A stretch of DNA of 64,000 nt from Octopus vulgaris. Its lineage: Eukaryota. The stretch is from assembly GCA_951406725.2 (NCBI GenBank), contig OX597823.1:91698001-91762000 (forward strand), read 5' to 3'. Positions within the stretch are counted from its first letter, which is position 1; every line of letters starts with the position of its first letter. The position numbers and the translations under genes are program-made. The notes below the pieces were generated by a model. The model worked only from the letters and a program-made list of their open reading frames with translations. It ran no database searches and had not been told where the DNA came from. Shown piece by piece: positions 1 through 64,000 of the stretch.

Positions 1-18
1 ACCACCACCACCACCACC

Positions 19-94
<76 letters not shown>

Positions 95-210
95 CTATCA
101 TTACGTTTACTATTATCGTTGCTGTCGACGTCGCCGTCGTCGCCGTCATCATCATCATCATCATCATTCATCATAATCCTCATCATCATCAATACCGTTA
201 CCACCGCCAT
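1..210. repeat. (ACC)n/(ATC)n compound microsatellite
   Basis: Direct reading of tandem triplets. Confidence 0.95.
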
Positions 211-559
211 CCAAACCATACCGCCCCTTTTCACCAACTTTGATAACAACTGTTTATTACCATCCGCTATGATGTCTTACTGAATGTTTTAAGGTAAGCT
301 TTACCTACCTAGGTGATATAATTGCGGCTTTGATGTAGTTATGTAAAACAATAACAACAATAACAAAACAAAACTTGAAGGATTATGAAATGAAGCGGAA
401 GAAGTTCAGAGACAGGGACACTTTTGACAACAAAATCCATTCGTTTACTTGATTTAACATGCTACTTTAAATGTAGCGCTGTGAAAAACTGTAGACACAA
501 CCATTTCGATAGTTGACCATAGCCTCCACATAGAAAAACCTCCCATACGATCAAACGAA

Positions 560-950
560 TAGGTTGTTGATGGTATGCTCTATTGCCTTCAACATTTTCT
601 TTCCTCTGTCATGCCGTTTTTGCTTGGGGTCACTTTGGAGCAACTGATGTTGAATAACGTATGGTTTTTAACCCTAAATTCTTTTTCACAATCCTTCTTA
701 ATGACCGGTCCGAAATATTCTACTTATTTGTCATCTTTCTCTTGCTTCTTTGAGGGTTCCTCTTCACCTTCTCATTGATAACTTCTATTATTCCCTTCGT
801 ATGAGCTGAATGGTTTCTTCATGAAATTGGATCGGTGAGCCTGTTTGCACCCCTTGAAACTTTCTTTGCACATAAAAACAGTTTTTATGCAAACATTCAA
901 CCTTTTATCACTTCTTAATTCCTCGTACCAGCCATTTTCAATGCTACCAT
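560..950 (-). pseudogene. Degenerate Tc1/mariner (maT/DD37D-like) transposase, N-terminal HTH fragment
   Basis: Minus-strand translation INEKVKRNPQRSKRKMTNK*NISDRSLRRIVKKNLGLK / KPYVIQHQLL..KQKRHDRGKKML resembles the RNPRRSxRKMAxELxISxxSVRRIVKxDLGLKPY motif; contains a stop and a frameshift. Confidence 0.65.
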
Positions 951-1204
951 TTGTTCACATTTTGTTTGAGCTGCCATATCTAATTAAGAACAAACGATAA
1001 AACAAAAGAATATTAAAAAGCGTTATGGAACACTTGCGGCTATTTCAGTGGATAAGAATATTTCAATTCATGTTTGAAGAATGGGTAAATTATTATCTTC
1101 AAATAACGGGTAAGTGCACACACTGCACCCAATATACACATTCTTACATGCACATGCAGTAATAACTATAAATAATACACCCCACCGCTCATAAATGCGA
1201 CCGA

Positions 1205-1352
1205 CTTCATTCAGTTTCCATCTCTGAAATTGACACACAAGGGTTTATTCAGCCTGGGGCTATAGTAGAAGACACTTGACCAAGGTACCACGCAGAGGGG
1301 CTGAACTTGGAACCATGATGATAGGAAGCAAACTTCTTAACACACAGCCACC
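1205..1352 (-). mobile_element. SINE family A, 5' half (tRNA-derived head, CORE-like GTGGCACCTTGGGCAAG)
   Basis: Reverse complement aligns with the first ~150 bp of the copy at 63649. Confidence 0.85.
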
Positions 1353-1369
1353 CCACCATATACATACAG

Positions 1370-1427
<58 letters not shown>

Positions 1428-1449
1428 GTCTGTATATATATATATATGC

Positions 1450-1955
<506 letters not shown>

Positions 1956-1956
1956 G

Positions 1957-2013
<57 letters not shown>

Positions 2014-2689
2014 TATACGCATATATATATATACATAAAATATATATACTTAATAAACACATGCACCAACTACATGCATACACACACGAGTGCGCATATA
2101 TGAATATTAAGTTTTCTAGTCTCCTCTGTATCCATGTGTTTATCTGCTAGCGTTATCATCTCTATTTCTAAACCGATCATTACCAGACATCTCAGCTTCC
2201 AGTGTAAGGCAGGTGATAGAAACCCCCTAAAACGGTTCATATTTCACATTGGTAACACTTAGAATCAAGTTATAGAGAACCAGCAATGAATAACTCCAAT
2301 CCATAAGGGAGACTACACAATATACAATGTAATTGCCACACAATAATCTTTCCGATAAGATGGCTTCTTCCACACATCGGTCTCTATAACCAGAAGCACG
2401 CTTTATTTATATAGCTTCAGGTGTTAAGCAAGGCTTTCACAATCTAACACTTGGGTATATCATTTATAGGAGAAAGTGTTTACTTCTCTCACTGCCTCTG
2501 TCACTCTCTCTCTCTCTCTGTCGTTCTATTTGTCTCTCACTGTCTCTGTCTCTGTCTTTCTCTCCTTCTCTCTTTCGTTCTCTGTCCCTATCATATTTTA
2601 TTGTTATTCAATACTTTTCTCTATTTACATCTCAATTCTCTCTCTCTCTTGACTTATTTTGACGCTGTTCCTCTCTTTATCTTGTATTT

Positions 2690-2910
2690 CGTATCTGTTA
2701 CGTGGTTCAGTCGTTGGACTGCGGCCATATTGGGGCACAGCCTTGGAGTGTGTTTTTTTTATTCAAATAATTCATCCAAATACTTATTATTCTTTTTACG
2801 TTTCGTTCTTGTTCTACCGATTTTTTTCACTGAACTGCTTAAGGTATGAGGATGTGAACAAACCAACAGCAGTTGCCATACGGTGGTTAGGATACGAATG
2901 GAAAGACAAA
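2690..2910 (-). mobile_element. SINE family A, degenerate 3' half
   Basis: GACTGCGGCCATATTGGGGCAC is the reverse complement of the family tail. Confidence 0.65.
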
Positions 2911-2919
2911 CACACTCAC

Positions 2920-3402
2920 GTACGCATGCATATGTATATACATACATACATGCATACATAGATACATTATGAATACATACATACGTACGTACATACACAT
3001 ATATACATTTTACATGCATATATACGTATATGCGTACATACATACATATATACGTACATACATACATACATACATGCATACATGCATACATACATGCATA
3101 CATATATACGTACAGCATACTCGCATGCATGCATTCATACGTACATACATACATTTATACGTACATACATACATGCAAACAAGCATGCGTGCATATACAC
3201 GTCCATACATACATGCATACATACATACATACATACATACATACATTCATACATACATACATACATACATACATGCATACTTACATACATATATACGTAC
3301 AACATACACGCATGCATGCATACATACGTGCATACATACATTCATGCATACATACATACAAGCATGCATACATAGATACATACAAGCATGCATACATATA
3401 TA
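2920..3402. repeat. (ATAC)n/(ATGC) compound microsatellite
   Basis: Direct reading. Confidence 0.95.
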
Positions 3403-3636
3403 GGGGTGTTATTATTAGTAATTTTAGTAAGGAGTGTTCAATTTCTTATTATTGTGAGGGGCCACTGCGGGTGTTTAAATATGAATATGCTCAGTTCGTT
3501 ACATAAAACTCATCCTGTTTTGTAGATTGTAAATGGGGCATTGATTGATTTGCCGTCAACTGTTATACATGCTTATATATACATACATGCATACATATAT
3601 ATACGTACATACATACATACATACATACATTCATAC

Positions 3637-4125
3637 ATGATGGGTGCCCCCTCGTTATCGTGTATGGCCGTTGCACGATGCTTAACTGTTATTGGTGTTG
3701 TGATCGAATGTGACTTTTTTGCCCAGCTAAAGATCTACAATGTCTTGTACAGAATTAGCAGCTAAAATCTTTACCTGTAATAGCCGGCTATAGTTGTAAC
3801 TGGGCTTCATGTACCTCCTTACTTGCTCATGTGTAAATTGAGCTTTCTCAAAAGTGGCTGTCCCCTCGTGCGCAATCCTTCTCCACCTGCTACGATCAAT
3901 AGCTATGCCCGCCCATGTGTCAGGAGAGATGAAAGTATCTCTTAAGGAAGCCTTCAGCAAGTCCTTATAGCTCTTTTTTGGTTTATGTGGGGGTCGTTCT
4001 CCTTTAGCTAACTCTCCATAAAAGAGTTGTTTTGTCATCCTTGAATCCTTCATCCTGACCAGATGACCACTCCATCTGAGCCTTTGCTTTAACACAAGAG
4101 CTTCTATACCTTCGCACAGAGAGCC
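3637..4125 (-). pseudogene. RTE-clade LINE 3' end (C-terminal domain, terminal Cys/His motif and 3' UTR)
   Basis: ORF 3727-4095 QRLRWSGHLVRMKDSRMTKQLFYGEL...RSRWRRIAHEG is the typical RTE C-terminus; a frameshifted FSC*FCTRHCRSLAG..SH follows. Confidence 0.9.
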
Positions 4126-4189
4126 TTATATATACATACATGCATTCATATATACGTACATACATGCATGCATACATACGTACATATAC

Positions 4190-4918
4190 AAGGTGTCTGG
4201 GCTAAATTTGACAATCTTTTATGTCACGTGTCATTCAGAAACAGCTCGATGTATAGATGAACGGTCAACGGCGTTGAAGAGCATATAGATCAAAAGCTGA
4301 TTTGAGAAAAAGTAAGCTACCATGCAGCACTAGAGGCCATCTGTCAATGTCACGACTGCTGCTCAATGTTGTATGTTTAGTGGCATTTCGAGGGTGGAGA
4401 TGCACTTTGAGCATGTCCCAGACGGTCATGTTGTGAAAGCTAACCTTTATGCTCAACAGGTGCAGCAAGTATATAATGCTTTGGAAGTCTGTTACCTGCC
4501 ATCCATCAATTAAGGACGCACTCTCCTACAGTATCACAATGCCCCAGGACACACACAAACTGCCAATGTGACTAAGCGCAAACTTCAGGAAGTACAGGGC
4601 CTGGAAGTGCTGTCTCACACTGCTTAGAATCCCAGACCTTGCACCATCAGATTACCACATTTTCCCAACCATGGTTCATTTTCTGTGCCAACGGTGGTTC
4701 AAAGATATGGAGGAGGTTGAAAACGGGCGTAGGGAGTTTTTTGTCTCTAAACCAGCCAAATTTATAAGCGTGCAATTGATCTTCATGCTCAACAGTGCGA
4801 ATAGAGAATAGATTATGAAGGAATATATTTGGAGGAATAAACGCTTTGCAAGTGTAATTTGTTACCAGTATTATTCATCACAGCTTGAAATACGTAAAAA
4901 CTTTTGACACAGCTAGGT
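4190..4918 (+). pseudogene. Degenerate mariner (DD34D) transposase, C-terminal half
   Basis: Translation ..LLQYHNAPGHT..EVLSHTA*NP/DLAPSDYHIF..FKDMEEVENG matches the HDNARPH and YSPDLAPSDYHLF motifs. Confidence 0.85.
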
Positions 4919-5023
4919 CTCTCTCTGTCTCTCTCTCTCTATATATATGTATATATATATATATAATTATTCGCACAGCAATCGTTTCTATTTCATTCTG
5001 CATCTTTGTTTCTAAATTTGACT

Positions 5024-5088
<65 letters not shown>

Positions 5089-5100
5089 TTATATATATAT

Positions 5101-5285
5101 TCGGAGAGTTCACGAAAAAAACAAAAGACGAAGACAGGTGGTGTACAAAACAAACAGATATATTAGTATAACGCTCAGGAATAGAAAAAGTCTTTTACGC
5201 TTCGAGCCTACGCCCTTCTTCAGAGAGGGACACAGAAAAAAACAAGGAGAGAAAAAAATGTGTGTAGTGGTTACCGATCTATCAT
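5101..5285 (-). mobile_element. Short (TA)n-embedded repeat (family H1) carrying a minimal hammerhead motif at 5190-5228
   Basis: Minus strand CTGAAGA-A-GGGC-GTAG-GCTC-GAAG-C-GTA-AAAGAC; homologous to copies at 11766, 17094 and 49315. Confidence 0.75.
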
Positions 5286-5573
5286 ATATATATTTGTGTG
5301 TGTATGTGTATGGGTGTGTGTGTTTGCTTGTGTGTTTGTGACAGGCTTATTTCAGTTTCTGCCAACCAATTCTTCTGACATGACTTTCATTGGCCTGAGG
5401 CTATAATAGAAAATACTCGAGACAGCTGCTCAAGATAGCATGCAGTGGGATTGAACCTGAAGCCACGAACAAAGGAAGCAGGAATTTTAAGCACAGAGTC
5501 AGACCTATGCCAATGCAGGAACAGAAAATCCATCAATTCCAGCTTTGAATCTGGCACTTCTCAATCACTTCCG

Positions 5574-5621
<48 letters not shown>

Positions 5622-6231
5622 ATATATTTTAACAAATTATCTCTCCTTCTAGCACTTTTCCACAAATATCAGCCAGCCATGTATTGCCAATTTTCGCCAT
5701 CATTTTATGAAATAGAGGCGATCTTATTCTTACCTAGGTCTAGAGATTTTTACTAATCGATAGTGTTTCTCATATATCTCTAACAATTGTCTTTTATTCC
5801 ACTTCTTTTATACTTTCACTTTTACTCTCTCAGAGGTAGAAAATACGGTTTTGTTTTCTTCTTGTTTTCTCCATTATTTTAACTAAATTGCTAGGTAATC
5901 CAGATTAGATTTCTTATAATAGATATTTAAGTCTTGTTACATATCAAATTTCAGAGAAATTCTGTTATCTTTATTTATTGTCAATTTTTTTCTGTGTCGG
6001 ATTTCGACTTTTATATTTTAAACACTATCAATATTTTCCGTATTTCTTTTCCTCTTGCCTTGCTTTTTTTAATTCGATTTCTCCAGGAATATTCTTCCAG
6101 CTTTGTCCTTTACTTGTTTCTATCATTGGACTGTGGTCTTGCTGAGGGACTGCTTTGAGAGATTTAGTCAAATAATACACCACTACATTATTTACATTTG
6201 ATGGATATTAGTCCTCATCTTCTTTGTTGTT

Positions 6232-6277
6232 AACACAGCATTTCGGCTGATGTACTCTCCAGCCTTCATCAGATGTC
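6232..6277 (-). ncRNA. Minimal type I hammerhead ribozyme motif (family H2), helix III mutated
   Basis: GACAT-CTGATGA-A-GGCTG-gagagtacat-CAGCC-GAAA-TGCT-GTGTT; helices I and II pair, while TGCT departs from the CGTT seen at 7099. Confidence 0.7.
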
Positions 6278-6329
6278 TTGGGAAAATTTCAAACCTGAGT
6301 TCTCGTTCCTGAGATATTTTAGGATGTTG

Positions 6330-6427
<98 letters not shown>

Positions 6428-6446
6428 ATTATTATTATTGTGTGAG

Positions 6447-6995
6447 AGAGCAGTTCATGCCATCAAAGTGACACTGGGGTAAAATATACGAAGCCCAATA
6501 TACCCATCATGACTACCCGTCTGATAAAGGTACATCAGGCACATGCATCACAACCATATGTGCGCGACATGGTGATCTCATATCAAGATAAACAGCACAT
6601 GACCTTGCAGGTGGGGCCCAGTTAGAATTTTCTTCAGGTTGAGTAGCCGATCCCGCTCAAACGGTCCCTGAATAAGGGTTGTTTAAGGATGTTGAAAGAA
6701 CCACCCATGTTTCCAGAGGTGAACTATTCAAACCCCAAAGAATCCCTCTCAACACATGGCTATGATGCTCCCCACTACTTCTGCTCGTGATCAGAGATGC
6801 ACATATCGTCAGCCAATAAGGGACATGCTCAACTGGTTAAGGTCAAACAACTGACAAGCAAATCTGTGGTATTGAGCAGAATATTTGCTGTAGCCCATCT
6901 TTTATACCAAGACAAAACAATGTACATGATAACACTTCCAATCAGTTAAGATCAGAAGCCATGAGAGCCACTGCCTGGTACTGCATCAGGGCATT
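6447..6995. mobile_element. ~550 bp non-coding insertion within a (TTA)n tract, unclassified
   Basis: Balanced-composition block flanked on both sides by pure (TTA)n; no ORF; single copy in this window. Confidence 0.45.
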
Positions 6996-7000
6996 TATTA

Positions 7001-7081
<81 letters not shown>

Positions 7082-7721
7082 CGGTTATTGCCCAGAATCG
7101 TTGTGTTAACAACTAACAAGATGAGGACAAATATCTGTCAAATGTAAATAATGTAAATAATGTACAAAATTATTCATCTCTCAAATAGAGAATTGTATAA
7201 ATCAACCCTGGTACTTACATTTTTTTAATTAAGTCTGGTATTTACCAAGTCGATCTCTTTTGCCAAACAGCAAAGTCACAAGGGATGTAAAGAGACTAAC
7301 AAAAGATGTGAAGCAGTGGTGGGAGACAAAGGCAAACACGAAAACAAACACACACAACCACGCGCCCACACGCACGCACACACAGCCACGCGCACACACA
7401 CATTTGTATTTGATATGCTTCCAAACGTTTCTGCCTACCAAATTCACTCACAGGTCTGGGGTTATAGTAAAAAAACTCTTGGCCAAGGTGCCACACAGTG
7501 AGACTGAACCGGAAACCATGAGATTGGGAAGCAAAACGTCTTACCACACGCTCATGTCTGCCTAGAAATATTATTTTACACTGGGCAATAATGTGATTTT
7601 AAAGCTCAGTATCTTATTCCATTCATTCAAAATATTTTAAATATAAATCCGATGGCGTTATAATAGTTCTTCCGCTAATATTTTACTTATTCGCGTGTGT
7701 TATACTCTCTCTTATTTATTC

Positions 7722-8230
7722 TTTTCTAATCTAGACACAAGGCCCGTAATTTTGGGAGAGGTGGGGCAGTCGATGAGATCGACCCCAGTACGCAACTGGT
7801 ACTTAATTTATCGACCCAGAGATGATGAAAGCAAGTCGACCTCGGCGGAATTTGAACTCAGAACATAAAGACTGACGAAATACTGCTAAGCATTTTGTCC
7901 GGCGTGCTAAAGTGTCTGCCAGCTCGCCGCCTTAAAATAATATTTTCTACACTAGGCACAAAGCCCGAAATTTTTGGAGAGGGGCCAGTCGATTAGATCG
8001 ACTCCAGTATGCAATTTGTACTTAATTTATCGACCCAGAAAGAATGAAAGACGAAGTCAACCTCGGTGGAATTTGAACTAAGAACGTAGCGGCAGACAAA
8101 ATACCTATTTCTTTACTACCCACAAGAGGCTAAACGTAGAGAGGACAAACAAGGACAGACAAACGGATGAAGTCGATTATATCGACCCCAGTGTGTAACT
8201 GGTACTTATTTAATCGACCCCGAAAGGATG
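7722..8230 (-). mobile_element. SINE family B tandem copies (Meta-domain-like GCCTTTCATCCTTTCGGGGTCGATAAATTAAGTACC)
   Basis: Repeated reverse-complement matches to the copy at 22834. Confidence 0.9.
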
Positions 8231-8769
8231 TCTTGTCTTCCATACCTACCAAAAGTGAAATAATAATACTGACTGTCAATTATCTTTGTTTTTTCATGCA
8301 TATTAATTTTGCATAATTAATGTTTTAATATTCCAAACATTAATTACGCCAACGTTAACTTTTCTACTTGAATATCATGTTAAATCTCCGTAAATCCTCC
8401 TTAGTTACATTTAATGAACCGCTGACACTAAAATGCTACAGCTGGGCACCTCAGTGCATCTCAAGAGACACCACGCTGTGAGAGATTTTTAGAAAGATTA
8501 TTTAAGAATTTGGGAAAAAAAAAACTATTACTAATTGACAGATGTCAAGAAAAATTATTTGTTATAATTTCGTTAAACACATGTTGAGATTATTTAAACG
8601 GCGTAAGTAAATTTCTGAACATTTAAAAAAACATTTTATTTAAGAAATATTGTACGGATTTCTCCAAATTATTATGTATAAAGAGCTGTTTGATTTCTGG
8701 GGTGTCAAAACATGAAAAAAAAAAGAAGAATGGGAAAACTGGAGTTGTTTGGAATAAAATATAAATCTT

Positions 8770-9600
8770 TCTACCATTTGGCACAAGACCAGTATATTTC
8801 ATGGGAAGTGGGAGTTGATTGCATCGACCCCACGACTTGATTGGTAGTTATTTTATCGATCTTGAAAGGGTGTAAGGCAAAGCTGACTTCGGCGGTATTT
8901 GAACTGTAAGCGTAATGCGTCAGAAGAGATGTTGATAACCTTTTTTTTTCTGTCCAACGCGCTAACAATTCTGCCAGCTCGCTTTCTTTGGTATAAGCTG
9001 TATTATTTTTACAATAGGAAAAAAGGCCTGAGATTTCTGAGGGTGAGGGCTCGTCAATTACATCGCTACAAGCGGTTGACTGATACGTAATTCGACCCAA
9101 ATCGACATCGAAAAAATTTGAACTCGGAAAGTAATAAGTCAGAAGAAATGTCCCTAAGCATATTATTTTCTACTCTAGGCACAAGACCCGAAATTTTAGG
9201 AGATGGGGTCAGTCGATTATATCGACCCCAGTATGCAACTGGTACTTAATTTATCGACTCCGAAAGGATGAAAGCAAAGTCGACCTCGGCGGAATTTGAA
9301 CTCAGAACATAAAGACAGATGAAATACCTATTTCTTTACTACACACAAGGGGCTAAACACAGAGAAGACAAACAAGGACAGACAGACGGATTAATTCGAT
9401 TATATCGACCCCAGTGCGTAACTGGTACTTAATTTATCGACCCCGAAAGGATGAAAGGCAAAGTCGACCTCGGTGGAACTCAGAACGTAACGGCAGATGA
9501 AATACCGCTAGGCATTTCGCCCGGCGTGCTAACGTTTCTGCCAGCTCGCTGTCTTAGATACCCCTAAGCATATTATCTGGCTTGCCAACGCCCCCGCCAT
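8770..9600 (-). mobile_element. SINE family B cluster; younger dimer at ~9166-9556 inserted into an older copy
   Basis: Direct repeat CCCTAAGCATATTA at 9152-9165 and 9562-9575 flanks the dimer. Confidence 0.9.
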
Positions 9601-9749
9601 ATTGCCGTGTTGACAATAAACTTCATTACGATAAACTGTGAATTGTATTCAAGCAACATACTCTTAAATTTGTATCTTAATTATAGCTTGTAGCATTTAA
9701 TAGTAAAGCAATGGTTTTACTATTAAATGCTACAAGTCTTCTTTATATT

Positions 9750-10390
9750 GTTCCACATTTATTCTCTAAATTTACAATATAAATTTAGGTTTTCGTTAAC
9801 ATGCAGTTTACCATCATAAAATAGTGTAAGTATATTGTTGTAAAAAATGAAAGTAAATTGAGATAGAAACCGAAAATGACGACTGTACCATTCCATAATT
9901 TTATGTAACAATGTATGAAACATAATGAATTTATAAAACCATTTTATAAGATGAGCGTAATCACATTTACGGGAAAGAAGACAGTCATTAGTGGACGAAA
10001 TTTCCAAATCTGTTTCGCTACACATGCATGATAAGATGCGATGTAAGCAAGTCATAATTAATCCCACATTGTCACCCGAGCTTCTTCTTGGCGGGCATCT
10101 GTCGCTCTTTTATAGTCAGTGCACGGATGCTGTCATCGTTTGAATCAACCAAATTGAAAGAATGGTTGACATCTTCATAAATATAGAAGTTTCCAAGATC
10201 CATCTAGGAAACCCACCCATTGAATATCAAACAGAACGTTTGATACTATGTCACTGTTGTCAGTTCCAGTTTCTATCATAATTCACTTCAATTGGTTTAC
10301 GACAATTTACTTTCACTTTTTTACGACGGTAAACTAAATGTTAACGAAAACCGAAATCTGTATTCTGAATTTAGAAAGTAAATGTAAAAC
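9750..10390. mobile_element. MITE-like element with long imperfect terminal inverted repeats
   Basis: 9760-9890 is the diverged reverse complement of about 10250-10385 (GTTTTCGTTAACAT..GTTTACC vs GGTAAAC..ATGTTAACGAAAAC). Confidence 0.6.
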
Positions 10391-10683
10391 TTTATACAGA
10401 AGCTTGGCATTGTTGTTTTAATAAATATAACAGTATGGAAATTTTAGCTTTTTTCTTTTAACAAACACTTGTAGGAAAATATTTCTCACATATAGATGTG
10501 TATTAATGTCATATTTTCGCGTCATTGAATATTTTAAGCACACTACATAAAGAATAATAGCTTGGGTTTATGTTTAATCCTATGCGCTTGCGTGTGCGCG
10601 AAACCACTTGCTCACACAAACGTGTATGTATATACATGTGTGTAAATGCGTCAGTATGTATTTGATTGAAATACGCACAAGGA

Positions 10684-10714
<31 letters not shown>

Positions 10715-10783
10715 TTATATATATATATACACATATATATATGTACATGTATTTATGTATATATGTATATATATATCTATAAT

Positions 10784-10831
<48 letters not shown>

Positions 10832-11283
10832 TGTATTTATGTATATATATTATATATATATATATATGTATACATATATTTATGAATGTATATATATGTA
10901 TGTGTAAGCATTAATATATATACACTCACATACATATATACATATATACACACTCACAAAGGCATGCTCAAATACTCACACTTATATGCATACACACGTA
11001 CACACAGACACACACATATATTTCGTTTAATTATATGCAACGGATACACTCCAAGCAAAAAAAACGAGTCCCTCTTGCAGCTCAATAGATCTTCAATGGC
11101 TTCTTTATAACAAAATACAAACATATTTTGGTCCCAAAATTGCTTTCATCAGCAGGAATTCTCAAATTGCGTGCAAAAGACATTCATCTCTTTCTGACTG
11201 TTCTTCAATTATCGAATTTGGAGACGACCCCAATTCTTGGACATACGAATAAAGTATTCACACATACACATAAATACATAGAT

Positions 11284-11377
<94 letters not shown>

Positions 11378-11695
11378 CGTAATGTAAATATATAGAATTC
11401 AATTGTGCTTCTGTTTGTAACACATCTGGTTTAGTGTTTGACGTTAACAAGGTTTTTGTTTGAGTCGAGCTTTGCTTTCCTTTATGCACAGAGAACAACA
11501 CTTTGTAGTTTCCGATTTGATTTTCCAGTTTCCTTTCATCTTATCCCTATCGGCTCAGATATAACAGTGTGGTAGGGAAGCTTACTTTCCAACCATGTAA
11601 TTTCAGGTTCAATCTCACTGTGTCTTCTACTATAGCCTTGGACTAGAAAAACTTTGTAAGGATATGAGGCAGGCAAAAACTGAAAGAAACCTAAC

Positions 11696-11765
<70 letters not shown>

Positions 11766-11769
<4 letters not shown>

Positions 11770-11930
11770 AGAATTCACAAACAAGACGAAGACAGGTGAT
11801 GTAGACAACAAACAGATGTATTAGTTTAACGCTCGGGAAGTGAAAAAGTCTTTACCGTTTCGAGCCTACGCTCTTCTACAGAAATAAACAAGGAGAGAAA
11901 ACAGAGAATGTTTAGAGCTAGTGATCTATC
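11766..11930 (-). mobile_element. Family H1 repeat with hammerhead-like motif (11848-11885) next to (TA)n
   Basis: Minus strand TTT-CTGTAGA-A-GAGC-GTAG-GCTC-GAAAC-GGTA-AAGAC. Confidence 0.7.
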
Positions 11931-12516
11931 TATATAATCTATTCTATCCTATTACTCTGTCACTCTCTCTCCCTCACTTCTTCTCCCATGCTCACGTGGC
12001 TTCCACGTGACCATCGACCGGCTTTCTTTCTTCTTACTAGTTTTTGTTTGTTTCTCTCCGTTCTAGCTGAAACAAGGAAGACGTGTTCTTGTCTGTCCCG
12101 TGTCCAAGCTTGATTTACGCGTTCGCCACCACAACTTCAATGAGTCATTTGATTTGATCGACATCTGAAGTGGTGGTGGTGGTGTGGGGTCTGCTTGAGC
12201 GTTCATCAATAAGGCTACAATCACAAACTCTAAACTTAGCGACCCGCTCAGTTCTGTCAGCTAAAGAAACTTTACCGTACACAGCACATATCTTTTTTGT
12301 TACTTACGAGGCACTTTTGCCTTTAAAAAAGCATCAAGTTTCTAAGCTGCTCGTTACAATCATCCATTTTATAGGGATGCAAAATTGAGTCGAATTAAAT
12401 AATTTAAAACTTCCTTGAAATGCAAGCATGTTATAAGTGTCGATAGATTTGATGTATTCTAAGGTATTGGAACATGAACGACTAAAAGTCGGCATGAACT
12501 TCTTGGAAAACATAAT

Positions 12517-12605
<89 letters not shown>

Positions 12606-13560
12606 ATAAAATTGTTGAGGGCTTAGAATATTTTCCTGATTTTCTCAACATGAAACCAATAGGATCCTTAATTCATAAGAAAGAAATTCGATACTTACGT
12701 GCGTATATTTATATATATATATATATATGCATATATATGCATACATACATACGTACATATACATACATCTATAAGTATATATATATATATATATTCATAC
12801 GTGGGTAGAGAACGTCATGAAACGTATTCAACAAAAAGAATTACGAAGTACGAATATATGGAATATGAACTATTTTTTCGATCAACGAAACACACAAATG
12901 GTAAACAAGACAAACAACATAAAGGACGACCCATCATCAGTTGTTGACTGTTTTTCTAATCTCGTATTTCGAGCATTTGACAATATACGCTTTCGATAAA
13001 CAATTGCTCCTGCAAAGCAAATTAAATATAATTTGGGATTTTGCGGAGGGTCAAAATTGTTAACACAAATAGGACAGTGAAAACAAACAGGAATGGCTGC
13101 TAAGCCTAAACGAGGCTGTGGTGGCGAACGCGTAAATCGATCTTGGACAGGAGTCAGACAAAACACGTCTTCGTTGTTCCATCTACAACGGAGAGAAAGA
13201 AAGAGAAGTTAGGAGAAGAAAGATGGCCGATGGTCAGGGGGGAGCCACGTTAGCAACAGAGGAGAAGGGAGGGAGAGAGAGTGACAGAGTAAGAGGATAG
13301 AATAGTGGGGGAAGAGGAGGTAAAAGAATAAGAGAGAGAAAGAGAGGAAAACGAAAAAGTAAAAAGTTCGTATAGATTGCGCATTAGAATATCTATCTAT
13401 CTGACTGTCTGTCTGTATGTCCATCATTCCGTCCGTCCATCCATCCATCCATCCATCGATCCATTGATTGATCAATCTATCTATCTATTTATATATCTAT
13501 CTGTCTGTCTGTCTGTCTGTATGTCCGTCCTTCCGTCCGTCCATCGATCCATCGATCCAT

Positions 13561-13664
<104 letters not shown>

Positions 13665-13687
13665 ATCTATCTATATATATATTCGTG

Positions 13688-13832
13688 AGGCTTCTTTCGG
13701 CTTCCACCTTCCAAATCTACTTACAAGGCAGGATTTGGTCGTCTCAGGCGCCCAAAATGCCACGCAGCGAGACTGAACCCGGAAACATGTGCTTGGGAGG
13801 CAAACTTCTTACCACACAGCCACGCCTGCGCC
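13688..13832 (-). mobile_element. SINE family A, 5' half
   Basis: ACCACACAGCCACGCCTGCGCC is the reverse complement of the family start. Confidence 0.85.
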
Positions 13833-13868
13833 AATATTATGATCATATTTGTAATGATCATCAGTGGT

Positions 13869-13901
<33 letters not shown>

Positions 13902-14389
13902 GTCGTCGTCATCATGAACATTGAAGAAACTGACGGTTACAAAAACAACAACAACAGCAACCAGAACAACCTCAATATACCAACGTCACTTACATGCGTA
14001 TTCCACTAATTGTATTTTCTTTCCATCGCTTTAATAAATTTTCAAAGAAAAACAAAATCTAAAAAGTAAACAACACACTAAAAACATAAATGAACACAAG
14101 AATAAAAAAAATAAGTAAACGATTTACTAGTAAAACAAAACGAAAAAACATTAAAATAAACATACAAAATTTAAAAGCTGTGAAAAGAATAACAAAAAAA
14201 TTAAGTACAAAGGAAATATCGGAAAATATTTTTGTTGTTTTTTATCTTCTTTTAAATTTTTTTTTTTTTTGCTTCAGTTTTTGTTTCGTTTTTGTGTTTT
14301 ATTGCATTCTGAAAATATTCGGGTTTATTTTTCTTGTGGAAACTAGTAATTAGTAAATAATTGTTTCTACAAACAATATATGTTGATTG

Positions 14390-14441
14390 ATGGCGATGAT
14401 GGCGATGATGATGATGATGATGACACTGATAATGATATTGT

Positions 14442-14477
<36 letters not shown>

Positions 14478-14503
14478 CATTGATGATGATATTGATGATG
14501 ATA

Positions 14504-14536
<33 letters not shown>

Positions 14537-15168
14537 ATGATGATGATGATGATGACGATGATGGTTGTTGTGATGGAGGTGGTGATTGCGTTGGTGGTGC
14601 TGAAAATTATGATGGTTTTTTGGTGATGATAATTGTGATGTTCGTGGTGTGACGATGACGGCGACGACGACGACGATGATGATGGCGAGGAAAATGATGA
14701 CGATGGTAATGACGATGATAGTGGTGATGATGATGATGTCAATGATGAAAATGATGGTGATGCTGGCGGGGAAGACGATGAAGAGGACGGTGATGACGAT
14801 GACGATGATGATGACGATGATGATGATGATGATAATGTAACCACTGTTGCCGCTGACGAAAGTAACAATGACAACAGCAATGACGTTTTGTTTTAGTGAT
14901 GACGCTAACGATGTTGAAGTGCTTTCCACATCGCTGTTGCTACTGCTGCCGCTGCTGACTCTGATGGTTGTGGAGGTGATGATGATGATGATGATGATGA
15001 TGATAATGATGATGATAATGATGCTGTGCGCAGTTAACAAAGATGTTAATAAGATGAAGAATCACATGTAAAACGGTATTGATGCTGATGTAATATAATT
15101 GCGGCAGCAATTCGCGATTTCTTACGTTCTTCTTAAGAAATAATAATAACAACAACAATAACAACAAC

Positions 15169-15264
<96 letters not shown>

Positions 15265-15661
15265 TTTGTCAATGAAAGCAGCAATTGTTATTATTGTCAT
15301 CATCACCATCATCATCATCATCATCTTATCATTATTTATATTATTATTGTTATTATCATCATCATCATCATCATTATTGTTATTATTATTATTATTATTA
15401 TTATTAGTATCATTATTGCTATTGTTATTATCAAAGAATGGATATAAATCACATTTTTCAGCAATAACAACCGTTATAGTGGAAACTAAAGAGCAAAATA
15501 CACCACAATGTCACACCTCCCACCAACCACCAGCACCAGCACCAGCACCACCACCACTACCACCACCACCATCACCACCACCACCATCGCCGCCGCCCCC
15601 ATCACCGCTACCACCCACCACACACCATCCAACCACCACCAAAAACAACCTACCAACAATG

Positions 15662-15713
<52 letters not shown>

Positions 15714-15730
15714 TTAACAACAATAATAGA
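14390..15730. repeat. Long compound triplet repeat field (GAT/TAA/TTA/CAT/CAC)
   Basis: Direct reading; accounts for the poly-D/M/I/P/N ORFs. Confidence 0.95.
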
Positions 15731-15915
15731 AACAATAGTAAAAACATAAACAACCGTAGTAAATATAAAATATGGAAGCTGTAGCTATGAGAATACCACC
15801 CACCGTACTCATGAAAAACCGTATTATTGATGATTTCTTTGTTGTTGTTGATGTTATTGTTTTGTTTTTCATGACAGTTGTGTTGTGTTTTTGCTGAGTT
15901 TACCATTTATTTGTG

Positions 15916-15982
<67 letters not shown>

Positions 15983-16025
15983 GTGTATATATATGTATAT
16001 ATATGTATATATATATATATATACT

Positions 16026-16137
<112 letters not shown>

Positions 16138-16480
16138 GCTGTAGGTACAGTGAGAAAATTATAGCTGCAAACCCATTAAATCTTCATTTAATTATTTCCG
16201 ATAACTTTCGTCTTCTCCTTCGCCATCCCCACCCGCGCCCCTTCCACAGCCCATCTTCCCACTTCACCTCCTCCATCTATGTCTCTTCCACTCGTATCTC
16301 CTACTCACCGTCTTCAACCCCGCCACCGCCATCCACCGTTCACTCACTCACTCCTCCAAATATCTAAACTCTTATTAAATTGTCATTTCTGCTTTCATAT
16401 CTGCGATAGGCAATATGTATCACAATGTTCTGCGTGTTTGAATACCTGAGTGATACACACACAAAACACACACACGCGCG

Positions 16481-16524
<44 letters not shown>

Positions 16525-16803
16525 CATAAAAACACACATATACATACACATATAGCTATAACTATATCCTCAATATAAAAATGCATACATATGCATAATG
16601 TGTGTGTGTTTGGTGTTGCAAGCAGGAAAAATAAAACTAAAAAACTGAGTGTATATTCTTCTTCTTCATATTTCGCAGAAGCAACAGAGTGACACAAAGG
16701 ATGAGAGTTTCATGTGTCAGCACATACGTTTGAGAAGTATAAACCCACGGAACTCTCAGCCCTTCAGTCACTCTGTCGTTTATGCTAAATATCAGCAATA
16801 TCT

Positions 16804-17588
<785 letters not shown>

Positions 17589-17893
17589 ATGACAGATGTA
17601 AATAGACATACCATAAAACATTTTATATTTCTAATTGGAAAGCTGAATTCGACTTTTTCTTATCTCTTTCAGGGGTCGTTAAGTACGAATCAAGTCCAGC
17701 ACTAATATCGATGTGATCGTTCGGCAACGTCACCGCCGAAATTGCTGTCAGACTAGGTATTCTCATCGTCTTGACTTTGGATTGGTCTTGCTCCTGGTAG
17801 ATTTTATGTAGGTAGCAGCTTGCTACCTGTACGCTAAGATAGCATTCTGTTCTCAACAAACCATCAAATGCTTAAAACCCTTCTAGTGGGCGA

Positions 17894-17960
<67 letters not shown>

Positions 17961-17969
17961 ACTATTATT

Positions 17970-18092
17970 ATTATTATTCAGGTCACTGCCTGGAATCGAA
18001 CTCGGAATCTTGGGTTTAGTAGTCCACGCTCTTAACCACTACGCCCTATGCCCACGGGCATATGGTGTAGTGGTTAAGACCTGAATAATAAT
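17970..18092 (-). mobile_element. tRNA-like head of family H2 with fold-back duplication
   Basis: Minus strand GGGCATAGGGCGTAGTGGTTAAGAGCGTGGACTACTAA...GAGTTCGATTCC; inverted copy at 18056-18092. Confidence 0.75.
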
Positions 18093-18210
18093 ATATTGAC
18101 TGAGTAAAATAATTTAATATTGGGGCAATATTTCGACGGAAAAAGTGGGTTTACCCAACGCATGAGACTTGAACTCACTCCTCTATATATTCGCGATAAC
18201 CTTGTTACTA

Positions 18211-18357
18211 CATTATTTACATTACTTACATTGACGGATATTTGTCCTCATCTTGTTTGTTGTTAAAACAACATTTAGGCTGATATACCCTCCAGCCTTC
18301 ATCAGGTGTCTTGGGGAAATTTCGAACCTGGGTTCTCATTCCTAAGGTATTTTTGGA

Positions 18358-18426
<69 letters not shown>

Positions 18427-18478
18427 GTTTTTTCTTTCTTTCTTCAAATTTTCTTCCGTTTCTCGCCGAGTGTTTTTC

Positions 18479-18561
<83 letters not shown>

Positions 18562-18668
18562 TAATTGCTTGGAATCAAACTCGGAATCTTGGAGTTAGTT
18601 GCCCGCGGTCTTAACCACTACACCATATGCCCGAGGGCACAATTCCTCATCTCTTAAATATAGAACTG
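18211..18668 (-). mobile_element. Family H2 element: tRNA-like head + (TAA)n + hammerhead motif (18265-18310) + tail
   Basis: A box TGGTGTAGTGG and B box GAGTTTGATTCC at 18559-18632; GACAC-CTGATGA-A-GGCTG..CAGCC-TAAA-TGTT; imperfect 13-bp flanking duplication at 18198-18210 and 18669-18681. Confidence 0.75.
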
Positions 18669-19386
18669 AACTCTGCTACTATTCCACCAACGTACCCACT
18701 TGCTTCATCCTGTTCCATTTAAGAAGCGTTGTTTTTTTAACCGATAAGTTACGGGGATGTAACCGATAAGTTACGGGGATGTAAACACACCAATATCGAT
18801 TGTCAAGCAATGGTGGGGGTACAAACATGTGTGTTTTCTGCGATTATTTGAGAAGCAATGGCGAGTGATAATTCTGTAAATGATAATACTATTTTATAAG
18901 CTTAAGGCAATGACTAAAGAAAATATTCTAATATTGGCACTAATGAAATTATTTTTTAAATCTAAAGGGAAGCCGCAAATGGATACGTTCGTGCACTCGT
19001 AGCACACTTATCGCGAATATATGAAGTTGCGGTTTCGAGTCCTACGCGTACAGAAAACCCATTTTTCTGTCGTGGACTCATATGACTAAATATTACACTG
19101 GTTTCTTGAGTCAATACACGCTGATCGCTTATAAGATTTAAGCTTACAAAATATTTACAGAATTATCACTCGTCATTGAGTCTCAAATCACCGCAGAAAA
19201 CGCATATATATATAGTGTTAATGTTATTTTTATATCTGGTTGTAATAAAAACAATTTTGCATTAGGTTGAGGTATTTGTCTATAATTTTGTATAGACTCC
19301 GACGATGACTCAGCTGGGCGAAACTTGGATGTCCTGTCAACAGTATTCTCGTTTAAGAATAATGTGTGTAAGTGTATATATATGTA

Positions 19387-19457
<71 letters not shown>

Positions 19458-19698
19458 TGTTGTGTCTAAGGAGAATCATTTTCTTTTTGTGCCGTATAAT
19501 TTAACACACTCACCGGTAAAATTTCCACTTATTTATTATTTTTTTTTATGAAAAAAAATAAGAAATAAGTGGAAATTTTACCGGTGAGTGTGATGTTATA
19601 AGGCACAAAAAGAAAATGACTCTCCGCAGACACAACAGATTATGCTTCAACACCACGAACTCACATAAAGAATCTTGCAAACCAAATTCCAAAACGAA

Positions 19699-19730
<32 letters not shown>

Positions 19731-20264
19731 GTATACACACATACCACACAAACAACACACACACATACGCATATATACATATAAATACATACATACATAT
19801 ATATATATATAGATATAAATATTTAGTATATAAGCACACAAGCCTCTCTGCTCTTAATTATATTTCTAATTTATACTATTATATAATTCTGTATATGATC
19901 TTACCTAAATAGGTCTATTTTATACGCTGGCCACTGATAGCATTTTTAATGATTTTATTCTTTAATTATATGTGTGTGTGTGTGTGTGTGTGTGTAATTA
20001 GAAGGTAATGTAATAAAACATAACGGGGAATATATTATGAACAATTAATATCAATGGCCAAATGTGTTATCATAAAATACATAGAAGGATATTCCTAATT
20101 ATCAACAAGTCACATTTATAACTGGCTGCTATTTTTACATGCTAAAAATAGCAGCCAAAATCTCTATAAAGCCATTTTATCACTCATATTATTTGTCTTC
20201 ACGATAAAAATTGTCTGCAGGTGACATGACAAATAGAATCCACAACTTGAAAATAACTGGTTGA

Positions 20265-20326
20265 TTCCCTGTTGCAATTTCGACGTTAGGGACCTCTTAA
20301 GGGATCCATTCGTCTCGTCAGGGGAA
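20265..20326 (-). ncRNA. Type I hammerhead ribozyme motif with a single core substitution
   Basis: TTCCC-CTGACGA-GACG-(stem-loop)-CGTC-GAAA-TTGCAA-CA-GGGAA; helix I 5 bp, helix II 4+ bp, palindromic helix III region, U16.1 replaced by C. Confidence 0.75.
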
Positions 20327-20709
20327 ATATTCCTAGAGACAGAAATCAAAACAAAACTTTACCTTGGGGATAACACGAATCCCAAACGGCAATAGAAATG
20401 TTTCAAGCTCTGTCTACACCTTCAAGTTTTGAATTCAAATGCCATGCACAGCGTTTATGTGAAAAGAGCGGTAAATTCGAACCACGGCAAGATCAACGGA
20501 TATGAATTATTAGAAATAATTAGAAAGTAATGTAATAAAACATTACGGTGGATATATTATCAATAATTAAGATTATTTATGAATATATCATAAAAAACAT
20601 AGAACAAGAGTGTTTATAATTATGAACAAGTCACAATTAGAACTAAGAGGGTTTCTAAAACCCTTACGTGATTAGAAATAGCAGTCAAAACTTGTTCATA
20701 ATTACAAAC

Positions 20710-20825
20710 GTTCTTCTTCTTCTTCTTCTTCTTCTTCTTCTTCTTCTTCTTCTTCTTCTTCTTCTTCTTCTTCTTCTTCTTCTTCTTCTTCTTCTTCTTC
20801 TTCTCCTCCTCCTCCTCCTCCTCCT
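20710..20825. repeat. (CTT)n then (CCT)n microsatellite
   Basis: Direct reading. Confidence 0.95.
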
Positions 20826-20844
20826 CATCCACCACCTCCTCTCC

Positions 20845-20882
<38 letters not shown>

Positions 20883-20929
20883 TATTGAGTGCGTGTGTGC
20901 GTGTGTGCGTACATGTGTATGTTACTGCC

Positions 20930-21160
20930 TTGCTTTGACATCACGTGATAGTTGCAAGCGAGTGTCATCGCCTGCAAGTGGTGTCACTCATTTCGAATCT
21001 TCTGTGAAAGCATGTCTACCCATGAAGGAATGTTACCTTACCTGGAAACGGGGGCGTGATAACAAGAAGGGCATCCGGCCGTAGAGAATTCACCAAAACC
21101 AATTCCGTCTGATCCATGCAAACATGGAAATGTGGACGTTAAAACGATGGTGATGATGAT
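20930..21160 (+). mobile_element. SINE family C, 3' part ending in (GAT)n (RTE-type tail)
   Basis: AAGGGCATCCGGCCGTAGA...GGACGTTAAAACGATGGTGATGATGAT; homologous to the minus-strand copy at 52330. Confidence 0.7.
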
Positions 21161-21561
21161 CCGTACTTTTATATTCCCACAGCCTCAATTTCTAACGTGT
21201 TACTTTTTTTTTGCTCATGATTTCAAGATATTCTGTGAGAGAGATTTGGTTGTTATTTCTAGCTGGTTGGGTTGCTATGTAGGTATTCTTGCTTTGGCGC
21301 CAGAACATAGAGTATATGCCATTCTTTCGTTTGAAGATTCCATCCGGGCAAAGGAACGAAACAAATTTTAAATCGATATTTGGTTCATTAAAGAAATCTG
21401 TCTTACCTCTCTCTCTCTCTCTCTTTGTCTCTGTCCTGTCATTTCTCTTTCTCTCTCTCTCTCTCTCTGACTGTCTCTCTGTCTATTCACATACACATAT
21501 ACACTCACACGGGCTCAAGCATACATCCACACACACACTTGCAAACACACACACACATGGA

Positions 21562-21628
<67 letters not shown>

Positions 21629-21758
21629 ATATATATATATCTGTCTGTCTGCCTGTCTGTCTGTCTGTCTATCTGTATATATATATGTGTGTGTGTATGT
21701 GTGTGTGTGCCTGTGTATGTGTGCCTGTGTATGTGTGCCTGTGTATGTGTGTAGGAGT

Positions 21759-21805
<47 letters not shown>

Positions 21806-21931
21806 AGTATGTATGTATCTATCATTGTATGTATGTCACTAATTTCCGTTCCCCTCTCACCTGTGTGTGTGTATATATATATATATACATATATATATAT
21901 GTGTGTATATATATGTATATATATATATATG

Positions 21932-21963
<32 letters not shown>

Positions 21964-22108
21964 TACGTATATATATATATATATGTATATCTATACATAC
22001 ATATATATATACGTATATATGCATATATATGTAAAAATGTGTATATTGAATATGTGTATTTACATACACACACACATATATGCATGTGTATATGTATGTA
22101 TGTGTATG

Positions 22109-22148
<40 letters not shown>

Positions 22149-22833
22149 TGTATATATAAATATCTATGTGCGTATATATGTGTGTGTGTGTGTATCTTTC
22201 GCTGCTCCCTCTTGTTGCATTCTTAACGGGTTTACGGGTTTACTGTGTAAGTTGATGGATCAGGTTTGCGAAGTATTCGAGTTTTAGCCGATAATTGCAG
22301 TTGGCCAAAATTGATAAGGTGTCAGCATCATGCATGACGAGTTAACAGGGTGTGTGTGTATGTGTGTGTTGGTGTGTTTACAACAAGTAACGTGTTGTTG
22401 TTCTATTGATGTTGTTGATATTGTTGTTGTCTTCATCGTCGTCGTCGTTGTTGTTGTTGTTGTTTATCTTGAGGTGAAATCCTGAGGAAAGAGAAACATA
22501 ATAACGCCTTCCAAACACACACATATATACGCACATCTCAAATATTTCGCATTCTATACTATTGTCACCTCGCTCTAAGAAAGATCCTTATGTTGCTAAA
22601 GCTTTACTATTAAATGCTGGATAGATTCTTGGTTTACAGGTCTTCGTTTTGCTCTTCTACCCCATGGAAATGTTATCCGTGATAGTCTGGTGTCTTATCC
22701 CAGATGTTGTGTATCTCTCCTTTTCTTGCTGTCTTTAAAAGCGATGAAAACTTCTGAAACAGTGGATTGCAGAGTTTCAAACATCGACGAATGCTTCAAA
22801 TCTAAAAGGAATATATTATTACTGTTCCTTTCT

Positions 22834-23345
22834 GAAGGCAGCGAGCTGCCAGAATCGTTGGCACGCTGGGTGAAATGCCTAGCGGTATTTCGTCTGCCGT
22901 TACGTTCTGAGTTCAAATTCCGCCAAGGTCGACTTTGCCTTCCATCCTTTCGGAGTCGATTAAATAAGTACTAGTTACGCACTGGGGTCGATATAATCGA
23001 CTTAATCCGTCTGTCTGTCCTTGTTTGTCTCCTCTGTGTTTAGCCCCTTGTGGGTAGTAAAGAAATAGGTATTTTGTTTGCCGTTACGTTCTGAGTTCAA
23101 ATTCCGCCGAAGTCGACTTTGCCTTTCCTCATTTCGGCGTCGATAAATTAAGTACCAGTTACGCACTGAGGTCGATGTAATCGACTAAATCCGTTTTCTG
23201 TCCCTGTTTGTCCCCTCTATGTTTAGCCCCTTGTGGGTAGTAAAGAAATAAGAAACGTTAGTACCCCGGGCGAAATGCTTAGCGTTATTTCCTCTGTCTT
23301 TACGTTCGGAGTTCAAATTCCGCCGAGGTCGATTTTGCCTTTCAT
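22834..23345 (+). mobile_element. SINE family B, head-to-tail trimer
   Basis: Three units each containing TTACGTTC(T/G)GAGTTCAAATTCCGCC(G/A)A(G/A)GTCGA. Confidence 0.92.
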
Positions 23346-23844
23346 CTGGTGAATACTAGTAATGCATCAATATTTGATTGGAAATTAGTAAGTTTTAGCC
23401 TTAAATGTCTGCAGTCTTCCAGATTCAGTACCCTTAATATTCAAGATTGTCTCAAGTATTTATCGACCACTTTACCACATAGAGCAGCTCCCCACACAAG
23501 AGGTCCGTATAGATCAGTTTGCCGACCATTGGCTCCTCCAGGTTTTTGCGCTCTGACCCCAGATCCAGCCATGCTCTACAAGGGTGTCAATCCCAATCCG
23601 TAATTCTCTAGGATAATAATATTTTAACAGTATTTAAATTGAAGATCAAAATATAGACCGAATATATGTTCCTGTCAATAAATTAGTAAACCACTTTTAA
23701 AGAGGTGACTTGTATCTGCGCTAGCTCTTTGTTATAAATTGAATGTCAGCAGCTGAACGTAAGCACCTCCCTTTAAGTACAATTTTGAAAAGCTGATGAA
23801 ATTATAAAAAATTAGAAAGTCCTGTGGACATAATTGTGTCAAGT

Positions 23845-24065
23845 CCTGGGACTCACATAGCCCGGTTATCTAGCTCCCATGGCATAAGTGACCGAGATCA
23901 CAACACCCTTCAAAACGGGACGCCATTCTATCGGAGTGTTACTTATTTACAGCCGAGTGAACTGAGGCAACAACGTGAAATGAAGTGTCTGGCATCGCCT
24001 GGTTCGGAAATCGAACCACGATCTTGCGATTGTAAGTGCAACACCGTTAAACACTCGGCCATGAA
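23845..24065 (-). mobile_element. tRNA-derived SINE (family D)
   Basis: Minus strand TGGCCGAGTGTTTAACGG...GGTTCGATTTCC (A and B boxes); similar to 60240-60475. Confidence 0.6.
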
Positions 24066-25170
24066 GCTTTACCAAATTGCAAGCTTCAAACTTGAATTAT
24101 AGACTTGCTCATTTAAACTAACATCAGGCCATAAGTTCAAACTACTTGCATTTGAGCTGAGAATATTTAAGCCACATAAACTGAAGATAGACCATCTCAA
24201 TACGATTCGGAAGAGAAATAGTATTTTGTTTACTAGTGAATCGATAGACAGGAAATTTTAGTGTATGACTTCAGTATTTCTTGAAGCGCTGATTGTAATG
24301 AAATATTTATCTTTGTTTAAGATTTGTTGCTCAAAATAATTTAATCTTCTCTATGAAGCATTAAAATATCTTCATTTGAATATTCTCTTGATTAAAGGAA
24401 AAGAAAAAAAGAGACCTCTGATATCTCTATATTTAAGATCCGTATTTATTAGTACAGAGTGAATGCTTTTTTCTGAAGAGCAAATTCTTTGATCTTTCGA
24501 CAAAACAGCGTGGGAGGTAAACTATAACTAAAAAAAAGAGGGAGAAAAAGAACAACTTATTCCGTCGATGGTTTGTGCGAACATAAATAGATTTGAAGGA
24601 ATATTAGAAAACAAAAACAAAAGCAAACTGCAAAACACCCAAAAATCTGTATGCGACTTGGTTTCAAATTTTTAACACGATTTCATTTATTGCGAGTATT
24701 CACAGACAATGTCCGGTTCTCTCACAGACGAACGATTTTATTTTCTTCTTTTTCAAGCATTGACCAAGCAAATTTTGAGGTGAGACATCAGTAGTATCAA
24801 TCTATAAACACTTCATCAGTAACGTTAACTATTTGGAAAAGAATGGTGTACATGAATAAATGAATAACGAAATCAGTAGAAGCTCTATGGTACTTCAAGC
24901 TGTACGTCACTTATGTGTGAGCTGGTCGTATGAGGAGGAATAGGAGGAGGAGGAGGAAAAGAGAGGAGGTGAGAATTTCTTTGAATATAAGTGGACGCCT
25001 ACAGGAAATGAAACTATTGTAGAGAGTTTATTTCAGAGAATCACTCGGGAGAAGTAGCTGAGCATATTCTATAAACGGGGCTGTTATATTTGTGGCACAT
25101 AAGATATTCTAGATTCAGGCTAAAGTTTATTAATGGTAAAAACCCAGTACACACAACGCACACAATATAT

Positions 25171-25227
<57 letters not shown>

Positions 25228-25323
25228 CATACATACATACATACACGACAAGAGATAATTTTTGCCTCTTTTTATGGAAACAAAAGGGTTTATAGGACTA
25301 CTAAAAAGAAGTGCTCAAATGAA

Positions 25324-25400
<77 letters not shown>

Positions 25401-25517
25401 CGGATTTTGAACAGTAAGAACAAGTGTATTGGTGGATAAATATTATTTTTGTTGGTTAACAAGGCAACCAACGGTTTCATGCGAAGAAATTTGCACAATT
25501 GTTCAATCGTGTGTGTA

Positions 25518-25548
<31 letters not shown>

Positions 25549-25573
25549 TGCACACACGCACACACACGCACAC

Positions 25574-25640
<67 letters not shown>

Positions 25641-27593
25641 TATATACACAGATATACAAAAAAAACCAACTGATATATATTGAAGATAAGTTACCGGAAA
25701 TCACACCAGATATTGAATACCTTTCCTTGTTATGTTTCTGGAGAATTATCAGTTTTAGCTACACATTTTCCAGGATGATAGAGATTAAAGCGCGGTAGAC
25801 ATTCATTTGCACACGTAGTAACTGGGACTTTTTTACAATGTTTACATTCCTCGCATTATGTAGATATAGAATGTTGTAGCTATATACATGTATTGCAAGC
25901 AGTTAGTTACGTAAGTCGCTCACCGTGCACTATCTGCAGAGGTGTGCATGTATATTTTATTACTTAAGACCTTTTTCCATATTTGCTGGGACATATAAGA
26001 TGTTTTCGTTTTTGATTTATTATTAGTTCATATATTTTCCATTGTTTTACCATTAGATACTTATCCTTCTTAAGCAATCTACCATGAATTCGTAATGTAA
26101 ACCCGCTTTCGTTAGTGGAATAATCAAGAGCAGAAAAACTCATGCACCCTTTCATATTGATAGCAACATGACTATAGTAAAATGCAAACTTCCAATTACA
26201 TGGTATAGATTTCAGAAACGTCACCTCATTGACATTGTAGCTCTTTAGAGATACAGCTGTAACGCTAAATGTCTTAACTCACGGATTTTCTGCCTCATGG
26301 TGTGGTGATGATAATTCCGATCCACCGGTTCCCCAGCTTGAAGATTAAGGAATGGCCTGTAGATATACAGATTCGCTGCGAATACTCAATAAGCAATCCT
26401 GGACAAAATCAGAGGTTGCGAGGCATAGAACCCGTAAACTACCCTGCCGGTTTTCCGTGAAATCTTGAAGCTCTCAAAAAAGAGGAGAAATGCCACATCA
26501 TTGGAAAGAAGGATGGTAATAAGTAATAGAAGTGCAAGACATAAGAATATTTTGTCTTTGAATTTCTTCCCACTTCACAAAAATAATCAAACTTTTATGG
26601 ATTTTGGTCGGTGAAACCCATCAATCTGACTGACACTGCAGTCATCTATAGAACCTGCGACCATAAATGAGAAATTTGCAGTCGAATGTCATTCAGCCCG
26701 AGCAAGCTCGACCAGATGATGATGATTGTCGCAGCACTTATGAGATGTCTCATGAATGCTACAGGTAACATGAAATCCAGCACAACCTGTTACATAGTCG
26801 GGACATCGCCGACTAAACCGGCACCCTCATTAGGCTTACCTGATGAGGAGGATTGCTAGAAATCTAAAGGATGGATGAACCTAGTGAAGGTTCGACCATT
26901 ATCTAGCAACAGCACAGGCACTTAGAAATTCCGGGCTGGTGTTCGGCATGCCGGAAGACCACTGGGAATGATGTACACCTTAGCTTTTGTTAAAGCATGT
27001 CTCTAGAATCCACTTGAGATTCAGGCTAAGTCTGCTCCAATAATCAGCAGTGACTTGCTCACTAAATGCTCTGCGACGATCGACTATAAACAGCAACATG
27101 AGCTGGTACACATCACATCATTCCAAAGAGTGTGTAGGGGACCACATGTGAACTTGTATACTCAGTGAATCTCCGAACACGATCCGTTAATCGGAGCCGG
27201 ATCAATCTTCCAAGGGTAAATGCCGCAGCGAGAGGATTAATTCATGAAAATATAGTAATGCGTAGTCGTCGTATGTTAGAGAATGCTAAAATGATTTAGA
27301 CTTAATTAGACGTCAACGGCACAGAGTAAACGTATAGAAATTGTTTAAGCATCGAATACAGCACAACTATCCTGCAAGTCTGACAAACGGAGAGCGGAGG
27401 AGGGACAGCAGGATAGAAGGCACTCAAAAGCTTGAGTTACAAAAAATGTAATCGTTTTATCTTGACAACAACAAAAAAACAATAAACAAATTTTAAAAAG
27501 TAACATATATATATATATGTGTGTGTGTGTATACATCTACAGAGAGATAGAAACACAGAGAGAGATTTGTATGCATGTGTATATGTGTTTGAT

Positions 27594-27632
<39 letters not shown>

Positions 27633-27792
27633 CTTCATTTCAATTTTGACACATTAGCTTAGAAAAAATAATTTTACGAATACCATAAAAATACAGAACA
27701 CACAAAAATCGTTTGTTTGACAGCTGATAACTGTATTATAAATATGAATAAATGTGTGTGTGAGTATGAATACACAAATACATATATATATA

Positions 27793-27824
<32 letters not shown>

Positions 27825-28354
27825 CATTTACATATACATACATACACACACACACACATATATATATATATATTTATATATACATACATGCATACACACA
27901 CATGTATATGTAAGGCTGTATGTAAACATTATATGTATAAATTTTATACTTTATAATATCATATACTCGGAAAATAGAATGTAGCCAAATAAATCAATGA
28001 TGCTGATGATGTTGATGGTGGTTGTTCTGAGGATGATGGCGCTGTTAATAATGGCGGCGATAACCACCGCAGCTGACGTCGCCGCCGCCACCGCCACCAG
28101 CCACAGCACCGTCACCAACACCAGCACAACCACCGTCGCCGTCGCCGTCATGGCTGTATCGAATATAGTTACCGATTCCTCTCTACCGAAAGAAACAATT
28201 CATCATGGACGTCATTAAATTTCATATTAAATGCACATTATGTTGCACAGTAAGATGCAGTCATGCGTGGAAGCCATTTACAATTATTTAGTTTACAATA
28301 CGGCTTGTGTACACTTTCTCTCCTACTGTGTGCATGTCTGTGTATATATGCATC

Positions 28355-28700
<346 letters not shown>

Positions 28701-28862
28701 TCAGTCTGTCCTGTCAGTTTGTCTCGCTCTCTCTCTCTTTCTCTCTTTATATATATATATATATACACACAGAGAAAGAGAACGAGGGAGAGAGAGAGAG
28801 AAGCATGCGTATAAATACACACATATATCTTCCCCTTTATCAACCTATATAAATATATGTAT

Positions 28863-28922
<60 letters not shown>

Positions 28923-30344
28923 CTGAGAGAGAGAGAGAGAGACGTGTATATGTATATATATACAATTATATGTAGATATGTATATACATACATATTTGTA
29001 TATTTTCATTTGTGTACACATTGGTAAATACACGTATATATAAACTTATGTAAATACGTGTGTGCCAGCGTGCTTTGTTGGTGTTGGTGTAGAGGTAGTC
29101 CGGGACGTACAAGTCATACGAATTTGCGAATGCCAGTGCACTCTGTGCCTCTTTGAATTATATATGTATGTATATTTTCCGTTCGAACAATTCATTTCGA
29201 AGTAATATAAGACAGTGTACGACTGCGCAACTAAAATCCTGTACAAGTACATACAATTGCATATGCATAATACATACATATATACATACAAGCATATATG
29301 TATGTATACATATATGTTTGTACAAACATCCATATACACACAGATAAAACACACACACAAAACATAGTAACACACCTACACACAAGTATACAGATGCAAA
29401 CGCATGCACAAAATAAGGATGCACACCAGAGAAAGACAAAATGGGACAAACAGAACAGAAAGAGACACGTGGTATGGTGAACTGTTGACGAGGTCACAGG
29501 AGGTATGACGAAAGAGTTCCGGACAAAGGACATAAAATAATACAAATTATTAATCTGAAGTGAAGAAGGAATATATATATAACAAAATTGACCATCCTAA
29601 AACATAGCAATATATATATATAATAATATTAGGATAATAAGAATTATAGAAATTTTACGGAAATTAGTTAGAAAGCATGGTCTAGGAACTAAATTAGATG
29701 GTAAATGTTTTTTATTTTCATTCCTTTCGAGAATCTATCCCTAATTAGTGGTTTGAGTTTCCTCCTGCTCTTTCTAGCACAAGGCTTTCCTATTTGGAAG
29801 CCTCTTAATGTGGTTTAAGGTACACGATATTTTTACGTATATCTATAGCACTTTACATGCAGGATTGAGTTCTTCCTATTCTCATAATTTACACCTAAAT
29901 GGTTCTCCCTTATATACCTACCTACCGCAATATATGTAAATTTATGTGCACATCTATGTAGGCGCACACACATACACACATATATATGTATTTCTATATA
30001 TGTTTGTGCAAGCATATATGCATTTATACGTATGAGAATGTATATATCCATACATACATATAAAATATATATATATACACACACACGCACTTACATACAT
30101 GCATATATATATATGTACATATATATATATGCATATATATATATATATATGGACACTTTCATATATACTACTGCAAGTTATTTCATTTGATGTTATTATC
30201 TATATACATAATTAAAATGAATTATACCAAAATATACTTCAGAAAATGACACATACGTCATCATGTGCTCACGAGGGTATATGTGTGTGCATATATATAT
30301 ATATATAGGAAGAACACACACATATGTACACTTACTGATATATC

Positions 30345-30398
<54 letters not shown>

Positions 30399-30455
30399 GT
30401 ATATATGCATGCATATACATATATGACCATACATACATGTACACATCTATATATT

Positions 30456-30498
<43 letters not shown>

Positions 30499-30731
30499 GC
30501 ACAGTCATGAATAGATGTCAATTTACATGTATGCATATTACATAAACACACAAAACCTGTCATATACATACATACATACAGACATATATATATACATACA
30601 AACACATGAACACACACACACACATATATACATATGTATATATATATATATATATACGTATATATATATATATATATAAATATATATATACACATGCACA
30701 CACACATATATACATATGCATATATATACAT

Positions 30732-30767
<36 letters not shown>

Positions 30768-30780
30768 TAGATAGATAGAT

Positions 30781-30853
<73 letters not shown>

Positions 30854-31145
30854 TTTCCTAGTGAAAGTAAGTATACTAGAGAATGTATCAACAAGATTAA
30901 TGATTGCAACTTCAACAACAATGATAACAACAACTGTTGCACAACCATGACCACGACGACGACGACGACGACCACCACCACCACCACTACCACCGCCGCC
31001 GCCTCCGCTGCCACCACCACCATAGTCACGCCACACCCGTCGCCAAAGACAACAAAGTAGGCAGCGAAAGCCACAATACTACCAGTTTCTTTTTATATCA
31101 TCATTAATATTTGTGTTACTACTATTACTACTATTAATATTACTA

Positions 31146-31204
<59 letters not shown>

Positions 31205-31466
31205 GTTATTATTATCATTATTTTTATCATTATTATTACTGGTCTCGTTATTAATATTAATGTTGTAAATTGGCAGACGTTAGAGAAAATGAGGAAAATA
31301 ATAACAACAACAGTAATAATAAATAGATGTCGGACATCTACGAAAAGGGAGAGATATTTCTCACATGGATAAATAACGGAATATATTGTTAATGAAAAAA
31401 TTTTTAAAATATATATTTTAGTTTAGTGCCAATGTGTATAATTACCCCTGTATATATACATATATA

Positions 31467-31513
<47 letters not shown>

Positions 31514-31589
31514 TCACACACATATATATATATGCATACAAATACATGCATATATAAACATATATTCATACATACATATATAGCTATTT

Positions 31590-31756
<167 letters not shown>

Positions 31757-33058
31757 TTTATGTGTGTGGGTGTGTTTGTATATTTAGTTTTGCGTGTCTG
31801 ACGTAGAGGGATGGGTTGGTTTTAGTGTTATCTTTTACATTTTAGACATTATTATATTAATTATATCTTTTTTTTTTTACATTGGCACATGGCCATCTAT
31901 TTTGGTGAAATAAACTGACGAATATATTATGCCGCTGTGTTTAAATTTATGAACCTTGGAATAATGAAAAGCTGAGTCAGTTTTAGTCCCATTTGAAGTT
32001 ATAACTTGAACGGAAAAGGACAATACTATATAACCTTCATTAAGTGCACATAGAACAGAGCGAATCGAAACAATATTGTTTTTATATATTCTGAATATGC
32101 TCTGTAATATTAGAACCTAAATATGTCCTGTGATATTAGAATCTGAATATCTGATTGTTGTTGTTTTTCATCATCGGAGAACATCTCTCTTTAATCGTTG
32201 CGTTTTCATAGCATATGTGATCTGTCAATGTTAGGATTGTTCGGGACACCGCTCTGTTTCGACCTTAATTGGTGTCTCCTCAGTCAAACCTGCCCTCCGA
32301 GACTAATGAAGCTGACAAGGGAATCAACTCCTGTTTATAGGAATAAGCGAGCAACTTATTTACTGATGTTTGCCAAACTGATAAAAATCAAGGTATCTAC
32401 ACAGAACAACGAGAATCTATATAATAATCTATCAATTTACTTCTAATATGCTTTGGCAGATTCTGATGTTGCTATCGAATCGCTGTTGTTGTTTCCTCAT
32501 CGGAGAAGATTTGTTCCCACATCACAAGTGATTCAGTAGTATAAGGAGTATTGGTGGGAGAGAACGCACATCACCTAAATGTAGGTGTTCTCCGACGACG
32601 AAAACGAACATAGATCAGTAATTCATTTTTCAAATCTGTCAAAATCTTTTAAGAGTGAATAGATACGTTATTGACACCAAGCATATGGACCGCTGTCATA
32701 CCAATTCTGCTAATTCACCTCGAACTTTCTGTCATAATTTTCTCTGTAGCGTAACATCACCAAGCATCTGCCAGTACACTAGCCTTAATTATTATTGTTA
32801 TAGTATTTTAAGTGGAATACGAAGTAGATAATGCTGAAATTAATAGCATGTAAATAATGGGCTAAAAGCCTTTTGGACAGAAAAAAGGGGAAGGCTGCGC
32901 GTGTGACTCGAACTCACATCTTCTGGGAACATGACAAACGTTCTGGCAAAGCAATCGTTCTAATTTCTTTATTCATTTTAGAAGCTTTGATTTGGTTTAC
33001 CCAATAAGAATTTAGAAACTTCAAAATATTGCATGTTCTAAACTTTACGGTGTCACCA

Positions 33059-33475
33059 TCTATAATATACATAGAATTGAGTTTGTGTGTGTGTTTCTGT
33101 GTGTCAGTGTGTCAGTGTGTCAGTGTGTCTGTGTGTGTGTAGATATTTATGCTTTTTATAGAAATCCACATTCAAATTTTATACACATACTCCATAAGGT
33201 CAGAGCTAGGTCATGGCGAAGAAATTATCCCCGTGACCTGCACGCATGATAGGGATCATAGACATAATGTTACCTTATGCGCACATGTGTTGCTGAATTT
33301 TTGTTCACGCCTTAATTGCCCCGTTTTACACGTTAATGTGTTATTTGGGGTGAAGAGAGCAAAATGGCTCATGCACCAACACGTTTTGCATTTCTAGCTA
33401 CACGTTTGACACATTTTTGGGCCCAGTAAATGAAGTACTTGCCCTTTCTTTGCCAGGGTTCAATGTAATGCTACC
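33059..33475 (+). mobile_element. Possible non-autonomous Helitron-like element
   Basis: Begins TCTATAATA followed by a TG/TGTC microsatellite, as in Lep1/DINE-like elements; the 3' hairpin and CTAG end are not clearly intact. Confidence 0.3.
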
Positions 33476-36119
33476 TTGAAAAAAAAAAACCCAGTTGCCG
33501 AACGTTTAGTCATTACATCGTTACACTTTTTACTTTGAAGAAAGACAGCAAAAGAACCCATGTTCCATACTTTTTGCAAGTTCCAATGCATAACATTGAG
33601 CAATAGGTTTTCCTAGTTTCTCCTAATAATTATTTGACACTGGTACAAACAGCTGGTGCAAATAACTGGCGCAAACAACGCCGTAAATTTAACGTAAACG
33701 AAGTTCACAAGAAATGTGTGCATTCCCTTGTATCTCCCGTTGGAGTTCTGCTTCTGCTTGATATTATTAAAATGTTCGAATTTTAAAGAAATGGTGCTGC
33801 AGCAGGGTTATTAGCTACATCGCTGTATGGCTTTATGTTCTGAGCAGTCGTTGGTCGTTTGTAACTTGTATTGATGAAGCGAATTCGAAAGCATCGATGT
33901 CGTTTACCAATCTTCCACACATAGCAGCTAACTCCATCCTAAATCATACACGAGTGTTTTAATAAAACGAAGGTGATATAAGATAATCGACAAGAGAGTC
34001 ACAGCTGGAATGGCTTTGGTAATATATTTGCTTGTTCACAAATAAACTGGATTTTAGTGTCAATAACAACGTGTTTATATTTATTTAAACAAACCTTGTG
34101 AGACAAAAAAAAAGCAAACAGCCTGCCACAGCAGACTTTAGAGCTCTAGTATAAACACAAAACCATTCATAAAGGACATATTCGGTTTAGCCGGCGGCCA
34201 TTGTATTTTGATAATTATTCAAATATTATATTTGTAATTGTGAAATGTAGCTTCGGCTTCTGTGTTATTTGTACATTGAACTTAAAAGAAAGCTACTAAG
34301 AAATCCAAGGACTTTTGTCACGTTGTCTGCCATTTTTGTCATTTCCCCACAATTTAAACATAAATATTTGAGTTAATCGGACAAGATAATGAATTCTGGG
34401 ATTTTTCAAGTCTTTTTAAAGTAGTTTTATGCATAAATTTGCATGCAGTCTTTATAGCAGTGTTTCATTTATTACGTTGAAAAATGCTGTAATAATTGGT
34501 GCGAAGAATAGGTTGAGGCCATGGAAAAGTTTTTAGTAAGATAAAATATATATTAAGTAGAACATCTCGTCGTAATATTTTCTCCTTTATCTCGCTGTCC
34601 GTTGCCAATATCCTTCATTAATATTTATTGCTATTAACCCTTCTGTCTTGTCTTATCGTCCGTCTGACTACAGCCATAACAAATAATAATGGAGACAATA
34701 CAAAAATGATGCCGTTTTAAGAACATATTTAGTGACAAACAAATAATTTGTTTTAGCTGGACATGAAGTATCATTTTGTCAACTAGATAGTGTAATTGAA
34801 CTGATGTATATAACAAATATATATTTGTTAGTTTCCAACAAGATAAACTGTAAGTTTTGAAATCATGAAATAAAATGTCTGAATATTTGATAAAAATGAT
34901 TTTTTTAAAATGCAGGAATACCAAAGGGGTATTTCTCTGACAAGCGTGGCGGCGTTTGTAGGATTTTTACTTATAAGACAAGTTTAGTACGTAACTATCC
35001 AAAAATGTTTTCAACGTACATTTTTTGGGAGGAGGTCCAAGTCATACAGAATGTGTGTGACGCCCCTGGAAGCAAGTTTTTGAAATACATGAAAGTAAGG
35101 TCTGCTTTTCTATGAAAATCTGAAACTCAGATATAACTACAGTATTACAGTATGGATTCTGCAGCAAAGTACGTACGTCTGCTCATTTCTTTAAATGCAG
35201 GTTGCTCACGATAAATTTGATTTTGACAGTTTGTATAAAAAAAAAAAAAAGACACAAAATTCCACCCAGTTGATAAGTATTTTGAAAATCAAAAATAACG
35301 ACCAGATAATGGCTAGGCGATAGCAGTTTACTCAAGATAGTAGCCCTCAGCTTCCACCACGGCTAAAAGCAGGCTCACAAAGCTGGTGTATGTGTTCCTT
35401 ACCGTGTTCTTTGGAAGATCTTCGAAAACATTCTAAAATAAAAATAAGAATTATCGACACTGAGATTCCTCCCGAAACGAAGTCTTAAACAAGTGTCGAT
35501 AGGGAATCGTCCATTAATTAGACTTGTTTCCCGGGTGATAAATATTGCAGCTGGTGGTTTTACATGTCAGGTTTTCGGTTAATCTTTGGTTCCTAGTTGA
35601 ATACCGTAAATTCTTACTTACACTGGAAAAGACGTTCAAGTTATGAAGGTTGCTACGTTATATCTTATAGGTTTCTCTTAATCTTGAAATCCTAGACGTT
35701 GTCTCAGCTAAAAGAAAACAGTTTTAATTCTGCTATTAACCGCGAGATTTCTTGGTTAAAATATCTGGTCAAGATATGATCGAATGTCATTAAGCTCAAA
35801 GGCTTCTCTGCATTGAGAGGTTATATCTCCGGTATAGTTTTCTTTTTTATTGAAATATAGTTTCCACGACTGAGAGAAAATATCGTTGATCTAATGGTAT
35901 TTTAATTGTTCATATAGATTTGACTAAATGCTGGTTTGCTTAAGTAAAAATCAGCAAATATTGTTGATATCTATATAGAAACGAAAATTCCGGAAACACT
36001 GGTGTCTAATGATCTACTGACATTATTTTGAGTTAGCTGTCGTTCTAACTCACAAAGTATTTAAGGAGAAGTTTCTCTGAGATAAAATTGTATTATGCTG
36101 TTCAGTACTTAACTCTGAT

Positions 36120-36320
36120 GTTTTACTTGTTTCACTTATTTGACTGCGACCATGATGGGACACCGCCTTGAAGGATTTTATTCGAAAGAGTCGACCCCAA
36201 GACTTATTTAAGTCTAGTACTGATTCTATCAGACCCTTATGTCGAAACGCTACTTTACGGGAACGTAACCGCTTCAACACCGGTTGTCAAGCGGCAGTGG
36301 GGGACAAACACTGACACAAC
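36120..36320 (-). mobile_element. SINE family A, 3' half
   Basis: Reverse complement of the family tail (CACCGGTTGTCAAGCGG..GGGACAAACAC). Confidence 0.75.
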
Positions 36321-37350
36321 ACGCAAGCACACACACATACGCACGCATGCGCATATATATATTTATTATAGCATTGTATCTTGTTGACAGAAATATAATA
36401 TAATTTATATTATCTAACATAATTGTATAATATAATGTATTTTTCTCATGAGTGTTGATATATAAATGCATGTATTAGTAGATGAATGATGGTTTTAAGT
36501 ATAACTTTAAGATTATATAATTTCATCTAAGATGTATTTACAGAATCTTTCAATAATATGATTTGGTAAAATCTATCGTAAAATTTATCGTAATTTTATT
36601 TAATTGTTAGCCAATTAAACAAAAGGTAATTAGAATGTTTTTGTATTAGTTGTGAATATTAGTGATAATATATGAGTATAAATTTAGTGATTTTTATTTT
36701 TTAATTTTCATGACTATATGAACTTGAAGTTATATTTAAATAGACACATTTACCATAGGTTTGTAACTATTAAATAGCGAGTTTTTTAAGATGTGTATAG
36801 AAAGTTTCTATAATGAATAATACATATTTTGTGGTTCTCCTGCATTTTTCTCGACGGTATAGATGCATACAAATATACATATAAACGTATAAGCTAGCGT
36901 AAGCTTGTAGTTTATTTTCTTTACGGTAGAAACAACGAACATGTGTAACTTTTGATTGAATTACTTTACATACTCATAAATATAGATGATAATAAATAAT
37001 AATTATAGTATAATTTAGAATATTATTTCATGTAGGCGTGTTGAGGATAAGGATTATTTTTCTGAAAGATGTTTGTATAAGAGATGTGTTTTTACTTAAC
37101 CGTATAGAAGTTTAAGTAAATATTTACTGTTTCACCATAGATTCATAACAAGTTGTTTCAGTTTTAAAATACTAATGCGCAAAAACATTTAAATTAACAT
37201 TGTTAAATTTGTAAGTACAAATTTGATATACGTATTTAGAACCGTTGTATTAGTTTTTATTTATTTTTTTTAGTTAAAACCAAGTTATTGACGCTCACAC
37301 ATACAGAAACATTTTGATTAATCCAGTCTAATATGTAATTTTTTGGTTTG

Positions 37351-37450
37351 ATTTAACCTGATGAGATTTTTACTGAAAATGTTTCCAAAATAGGAATTTT
37401 TATAAATTCGTTATTGGTTTTGAGTTTGACTTGAAACAATTGTAGGGATT
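37351..37450 (+). ncRNA. Degenerate hammerhead motif with long helix II insert
   Basis: CTGATGAG (37358) ... GAAAC-AATT-GTA-GG; palindromic helix III, weak helix I. Confidence 0.45.
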
Positions 37451-37509
37451 ATTAATAAATTAATAAATTAACACGTCACTTTGAATTATCTATTTTTCTT
37501 TTATTATTT

Positions 37510-37548
<39 letters not shown>

Positions 37549-37620
37549 CAAAATGTGTCCGCGTGTGTATCGTTGGCGATTCCCTCCGTCTTCTTTTCCT
37601 TGGATCTTTCCTTTTCCTAT

Positions 37621-37655
37621 GTTTCTGACGAAGTGCTCCGCTCGAAACGTTAAAT
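37621..37655 (+). ncRNA. Minimal hammerhead motif with intact core, in a (TA)n-flanked repeat (about 37555-37755)
   Basis: GTTT-CTGACGA-A-GTGC-TCC-GCTC-GAAAC-GTT-AAAT; palindromic AACGTT helix III; one mismatch in helix II. Confidence 0.7.
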
Positions 37656-38194
37656 CCTCCTTTCTTTCCTTTCCTGAGCGTCCAATAACACTATACTTGT
37701 TCCGCGTCCTCGCGTTGTTGTATTTTCTTTTTGTGTTGTTATGTTTGGATTAACTAATTATATACATAAAACATATACAAAATCCAAGCACAAGGATTTA
37801 GTCGGTTTGAGGCCATAGTATTTTAGAAGACACTTGCAAAAAATGCCACAAACGTCTCACCATGCAGTCACGTCTGCGCCTATTTATATACATTCTGAGT
37901 ATCATACGATTATTTTGCTTTAATCCATTTAATAATTCTTTTTAATGCCGTTATTGTGAGATCTACAACGTAGATAAACAAGCATGAAGCACTGGAGAGA
38001 AAAGGAAACAAAAAAAGGGTAAGATTTAATTCAGTTAAATCTGTGAGACTGAGTTTTTAGATGCAATTTTAGAAAATTTAGTTCCGCTTTAAGCCTCATA
38101 CTCAAAACCTCAAAAATAAAATTTCGAAATATTTCCGAGATAATTTCAATCATCATCGTTGGCTTCGTTCCATGAAGCTATAAATGATGATTTA

Positions 38195-38403
38195 AATTTC
38201 GATACAAGGCCAGTAATTTTGGGGGTATGGGTTAAGTCGACTACATCTACCCCCAGTACTCACCTGGTATGTATTTTATCGAACCCAAAAGGTTAAAATG
38301 AAAAGGCGACCCCGGTGGTATTTGAACTCAGAACGTAAGGACGGAGGAAATGCCACTTAGTATTTTGGCCAACATGCTAATGATTCTACTAGTTCGCTGC
38401 CTT
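38195..38403 (-). mobile_element. SINE family B, diverged
   Basis: TTTGAACTCAGAACGTAA and flanks match the family. Confidence 0.8.
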
Positions 38404-39184
38404 GCATCTAGTTATAAATAACTGCATGCAAATATTATTTATAGCTTTATGTGTGCTTCGAGATGCACAATTTCACCCAAAAATTATTTGAAGTTCTCTC
38501 GAAAGTTTAAAAGATTCTTCTGACGTCAGCAATAAGCGCGCATGCGTGTGCCTTTGCGTTGTGTTTACCTCCAGCCACCACTTAACATTCGGTGTTTGTT
38601 TACATCCTCCGTTCTTTTAAAATTGACAGAACTAGTACCACACTTAAAACAAATAACAACGACACAAATACTACTTCAACGTGGTGCCCCAGTATGGCCG
38701 CAGTCCAATGAGAAAAACAAATAAATGTAAACAGATACAGATATATGCTCTTTATTTTTTTGCGTGAAGATTATTTTTCAAAAATATCGCCTTCCAAACA
38801 CTAATCGCAGACATCCGATATCTCAATAATATGATTCCTATTTTAAAACTGGAATTGCGTTGTAAATATTTATGACTGATGTCGGGATATAAATAGAGAA
38901 AGAATTTAAGAATTTCTTTGTTGTTTTTTTTAACATCAAAGTTCATTATTCGAAACAAGTTTATTTTATTCCAATGCTGAATTTTATTTTAATTCATTCA
39001 CTCATTATACCTTGTACGTATATATATATATATATATATATGTAAACATACATACATGTGGGATTGCTTGCTGCAGCCCACGGTACCATGCTATCCGTTG
39101 CTTTTAGCCATCTAATACTTTCCTGATTATTCTGGCTGTGCAAAGGAGGCAAACATTTTGTAACAGTTCTACTGGGCATTCTAT

Positions 39185-39310
39185 TTCAATTTCCTTTATA
39201 TTCCCCTTGATGCTTTCCGATACTGTTCCCATGATCCAACAGTAATGAGTACTATCTTCATCTTCTTCATTTTCCATAGCCGAGATATTTCGTACTTAAG
39301 AGGCTCGTAT
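39185..39310 (-). pseudogene. Dong/R4-type LINE restriction-like endonuclease C-terminal fragment
   Basis: YEPLKYEISRLWKMKKMKIVLITVGS resembles the KYxDLxxEIxRLWxxKxxVVPVVIGALG motif. Confidence 0.65.
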
Positions 39311-39619
39311 GTGTATATATGTGTATTTTTGTCTTCCTTCCTTCTTGTCTGAGTTTTTCTTTCAATTTTGTTTCCATTTTTCGGCGAGTGTCTTCCCGAT
39401 ACCAAGGGCAAAGAAATTCTCTGTATTCATTGATGGGCCATTTAAAATAAACACACCAAGTCGCTCATTTATAAGTACAAACGACGTTATATATAAAAAG
39501 TATTTACATAGGTGATAATCATTCTCACAATGACTATAGTCTTCTCAATACGTGTAAATTACCAGTTTAATCAATCTTTTGCACTTCTTACAACGATGGT
39601 AAGCTAGCGATCATTCTCA

Positions 39620-39775
39620 AATAACTTTCAGTTCCTTTGTTGATCATTCCCAGTACTTCTACAATCACTGGTTTGTAATCGCCTTGAGATGCCACAGTTT
39701 TTCGATTTCAATCAGTAAATCCATATATGTTTTGAATTTGTTAACTTTTGTCGAAATATGACCATGTTATTGCAT
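39620..39775 (-). pseudogene. Dong/R4-type LINE fragment truncated by the mariner insertion
   Basis: Minus strand YMDLLIEIEKLWHLKAIT. Confidence 0.6.
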
Positions 39776-39779
39776 ATTA

Positions 39780-41100
39780 TTGAGTTGTCTGGAAAGTTCA
39801 TGCCGATTTTTAAAGGAAAGAAAAAGGTCAATAAATACTTGCCATTACATTTTTAATCAACCAAATACGAACCATTTTGTTGCGCAATGCGTCTCCATCT
39901 TTCATTTAACTTGAAAATACCCTCTTCCCAGAATTGAGGTGGTTTCATGGCAAACAATTCATCAAAGTATCTTTTTACGTCTTCCAAGGAATTGAAATTG
40001 TTACCATTAAGACTATTCTGCAGAGGCCTGAATAAGTGGAAATCTAAAGGAGCAATATCTGGTGAATATGGAAGGTAGGGTTACACATCCCAGCCGAGCC
40101 GCAGCAATTTTTTTCTGGTTCCTAAAGAAACATGCGGTCTTGCATTATCATGTTGGAAAACAACACCCTTCCTGTTGGCCAATTCTGGACGTTTCTCTTG
40201 AATTGCTGCTTTTAACTTTTTCTGTTGTGTACAGTCTGGTTACTTGGGAGAAGCTCACTAGATATTGCTCCTTTAGATTTCCACTTATTCAGGCCTCTGC
40301 AGAATAGTCTTAATGGTACAGAATTCCTTTCCAATCCCACCAGACACAAAGCAAATCGTTTTTAGGGTGAAGACCCGCTTTTGGAATGGCTATGGGTAGC
40401 TCATGTCGCTAACTCTAGGATCGCTTTCTCTGAACATTTCGTTAGATAATCCATTTCTCATCACCTGTCACGATTTGCTTTAAAAAAGGTGTGTTTTCAT
40501 TCCGTTTATAAAGCGAATCACAAGATGGAAATGCGATCGAAAAGGTTCTTCTCATTCAACTCATGTGGTACCCAAACATCGTAGCGATTTGTGTACCCAA
40601 GCTTTACCACGTGCTCATGAACGACAGATTTTGATAGGTTAAGGCTTTCTGCCAATTCTCGGGTTGTGCAATGCGGGTTATTCTCAATTAATTACTTGAT
40701 TTAGTCATCCTCTGTAGTGGATGGCTGCTTGATCGCTCTTTATCGATAAGGCTACAATCTCCAGCTCGGAACCTTGCGAACCACTTCCGTACAGTTCGTT
40801 CGGATAAAGAAACATCACTGTAAACTGCGCATATTTCTTTGGTTGCTTGTGAGGCATTTTTCCCTTTACGGAAAAAGAAAAGCATCAAGTGCCGAAAATG
40901 AACTTTCTTATCTTCCATTTTAAAGGGTTACATAATTAACACAGCTTATAAGAACATAAACCTTCTTCCACGAAAAGACAGCTTAAACTGTGCTCTAAAT
41001 GGAGGTGTAGTCAAATCCTATTTTATTGACTCAACCATATTCCAAAATAAGTCGAAAGGTAAGCTACTATAAATCGGCACGAACTTTCCGGACAACCCAA
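39780..41100 (-). mobile_element. Full-length mariner transposon (1321 bp) with 30-bp TIRs and TA target duplication
   Basis: TTGAGTTGTCTGGAAAGTTCATGCCGATTT vs reverse complement of 41071-41100 (3 mismatches); TA on both sides. Confidence 0.95.
39853..40918 (-). pseudogene. Mariner DD34D transposase, frameshifted
   Basis: MEDKKVHFRHLMLFFFRKGKNASQATKEICAVY..., WVPHEL, IVTGDEKWI, HDNARPH, YSPDIAPLDFHLF; only a 76-aa N-terminal ORF remains open. Confidence 0.95.
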
Positions 41101-43308
41101 TACTTAATACCATTGCAGTTGTTGTTGCTGTTGGATTTGCTACTCACCAATGTTATTACAACTGTTCTTGCTGTTGTTGTTGTTGTCTTTCTTCCATGCT
41201 ATTCTCGATGCCGCCACATTCAGTTCTCACACAGACGATGTTGTTGGTGTGGTCGTACCCAACGTTATTGTCGCATTGGACTTGTTTTTGTTATTGGTGG
41301 TGGTGTTGAAAGAGGCGTTGGTTTTGGTGGGAGAACAGTTTTATTGAAACTGTTACTCTCCTTGTTGTTGTTGTTGCTGCTGCTTCTGCCGTTGTTCGTT
41401 ATTTTGTGGAAATTAACTGTTACAAACTTAAATAGATTTTATTAACTGAAATTGCTTTTGAAGATGCGAATTGATGCTGTGATCAATCTAATAGAATCAA
41501 TGATACAGATTCATTGCCAAGTTTATATTCTCGATTCAGAGAAGAAGAAAAAAAAAAAGAAAAGAAAAAAAGAACACCTTTTCTTTATGGTTCGGTTTGT
41601 TTATTTGGAGTGAGAAGCTGAAGTGTCTGTAACCTGAAATAGGCCTTCTCATACAAAAAAAAAAAAAATACAAAACTGCTGACACTACTACTGCTGCTAC
41701 TGCTGTTCTAAAATAGACTAATTGATATCGTAGCTTCAAAGAAACATGTCTGTTAGAAATAAGATAACCGATGCACCACTTGAAAAGCAGTTGGTCTCGG
41801 ATGTGTATATACGATAGCATGTGTATGATATCCGATTTAAGACGTAACAAATACCAAAATTAGCAAATTTTATGTTATAAATCATTGATGCAGTTATTTA
41901 GACGTTGGTCAGCTGTGATGGAGCAGAGCAGACCACTGGCCACAGGGGGTTTTAATTGTGGGAATCACGTCCTTTTAAGAGTTTACCTAGATCCATATTA
42001 GAAAACATGCAATATCATTTCTCGTGATGGTGTGCATGTAATATAAATAAATAATTAACCATATACATTGGTGGACTGCTGGTTCTTACAGTCACAAATT
42101 CACGCTAAGCTGAGTGGAAATTTTTTATTCTGTTTATTTAACCAGGAACTTAATCTATACATTTTTACAGCAGTTGGAGAAAGAATAGCATTTGAGAATT
42201 AACAAATAAAAGAACGTTTGGTCACTGCAGTAAGCTGAAATATAATACCACAAAAACTTATAATTAGTGAGGACAGATTAAGTTAAGCAAATAAAAATGA
42301 CATTTTATGAGATTTACCGACAGAGTCCCGGGTAGTGTTTACAGCCGTTATTTACATTTGAGGCTAGAATAACTGAGAAGACATTGAACAACGGAAAATT
42401 ACATAACTTCCTGTAGAATCTGATAGTTCTTTATTTTGTTAGATTTGTCCCACCTTTTTATTTACCATCGGCAAAACGTTCTCTAAACCATTTGGTTTAT
42501 AAAACATTCTATAAACCATTTGGCGAGAAAATTCCAGCTTTCTAATGATTTTGGTTCACTCACAGCCATGTGAGTCTTTTAGGGAAGCCATGGTTCAAAG
42601 TTAGGGAATATGAATGTGATGGTTCTAAACAGACTGTCATCTCGCTACAAGAGTAAGGTGTCGTTTGAGGTCTATAAGCCCATGCAACCACATAGATGTA
42701 TCCTATAGGTCGTGTGTGAGTCATGTGGGCAGCAAGAATTTGTTGCAGAGGTACAAAGTTTCATCCATTTAGAGAAGAAAACAGCCAATTGTAAGGAGCT
42801 GGGTACTAAACGTTTTCTTATTCATCGACTTTGAAAATATTAAAATGCAAACTAAGACTTCATCTAGATGTGACGTGAGAAGTTAAAGAAACCAGTCTAT
42901 GTACTGTAAAGTTCTTTTCTTCGACATTTACCGATTCTGCTATCCATCGTCCCCATTTTGCCTTACATCTTACATCGATTACTTTGTTACAGGTGTATAA
43001 TGATGGCATCCGGTTTTAAGAACAAGGCAAGCAGTTTGAAGGGAAAGGTAAGTCGATAACTTATACAGTGCTTCATCGACCCCAGAAGGATGAAAGGTAG
43101 ACTTAAGTGCAAACATTTAGATTCGAAAGCAATGTCGCAAGGCTTTTTGTCCAGCGTCTCAACGCTTCTTACATTTCGCAGATTTGTGTAGAATCATAAT
43201 GCATGAGGATTCATAACATTCGGCAGAAGGACAATTGTTTCTCAGTCAGAAAAAGATCCACACATACATACATAATTCTTATATATAAATATAAATGTAT
43301 ACATATCT

Positions 43309-43375
<67 letters not shown>

Positions 43376-43499
43376 GATTACTAGCACTGTTAATTTATAT
43401 GTTTAAAACTTCCCAAACCTTACCTCGTCTGGAAATCGTTTGTGTAGGTTATTTATACAAGTGTTTTATTAAGACCTTGCAAAGGGTTGTAAATTTCCT

Positions 43500-43835
43500 T
43501 TCATCATCATCATCATCATTGTTCGACCGTGGTCGAGACAATGGAATTTACCATGCTACGCCAGACTTCACGGTCTATCATAGCATTACGGAGGTCCTGT
43601 TGCTGGATGCCTGTATCCCTGGAGATTACATCAGGGTAGGAGAGTGTGCGCACTCTGGTGTTGCGAGTAGATGGCTTCCAGAGGAGAAGTGTAGAAATTG
43701 CCTCTTTTAAGCTCTACAACAATGTCCAGCAAACTGGACTCTCCTACCTTTCACAAGAGATGACACAGGTGGTAGTTTCCCATATATTTGCATTTTGGTT
43801 GGATGACGCTTCCACGAGAGATTTTGATATTTTCA
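43500..43835 (-). pseudogene. RTE-X/RTE-type LINE 3' end with (GAT)n tail
   Basis: QNLSWKRHPTKMQIYGKLPPVSSLVKGRRVQFAGHCCRA*KEAISTLLLWKP...DREVWRSMV, then a (TGA)n tail. Confidence 0.8.
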
Positions 43836-44911
43836 TGGTAGGAGGATAGGCCGATTTTTCTTCATAACATATGAGACATTCATGAGCGTAGAGCATCATC
43901 TATTCCCTGGAGACCTTACACTCATGGTACAAATTTATATGCTGCTTATATTCTTACGCAGCATCTTTTCCCAATTTTTGAAGAAATCTGCGCAAATCGT
44001 CCTTGTGCTCCGCCTGGTTAACATCTTTATAAATACAAAGAATATTCCCATTTTGAGGGAACGAGACTTAGTTATTTAGTTCTCGTTATTTTTGTTGTTA
44101 ATGTGAGCAACACTCTGTATCTTGCCAGTTGTGACTAGAAAAGAGGTTTTGGGGGGTCTTGTGATTCGCTCTTGATAACCAGAACTTGTCAGTTTTATTT
44201 CCACTCCAGAGTTGTACTTGATTTCGCCTTTGAAGCATCAACCGCCATTGATTTAATCGATCAAGCTTTCTATAAATAACGATCTGAAATGGTTTTTGCT
44301 GTTAAATGTGTAGCAGCTATGTCTTCTACTTTGGTTGTTGAATGTTATGGCCTTCCTCTTAGCACCCTCTATAAGAAACAATCCTCGTTTAATTTTTAGG
44401 CTTGCAAGGTCATGAGGATTTGAACGCCAATAGCAACCCCATCCGATCACATATCTCTTAATGTTGTGCCGGCGCTGATCAGCTGTCATATCGTACTACA
44501 ATTCTGACCTTCGAGCCAGAGACTGGAGCCATCTTCGATATACCCCAGCGTATCCTTTGCATTTCTTTGTTCCACATATCGTTCCCCAATGCAAATGACT
44601 CTGGTTATGTGATATCAAAGGAAACTAAAATGATATTCCACAACTCAAAGATGTCACAGATTTCATGTATCAGGGGTCCTACGTTGCTGTTAGCAAAAAA
44701 AACCAAAACAAAACAAAACAAAAGACGCATTATGTACTTCGTCGAACGGAATTGAACTCAGAACGTAAAGAAACATAGCGATGCGAGGCAAAATATTAAA
44801 GTACCATATTCACTGTTCTTCTGATCTTCATATTCACCAATTTTACAGTAACATAAATAATAATGATGATAATAGTAATAATAATTATAATAATAATTAT
44901 AATAATAAAAC

Positions 44912-44973
<62 letters not shown>

Positions 44974-44989
44974 GTAATAAATAATGGTT

Positions 44990-45200
44990 TTCAAATTTTG
45001 GCACAAAGTCAGTAATTTCGGTTGAGGAATAAGCCGATTACATCGACCCCAGTGATCAGCTGGTACTTACTCTATCGACACATGAAGGATGAAAGCATAG
45101 TCAACTTCAGCGGCATTGGAATACAGAAAGCAAGAACGGACGAAAGTTTGCTCGGCATCTTGTCCGGCGTGCAAACGATTCTGCTAACTCGCCGCCTTAA
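44990..45200 (-). mobile_element. SINE family B, diverged
   Basis: Ends CTGCTAACTCGCCGCCTT. Confidence 0.8.
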
Positions 45201-45549
45201 TAATAATGATTTCTTTATTAACCTCAAAGGTTTGCATAAAGAAAAACATTAAGGACAACGCAAAACAAAACAATGAATGTGTGTGTGTGTGCATATGTGT
45301 GAGTGTGTGTGTGTGTGCATATGTGTGAGTGTGTGTGTGTGTGCATATGTGTGAGTGTGTGTATGTGTGTGAGGGTTTTGCGTGTAAACAAGACTAACAA
45401 AATTTTAAAATATCAACAAAGTGTGATCCTCAATAGGGAGGAGACGTTCGAGGGCTGCTCATGTTAAAACCTCATAAAAAAAACCGTGGGTACCCAGACT
45501 TTTGGGGCAGGTGCCTTTTTTCTTTCCTTTTTTCCAACTACAACCGCAT

Positions 45550-45760
45550 TATTTCTTCACTGCCCACAAGGGGCTACACACAGAGGGGACAAACAAAGAC
45601 AGACAAACGGATTAAGTCGATTATATCGACCCCAGTGCATAACTGGTACTTATTTAATCGACCCCGAAGGGATGAAAGGTAAAGACGACCTCGGCGGAAT
45701 TTGAACTCAGAACGTTGCGGCAGACGAAATACCGCTAAGTATTTCGCTCCGCGTGCTAAC
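45550..45760 (-). mobile_element. SINE family B
   Basis: Near-consensus match. Confidence 0.9.
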
Positions 45761-45859
45761 ACCGTATGCCGAGGGCAGGCACGTTCACTCGCACAATTCT
45801 CGCCACATTCATCCACATTTCAGCAAACTGGTAAGAAGACAACATTTCCATCGCTACCC

Positions 45860-45935
<76 letters not shown>

Positions 45936-45974
45936 CATCATTAACTAATTAATTATTATCATCATCATTATTAT

Positions 45975-46500
45975 TTTATTGCCTTTGCACAGTTCTAACG
46001 CTGGAGATGTACTACAGTGTGAGCTGTTCATTACCAGTGAACTAAGGTAACACCCCTTATTTTTCGAGCACCTTCCGGAATATTCGAGCTGTTCCAAGCC
46101 GTGCTGTTTTCTGCAAGTGCTCCACCTTTATTGCAGCCCCTATTTCTTCCACGCATCTCTCCAGATTCTTGCTCACTGTTCCCAGGATTCCGAGAATTAT
46201 TGGTACTACTACCACTTTTTTATCAACCACAACTGCTATACCTCCCAAGCTAACCTGTAATATCTCTCAACTTTTCTTTCTTCCTTATCGCATACGTTGT
46301 TGTCAGCTGGGCATGCTATATCTATGATCCAGCATAGTTTGCTTTCTTTCTCAATAAAGACTATGTTTGGCTTCCTATTCTCTCTCCCTCATGGTCGCAC
46401 TGAATCAAAATATCCCACAATCTTTGCATTTCTATTTTCGACGATACTTTCGGGTTTATAGTCGTACCAATTGTTTACTCTGTCAAGTCCATACTTGTTG
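45975..46500 (-). pseudogene. Dong/R4-type LINE 3' end (RLE domain + 3' UTR) inserted in (TAA)n
   Basis: ..PNIVFIEKESKLCWIIDIACPADNNV.. and KVVVVPIILGILGTVSKNLERCVEEIG...LQKTARLGTARIFRKVLEK*; (TTA)n on both sides. Confidence 0.88.
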
Positions 46501-46504
46501 TAAA

Positions 46505-46545
<41 letters not shown>

Positions 46546-46626
46546 CATTACTATTATTATTATTATTACTGTTATTATTATTATTATTATTATCACCATC
46601 ATCATCATCATTATTATTATCTTTTG

Positions 46627-46706
<80 letters not shown>

Positions 46707-47330
46707 TAATAATAATATACAAATAGGAAATAAGTATGAATATTCTAATGTCAGTTTTATATTTGCAGTAAAGGTAAATGGAGTTTTGATAATATATCTA
46801 TGAATATGAATTCTGAATTTAACATAAAATAGAGATTGTTGAAGAAGAAATAAAATCAATGACAGCAGTCCGAAAATAAAATAAGGATAAAATATATATA
46901 TATATATATATAATAAAATATGATTGAAATGAAAGGTGTAAATATTTAAGATATCATCCAACGAAATATGGAGATGAGAAAAGAAACAAAATTCACACAC
47001 ACACACACACTTATACATATATATAAGTATATACACATATACATATACATATATATATATATATATATATAAGTATCTATAAAGTTTATATTATTTGCTT
47101 CTACTAATGTGATATATATATATACAGATGGATAGTTAGATAGATAGATAGATAGATAGATAGAGAGATAGAGAGATAGAGAGATATGTATGCATGTATA
47201 CATACATCTATATATAAATACATTATATATATTTGATAGATATATATATATTATACATATATATTATATATACATATATCTAGGCATATATATGTATATA
47301 TATATATGAATATATAAGTGTATGTACATA

Positions 47331-47378
<48 letters not shown>

Positions 47379-48097
47379 CACACACACGCATATATATGTG
47401 TGCGTGCGTGTGTATGCATATATATACACATACACATGCACAGGTACATTGACACACAGACACATACACAAATAATGAAACTAGCTAGTCAAGAGAAGCT
47501 CTGTAAGAGCTAAAAGCAGCGTTCATACTGGCAAGTAATATTTAACGCTACCTGAACACAGGTGTTCCCGTGGAATAACAATATCTTTGGCTCCTACGCA
47601 AAACCTGCGTTTAAGTTGAGTTAAATATTACTTGGGAAGGGAATACTCGGACATTCCTATACTCCCTTCCTGCAGGTGACACTCTCATGGTATCCAAAAA
47701 TATCAGAAACGTAAGAGTAATTGCAGACAACAACTCAAGCTGGGCTCCTCATATAAACATCGAAGTCGACATGGCCTGCAAAATCTAATCATGGATTCTC
47801 AGAACTTGCCAGTCGAGCGATATTCACACCATTATTATTCTTCTTTTCTCCACCTTTGCCCGACCTCACCTTGAATACTGTTGCCCTCTCTTTTCCATTA
47901 TTTCTCTCGTTGTCTGCATACGCAAGATCGTCTTCATATTTCATGTTGTTTTTGTATTACATGTTGTTTATGCTTTGTGACGTCATGTACCCATATATGC
48001 ATATATATATACATATATATGCATTTATGTATGTGTATATATGTATGTATATATAGCATATATATATATATTTATTTATATCATATATATACATACA

Positions 48098-48131
<34 letters not shown>

Positions 48132-48133
48132 CA

Positions 48134-48213
<80 letters not shown>

Positions 48214-48269
48214 TATCTATATAAATGCATCTACTATATATTTATATAGGTATCTATGTAAGTAGATTA

Positions 48270-48590
48270 TGAGAATAGTTTATGGTGTAGGCAGAAGAGT
48301 GTGAGTTATTAAGATATTTACATGTTTAGCAGTTAGATAAAATTATTGGTTTGAGATGCTTTAGTGTTTTTAATATTTTGTGCTTGCATGGAGAGACTAG
48401 TTGAGACTTTTGGTTAATAATTACGTCGATGAATGTGAAAATGTGGTAGGATTCATTAGTACAAGATTGGCAGGTTTTGTCGTTATCTTTGTATTGTTGT
48501 GCACATAAGAGTATTTCCCAATTGATGTTATACAGAATATTTGTTTTTATTTTAATGCCCATATATGTCTGGAAGAAATTTTATATGTAC
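48270..48590 (-). pseudogene. Penelope-like element GIY-YIG endonuclease C-terminal fragment
   Basis: SRHIWALK*K / YNINWEILLCAQQYKDNDKTCQSCTNESYHIFTF..NQKSQLVSPCKH matches the PLE motif IWxLK..IxWxIL..CxLCxxEKxxI..LNxRSELxSxCRH. Confidence 0.75.
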
Positions 48591-48887
48591 AAATATATAT
48601 ACGAGTGCTGCTGAAACGTTTATCATAATCTTGGCTGCTACTTTACAGCTAAGTGATTTCTATAATGCGTATTAATAATTGTTATGAGCTACAGAGCAAC
48701 AGTGGAAGAAGTATGGATAAACACAAGTTTATATTATTGCTTATATTATATTTCCAACGGACGTTTCAGTATTATGCTTGTTTAGAGCCCTGCAATAGTT
48801 ATTCCATGTGCGCTAAAGCAATAAAGTGTTCTCTGATGATACTTTGTGGCTGAGCATCTAAATGCACTTGAAACATCTAAAGGATGG

Positions 48888-49270
<383 letters not shown>

Positions 49271-49314
49271 TTTCTCTGTTTCCTCATTTTTTAAAATATC
49301 CTCATTTTTTAAAA

Positions 49315-49470
49315 GTTTCTCTTTCTGTTTATTTTCCCTTATTCCTTTCAGTTGAAGAGCGTAGGCTCGAAACGTAAAAGACTTTCCCACTTTCCCAAGC
49401 GTCAAATTAATACACTTGCTTGTTGTTCATACACCTGTCTTCATCTTTTGTTTTTCTATAAATTTCACAT
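49315..49470 (+). mobile_element. Family H1 repeat with hammerhead-like motif (49345-49382)
   Basis: CTTT-CAGTTGA-A-GAGC-GTAG-GCTC-GAAAC-GTA-AAAG. Confidence 0.7.
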
Positions 49471-49594
49471 ATATTTGTATATATATATATCAAGACAAAT
49501 CAGCACCAAAACAGGAAACACCAACAAGAGTCAACTGGACGTGCGTAGTGAATATATTAGAATGACGTTCAGTGAAAGTTTTAGATGGAAGATA

Positions 49595-49632
49595 AGTGTA
49601 ATGTTTCGAGCATGGCTCTTTGTCGGAAAGGA
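49595..49632 (-). ncRNA. Degenerate minimal hammerhead-like motif
   Basis: TTT-CCGACAA-A-GAGC-CAT-GCTC-GAAAC-ATTA; two core substitutions. Confidence 0.45.
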
Positions 49633-49722
49633 AAGCATAAGGAAGGAACAGAGTTCGAGAAAAGCACCTCTGTCGTTACATAACTGAATAGAAGTTGGAG
49701 AGATATTAGAGAATGTGGTCTA

Positions 49723-49806
<84 letters not shown>

Positions 49807-49888
49807 GTATATATATATGTATATATATACATATATATATATATATATGAAAGAATGGAGTTGAACGACTAGTTAACAAATATCCTTT

Positions 49889-49973
49889 ATTCTCGACATA
49901 TGTTTCGAAGGCTGCATATTCCTAATTCTGAAGGAATAAGGAGTACATTATGCAGATTTCTCATCAGGAAAAT
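49889..49973 (-). ncRNA. Apparently intact type I hammerhead ribozyme (GUC cleavage triplet)
   Basis: ATTTTC-CTGATGA-GAAATCTGCATA...TATGCAGCCTTC-GAAAC-ATAT-GTC-GAGAAT: 6-bp helix I, long helix II, AC/GT helix III with palindromic ATAT loop, all core nucleotides present. Confidence 0.85.
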
Positions 49974-51619
49974 CAAGGAACTTATGTCGACATCAAAATG
50001 CACAAAAAACTTTTAGCTGACCGCTCTCAAGGAGCCCATGGGGATAATGAGTGTCTCTTTATAATGAGTGACGTCAGAGTGGCTGAATGTAGAAGAATCT
50101 AGATTCTTCTACATTCAGCCACTGTAGATAGGTGTGTGAACTGGACTATTCCTCTGATAGTTACCTCTGTTAGCCATGGAAACACAGTGCAGACACAGTA
50201 ACATGGCCTACAACACCAAAAACGTCAACAACGGCCATCAATTTACGATTTGCTTAGTTCTTCATTTCCACTTACTCATTTGTGCATTTCATTAGAAGAG
50301 CAGAAAATAAAATGAAATAAGATAAAAACAAAATTTAAAAAACAACAAAACAATAGGAGTAAAACGCCAGAAAGCTATAACAAAACCGAAATTCTGCAAC
50401 AAAAGCAACGAAAATAACAACAGTCGCAGTGAACTCTGTCTTTGAAAGTAATGAGCAGTATTATAGACCGTGACAATGGCAGTCGCAACAGAAACTGCAG
50501 AATATTCTTGACGTTCTTAACTTATAATGTTAGTAACTTCAGGCAGTAGAAAACAGCAGCAATAACAACATCAACAACATCAACAACAATATTGACAACT
50601 GTTGCTCTAATTTCAACGGCAGCAATGAATGCAAAACCATTATCGATAACCACATCAACAAACAGCAACTACAAGAGCGTCGCCGTTTCGTTCCGGCTCA
50701 GAGTGTTCTGAATTTAAATACCACCGAGGTCACGTTTAACCTTCATAATTTTCAGGTTCGATAAATAAATACTAGTTCAATAGTTACTTCGATTTAACTC
50801 CCCCTAGCCTTCTGGCTTTCTGTCTTTCCTTTCCTTCTTTCTGTCCTTCTCTGACTGGTTTTTCTGAAAGACATCGGGTGTGGTCAAGCGTGGAGAAGGA
50901 TAGCCAATACTAGATTTAGTTTCATAGAAAAGCTTCTATGAGACAGTGTTGCTGGAGTGACCAAAGCATGGTGATACCACTGACCACAACGATATTAATA
51001 AGATATTGACTACAAGAATGCTACGTGTCACTAATAAACGTTGGAGTCACTTTATACCGCAACGACATGCTAGAAATAGCAGTGAAGCCATGAGAATTAT
51101 ACAGTAGCATCTCATAAAGAGATCGTAAACAATGTTCAGAATATATATGGGGTTGTCTTTGCAACAACAACAACAACAACAAAACCACCCTCAGTCAAAT
51201 AACTACACCACCACCACCGGTGACAGCGCTATTACTTCCACCGCCAGAACCTACACTGAAACCACAACAACCACCATCAACACCACCACTACTACCTCCA
51301 CTACCATTCTCACTAAGACGACCACCAATCTAAACACCACCACAACCACCACCACCATCACCACCACCACCACCCTCACCACCACCACCACAACCTCAAC
51401 CACCACCACCACAACTACCATCGCCACCACGAACAACAACAACAACAAAAACGAAAACGGTAATGTCAAATGCAACATTAATGAGAATAAAAAACATATA
51501 CATCAAAGTCCAAGAACACAAGAACAGCAACCGAAGAAGTGAAACAAGGCATTGGTTTTGATCAACAATTTATGCATAAGTCTGTCAGTATTTACGAGTG
51601 CGTGCATATGTGTACGTGA

Positions 51620-51681
<62 letters not shown>

Positions 51682-51750
51682 ATGTGTATGTATATATATA
51701 TATACACACACACACATATATATATATACATATATATGTATATATATATA

Positions 51751-51788
<38 letters not shown>

Positions 51789-51894
51789 TGAATGTACATA
51801 TATTTATATACATATACACAAGTATGTATACATATATGTATATGTATATTTACACACATACATATATATATGCATATGTATATATACATGTATG

Positions 51895-51933
<39 letters not shown>

Positions 51934-51999
51934 ATATATATATATGAACATACATGCATGTATGTATATAGATATGTATATATATGTATATATGTATAT

Positions 52000-52045
<46 letters not shown>

Positions 52046-52329
52046 GCACACACACACACATCATGCTCACAATGTTTGTAAGTGAAGTTAGATGTTGCTC
52101 TCCCTCGTGGACCCTCTCGCCACTTTTCCATCTCAACAATTAACATATACAACATATATTTCATCTTTCTAAATGGTATTCCTCAGAGCTTCGACAGCAA
52201 AACAGTTTTAAGAACATTGGCATACATAAATTCTCTCACAGTCAAACACAGACATACATGCGCACTGGCACACACGCATACACACTCACACACCCATATA
52301 TCAGTATATTTATATACATATATGTACAT

Positions 52330-52620
52330 ATCATCATCATCATCGTTTAACGTCCGTTTTCCGTGCCAGCACAGGTTGGACGGTTCGACCGGGGTCTGGG
52401 AAGCCAGAAGGCTGCACCAGGCTCCAGTCTGATCTGTGAGTGTTTCTACAGCTGGATGCCCTTCCTAACGCCAACCACTCCGTTAGTGTAGTGGGTGCTT
52501 TTTACGTGCCACTGGCATAGGTGCCAGGGAGGCTGGCGTTGGCTATGATCGGTTGGTGCTTTTTACGTGCTACCGGCACGGAAGCCAGTCAAGGCGGCGC
52601 TGGCATCGGCCCGGCGCTGG
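52330..52620 (-). mobile_element. SINE family C with (GAT)n tail
   Basis: CATCATCGTTTAACGTCC...GGATGCCCTTCCTAACGCCAACC. Confidence 0.8.
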
Positions 52621-52634
52621 CATATCTATACATT

Positions 52635-53110
52635 GGAGACATAATAAACTCCGAAGCAACAGTAACCCTCACTAAATTTTTACCTACATGATGGAAAAAT
52701 ATAACTGAATAAAAATTGTGTCTTACCCTTGCAATTTGCAAAGCTAAAACACAATTGATATTCACTTATATTTTTCCACCATGCCCGTAGAAATTTAGTG
52801 ATTGCTACTGTGGCTTCGGAGTTTATTATGACTCCTATATTTGGCAAAGCTGGTGCTTCTTTGTACCCTAATTATATATATTTATATATATTTATATAAA
52901 AGAACATTGATACTCACGAAATATATTACTCTTAGTGGCCTTAAGCTAAAGCCGTTCAGGCAAAATTAATATAAATAATAAAGGCGCTTCTTTAAGCACC
53001 AGCTTTGCTAAATAAGAGTCAAAACACTCCGAAGTGTTAACTTTTGTTGCTTCGGTGTGTTTTGACTCCTATTTCTAGCATAGCTGGTACTTAAAAAGCG
53101 CCCTTATTAT
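52635..53110. mobile_element. Two adjacent fold-back MITEs sharing one terminal inverted repeat
   Basis: Hairpin 52635-52835 centred at 52735 and hairpin ~52975-53110; both carry G(G/A)GTCA..A.ACTCCGAAG arms. Confidence 0.7.
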
Positions 53111-53141
53111 ATATAATTCTTATATATATATATATATATAA

Positions 53142-53201
<60 letters not shown>

Positions 53202-53502
53202 TTATTTATTTATTTGCCTATATGGTTTTATACTTGCGGCCACACATTGGGGTCGATGTAATCGACTTAAAACCTTTGTCTGTCCTTTTTCGTCCCCTCT
53301 ATGTCTATCCCCTGTGGGCAATAAAGAAACAAATATTATTTCTTATGAATAATAATGTTCTTTTATATACATACACACACACACACACACATATATATAT
53401 ATGTATGTATGTTTATATATATATACATACACATACACGCACAAACGCACACACACATCCACACACACACGCGTACACACACACATATAGATGCATATAT
53501 AG

Positions 53503-53663
53503 ACGACGATCTTCCAGTTTCCTTTTACCAAATTCACTCACAAGGATTTGGTCCGCCCGAGGCTATAGTAGAAAACACCTGAGCAAAGTGGCACACAGTG
53601 GGGTTGAACCAGGAACCATGTGGTTGGAAAGCAAGCTTCTCGACACATAACCAGGCCTGCGCC
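53503..53663 (-). mobile_element. SINE family A, 5' half
   Basis: Ends CCTGCGCC; matches the family. Confidence 0.85.
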
Positions 53664-53856
53664 TACACACATATAGAGATTAGATCAGAATTCAAGTTAA
53701 CCAGGCACTTAAATGGTAAGGTACCGATTCGGGACGAAAATAAAATGTTTACACAACAAAGGCAGAGGAATACACATGCGGGTACCGTAGCACAGGTAGA
53801 AAGATATCCAGGTTATGTATACGATTTACTGTACTCAACTAAGCGACTAAGTATAT

Positions 53857-54088
53857 ATTTCTTTACTACCAACAAGGAGCTAAACACAAAGGGGACAAAG
53901 AAGGACAGACAAACGGATTAAGTCGATTACATCGACCCCAGTGCATAACTGGTACTTAATTTATCGACCCCGAAAGGATGAACGGCAAAATCGATCTCGG
54001 CGGAATTTGAACTCAGAACGTAACGGCAGACGAAATACGGCTACGCATTTCACCCGGCGTGCTAAAGTTTCTGCCAGCTCGCCGCCTT
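53857..54088 (-). mobile_element. SINE family B monomer with 12-bp target-site duplication
   Basis: GACTAAGTATAT at 53845-53856 and 54089-54100. Confidence 0.93.
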
Positions 54089-55194
54089 GACTAAGTATAT
54101 CAATAAGTGACTAAGTATATCAATAGCCCTGAGGCTAATCAAGAAACGCACATTGTACTAAACGTAGGCTGTATGCAAGGAGCAGTTTCCGAAAGAGGTG
54201 AATAATAAATGAATAAATAAATAAATAATTGCTGGATAATGTGTCAAATTCATTACAGCTATTTTCCATCAAATTTTCAATTGATTAATGGAGATATTGT
54301 ATCATTAGAAAAAAACACTTTCGTCAGGTGAATGCATGAACCACAACATTCAAAAACATTCAAATTCCGACGGGATGTGCATCTTTATGATTCTATGACC
54401 TTTACTGGTCATAGAAGGAATTTGTTAATTCAGTTTCGTAGTATTATAGAAGAAAATAACGCGATGTCATGTGTGGGTAGTGGGGGTAACGAAGAAGGAG
54501 ATTAGAGGATGGGGTAGGGGACAATCAGATAGCGAAACATCTCGACCCTACAACTAAGATGGAGTTAGTCTCTTTTACCTGTTAACTCTACTTAACACGC
54601 GGTTTTAGGGTTAAGTACAAAGGGTAAGATCACCCAGTTATTTATATATTTATTTATTTGACTGCCTTTTCTATGCCCCCTTTAAAGCGAGTAGGACCAT
54701 AAAAGAGACAGACAATAAGTCTGAAATTAGAAGAGTGGCGTCCTGTACGGGTCAGTGCCACTGACGTTTATAGCCCCAGGAAGACATCTCTTCCAGCTGG
54801 CTAACGACACACATTCTGTGTCCGATTAGTGTTTGCGAGGGGAGGTCGTCGCTCCCATTTCTAGCCTAACGCAATACGCACGGACTCGAGTTTCTGAGTG
54901 GTTACCCAACCTCAGCATGTGTTATTCACCAGCTAGTGATGAAAACTCGCCCCACTGGCGATTTGTTTTAATAATCATTTGAATATGTTTTAACGTATTT
55001 TATTTAATTTTCCATTTCAGTGTTTGTTTTCAGTTGTTTTTATTAAAACATGTTCGCTCAGATCGACGTAAAGTGGATAGATTAGCTGACGTTGAGGTTT
55101 ATTTCTTAAAAACAAACAAACAAAACGGCGTAAAGTCGAAGAATACGTAAGTTGATGTAAGGTTCATTATTTATATGCTAGTATGTATGTAAAA

Positions 55195-55395
55195 TATTTT
55201 CTACTATAGGAACAAGACTGGAATTTTCGGAAATGAGGCTAGTCGACTTTATCAACCCCGGTGCTTAACTGGTTCTTAATATATCGACTACAAAAGGATA
55301 AAGGTGATGTTGGCGGGATTTAAACTCAGAACCTAAAGACGGATGAAATACCGCTCAGCGTTTTGCCGGGTGTGCTAACGACCCTGCCAACTCTT
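55195..55395 (-). mobile_element. SINE family B, diverged
   Basis: TTTAAACTCAGAACCTAAAGACGGATGAAATACCGC. Confidence 0.8.
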
Positions 55396-55424
55396 CGTCA
55401 TACATATTTATATAATGAAAGATA

Positions 55425-55780
55425 GGCTGGTCAAAGTCTCATGGCCTTAACTTCGGGAGGCGGAGCACCATCGGACATAATTCCTAATTCATGCAATTTA
55501 CGATGTTCTACTGTGGCCATCCATCTTGTACTGCTGGGGAACTTTGGAGTCAGCATTTTGCCCCTTGTGCTCGAGGAGAGGGACCAAGGAGTGCAGCCTA
55601 AGTTGCCATGGGAAAACTTTGGTACAGGGTCGCTACCGACGGACCCATGGACTGGTTTGGAAGATTTTTTCAGACATCCTACGGTGTAAGATTAACCCAT
55701 TTCAAGCAAGATTATCACTTTTATTAAAGCTGGTCAAAGGAAGATGCCAACTGCTAGGTTCTCCTAGCTAGGCCCACTTG
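55425..55780 (+). pseudogene. HERO-clade (R2 group) non-LTR retrotransposon zinc-knuckle fragment
   Basis: SWP*LREAEHHRT*FLIHAIYDVLLWPSILYCWGTLESAFCPLCSRRGTKECSLSC..QGRYRRTH resembles HERO WxxEPxRIKFLIxAVYDVLPSPxNLxxWG..CPLC..GTLEHILSxC..GRYRWRH. Confidence 0.8.
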
Positions 55781-55864
55781 TAAAAGCACAATACTGGGGG
55801 GCGAAAGCCGACCGGGGGTGGGGGGCTGGGAAGCGGAATAGCTGAAGTTTCTAGAAACTGTTGC

Positions 55865-56340
55865 CTCACCATCTCCGCCATCACCACCACCACCACTACC
55901 ACCACCACCACCACCACCACCACCACCACCACCACCACCACCACCACCACCACCACCACCACCACTACCACCACCACAGCAACAACAACAACAATAGCTA
56001 CCACCAACGCCGACACCGTCACTACCACCACCACCACCACCACCACTACCACCACCGCCACCACCACCACCACCACCATTACCATCACAGCTACTACAAC
56101 TTCGATGACGACGATGATTTCCACGACAACCACGACGACCACCACCAAACAGTAACAACAACGGTAAGAGTAGCAACAAGATCAACACCACTACCACTCC
56201 CGTCATCAATGACATCATCAGCATTCCCACCGCCACCACCACAACCACCACCACCACCATCACCACCAATAACAACAACAAAAACAACATTAGCAGCAAT
56301 ACCACCACTACCACCACAACCACCAAGAACAAGAATAAAC
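55865..56340. repeat. (CAC)n-rich compound microsatellite
   Basis: Direct reading. Confidence 0.95.
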
Positions 56341-56569
56341 ATATCCGCTCCATTTTCACCAACGCCTGTCCATCCTAGCCAAAGTGGTAGACCCTTCCTG
56401 CTAGAAATTGCAGCTACCTTTCTCTAAATAAAAATAAATCCTATCGTCTTAGAAAATAATACGTTATGGGTCGCAGCCCTTGATTCCCTATAGGGAAGGT
56501 CAAAACTGGAACGCCTTTGATCATAGATTTCCTTGATTATAACTAACTCAGGAGTAAAACAATAATTTT

Positions 56570-56970
56570 AGGCGCAGGCGTAGCTTCGTGGTAAGAAGCT
56601 TGCTTTCCAATCACATGGATCTGAGTTCAGTCCTGCTGCGTAGCAAGCACCCTGGGCAAATGTCTTCTACAACCTTGGGTCAAACAAAGCCTTGTAAGAG
56701 GATTTGGTAGAGGGGAAACTGAAAGAAGCCCGTCTTATGTGTGTGTGTGTGTGTGTGTGCGTCTTTCTACCTGTTTGTCCCCACCCCTAACCGCTTGGCA
56801 ACAAGTGTTGGTGTGTTTAAATGCCCCTAACTTAGCCGTTCGGCAAAAGAGCCGATGGTTTAAGTACCGGGCTTCAAAGGGAAAATACGGCAAAGAAAAC
56901 GAATAAATAAATCTTCAAGCCGGTGCCCCAGCAAGGCCGCAGTTTAATGACTGAGACAAGTGAAAGAAAA
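56570..56970 (+). mobile_element. SINE family A, full copy
   Basis: GGCGCAGGCGTAGCTTCGTGG head, (TG)n tract, family tail. Confidence 0.88.
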
Positions 56971-57624
56971 CAACAAGTAACAACAATAACAAGAATTAAA
57001 ACATTCCTACTCCACCCCGCATCCCCCAAGTACCGCACCGTACCGCCCGCCCACCCACACCGCTACCTCCTCCGGTGCAGCACCATCCAACGTTTTGTGT
57101 TTGGCACAGATGCTACCTTTCACGGTTCAATTGTTTCCACGTCGAATATTTCGTTCCACTTCATTGATCTCGAAGACGTCTACATCCTCTACTGCCTCCG
57201 CCTTCTCCTCCCTCTCTCCTTCCACCTCTCCCTTTTCCTTCTCCGCTCCTTCTTCCTGTTCCCCTCCTCCTACCAACCCCCATCTCTTTCTCTCTCTCTC
57301 TCCTCATCTTTCCTTTCTTTTGCTACGAACTTCCAGTCAAAAGATTCTTCGCCGTTTTCTTCTTTCTTTATCACCGTCATCAACATCTCTCCCTCTCTCT
57401 CCCCCTCTCTGTCTCTCTCTGTCCCTCTCTCTCTCTCTCCTACTCCTCCGCCTGTTCCTCCCACCCCTTTTCATGTTCCAGACAGATTTGTCTTGTGATT
57501 GAAAACAAGAGAAAACAATTGGGCGAGCAGACAAACGATTGAAAGCAAACGCAAACGTGACAGCAGCAGCAGAAACGGCAGCAACAGCAGCAGCTGCAAC
57601 AGTAATATCTCTACAATAAGCATA

Positions 57625-57649
57625 TGTCATCATCATCGCCACCACCACC

Positions 57650-57680
<31 letters not shown>

Positions 57681-57694
57681 CTACCACCGCCTCC

Positions 57695-57728
<34 letters not shown>

Positions 57729-57982
57729 CCAACACCATCATCCACATCATCACCACCACCGCCACCACCACCGCCACCACCAACACCACCACCACCATCA
57801 TCATCATCTCCACCACCACCATCATCATCATCATCGCCACCACCATCATCCACATCATCACCACCACCACCACCACCATCATCATCGTCACCACCACCAC
57901 CGCCACCACCACCACCACCACCACCACCATCATCATCATCACCACCACCATCATCATCATCATCACCACCACCACCACCACC

Positions 57983-58016
<34 letters not shown>

Positions 58017-58135
58017 TCACCACCACCACCACCATCATCATCACCACCACCGCCACCACCACCACCACCACCATCATCATCATCGTCATTAGCTGCAGCA
58101 GCCGTAGCAGTGGTAGGAGTTGCAGTAACAGTAGC

Positions 58136-58179
<44 letters not shown>

Positions 58180-58270
58180 CAGCAGCAGCATCAATGGTAA
58201 CAACACTAACAGCATCAACAGCCATAGAAGCACCACCAGCAGCACTAACAGCAGCAACACTGCCGTAACA
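57625..58270. repeat. (CAC/CAT)n then (TAG/CAG)n compound microsatellite
   Basis: Direct reading. Confidence 0.95.
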
Positions 58271-59071
58271 CGAGTAGCACCTGCAGCACCAGAAGCAGTA
58301 ATAACTAAATTACAAAACCAGAAAGGAGGGAAAAAAACCAGAAGAAAGGAAGACGAGCTAATGAGAAAATTTTCTACAGGGACACAACTAAAAGAATCAC
58401 AGGAACAATATCATACAGTGCTCCAGCATGGCCGTTGTCAGCAGCAGCAGCAGCAGCAGCAGCAAAAGCAGCAGCGTCTGTTTAGTAGAAATAAGATGAG
58501 CACAAGCTGTGCAGTGGAGTGAATATCGACAACAGGTGCAGCAGAAATAGGAGTAATAACAGTGCAATAATGTGGATATCGTTAACATCATTATCAACCA
58601 CAGCAGCAGCAGTGATGACAACAGCAGCAAGTGTAATAGCGATAGCAGCAGCAGCAGCAACCCTCATCAGCGATCACATCAATAAAGGCGGCAATATTAT
58701 CGCGGCAGCAACGTAAAACATTATTATCGCCAACAGCAACAACGTAATACAAATTAACAGCGAAAGTGCATCGGTGATAATGTTATTTTCGTTGCTTGTC
58801 TAAATGCATCGAAGTGCTGCCGTGTCTATGTTCAGCATTCGCAACTTCCATGGAGGATAGCAACTGCAAAAGTAATGATGGCAAAAGCATAAACAATGAC
58901 ACCGGTGACATCGTCAACGCGAAACACAAACTGCACCGTATAAATATGCATCAAGCTGCAACAGATGCACAACTCCAACTGCAATGTCGACATCGTCATA
59001 GCCGTAGAAATGTAGAAATATTCAACGAGGTTTGATAACTGTTGCATTATCCGTATTCTTATTAGCACCGG

Positions 59072-59490
59072 AAAGCGGCGAGCTGGTAGAAACGTTAGCA
59101 CACCGGGCGAAATGCTTAGTGGTATTTCATCTGCAGCTAAGTTCTGAGTTCAAATTCCGCCGAGATCGACTTTGCCTTTCATCCTTTCGAGGTCGATTAA
59201 ATAAGTGCCAGTTACGCACTGGGGTCGATATAATCGACTTAATCCCTTTGTCTGTCCTTGTTTGTCCTCTCTGTGTTTAGCCCTTTCGGGTAGTAATGAA
59301 ATAGGTATTTCATCTGTCTTTACGTTCTGAGTTCAAATTCCGCCGAGGTCAATTTTGATTTCATCCTTTCGGGGTGGATTAAATAAGTACCAGTTACGCA
59401 CTGGGGTCGATGTAATCAACTTAATTCGTTTGTCTGTCCTTGTTTAAACCTCTGTGTTTAGGCCCTTGTGGGTAGTAAAGAAATAGGTAT
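59072..59490 (+). mobile_element. SINE family B dimer
   Basis: Two tandem units. Confidence 0.92.
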
Positions 59491-59914
59491 TTCCTATAAG
59501 CTGTGTTAATTATGTAACCCTTTAAACTGGAAGATAAGAAAGTTCATTTTCGGTACTTGATGCTTTGGGAACCAGACAAAAATTGCTGCAGCTCGCCTGG
59601 GATGTGTTACCCTACCCTCCATATTCACCAGATATTGCTCCTTCGGATTTCCACTTATTCAGGTCTCTGCAGAACAGTCAGTCTTAATGGTAAAAATTTC
59701 AATTCCTTGGATGACGTAAAAAGATACCTTGATGAATTCTTTGCCATGAAACCACCTCAATTCTGGGAAGAGGGTATTTTCAAGTTAAAGGAAAGATGGA
59801 GACGCATTGTGCAACAAAATGGTTCATATTTAGTTGATTAAAAATGCAATGGCAAGTATTTATTGAGCTTTTTCTTTCCTTTACAAACCGGCACAAAGTT
59901 TCCGGATAACCCAA
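59491..59914 (+). mobile_element. Internally deleted copy of the 39780-41100 mariner
   Basis: Start region EDKKVHFRYLML joined at ~59565 (CTTT microhomology) to the YSPDIAPSDFHLF C-terminus and right TIR AAACCGGCACAAAGTTTCCGGATAACCCAA-TA. Confidence 0.92.
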
Positions 59915-60239
59915 TATTTTAAAGAGTCAGTCTTATTACATTCTGTGTCACGCTGAGCCAACCTGAGAACTATGTTAAGGGTACATGTGTCCTTGGGGTG
60001 CTCAGCCACTTGCTCATTAATTTCATGAGCAAACCCTTCCGCTGATCGGATCAAGGGAAACACTCATCGTTGTTAACGACGGAATGCCAGTTATTATTAG
60101 CAACTATAGAATCATAAAACAACACAACGTGGCCCAGCTGCTGCATCATCTGACAACGGATAACCTATCATCATAAGCCGCATATAATATGCAGAAAGGT
60201 GAGGGTGAAAAGTTGCCACCATTTACTGATGTATGTCGA

Positions 60240-60475
60240 GGTACGTGGCTTAGTGGTCAGGGTAGTGCATTCGTGATCGTAACGTTTTGCTTTCGATTCC
60301 TGGACTGGGCGATACGCTGCGTAGTCAAGCAAGACCCTTCAGTTACGTCGCTCCAGTCCGCTCTGTTCGCAAAAGTGAATAAGGAAGTAGCGTACCAGCG
60401 TTCCGTCCAGATAGTGAGGGGGATGGGGGAAGGAATATTTACGCCACAGAATCAGAGAAACGGGCTCCATGAGGG
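60240..60475 (+). mobile_element. tRNA-derived SINE (family D), diverged
   Basis: TGGCTTAGTGG A box and TTCGATTCC B box. Confidence 0.55.
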
Positions 60476-61200
60476 CTTTTGACCCTGTTTCTTTCTTTTA
60501 CTTTTAATGACTACCTTAAAAGCTGGCGTTCATTCAATATTGCCAGCAACGACAGTAACAGTATCAACGACAAAGCAAGTGCTTTCCTCAGTAAACATAG
60601 AAATATACGGTGGCTTGGTGATCCGCTGTATACTATAGCAACTCATCAGCAGCATTTGTCTTCTGTCTATTACTTGCTTCAGTAGTTGGACTGCGACCAT
60701 AGTAGGGCATCGGCTTTAGGGGTTTTAGTCGAGCACATCGACTCCAGACACACACACACACGCGCACACGACTCCGTCTACGAAATCCACTCACAAGACT
60801 AGTCGGCCCGAGGCTATAGTAGAAGACACTTGCCCAAGGTGCCATGCAGTGGAACTGAACCTGGAACCATGCTTAGGAATCTCGCTATCTTTCATGCATA
60901 CATCTAGAGAAATTAGGCTTCTCAAATCCGGAATGGTAAAAGCTGATTCGAAGACTACAGATCCAAGCCGTCACCGGAATTGTAAAAAATTAAGTGTATA
61001 TGAGCATGATTAGATATGCAAGTGTATCCACGAGAAGACATACATAAAGCAAAACATACAAATCTGCACATATACATACATACATGCATGCATACATACA
61101 AACATACATACACACATACAAACATGCATACATAAAAACATATATATATGTGTGTGTGTATGCGTGTGTGTGTGTTTTTGTGTGTGCGTGCGTGTATATG

Positions 61201-61238
<38 letters not shown>

Positions 61239-62406
61239 GTATATACGTACATGTTTACACACATAAATATACATATACACATATATATATATGTATATAT
61301 ATATAAATGTATATATATAAATGTATATATGCATATATATGTATATATATATGCATGTATATTTGTATATATATATTTGTGTGTACCTATGTATATATAT
61401 GTATATATATATATATATGCATGTATATGTGTGTGTATATATATATATATATAAGAAAAGATGTGCTGATGGCAGTGCGAATGTTGGTTAAACGACGCAG
61501 GGTTGTCTCGAAGAAATATGTTTTAGAAAATAAATCTTGCGATATCAGAACGTCACGGATGAAACGGCAATACTCCTATGTAGTGTTAAGTGTTTCCCCC
61601 AAAATACATGCACAAATACAACGAAAGACTAGGGGAAAAAAATCCACGAAACTGTATGTAACATACACAACAGCAGTGACAATAACGAAAGAAACATTAA
61701 CAGTAATAAGCATAGAAATACGAAGTGATATGATTATTATCTGGCTTATTGATGTCACAGTTCTACACTACCATACACAACAACGGCATAAAAAACACTT
61801 TTATGGAGCTAAATGAGAATTTCATCACGTACGCCGTTAATGTCATAATAATTGGGGGAAACATTTTTATTACGACAACACAAGGTATTTCATATCCCGA
61901 TAAGGCTGAACGTATCGAGAAGAAAGAAGGGATTATAACATGCGTAATAATAGCATGTATCCAGAAATAAGATACGAAAAAACAGTATAAGTATTACATA
62001 ATAGAGGAAATTAGATAAGCTAGATATACGGGAGATGGAAATAAAATAGGAGAAAGGGGAACGATGTACCATAACATAGCAAAAACATACACACTCCCTC
62101 AAAAACCTATGCGCACTGACACATACGTGCATACATACATACATACACTAAAACACGCATTTATATATGTACGTGTGTGTGTGTGTGTGTATTTATGAAC
62201 AAATATATATTTAGGTAGATAGTTAAATAGATAAATAGATGAATGAATATAAGCAACCATGCGCTGTGTTACCATAAAGGAAAATATAATTGTCACTAAA
62301 TGCATTTAGTGACAATTATATATATATATATATATACACATATATATATATAATGTATGTGTGTATCTGTCTGTCTATCTCTATATCTACTTATTTCTCC
62401 CTCTAT

Positions 62407-62501
<95 letters not shown>

Positions 62502-63183
62502 CGTACGTACGTACGTACCTACCAACCTACCTACCTAACCACCTATTTATCTACCTACTGTCTGTCTGTCAGACTAATTGACTGTCTGTCTGTCTATCTA
62601 TAAACATCTAAGAATCCATGTCACGAAAAAATATGCACTCGTATAAATGTCAATGGAGTGAATATATTAATCAAAGTATATAGTATTACAGATCCACTAC
62701 CGCTGATCTTATCATTCGGTTTCGCGCCGGATATTAGGTAATCGGATGATAATCTAATAACCACGCTCCTCGGAGATGGCAAAGACACAGAGATACAGAA
62801 GAGAGTGGAACCGAAAAAAGAAAGTGCTTAGTTGTCTTTTGACTGTTTTCTTTGACATATAAAGCCACTACAGTTGCAAATATTCTCATCTATTAACCAA
62901 TTAAAAATTCTTTTTTAATCCTCTTTAACTTAGATGTGTCCATTTCAAGATATATAAGAAACTTTAAATGGTGTGGAGCTTGGTAAAGCACTTAATTATT
63001 GCAACTTCAATTGAATGTGTTTAGTGATACTTCCGATTGTTCACCTACTCGTTTGTGTGTGCGTGTGCGTGTGTGTGTGTGTGTGTGTATGTGTGTGTGT
63101 GTGTTGTGTGTACGTGTGTGTGTGTATGTATGTGCATATGTGTGTAAGTATGTGTGCGTATGCGTGTGCGTGTGTGTGAGTAT

Positions 63184-63222
<39 letters not shown>

Positions 63223-63228
<6 letters not shown>

Positions 63229-63337
63229 TATATGAAAGAATGGAGTTGAACGACTAGTTAACAAATATCCTTTATTCTCTGAGAATAAAGGATATTTGTT
63301 AACTAGTCGTTCAACTCCATTCTTTCATATACTTATA
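63223..63337. repeat. Perfect 57-bp inverted repeat with 1-nt spacer
   Basis: 63223-63279 is the exact reverse complement of 63281-63337. Confidence 0.95.
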
Positions 63338-63488
63338 ATTTTTAAAATAAACATACAAATTTCCGCACGAAGACACGTAGTCTATGCCCTAGGGACGTAG
63401 CTTCAACCGTGTTCTTTCTGATGTGAATTTGCTACCCAGGTATCGGTTATCTTTCGAATTATCCTTAATAAGATAATTCATTCAATTA

Positions 63489-63558
<70 letters not shown>

Positions 63559-63648
63559 TATACATATATATATACATATATATATACATATATTTATATA
63601 TATACATATATATATATATAAAATGTACGTATATATATATATATATAT

Positions 63649-64000
63649 AGGCGCAGGAGTGGCTGTGTGGTAAGTAGCTTGTTTACCAAGCACATGGATC
63701 CGGGTTCAGTCCCACTGCGTGGCACCTTGGGCAAGTGTCTTCTACTATAGCCTCGGGCCGACCAATGCCTTGTGAGTGGATTTGGTAGACGGAAACTGAA
63801 AGAAGCCCGTCGTATATATGTATATATATATGCGTGTGCGTGTTTGTGTGTCTGTGTTTGTCCCCCTAGCATTGCTTGACAACCGATGCTGGTGTGTTTA
63901 TGTCCCCGTTACTTAGCGGTTCGGCAAAAGAGACCGATAGAATAAGTACTGGGCTTACAAAAGAATAAATCCCGGGGTCGAGTTGCTCGATTAAAGGTGG
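63649..64000 (+). mobile_element. SINE family A, young near-full copy (runs off the window end)
   Basis: GGCGCAGGAGTGGCTGTGTGGTAAG...GGTTCAGTCCC..GTGGCACCTTGGGCAAGTG...; used as the family reference. Confidence 0.93.

Follow-up and report, generated by a model that had tools for sequence, protein, structure and literature searches.

Evidence that a SINE-like octopus repeat is the tRNA-headed pseudo-LTR of a Penelope-type retrotransposon

Within a 64,000-nucleotide stretch of Octopus vulgaris DNA (contig OX597823.1 of assembly GCA_951406725.2, positions 91,698,001 to 91,762,000 of the forward strand; hereafter the window, in whose numbering positions are given), the segment at 18198-18681 is almost certainly a decayed, ORF-less insertion of the pseudo-LTR (pLTR) of an autonomous, protein-coding Penelope-type retrotransposon. 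The feature is a fragment of a Penelope pLTR and not a new class of SINE; what is unusual about it is the tRNA-derived head in the pLTR, whereas inverted pairs with a one-sided tail are the known Penelope signature. Taken as a whole, the proposal developed here, namely a pLTR insertion whose head is likely an internal RNA polymerase III (Pol III) promoter with an RNA start about 6 nt before the head, is regarded as reasonably likely.

The copy lies on the minus strand and is worn and shortened. It is bracketed by an imperfect 13-bp target-site duplication (upstream copy at 18669-18681 and downstream copy at 18198-18210, minus strand; 10 of 13 positions identical), which confirms the duplication noticed in an earlier, sequence-only reading, and when the flanks of the insertion are joined, they align to the other copy of the repeat that it interrupts, apart from some 11 additional bases. 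Read along the minus strand, the insertion opens with a 28-bp remnant of an inverted second arm (18641-18668, plus strand), a Penelope-type 'tail' end that continues into the ORF in ORF-bearing copies, followed by a short palindrome, GCCC-NN-GGGC (18629-18638), which stands at the inferred RNA 5' end (position -6) and forms the centre of head-to-head insertions. The head itself (18556-18632, best match tRNA-Arg(ACG)) lies 29 nt past the ORF stop codon in ORF-bearing copies and has its A box at 18625-18615 and its B box, with one C>T change, at 18582-18572. Beyond it runs a (TAA)n spacer in two parts (18481-18555 and 18361-18425) divided by a foreign 55-bp piece (18426-18480; matched by eye, without a scored alignment), which is likely the 3' end of another TAA-tailed retroelement and of which a longer version is present in the spacer of locus L058. 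The insertion closes with the first ~40 codons of the Penelope ORF (18211-18339, with its ATG at 18339) and stops at the more upstream of two 3' end sites; inside this ORF start sits a minimal type I hammerhead motif (18265-18310) with an extra base after A9, a palindromic helix III, and a predicted cut after 18270. The tRNA-like head with its A and B boxes, the (TAA)n run, and the hammerhead-shaped motif previously read on this strand are thus all present. The host sequence had been called an older tRNA-SINE; it is a genuine repeat (18121-18740, minus) with a 67% inverted twin 200 bp away (18953-19072, plus), but no tRNA is detected there by ARAGORN. The repeat with its twin contains a T5 run and a word resembling a B box, and no further copies of it were seen among the fetched loci.

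Two more copies of the family lie in the window. One (17890-18090, minus) retains a head-to-head centre with the left head partly deleted, a head, and (TAA)n, its hammerhead segment having been lost. The other (6184-7200) is one inverted insertion with a left arm at 6184-6328 (minus), a right arm with tail at about 7093-7200 (plus), and a deleted centre, so that positions 6232 and 7099, counted earlier as separate copies, belong to opposite arms of a single insertion. A 550-bp TAA-tailed retroelement (6440-6990) sits in the TAA run of this copy; it has 29 long matches among the fetched loci, often within the (TAA)n run of the Penelope family.

The assignment to a coding element rests on the order of the family unit, which runs ORF, stop, 23-nt linker, palindrome, head, (TAA)n, and next ORF start carrying the hammerhead. 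An endonuclease-like frame stands directly upstream of the head in several loci, and when the genome was searched with a natural 186-aa frame of this kind (150 scored matches of 4,980 candidates), inspection by eye showed the stop codon to be followed by the 23-nt linker, then the palindrome, and then all or part of the head in 28 of the 30 fetched endonuclease-selected loci, the two without a head after the stop being L084 and L089. The exact linker-head junction occurs 440 times genome-wide. Longer stretches yield a natural 569-aa frame with RT motifs and a putative endonuclease, for which Pfam returned RVT_1 at E=2.7e-6 (27.7 bits, below the 29.6-bit cut-off) and no GIY-YIG match, PF01541 being found in 3 homologues among 120 listed; a C-terminal motif is putatively that of a GIY-YIG endonuclease. 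The same frame has 2,735 homologues among 7,990 scored, those of 780-850 aa showing 39-55% identity. At the other end, the frame begins at the ATG ahead of the hammerhead, which accordingly encodes the N-terminus of the ORF: in locus L134 the hammerhead segment and tail read in frame into the ORF, and the homologue P0003 (847 aa) has a peptide matching the hammerhead-encoded one at its N-terminus. Partial tandems of ORF end, head, hammerhead, and ORF start occur in 4 of 30 ORF-start-selected loci (L413, L419, L421, and L436), and with a distant coral protein as query, all 30 loci examined belonged to the octopus family described here (~79-89% relative to the reference copy). None of the loci examined showed a full-length ORF in intact form.

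Head and hammerhead are linked in most copies, as the sequence-only reading had supposed: the hammerhead segment lies downstream in 27 of 30 head-anchored loci, and a head is present in 67 of 87 independent insertions anchored on the core (from contig 1, the 90 fetched first less three duplicates), lying on the same strand and upstream in 52 of the 67. The autonomous Penelope-like element sharing hammerhead and tail, for which that reading had suggested a search, is present in the same genome, and the segment is the pLTR of an autonomous Penelope-type element, the very outcome that it had named as fatal to its own stand-alone SINE/retrozyme. This layout matches the pLTR as defined for Penelope in the available text of PMC2377424, and a ribozyme within the ORF start is likewise described, in the part of the source at hand, for an element of Anolis (PMC11167929). 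The element works like a Penelope/Poseidon element. The clade label itself is put forward by analogy, from the hammerhead-in-ORF layout resembling that of the Anolis element PAc and from the absence of the cysteine linker found in other families of the same genome, which we presume to be a Penelope/Poseidon trait.

The anatomy of the insertions points to the same machinery. An inverted arm lies upstream in 56 of the 87 insertions; among the 68 that are two-armed, 64 have the extra tail on a single arm, 4 lack it altogether, and none has it on both arms, and a duplication-like match accompanies 56 of the 68, a figure obtained without a null and inflated by AT-rich flanks. Perfect head-to-head centres number 364 loci genome-wide. 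Copies end within coding sequence at two fixed 3' sites, (TAA)n being internal. The two arms of one insertion share a subfamily site in 46 of 49 pairs (12 rare variants shared versus ~4 expected), which indicates that they came from one source, either because the cDNA folded back or because synthesis was primed at both ends of the target. Inverted truncated copies with a one-sided tail of 30-40 bp are given as a Penelope signature in the accessible part of PMC8557442; opposite-strand hammerhead pairs 100-700 bp apart are noted for Schistosoma (PMC4209133, in part), and internal priming at two sites and on both strands for the Anolis element (PMC11167929, in part). Mobilisation by Penelope-like machinery, as first surmised, is hence supported by the one-sided tails, the inverted arms, and the target duplications. 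A MITE or DNA-transposon origin of the inverted ends was considered and rejected: the arms are unequal, with their one-sided tail, and run into the RT ORF. Separately, four of 30 loci (L409, L412, L416, and L432) break at one ORF position, 234 nt past the tail, where the sequence continues with the head start in some and with the hammerhead cut site in others, which hints at a favoured 3' end of the RNA or a favoured point for jumps; locus L326 (G000:C2:16237500-16240000) holds a 150-bp tandem array of the family's ORF end, linker, and head start.

Could the short copies nevertheless form a non-autonomous SINE/retrozyme lineage of their own, with solo copies as Pol III templates, a hammerhead that processes the transcripts, and a Penelope enzyme borrowed for mobility? 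Short copies do exceed ORF-bearing ones (ORF sequence in 9 of 87 insertions), solo arms are slightly less diverged (4.7% versus 6.1%, in a sampling that favoured intact solo arms), and the inverted bases seen before position -6 would fit palindromic solo copies as sources. Against such a lineage, the entire block belongs to the autonomous element, head included, and the main non-CpG subfamily sites have the same frequencies among solo units (74) as among ORF-linked ones (38; P 0.82-1.0). No separate SINE lineage was seen in these units; differences between them were confined to CpG sites, deletions, and one further site, again in a sampling that favoured intact solo arms. With the head part of the coding element and the subfamily variants shared by solo and ORF-linked copies, the independent element first envisaged is improbable, while palindromic solo copies may also have served as sources. 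Of the traits of a tRNA-derived SINE, the A/B-box head is present; a distinct lineage and a simple-repeat or poly(A) 3' end are absent.

The hammerhead bears on the same question. It is, as judged from its motif, a predicted self-cutting element within the ORF's first codons. The exact intact core occurs 3,509 times genome-wide (reversed-pattern control, 0) and a 24-letter stretch across the cut site 4,043 times, and both counts are floors, since the mean divergence of 168 arms from the majority sequence is 5.0%. The core features of the family (the extra base after A9, G10.1-C11.1, and the palindromic helix III) are listed for minimal Penelope-like hammerheads (PMC4209133, available portion), which are described as cutting slowly, as dimers (PMC6765202, likewise in part). 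The description of a complete minimal hammerhead thus holds for the family but not for the copy at the locus, where the core is broken by G12>T at 18277 and by C>T at the palindromic C (18273). A further G>T in stem I of this copy creates TTTT at 18268-18265; a subfamily with TTTT after the cut was entertained and dismissed, the change being treated as a sporadic mutation (61 versus 4,043 arms genome-wide). Helices I and II are predicted to fold, with a weak z of -1.5 to -1.8. The Rfam scan that had been suggested gave no hammerhead or tRNA match on two near-intact copies, and neither was present in the best 150 of 315 matches for the window. If cleavage defined the ends of the element, as an independently processed retrozyme would have it, arms should begin at the cut; none of 297 does, and cleavage-defined ends were rejected. 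Two isolated junctions (L416 and L432) do begin at the predicted cut, which they join to ORF position 234, and these speak for such processing, although they may reflect rare cleavage or microhomology. Also unfavourable to it are the rarity of direct tandems (~5 of 87 with a second same-strand hammerhead segment, by eye) and the 4 matches to a cut-site junction pattern versus 3 in the control, a pattern that missed head-start junctions by one letter. Elsewhere in the window, a second, unrelated minimal hammerhead-shaped motif (37619-37656, plus) belongs to a repeat of another family, for which 40 of 2,113 candidates were scored, at 90-94%, and whose hammerhead core is found in 16 of 20 loci, and two more CTGANGA...GAAA motifs with plausible stems are seen at 32283 and 20321 (both minus).

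The head is derived from a tRNA, although not from the one first proposed. Among 13 isoacceptor types compared, host tRNA-Arg(ACG) scores highest (70, 52 of 75 positions), followed by Arg(TCG) and Arg(TCT); tRNA-Ser(GCU), to which the head had been likened, scores 50.5 and needs a 9-nt gap, and the maximum in a shuffle null of a similar head-tRNA comparison was 43. A 'Ser(ACT)' identity returned by relaxed ARAGORN in 10 of 30 cases was given no weight, a stricter relaxed setting having made more than 100 calls on unrelated loci. Genes of the tRNA-Arg(ACG) and tRNA-Ser(GCU) types are clustered in the host genome at G000:C2:211.89-211.91 Mb and C3:70.85-70.90 Mb, with ~20-25 genes per cluster.

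That the head is the Pol III promoter of the element is, on sequence grounds, somewhat probable in view of a sharp 5' wall. In a set of 91 head starts, the end falls at -8 to +4 in 78 (most commonly at -7 and -1), and 13 continue into the linker (7 by script, 6 by eye), the single end between -9 and -19 being one of the 6 by-eye linker cases; 5' ends past +4 were left out by the anchor, and the T at -7 is common to linker and inverted copy. Among 100 listed of 1,784 genome-wide matches, the linker is upstream in 32 and absent in 68 (by eye, palindromes counting twice). Position -6 lies 13 nt before the A box. A spacing of 13 nt between start and A box is usual for tRNA-type promoters, so that ends clustered here point to an RNA start at this place. 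Unmatched A's, matching neither side, stand just before -6 at three template jumps (L409, L412, and L106), as would be expected of run-off at a real RNA end. The earlier notion of Pol III-driven transcription thus remains plausible for the head in view of the 5' wall, but what the head would drive is the pLTR of a coding element and not a separate SINE.

An ordinary Pol II Penelope offers the most serious competing account of these ends, unlikely as we consider it. The tRNA/SINE head would then be a passenger captured in the 3' UTR, transcription would start at -6 from a TATA-like word or further upstream, and the short copies would be 5'-truncated or folded-back cDNAs stopped at the palindrome. 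Such a word exists: TATAAG overlaps the stop codon 28 nt before -6, a position that fits Pol II as well as Pol III, and the relatives L347 and L333 show TATA-like words before the hammerhead. The internal promoter of Drosophila Penelope has been likened to LINE promoters (PMC2377424, in the available text), and the ORF must in any case be translated. Moreover, the wall coincides with the palindrome that forms the centres at the 364 loci, and 3-4 inverted bases precede it at many junctions; the same pattern could therefore come about on a longer RNA, through a pause of the reverse transcriptase or through fold-back, and the partial tandems imply that some templates ran through the head from upstream. 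What a passenger head explains less readily is a wall lying 13 nt before an A box that has a matching B box, and the fact that arms stop at the head start even when joined to the middle of the ORF or to a unique flank (L231). Raw RNA-seq reads of a related species (three unstranded runs, ~6% of reads, and one contig set) cover the element at ~0.1% of reads and show the same junctions, with loose ends at the head start and at both 3' ends; no pile of molecule ends was seen in these data, which as unstranded cDNA cannot separate the element's own transcription from read-through.

A further point on which the two accounts differ is the distribution of T4 runs, which act as Pol III terminators. 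Were the whole RNA transcribed by Pol III, its sense strand would be expected to lack T runs, and T4 is indeed absent from the whole unit. The body majority (2,470 nt, 76 distinct copies, 22% T, with a frame shift after codon 618 and thin 5' coverage) contains none versus 3.1 expected from a synonymous shuffle (P=0.017), the per-copy ratio of observed to expected runs is 0.16, and the majority of the 5' part, rechecked in 30 more loci, is also free of T4. Penelope-like control sets came from a GIY-YIG search of the same genome and from metagenome contigs, and four LINE sets were added. The LINE sets give ratios of 2.07, 1.71, 0.82, and 0.65; other Penelope-like ORFs of the same genome give 0.99-3.56, apart from one small family with 0 versus 2.1 expected, and another family's 781-codon ORF (21% T) has 9 T4 runs. 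For 80 related loci from metagenome contigs, the median ratio is 1.39, a zero occurring in 1 of the 71 with an expectation of at least 2; that relative, L332, with its T4-free ORF, lacks a tRNA head and carries T runs in the pLTR, and all five of the relatives' pLTRs inspected are rich in T runs. T4 or longer stands within 40 nt of 23 of 30 host tRNA genes. G4 runs are low in the family body too (ratio 0.32), and the P value for T4 is modest. The depletion of T4, read from sequence composition, is a hint of Pol III transcription and not proof. The boldest extension, that a tRNA-Arg head was captured as promoter, that all terminators were purged from the 2.7-kb unit, and that Pol III makes the full messenger end to end with thousands of SINE-like short by-products, is offered tentatively and remains on the doubtful side. 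As an aside, L311, L312, and L313 (e.g., G000:C16:20835000-20840500) hold a Penelope-like family that is younger, has a linker rich in cysteine and many 781-codon frames without interruption, and served here as a control.

In the mechanism favoured here, Pol III would start the RNA about 6 nt before the tRNA-Arg-derived head, and the RT/endonuclease of the element would use both strands of the target for priming, at two internal positions shortly beyond the hammerhead. Priming in the upstream pLTR would lead to run-off at the RNA 5' end after ~300-400 nt and so yield SINE-like short copies. Head-to-head pairs would arise because the terminal palindrome allows the two ends of the cDNA to fold back or to anneal with each other. 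For the hammerhead, cleavage is predicted in the dimer only, and definition of the ends would not require it.

Several consequences follow if these views are broadly right. Small-RNA promoters in retroelements have been described for non-coding passengers (SINEs, Cassandra, Helenus); here one appears to sit in the terminal repeat of a coding element, and if the head drives the ORF, Pol III would be making the messenger of a transposase-like protein, whose translation without a cap would then call for an explanation. The sharp 5' wall and the two fixed 3' ends provide a natural map of template ends for the poorly understood transposition of Penelope. Lastly, octopus repeats numbering in the thousands, which annotation software would probably label as SINEs or tRNA pseudogenes, are ends of Penelope elements.

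In the article listings and passages searched, no description of a pLTR with a tRNA head came to light. The available portions of PMC8967140 and PMC4758252 hold nothing on the octopus element, and that of the O. vulgaris repeat paper (PMC13282606), whose supplements may contain a family consensus, does not mention ribozymes. The nearest relatives in layout are PAc of Anolis and other EN+ Penelope-like elements, which, as far as excerpts of the sources describe them (PMC11167929, PMC8557442, PMC4209133), likewise have a single ORF for an RT with a C-terminal endonuclease (putative in the octopus family), a pLTR composed of 3' UTR and ORF start, a minimal hammerhead overlapping the ORF start, an inverted 5'-truncated arm, a one-sided tail of 30-40 bp, two 3' end sites, and a ribozyme cut that does not mark the ends. 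The octopus family differs in that its 3' UTR consists of an A/B-box head and (TAA)n instead of a T-rich stretch, its short copies end sharply at the head start, and its body is free of T4; a regex for an A/B-box pair matched none of the 80 related loci, many of which have too little flank.

The combination of a tRNA-derived SINE with a hammerhead is already known from schistosomes, where, in the accessible parts of PMC6765202 and PMC2770079, Sm-alpha and Sj-alpha are tRNA-derived, apparently transcribed by Pol III, and carry a hammerhead downstream of the promoter. Those repeats are non-coding, SINE-like, and cut by the ribozyme from multimeric transcripts (same sources), whereas the octopus block is the pLTR of a coding element, has a minimal ribozyme, and occurs in inverted rather than tandem copies. 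Animal non-LTR retrozymes, too, are short non-coding hammerhead repeats related to Penelope pLTRs, according to the available part of a preprint that mentions neither tRNA nor octopus there (bioRxiv 10.64898/2026.07.22.740005). They are defined by tandem monomers and circular RNA, unlike the octopus family with its mostly inverted pairs and tRNA head, for which no class of circle junction was found. A further study of animal retrozymes (PMC7229834) reportedly also treats non-LTR hammerhead repeats. Among LTR elements, the TRIMp3 group (Cassandra, Helenus, Ajax) likewise bears a small-RNA-derived Pol III promoter inside the terminal repeat, tRNA-like in Helenus; as portrayed in the part of PMC10886601 available, however, these are non-autonomous LTR elements with PBS/PPT and duplications of 4-5 bp, whereas the octopus family is protein-coding and carries its tRNA-derived head in a pseudo-LTR.

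Follow-up and report, generated by a model that had tools for sequence, protein, structure and literature searches.

Penelope-like elements (PLEs) commonly leave inverted truncated copies, tails and junction palindromes, structures that are standard for these elements, while the formation of their inverted, tailed insertions is described as unsettled (PMC8557442; PMC3846280). Hammerhead ribozymes occur within PLE pLTRs, with in vivo evidence described as absent at the date of that report (PMC4209133). The Hydra clade of C-terminal-EN PLEs targets (TA)n, carries a pLTR hammerhead and shows an inverted 5′-truncated copy and a tail (Craig et al. 2021, PMC8557442), with no link from junction to cut site reported in the available part of that paper. 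PLEs of Adineta vaga have head-to-head inverted pLTRs and junction palindromes, with one of the arms bearing a tail (Arkhipova et al. 2013, PMC3846280). For Poseidon PAc of Anolis, purified protein nicks and extends both strands in vitro with two internal starts (Frangieh et al. 2024, PMC11167929), cleavage being dispensable, uncut RNA the main template and no RNA-seq reads beginning at the cut (PMC11167929). Outside the PLEs, the genomic 5′ junctions of R2 mirror the self-cleavage site of its HDV-like ribozyme, with non-templated bases at run-off (Eickbush et al. 2013, PMC3774820). A preprint links animal retrozymes to PLEs, its available part leaving junctions aside (bioRxiv 10.64898/2026.07.22.740005).

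A literature search with most subscription papers and bioRxiv supplements outside its scope found no paper linking PLE junctions to a hammerhead cut and none suggesting twin priming for PLEs. In the twin priming of L1, internal priming by the second target end yields an inverted arm that becomes joined to the first cDNA. The locus described here lies in a 64-kb stretch of the Octopus vulgaris genome, referred to as the window. Taken by itself its palindrome is an ordinary PLE feature, and it is the surrounding statistics that give it interest: structures of this known kind, counted genome-wide, offer indirect evidence on two PLE questions, namely in vivo cutting and insertion formation.

The window insertion and its element

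The window holds an exact palindrome with 57-bp arms at 63223-63279 and 63281-63337 and a single T between them. It is the longest among three non-microsatellite perfect palindromes in the window and a member of a repeat family, and so is not a chance structure. Element positions are numbered with +1 as the base (G) immediately 3′ of the hammerhead cut as predicted, and -1 as C17. The parts of the insert are as follows.

63188..63226, no strand: left (TA)n tract, the likely target and primer for the short arm
63223..63279, minus strand: short arm, element +57 to +1, RNA sense being the minus strand
63280, no strand: extra base T, matching neither arm's template (the template base would be G)
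63281..63492, plus strand: long arm, element +1 to about +212
63492..63649, no strand: right (TA)n tract, the likely target and primer for the long arm

The order is thus (TA)n, short arm from +57 to +1, T, long arm from +1 to +212, (TA)n, with the left (TA)n overlapping the first bases of the short arm via TA microhomology. The original prediction had set the axis of the palindrome at the predicted cut and matched the arm to a copy at 49.9 kb as far as that cut, and both statements stand: the arms are exact around the T at 63280, and 63229-63279 is identical to 49844-49894 over 51 nt, the next base being T in the one and G in the other. Its description of an inverted restart after one extra base needs extending, as the 57-bp arm is perfect but the right arm runs about 155 nt further, to about 63492. 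The first 57 nt of the long arm are the right arm of the palindrome and the remaining stretch of about 155 nt is the tail between the two priming sites. The T at 63280 would be an untemplated addition.

The same layout is family-wide, with one long and one short arm in 60 of 70 junction events and +57 the most frequent short-arm start (36/155 distinct arms examined). Beyond +212, longer copies enter the 5′ part of the ORF (L064, L069 and L164, with L038 holding that part), which makes +57 and +212 internal start sites bracketing the tail. A TA run lies within 22 nt of 109/118 long-arm ends, and both flanks in the window are (TA)n. The host genome is 2.8 Gb in size and microsatellite-rich, the window lying on its contig C10, and close element copies have 97-99% identity.

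The coding part of the element is represented by L038, a copy of about 3.6 kb with an RT (DKT, YRDD) and an EN-like part (YIGAT) in two overlapping frames. The L038 protein gave no Pfam match above the cut-off and no PDB match, its look-alikes in Atlas being eukaryotic clusters in which 16-48% of the members carry RVT_1, and it shares 42% identity with P0001, an 806-aa single ORF holding both RT and EN parts. Hydra-clade motifs read by eye are DKT, RW (with no K after it) and CxxC plus CxH in the EN, with CCHH absent. The CxCX5C linker before the EN is present in the relative P0001 and absent from L038, the one copy examined, and the element is therefore named Hydra-like and not filed as a member of the Hydra clade. 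Its layout is that of a PLE, with a pLTR on both sides of the ORF, an inverted 5′-truncated copy and a tail at one end. The reading frame was interrupted in all 6 long copies that were checked, which gives no support to the possibly active machinery that the original prediction had read into the locus.

Several neighbouring structures were also seen. Where the cysteine linker would be expected in L038, between RT and endonuclease, lies an asparagine-rich stretch (L038:4429-5508); N-rich inserts are known in rotifer PLEs (PMC3846280). At L039 (G000 C5, about 121.00 Mb) a 2.9-kb tandem duplication with the element sits beside inverted pieces of a different Penelope-type ORF. Elsewhere in the window, a zero-loop palindrome with 19-bp arms at 62284-62321 adjoins a (TA)n tract without matching the Hydra-like element and is possibly a very short twin-primed insertion from another PLE family, and at 22884-23250 and 59121-59493 a repeat of 182-184 bp, which probably belongs to a SINE-like family, forms tandems of two copies.

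The predicted hammerhead in the 49.9-kb copy

The second copy carries the element through the cut site and contains the ribozyme prediction on which the numbering rests.

49844..50103, minus strand: second element copy, beginning at the internal TA-rich site and passing through the cut site and the whole hammerhead
49883..49979, minus strand: whole type-I hammerhead, predicted from core sequence and hand-set pairing
49979-49968, minus strand: 5′ strand of stem I
49967-49961, minus strand: CUGAUGA
49960-49907, minus strand: stem II, unusually long
49906-49895, minus strand: GAAA, stem III and GUC, stem III being of 2 bp with a palindromic loop
49894-49883, minus strand: 3′ strand of stem I, starting GAGAAU
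between 49895 and 49894, minus strand: predicted hammerhead cut
49983..49990, minus strand: 5′ strand of a predicted competing helix, whose partner is -6..+2 and which would keep the ribozyme from folding
50078..50123, no strand: zero-loop palindrome with 23-bp arms in which the 49.9-kb copy ends, at a natural TCTAGA palindrome and well away from the cut site

Judged by its sequence, the predicted ribozyme in this copy has the CUGANGA and GAAA core, an NUH triplet and stems I-III of a type-I hammerhead. The Rfam hammerhead models gave no match at gathering score or at E<=10, so that the call rests on the core sequence and the hand-set pairing. CUGAUGA is present in 110/113 and GUC in 104/113 descriptor matches, a sample conditioned on the descriptor. 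Over 17 variants the hand-set structure paired 92.8% of cells, compared with 38-48% in slid controls; two-sided compensatory stem changes numbered 0 pairs in these 17 closely related variants, which showed one-sided changes only.

The competing helix (-6..+2 with -96..-89) is predicted to be dominant, at -25.8 against -18.5 kcal/mol for the hammerhead fold. Its foot lies at +1/+2, and in the youngest subfamily its pairing probability is about 0.7-0.9. Such a helix would account for most RNA staying uncut, in line with the dependence on dimers or protein described elsewhere (PMC4209133; PMC11167929).

Beyond the inverted arm at 50078-50123 lies unrelated DNA; a long arm and a second (TA)n are missing there, perhaps through later deletion. 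Two further variants of the ribozyme region were noted, the first a run of tandem units of about 255 bp, each with a hammerhead (GUA triplet), at L218-L220 (G000 C6, about 11.311-11.313 Mb), a retrozyme-like array derived from the Hydra-like element with its unit boundary at about +3/+4, near the cut site. The second, frequent in the older subfamily, is a duplication of 5 nt in the 3′ strand of stem I, immediately 3′ of the cut, which alters that stem; copies with it still show ends at +1.

Arm ends around the predicted cut

The two-arm survey took in 73 inverted junctions near the site that showed the both-arms pattern, from all subfamilies matching the anchor, every one fetched and scored by script. 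Removal of two segmental copies and the window event left 70 events, 38 of them without microhomology (76 arm ends). Sixteen of these 76 ends fall at +1 and 9 at the next highest position. The spectrum on the 3′ side is 9 at +9, 4 at +8, 3 at +7, 7 at +6, 6 at +5, 8 at +4, 7 at +3 and 6 at +2, and on the cut side the 16 at +1 are followed by none at -1 and 10 spread across -2 to -10. At least one arm ends at +1 in 12 of the 38 events, and among long-arm ends in this class (n=34) 10 are at +1 with 1 located 5′ of it. Uniform ends with AT-rich inserts and the same scoring would put 4.4 ends at +1, and 0 of 100,000 draws from this null reached 16, in agreement with the original prediction, which had proposed looking for truncations at the predicted cut; under a harsh null, which allows for a wall at this position and no peak, the excess has p=0.013. 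Scoring by hand put 17/72 ends at +1, the script being an exact-match procedure that misreads about 4 SNP-bearing events (L241, L246, L258 and L270).

Both arms end at +1 with a linker of 1-5 nt in 4 insertions besides that of the window, the linkers being AT, TA, CTTTA and A (on contigs C8 twice, C10 and C16). The number of such insertions expected is 0.07, rising to 0.3 with the harsh null (p=0.0002). Three other symmetric events without microhomology were found, at +3, +4 and +8, all with inserts of 6-15 nt. The C17-C28 events (n=23, 12 without microhomology) entered after the pattern had been written down, and here 4/24 ends by script or 5/24 by hand are at +1 and 0/24 lie 5′ of the cut, a peak with p=0.046 as scripted and p=0.32, not significant alone, under the harsh null.

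In the youngest subfamily, a one-arm survey covered 100 of 114 matches, with about 14 SNP- or indel-bearing rows dropped and a segmental triplicate counted once. Among the matches listed, +1 is the top of 29 positions with 10/82 ends (p=0.006 without the window's two arms), followed by -2 with 7 ends and -12 and -14 with 6 each. Ends at +1 were found in several subfamilies. One arm, L177, stops at +1 and resumes elsewhere in the element without microhomology, as would be expected for a template jump from an RNA end.

Other counts weaken or blur the peak. About 2% of arms stop at +1 (10 among the matches listed against at least 433 arms anchored with one 20-mer, a pattern that also matches read-through copies and serves as denominator only), which counts against a reading in terms of cutting. 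Where microhomology junctions are taken at their furthest extent, -2 (16), +5 (15) and -9 (13) rival +1 (17), and with the weight spread over positions +1 has 19.8 and the next position 12.4. Natural palindromes 5′ of the cut pull arms into the class with microhomology, which partly confounds the deficit on that side. The one-arm survey of the older subfamilies, noisy because of the 5-nt duplication variant, gave 4 of about 42 ends at +1 by eye, level with -2, +8 and -7 and flat within noise. A control search on the 5′ side (-23 to about -45) returned 18 events, nearly all at natural inverted repeats, with just 2-3 by eye lacking microhomology and none symmetric; its anchor is present in 74/93 read-through arms, making it only roughly comparable. 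The corresponding 3′ control search (12 events) was dropped as not comparable, its anchor being on both arms in 2 of the 15 test events checked.

Explanations of the junction and comparison with known systems

The reading that we consider fairly probable is of a twin-primed insertion into (TA)n, in which the two cDNAs run off a 5′ end made by the hammerhead, one base is added and the joining is head to head. A Hydra-like PLE would insert into a (TA)n tract with both target ends acting as primers, one RT starting at the internal TA-rich site (+57) and the other at the tail end (+212). The hammerhead would make the 5′ end of the RNA, both cDNAs would run off at +1, one base would be added without a template and the two cDNA 3′ ends would be joined head to head. 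The stop at +1 as a physical RNA end from self-cleavage, the addition of the extra base by RT and the mode of end joining are the steps at which this scheme goes beyond the anatomy of the locus. The concentration of joints at the predicted cut across the genome is indirect evidence that the ribozyme works in the living animal. Most templates appear uncut or read through, so cleavage would be a minority or late event. The self-cleavage footprint claimed by the original prediction is borne out as to the enrichment of ends without microhomology at the cut and the 4 further joints with both arms there, whereas cutting in vivo is an inference to which stalling of RT at an RNA helix is a live rival.

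Stalling without cleavage, in which cDNAs would stop at the foot of the helix or at a folded, protein-bound ribozyme and then be end-joined, is unlikely but the least improbable of the alternatives. The foot of the predicted competing helix coincides with the peak, the end clusters at -12 and -14 correspond to the entry to stem II and make structure-linked stops plausible, and inserted bases are about equally common at junctions away from +1 and at +1. A stall would, however, be expected at +3/+2 because G+1 is strongly paired, and the youngest subfamily has 1 end at +2 and 2 at +3 beside the 10 at +1 among the matches listed. The peak also stays at +1 despite variation of the 5′ strand of the helix between subfamilies, which favours the cut without amounting to proof. 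The empty -1 position in the two-arm survey points the same way, yet 3 ends fall at -1 in the one-arm survey among the matches listed.

The second alternative is copy-back from the right (TA)n, by which a cDNA of 212 nt would run to the ribozyme-made end, gain a base and copy 57 nt of itself, with TA microhomology joining it to the left (TA)n. This fits the window locus taken alone, a TA-rich site lies where the short arm ends, 34/71 events scored by hand make use of short natural palindromes or microhomology, and self-priming has been proposed for inverted PLE junctions (PMC3846280). We nevertheless regard it as improbable, since a 1-nt loop leaves no paired primer and the arms are independent in many copies. 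Partners were identified for 69 short arms. In 27 of these pairs the partner's 5′ end lies downstream of the arm's own start and no sequence is shared, and 48 of the 69 arms extend further 5′ than the partner, in a sample enriched for arms ending near the cut site. The non-overlapping pairs lead us to view the arms as a rule as separate RNA-templated cDNAs, products of twin priming, a view that agrees with the extension of both strands and the two internal starts seen with Poseidon PAc protein (PMC11167929). The original prediction had placed the copy-back on a cDNA primed at the left (TA)n, which fails because some 155 nt of the right arm (+58 to +212) are missing from the left arm, so that the right arm cannot be its copy. 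The suggestion that perfect arms mean a recent event was likewise rejected: +1..+51 is identical in 49% of random pairs among 123 fetched copies, and identical arms, expected about half the time, say little about age.

Chance or microhomology, by which junctions would fall at any position and be attracted to the cut by the TCGA palindrome centred there, can be given very little weight. Junctions do occur along the whole element, 4 zero-loop events are centred on TCGA and the locus was chosen after being seen, but the window joint and 4 others have 1-5 other bases in place of the G of TCGA, so that the palindrome was not used, and the excess at +1 persists with the window event removed. A library or assembly fold-back artefact, of which perfect palindromes can be a sign, is barely credible given arms that differ in length and in unique flanks, the recurrence of the 212/57 layout on other contigs with different linkers, and a single substitution between the arms of L033, a copy with that layout.

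Twin priming from a self-cleaved template is thus the preferred account of the window insertion. The broader proposal, that PLE hammerheads cut in vivo, that the cut RNA is a genuine template and that integration is twin-primed at two fixed internal sites with the cDNAs joined head-to-head, we hold to be about evenly balanced between true and false. If true, one mechanism would cover the inverted pLTR, the one-sided tail and the junction palindromes, and junction maps could read ribozyme activity out of any genome. The Hydra-like family gives a countable genomic signal, a junction peak at the cut together with non-overlapping arm pairs needing two primings, and the junction test is repeatable on any PLE-rich genome.

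Compared with the twin priming of L1, the octopus element has a second site fixed near +57 and arms that often overlap on the template. With the Hydra clade it shares DKT, RW and, at the C terminus, a GIY-YIG-like domain without CCHH, as well as CxxC and CxH around a conserved E/N, (TA)n targets, the pLTR hammerhead and the inverted copy with a tail (PMC8557442). It differs from that clade in its length of about 3.6 kb against under 3 kb, in a tail that at about 155 nt exceeds the 30-40 nt of the clade and in lacking the CxCX5C linker in L038 (PMC8557442), and the hammerhead of Hydra-1_Obim (Octopus bimaculoides) differs in sequence and marks another family (PMC8557442). R2 belongs to the LINEs, its 5′ cut is obligatory and it joins to target DNA (PMC3774820), whereas in the octopus element the joint is from cDNA to cDNA and most arms read through. 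For Adineta vaga the proposal is self-priming on an antisense template (PMC3846280), while the non-overlapping octopus arms argue for two sense-templated cDNAs. Poseidon PAc resembles the octopus element in its AT-rich targets, its start sites bracketing the tail and a hammerhead near the ORF start (PMC11167929). It differs in that a minority of genomic copies in octopus appears to derive from cut RNA, and in that the octopus insertion shows both start sites used together.
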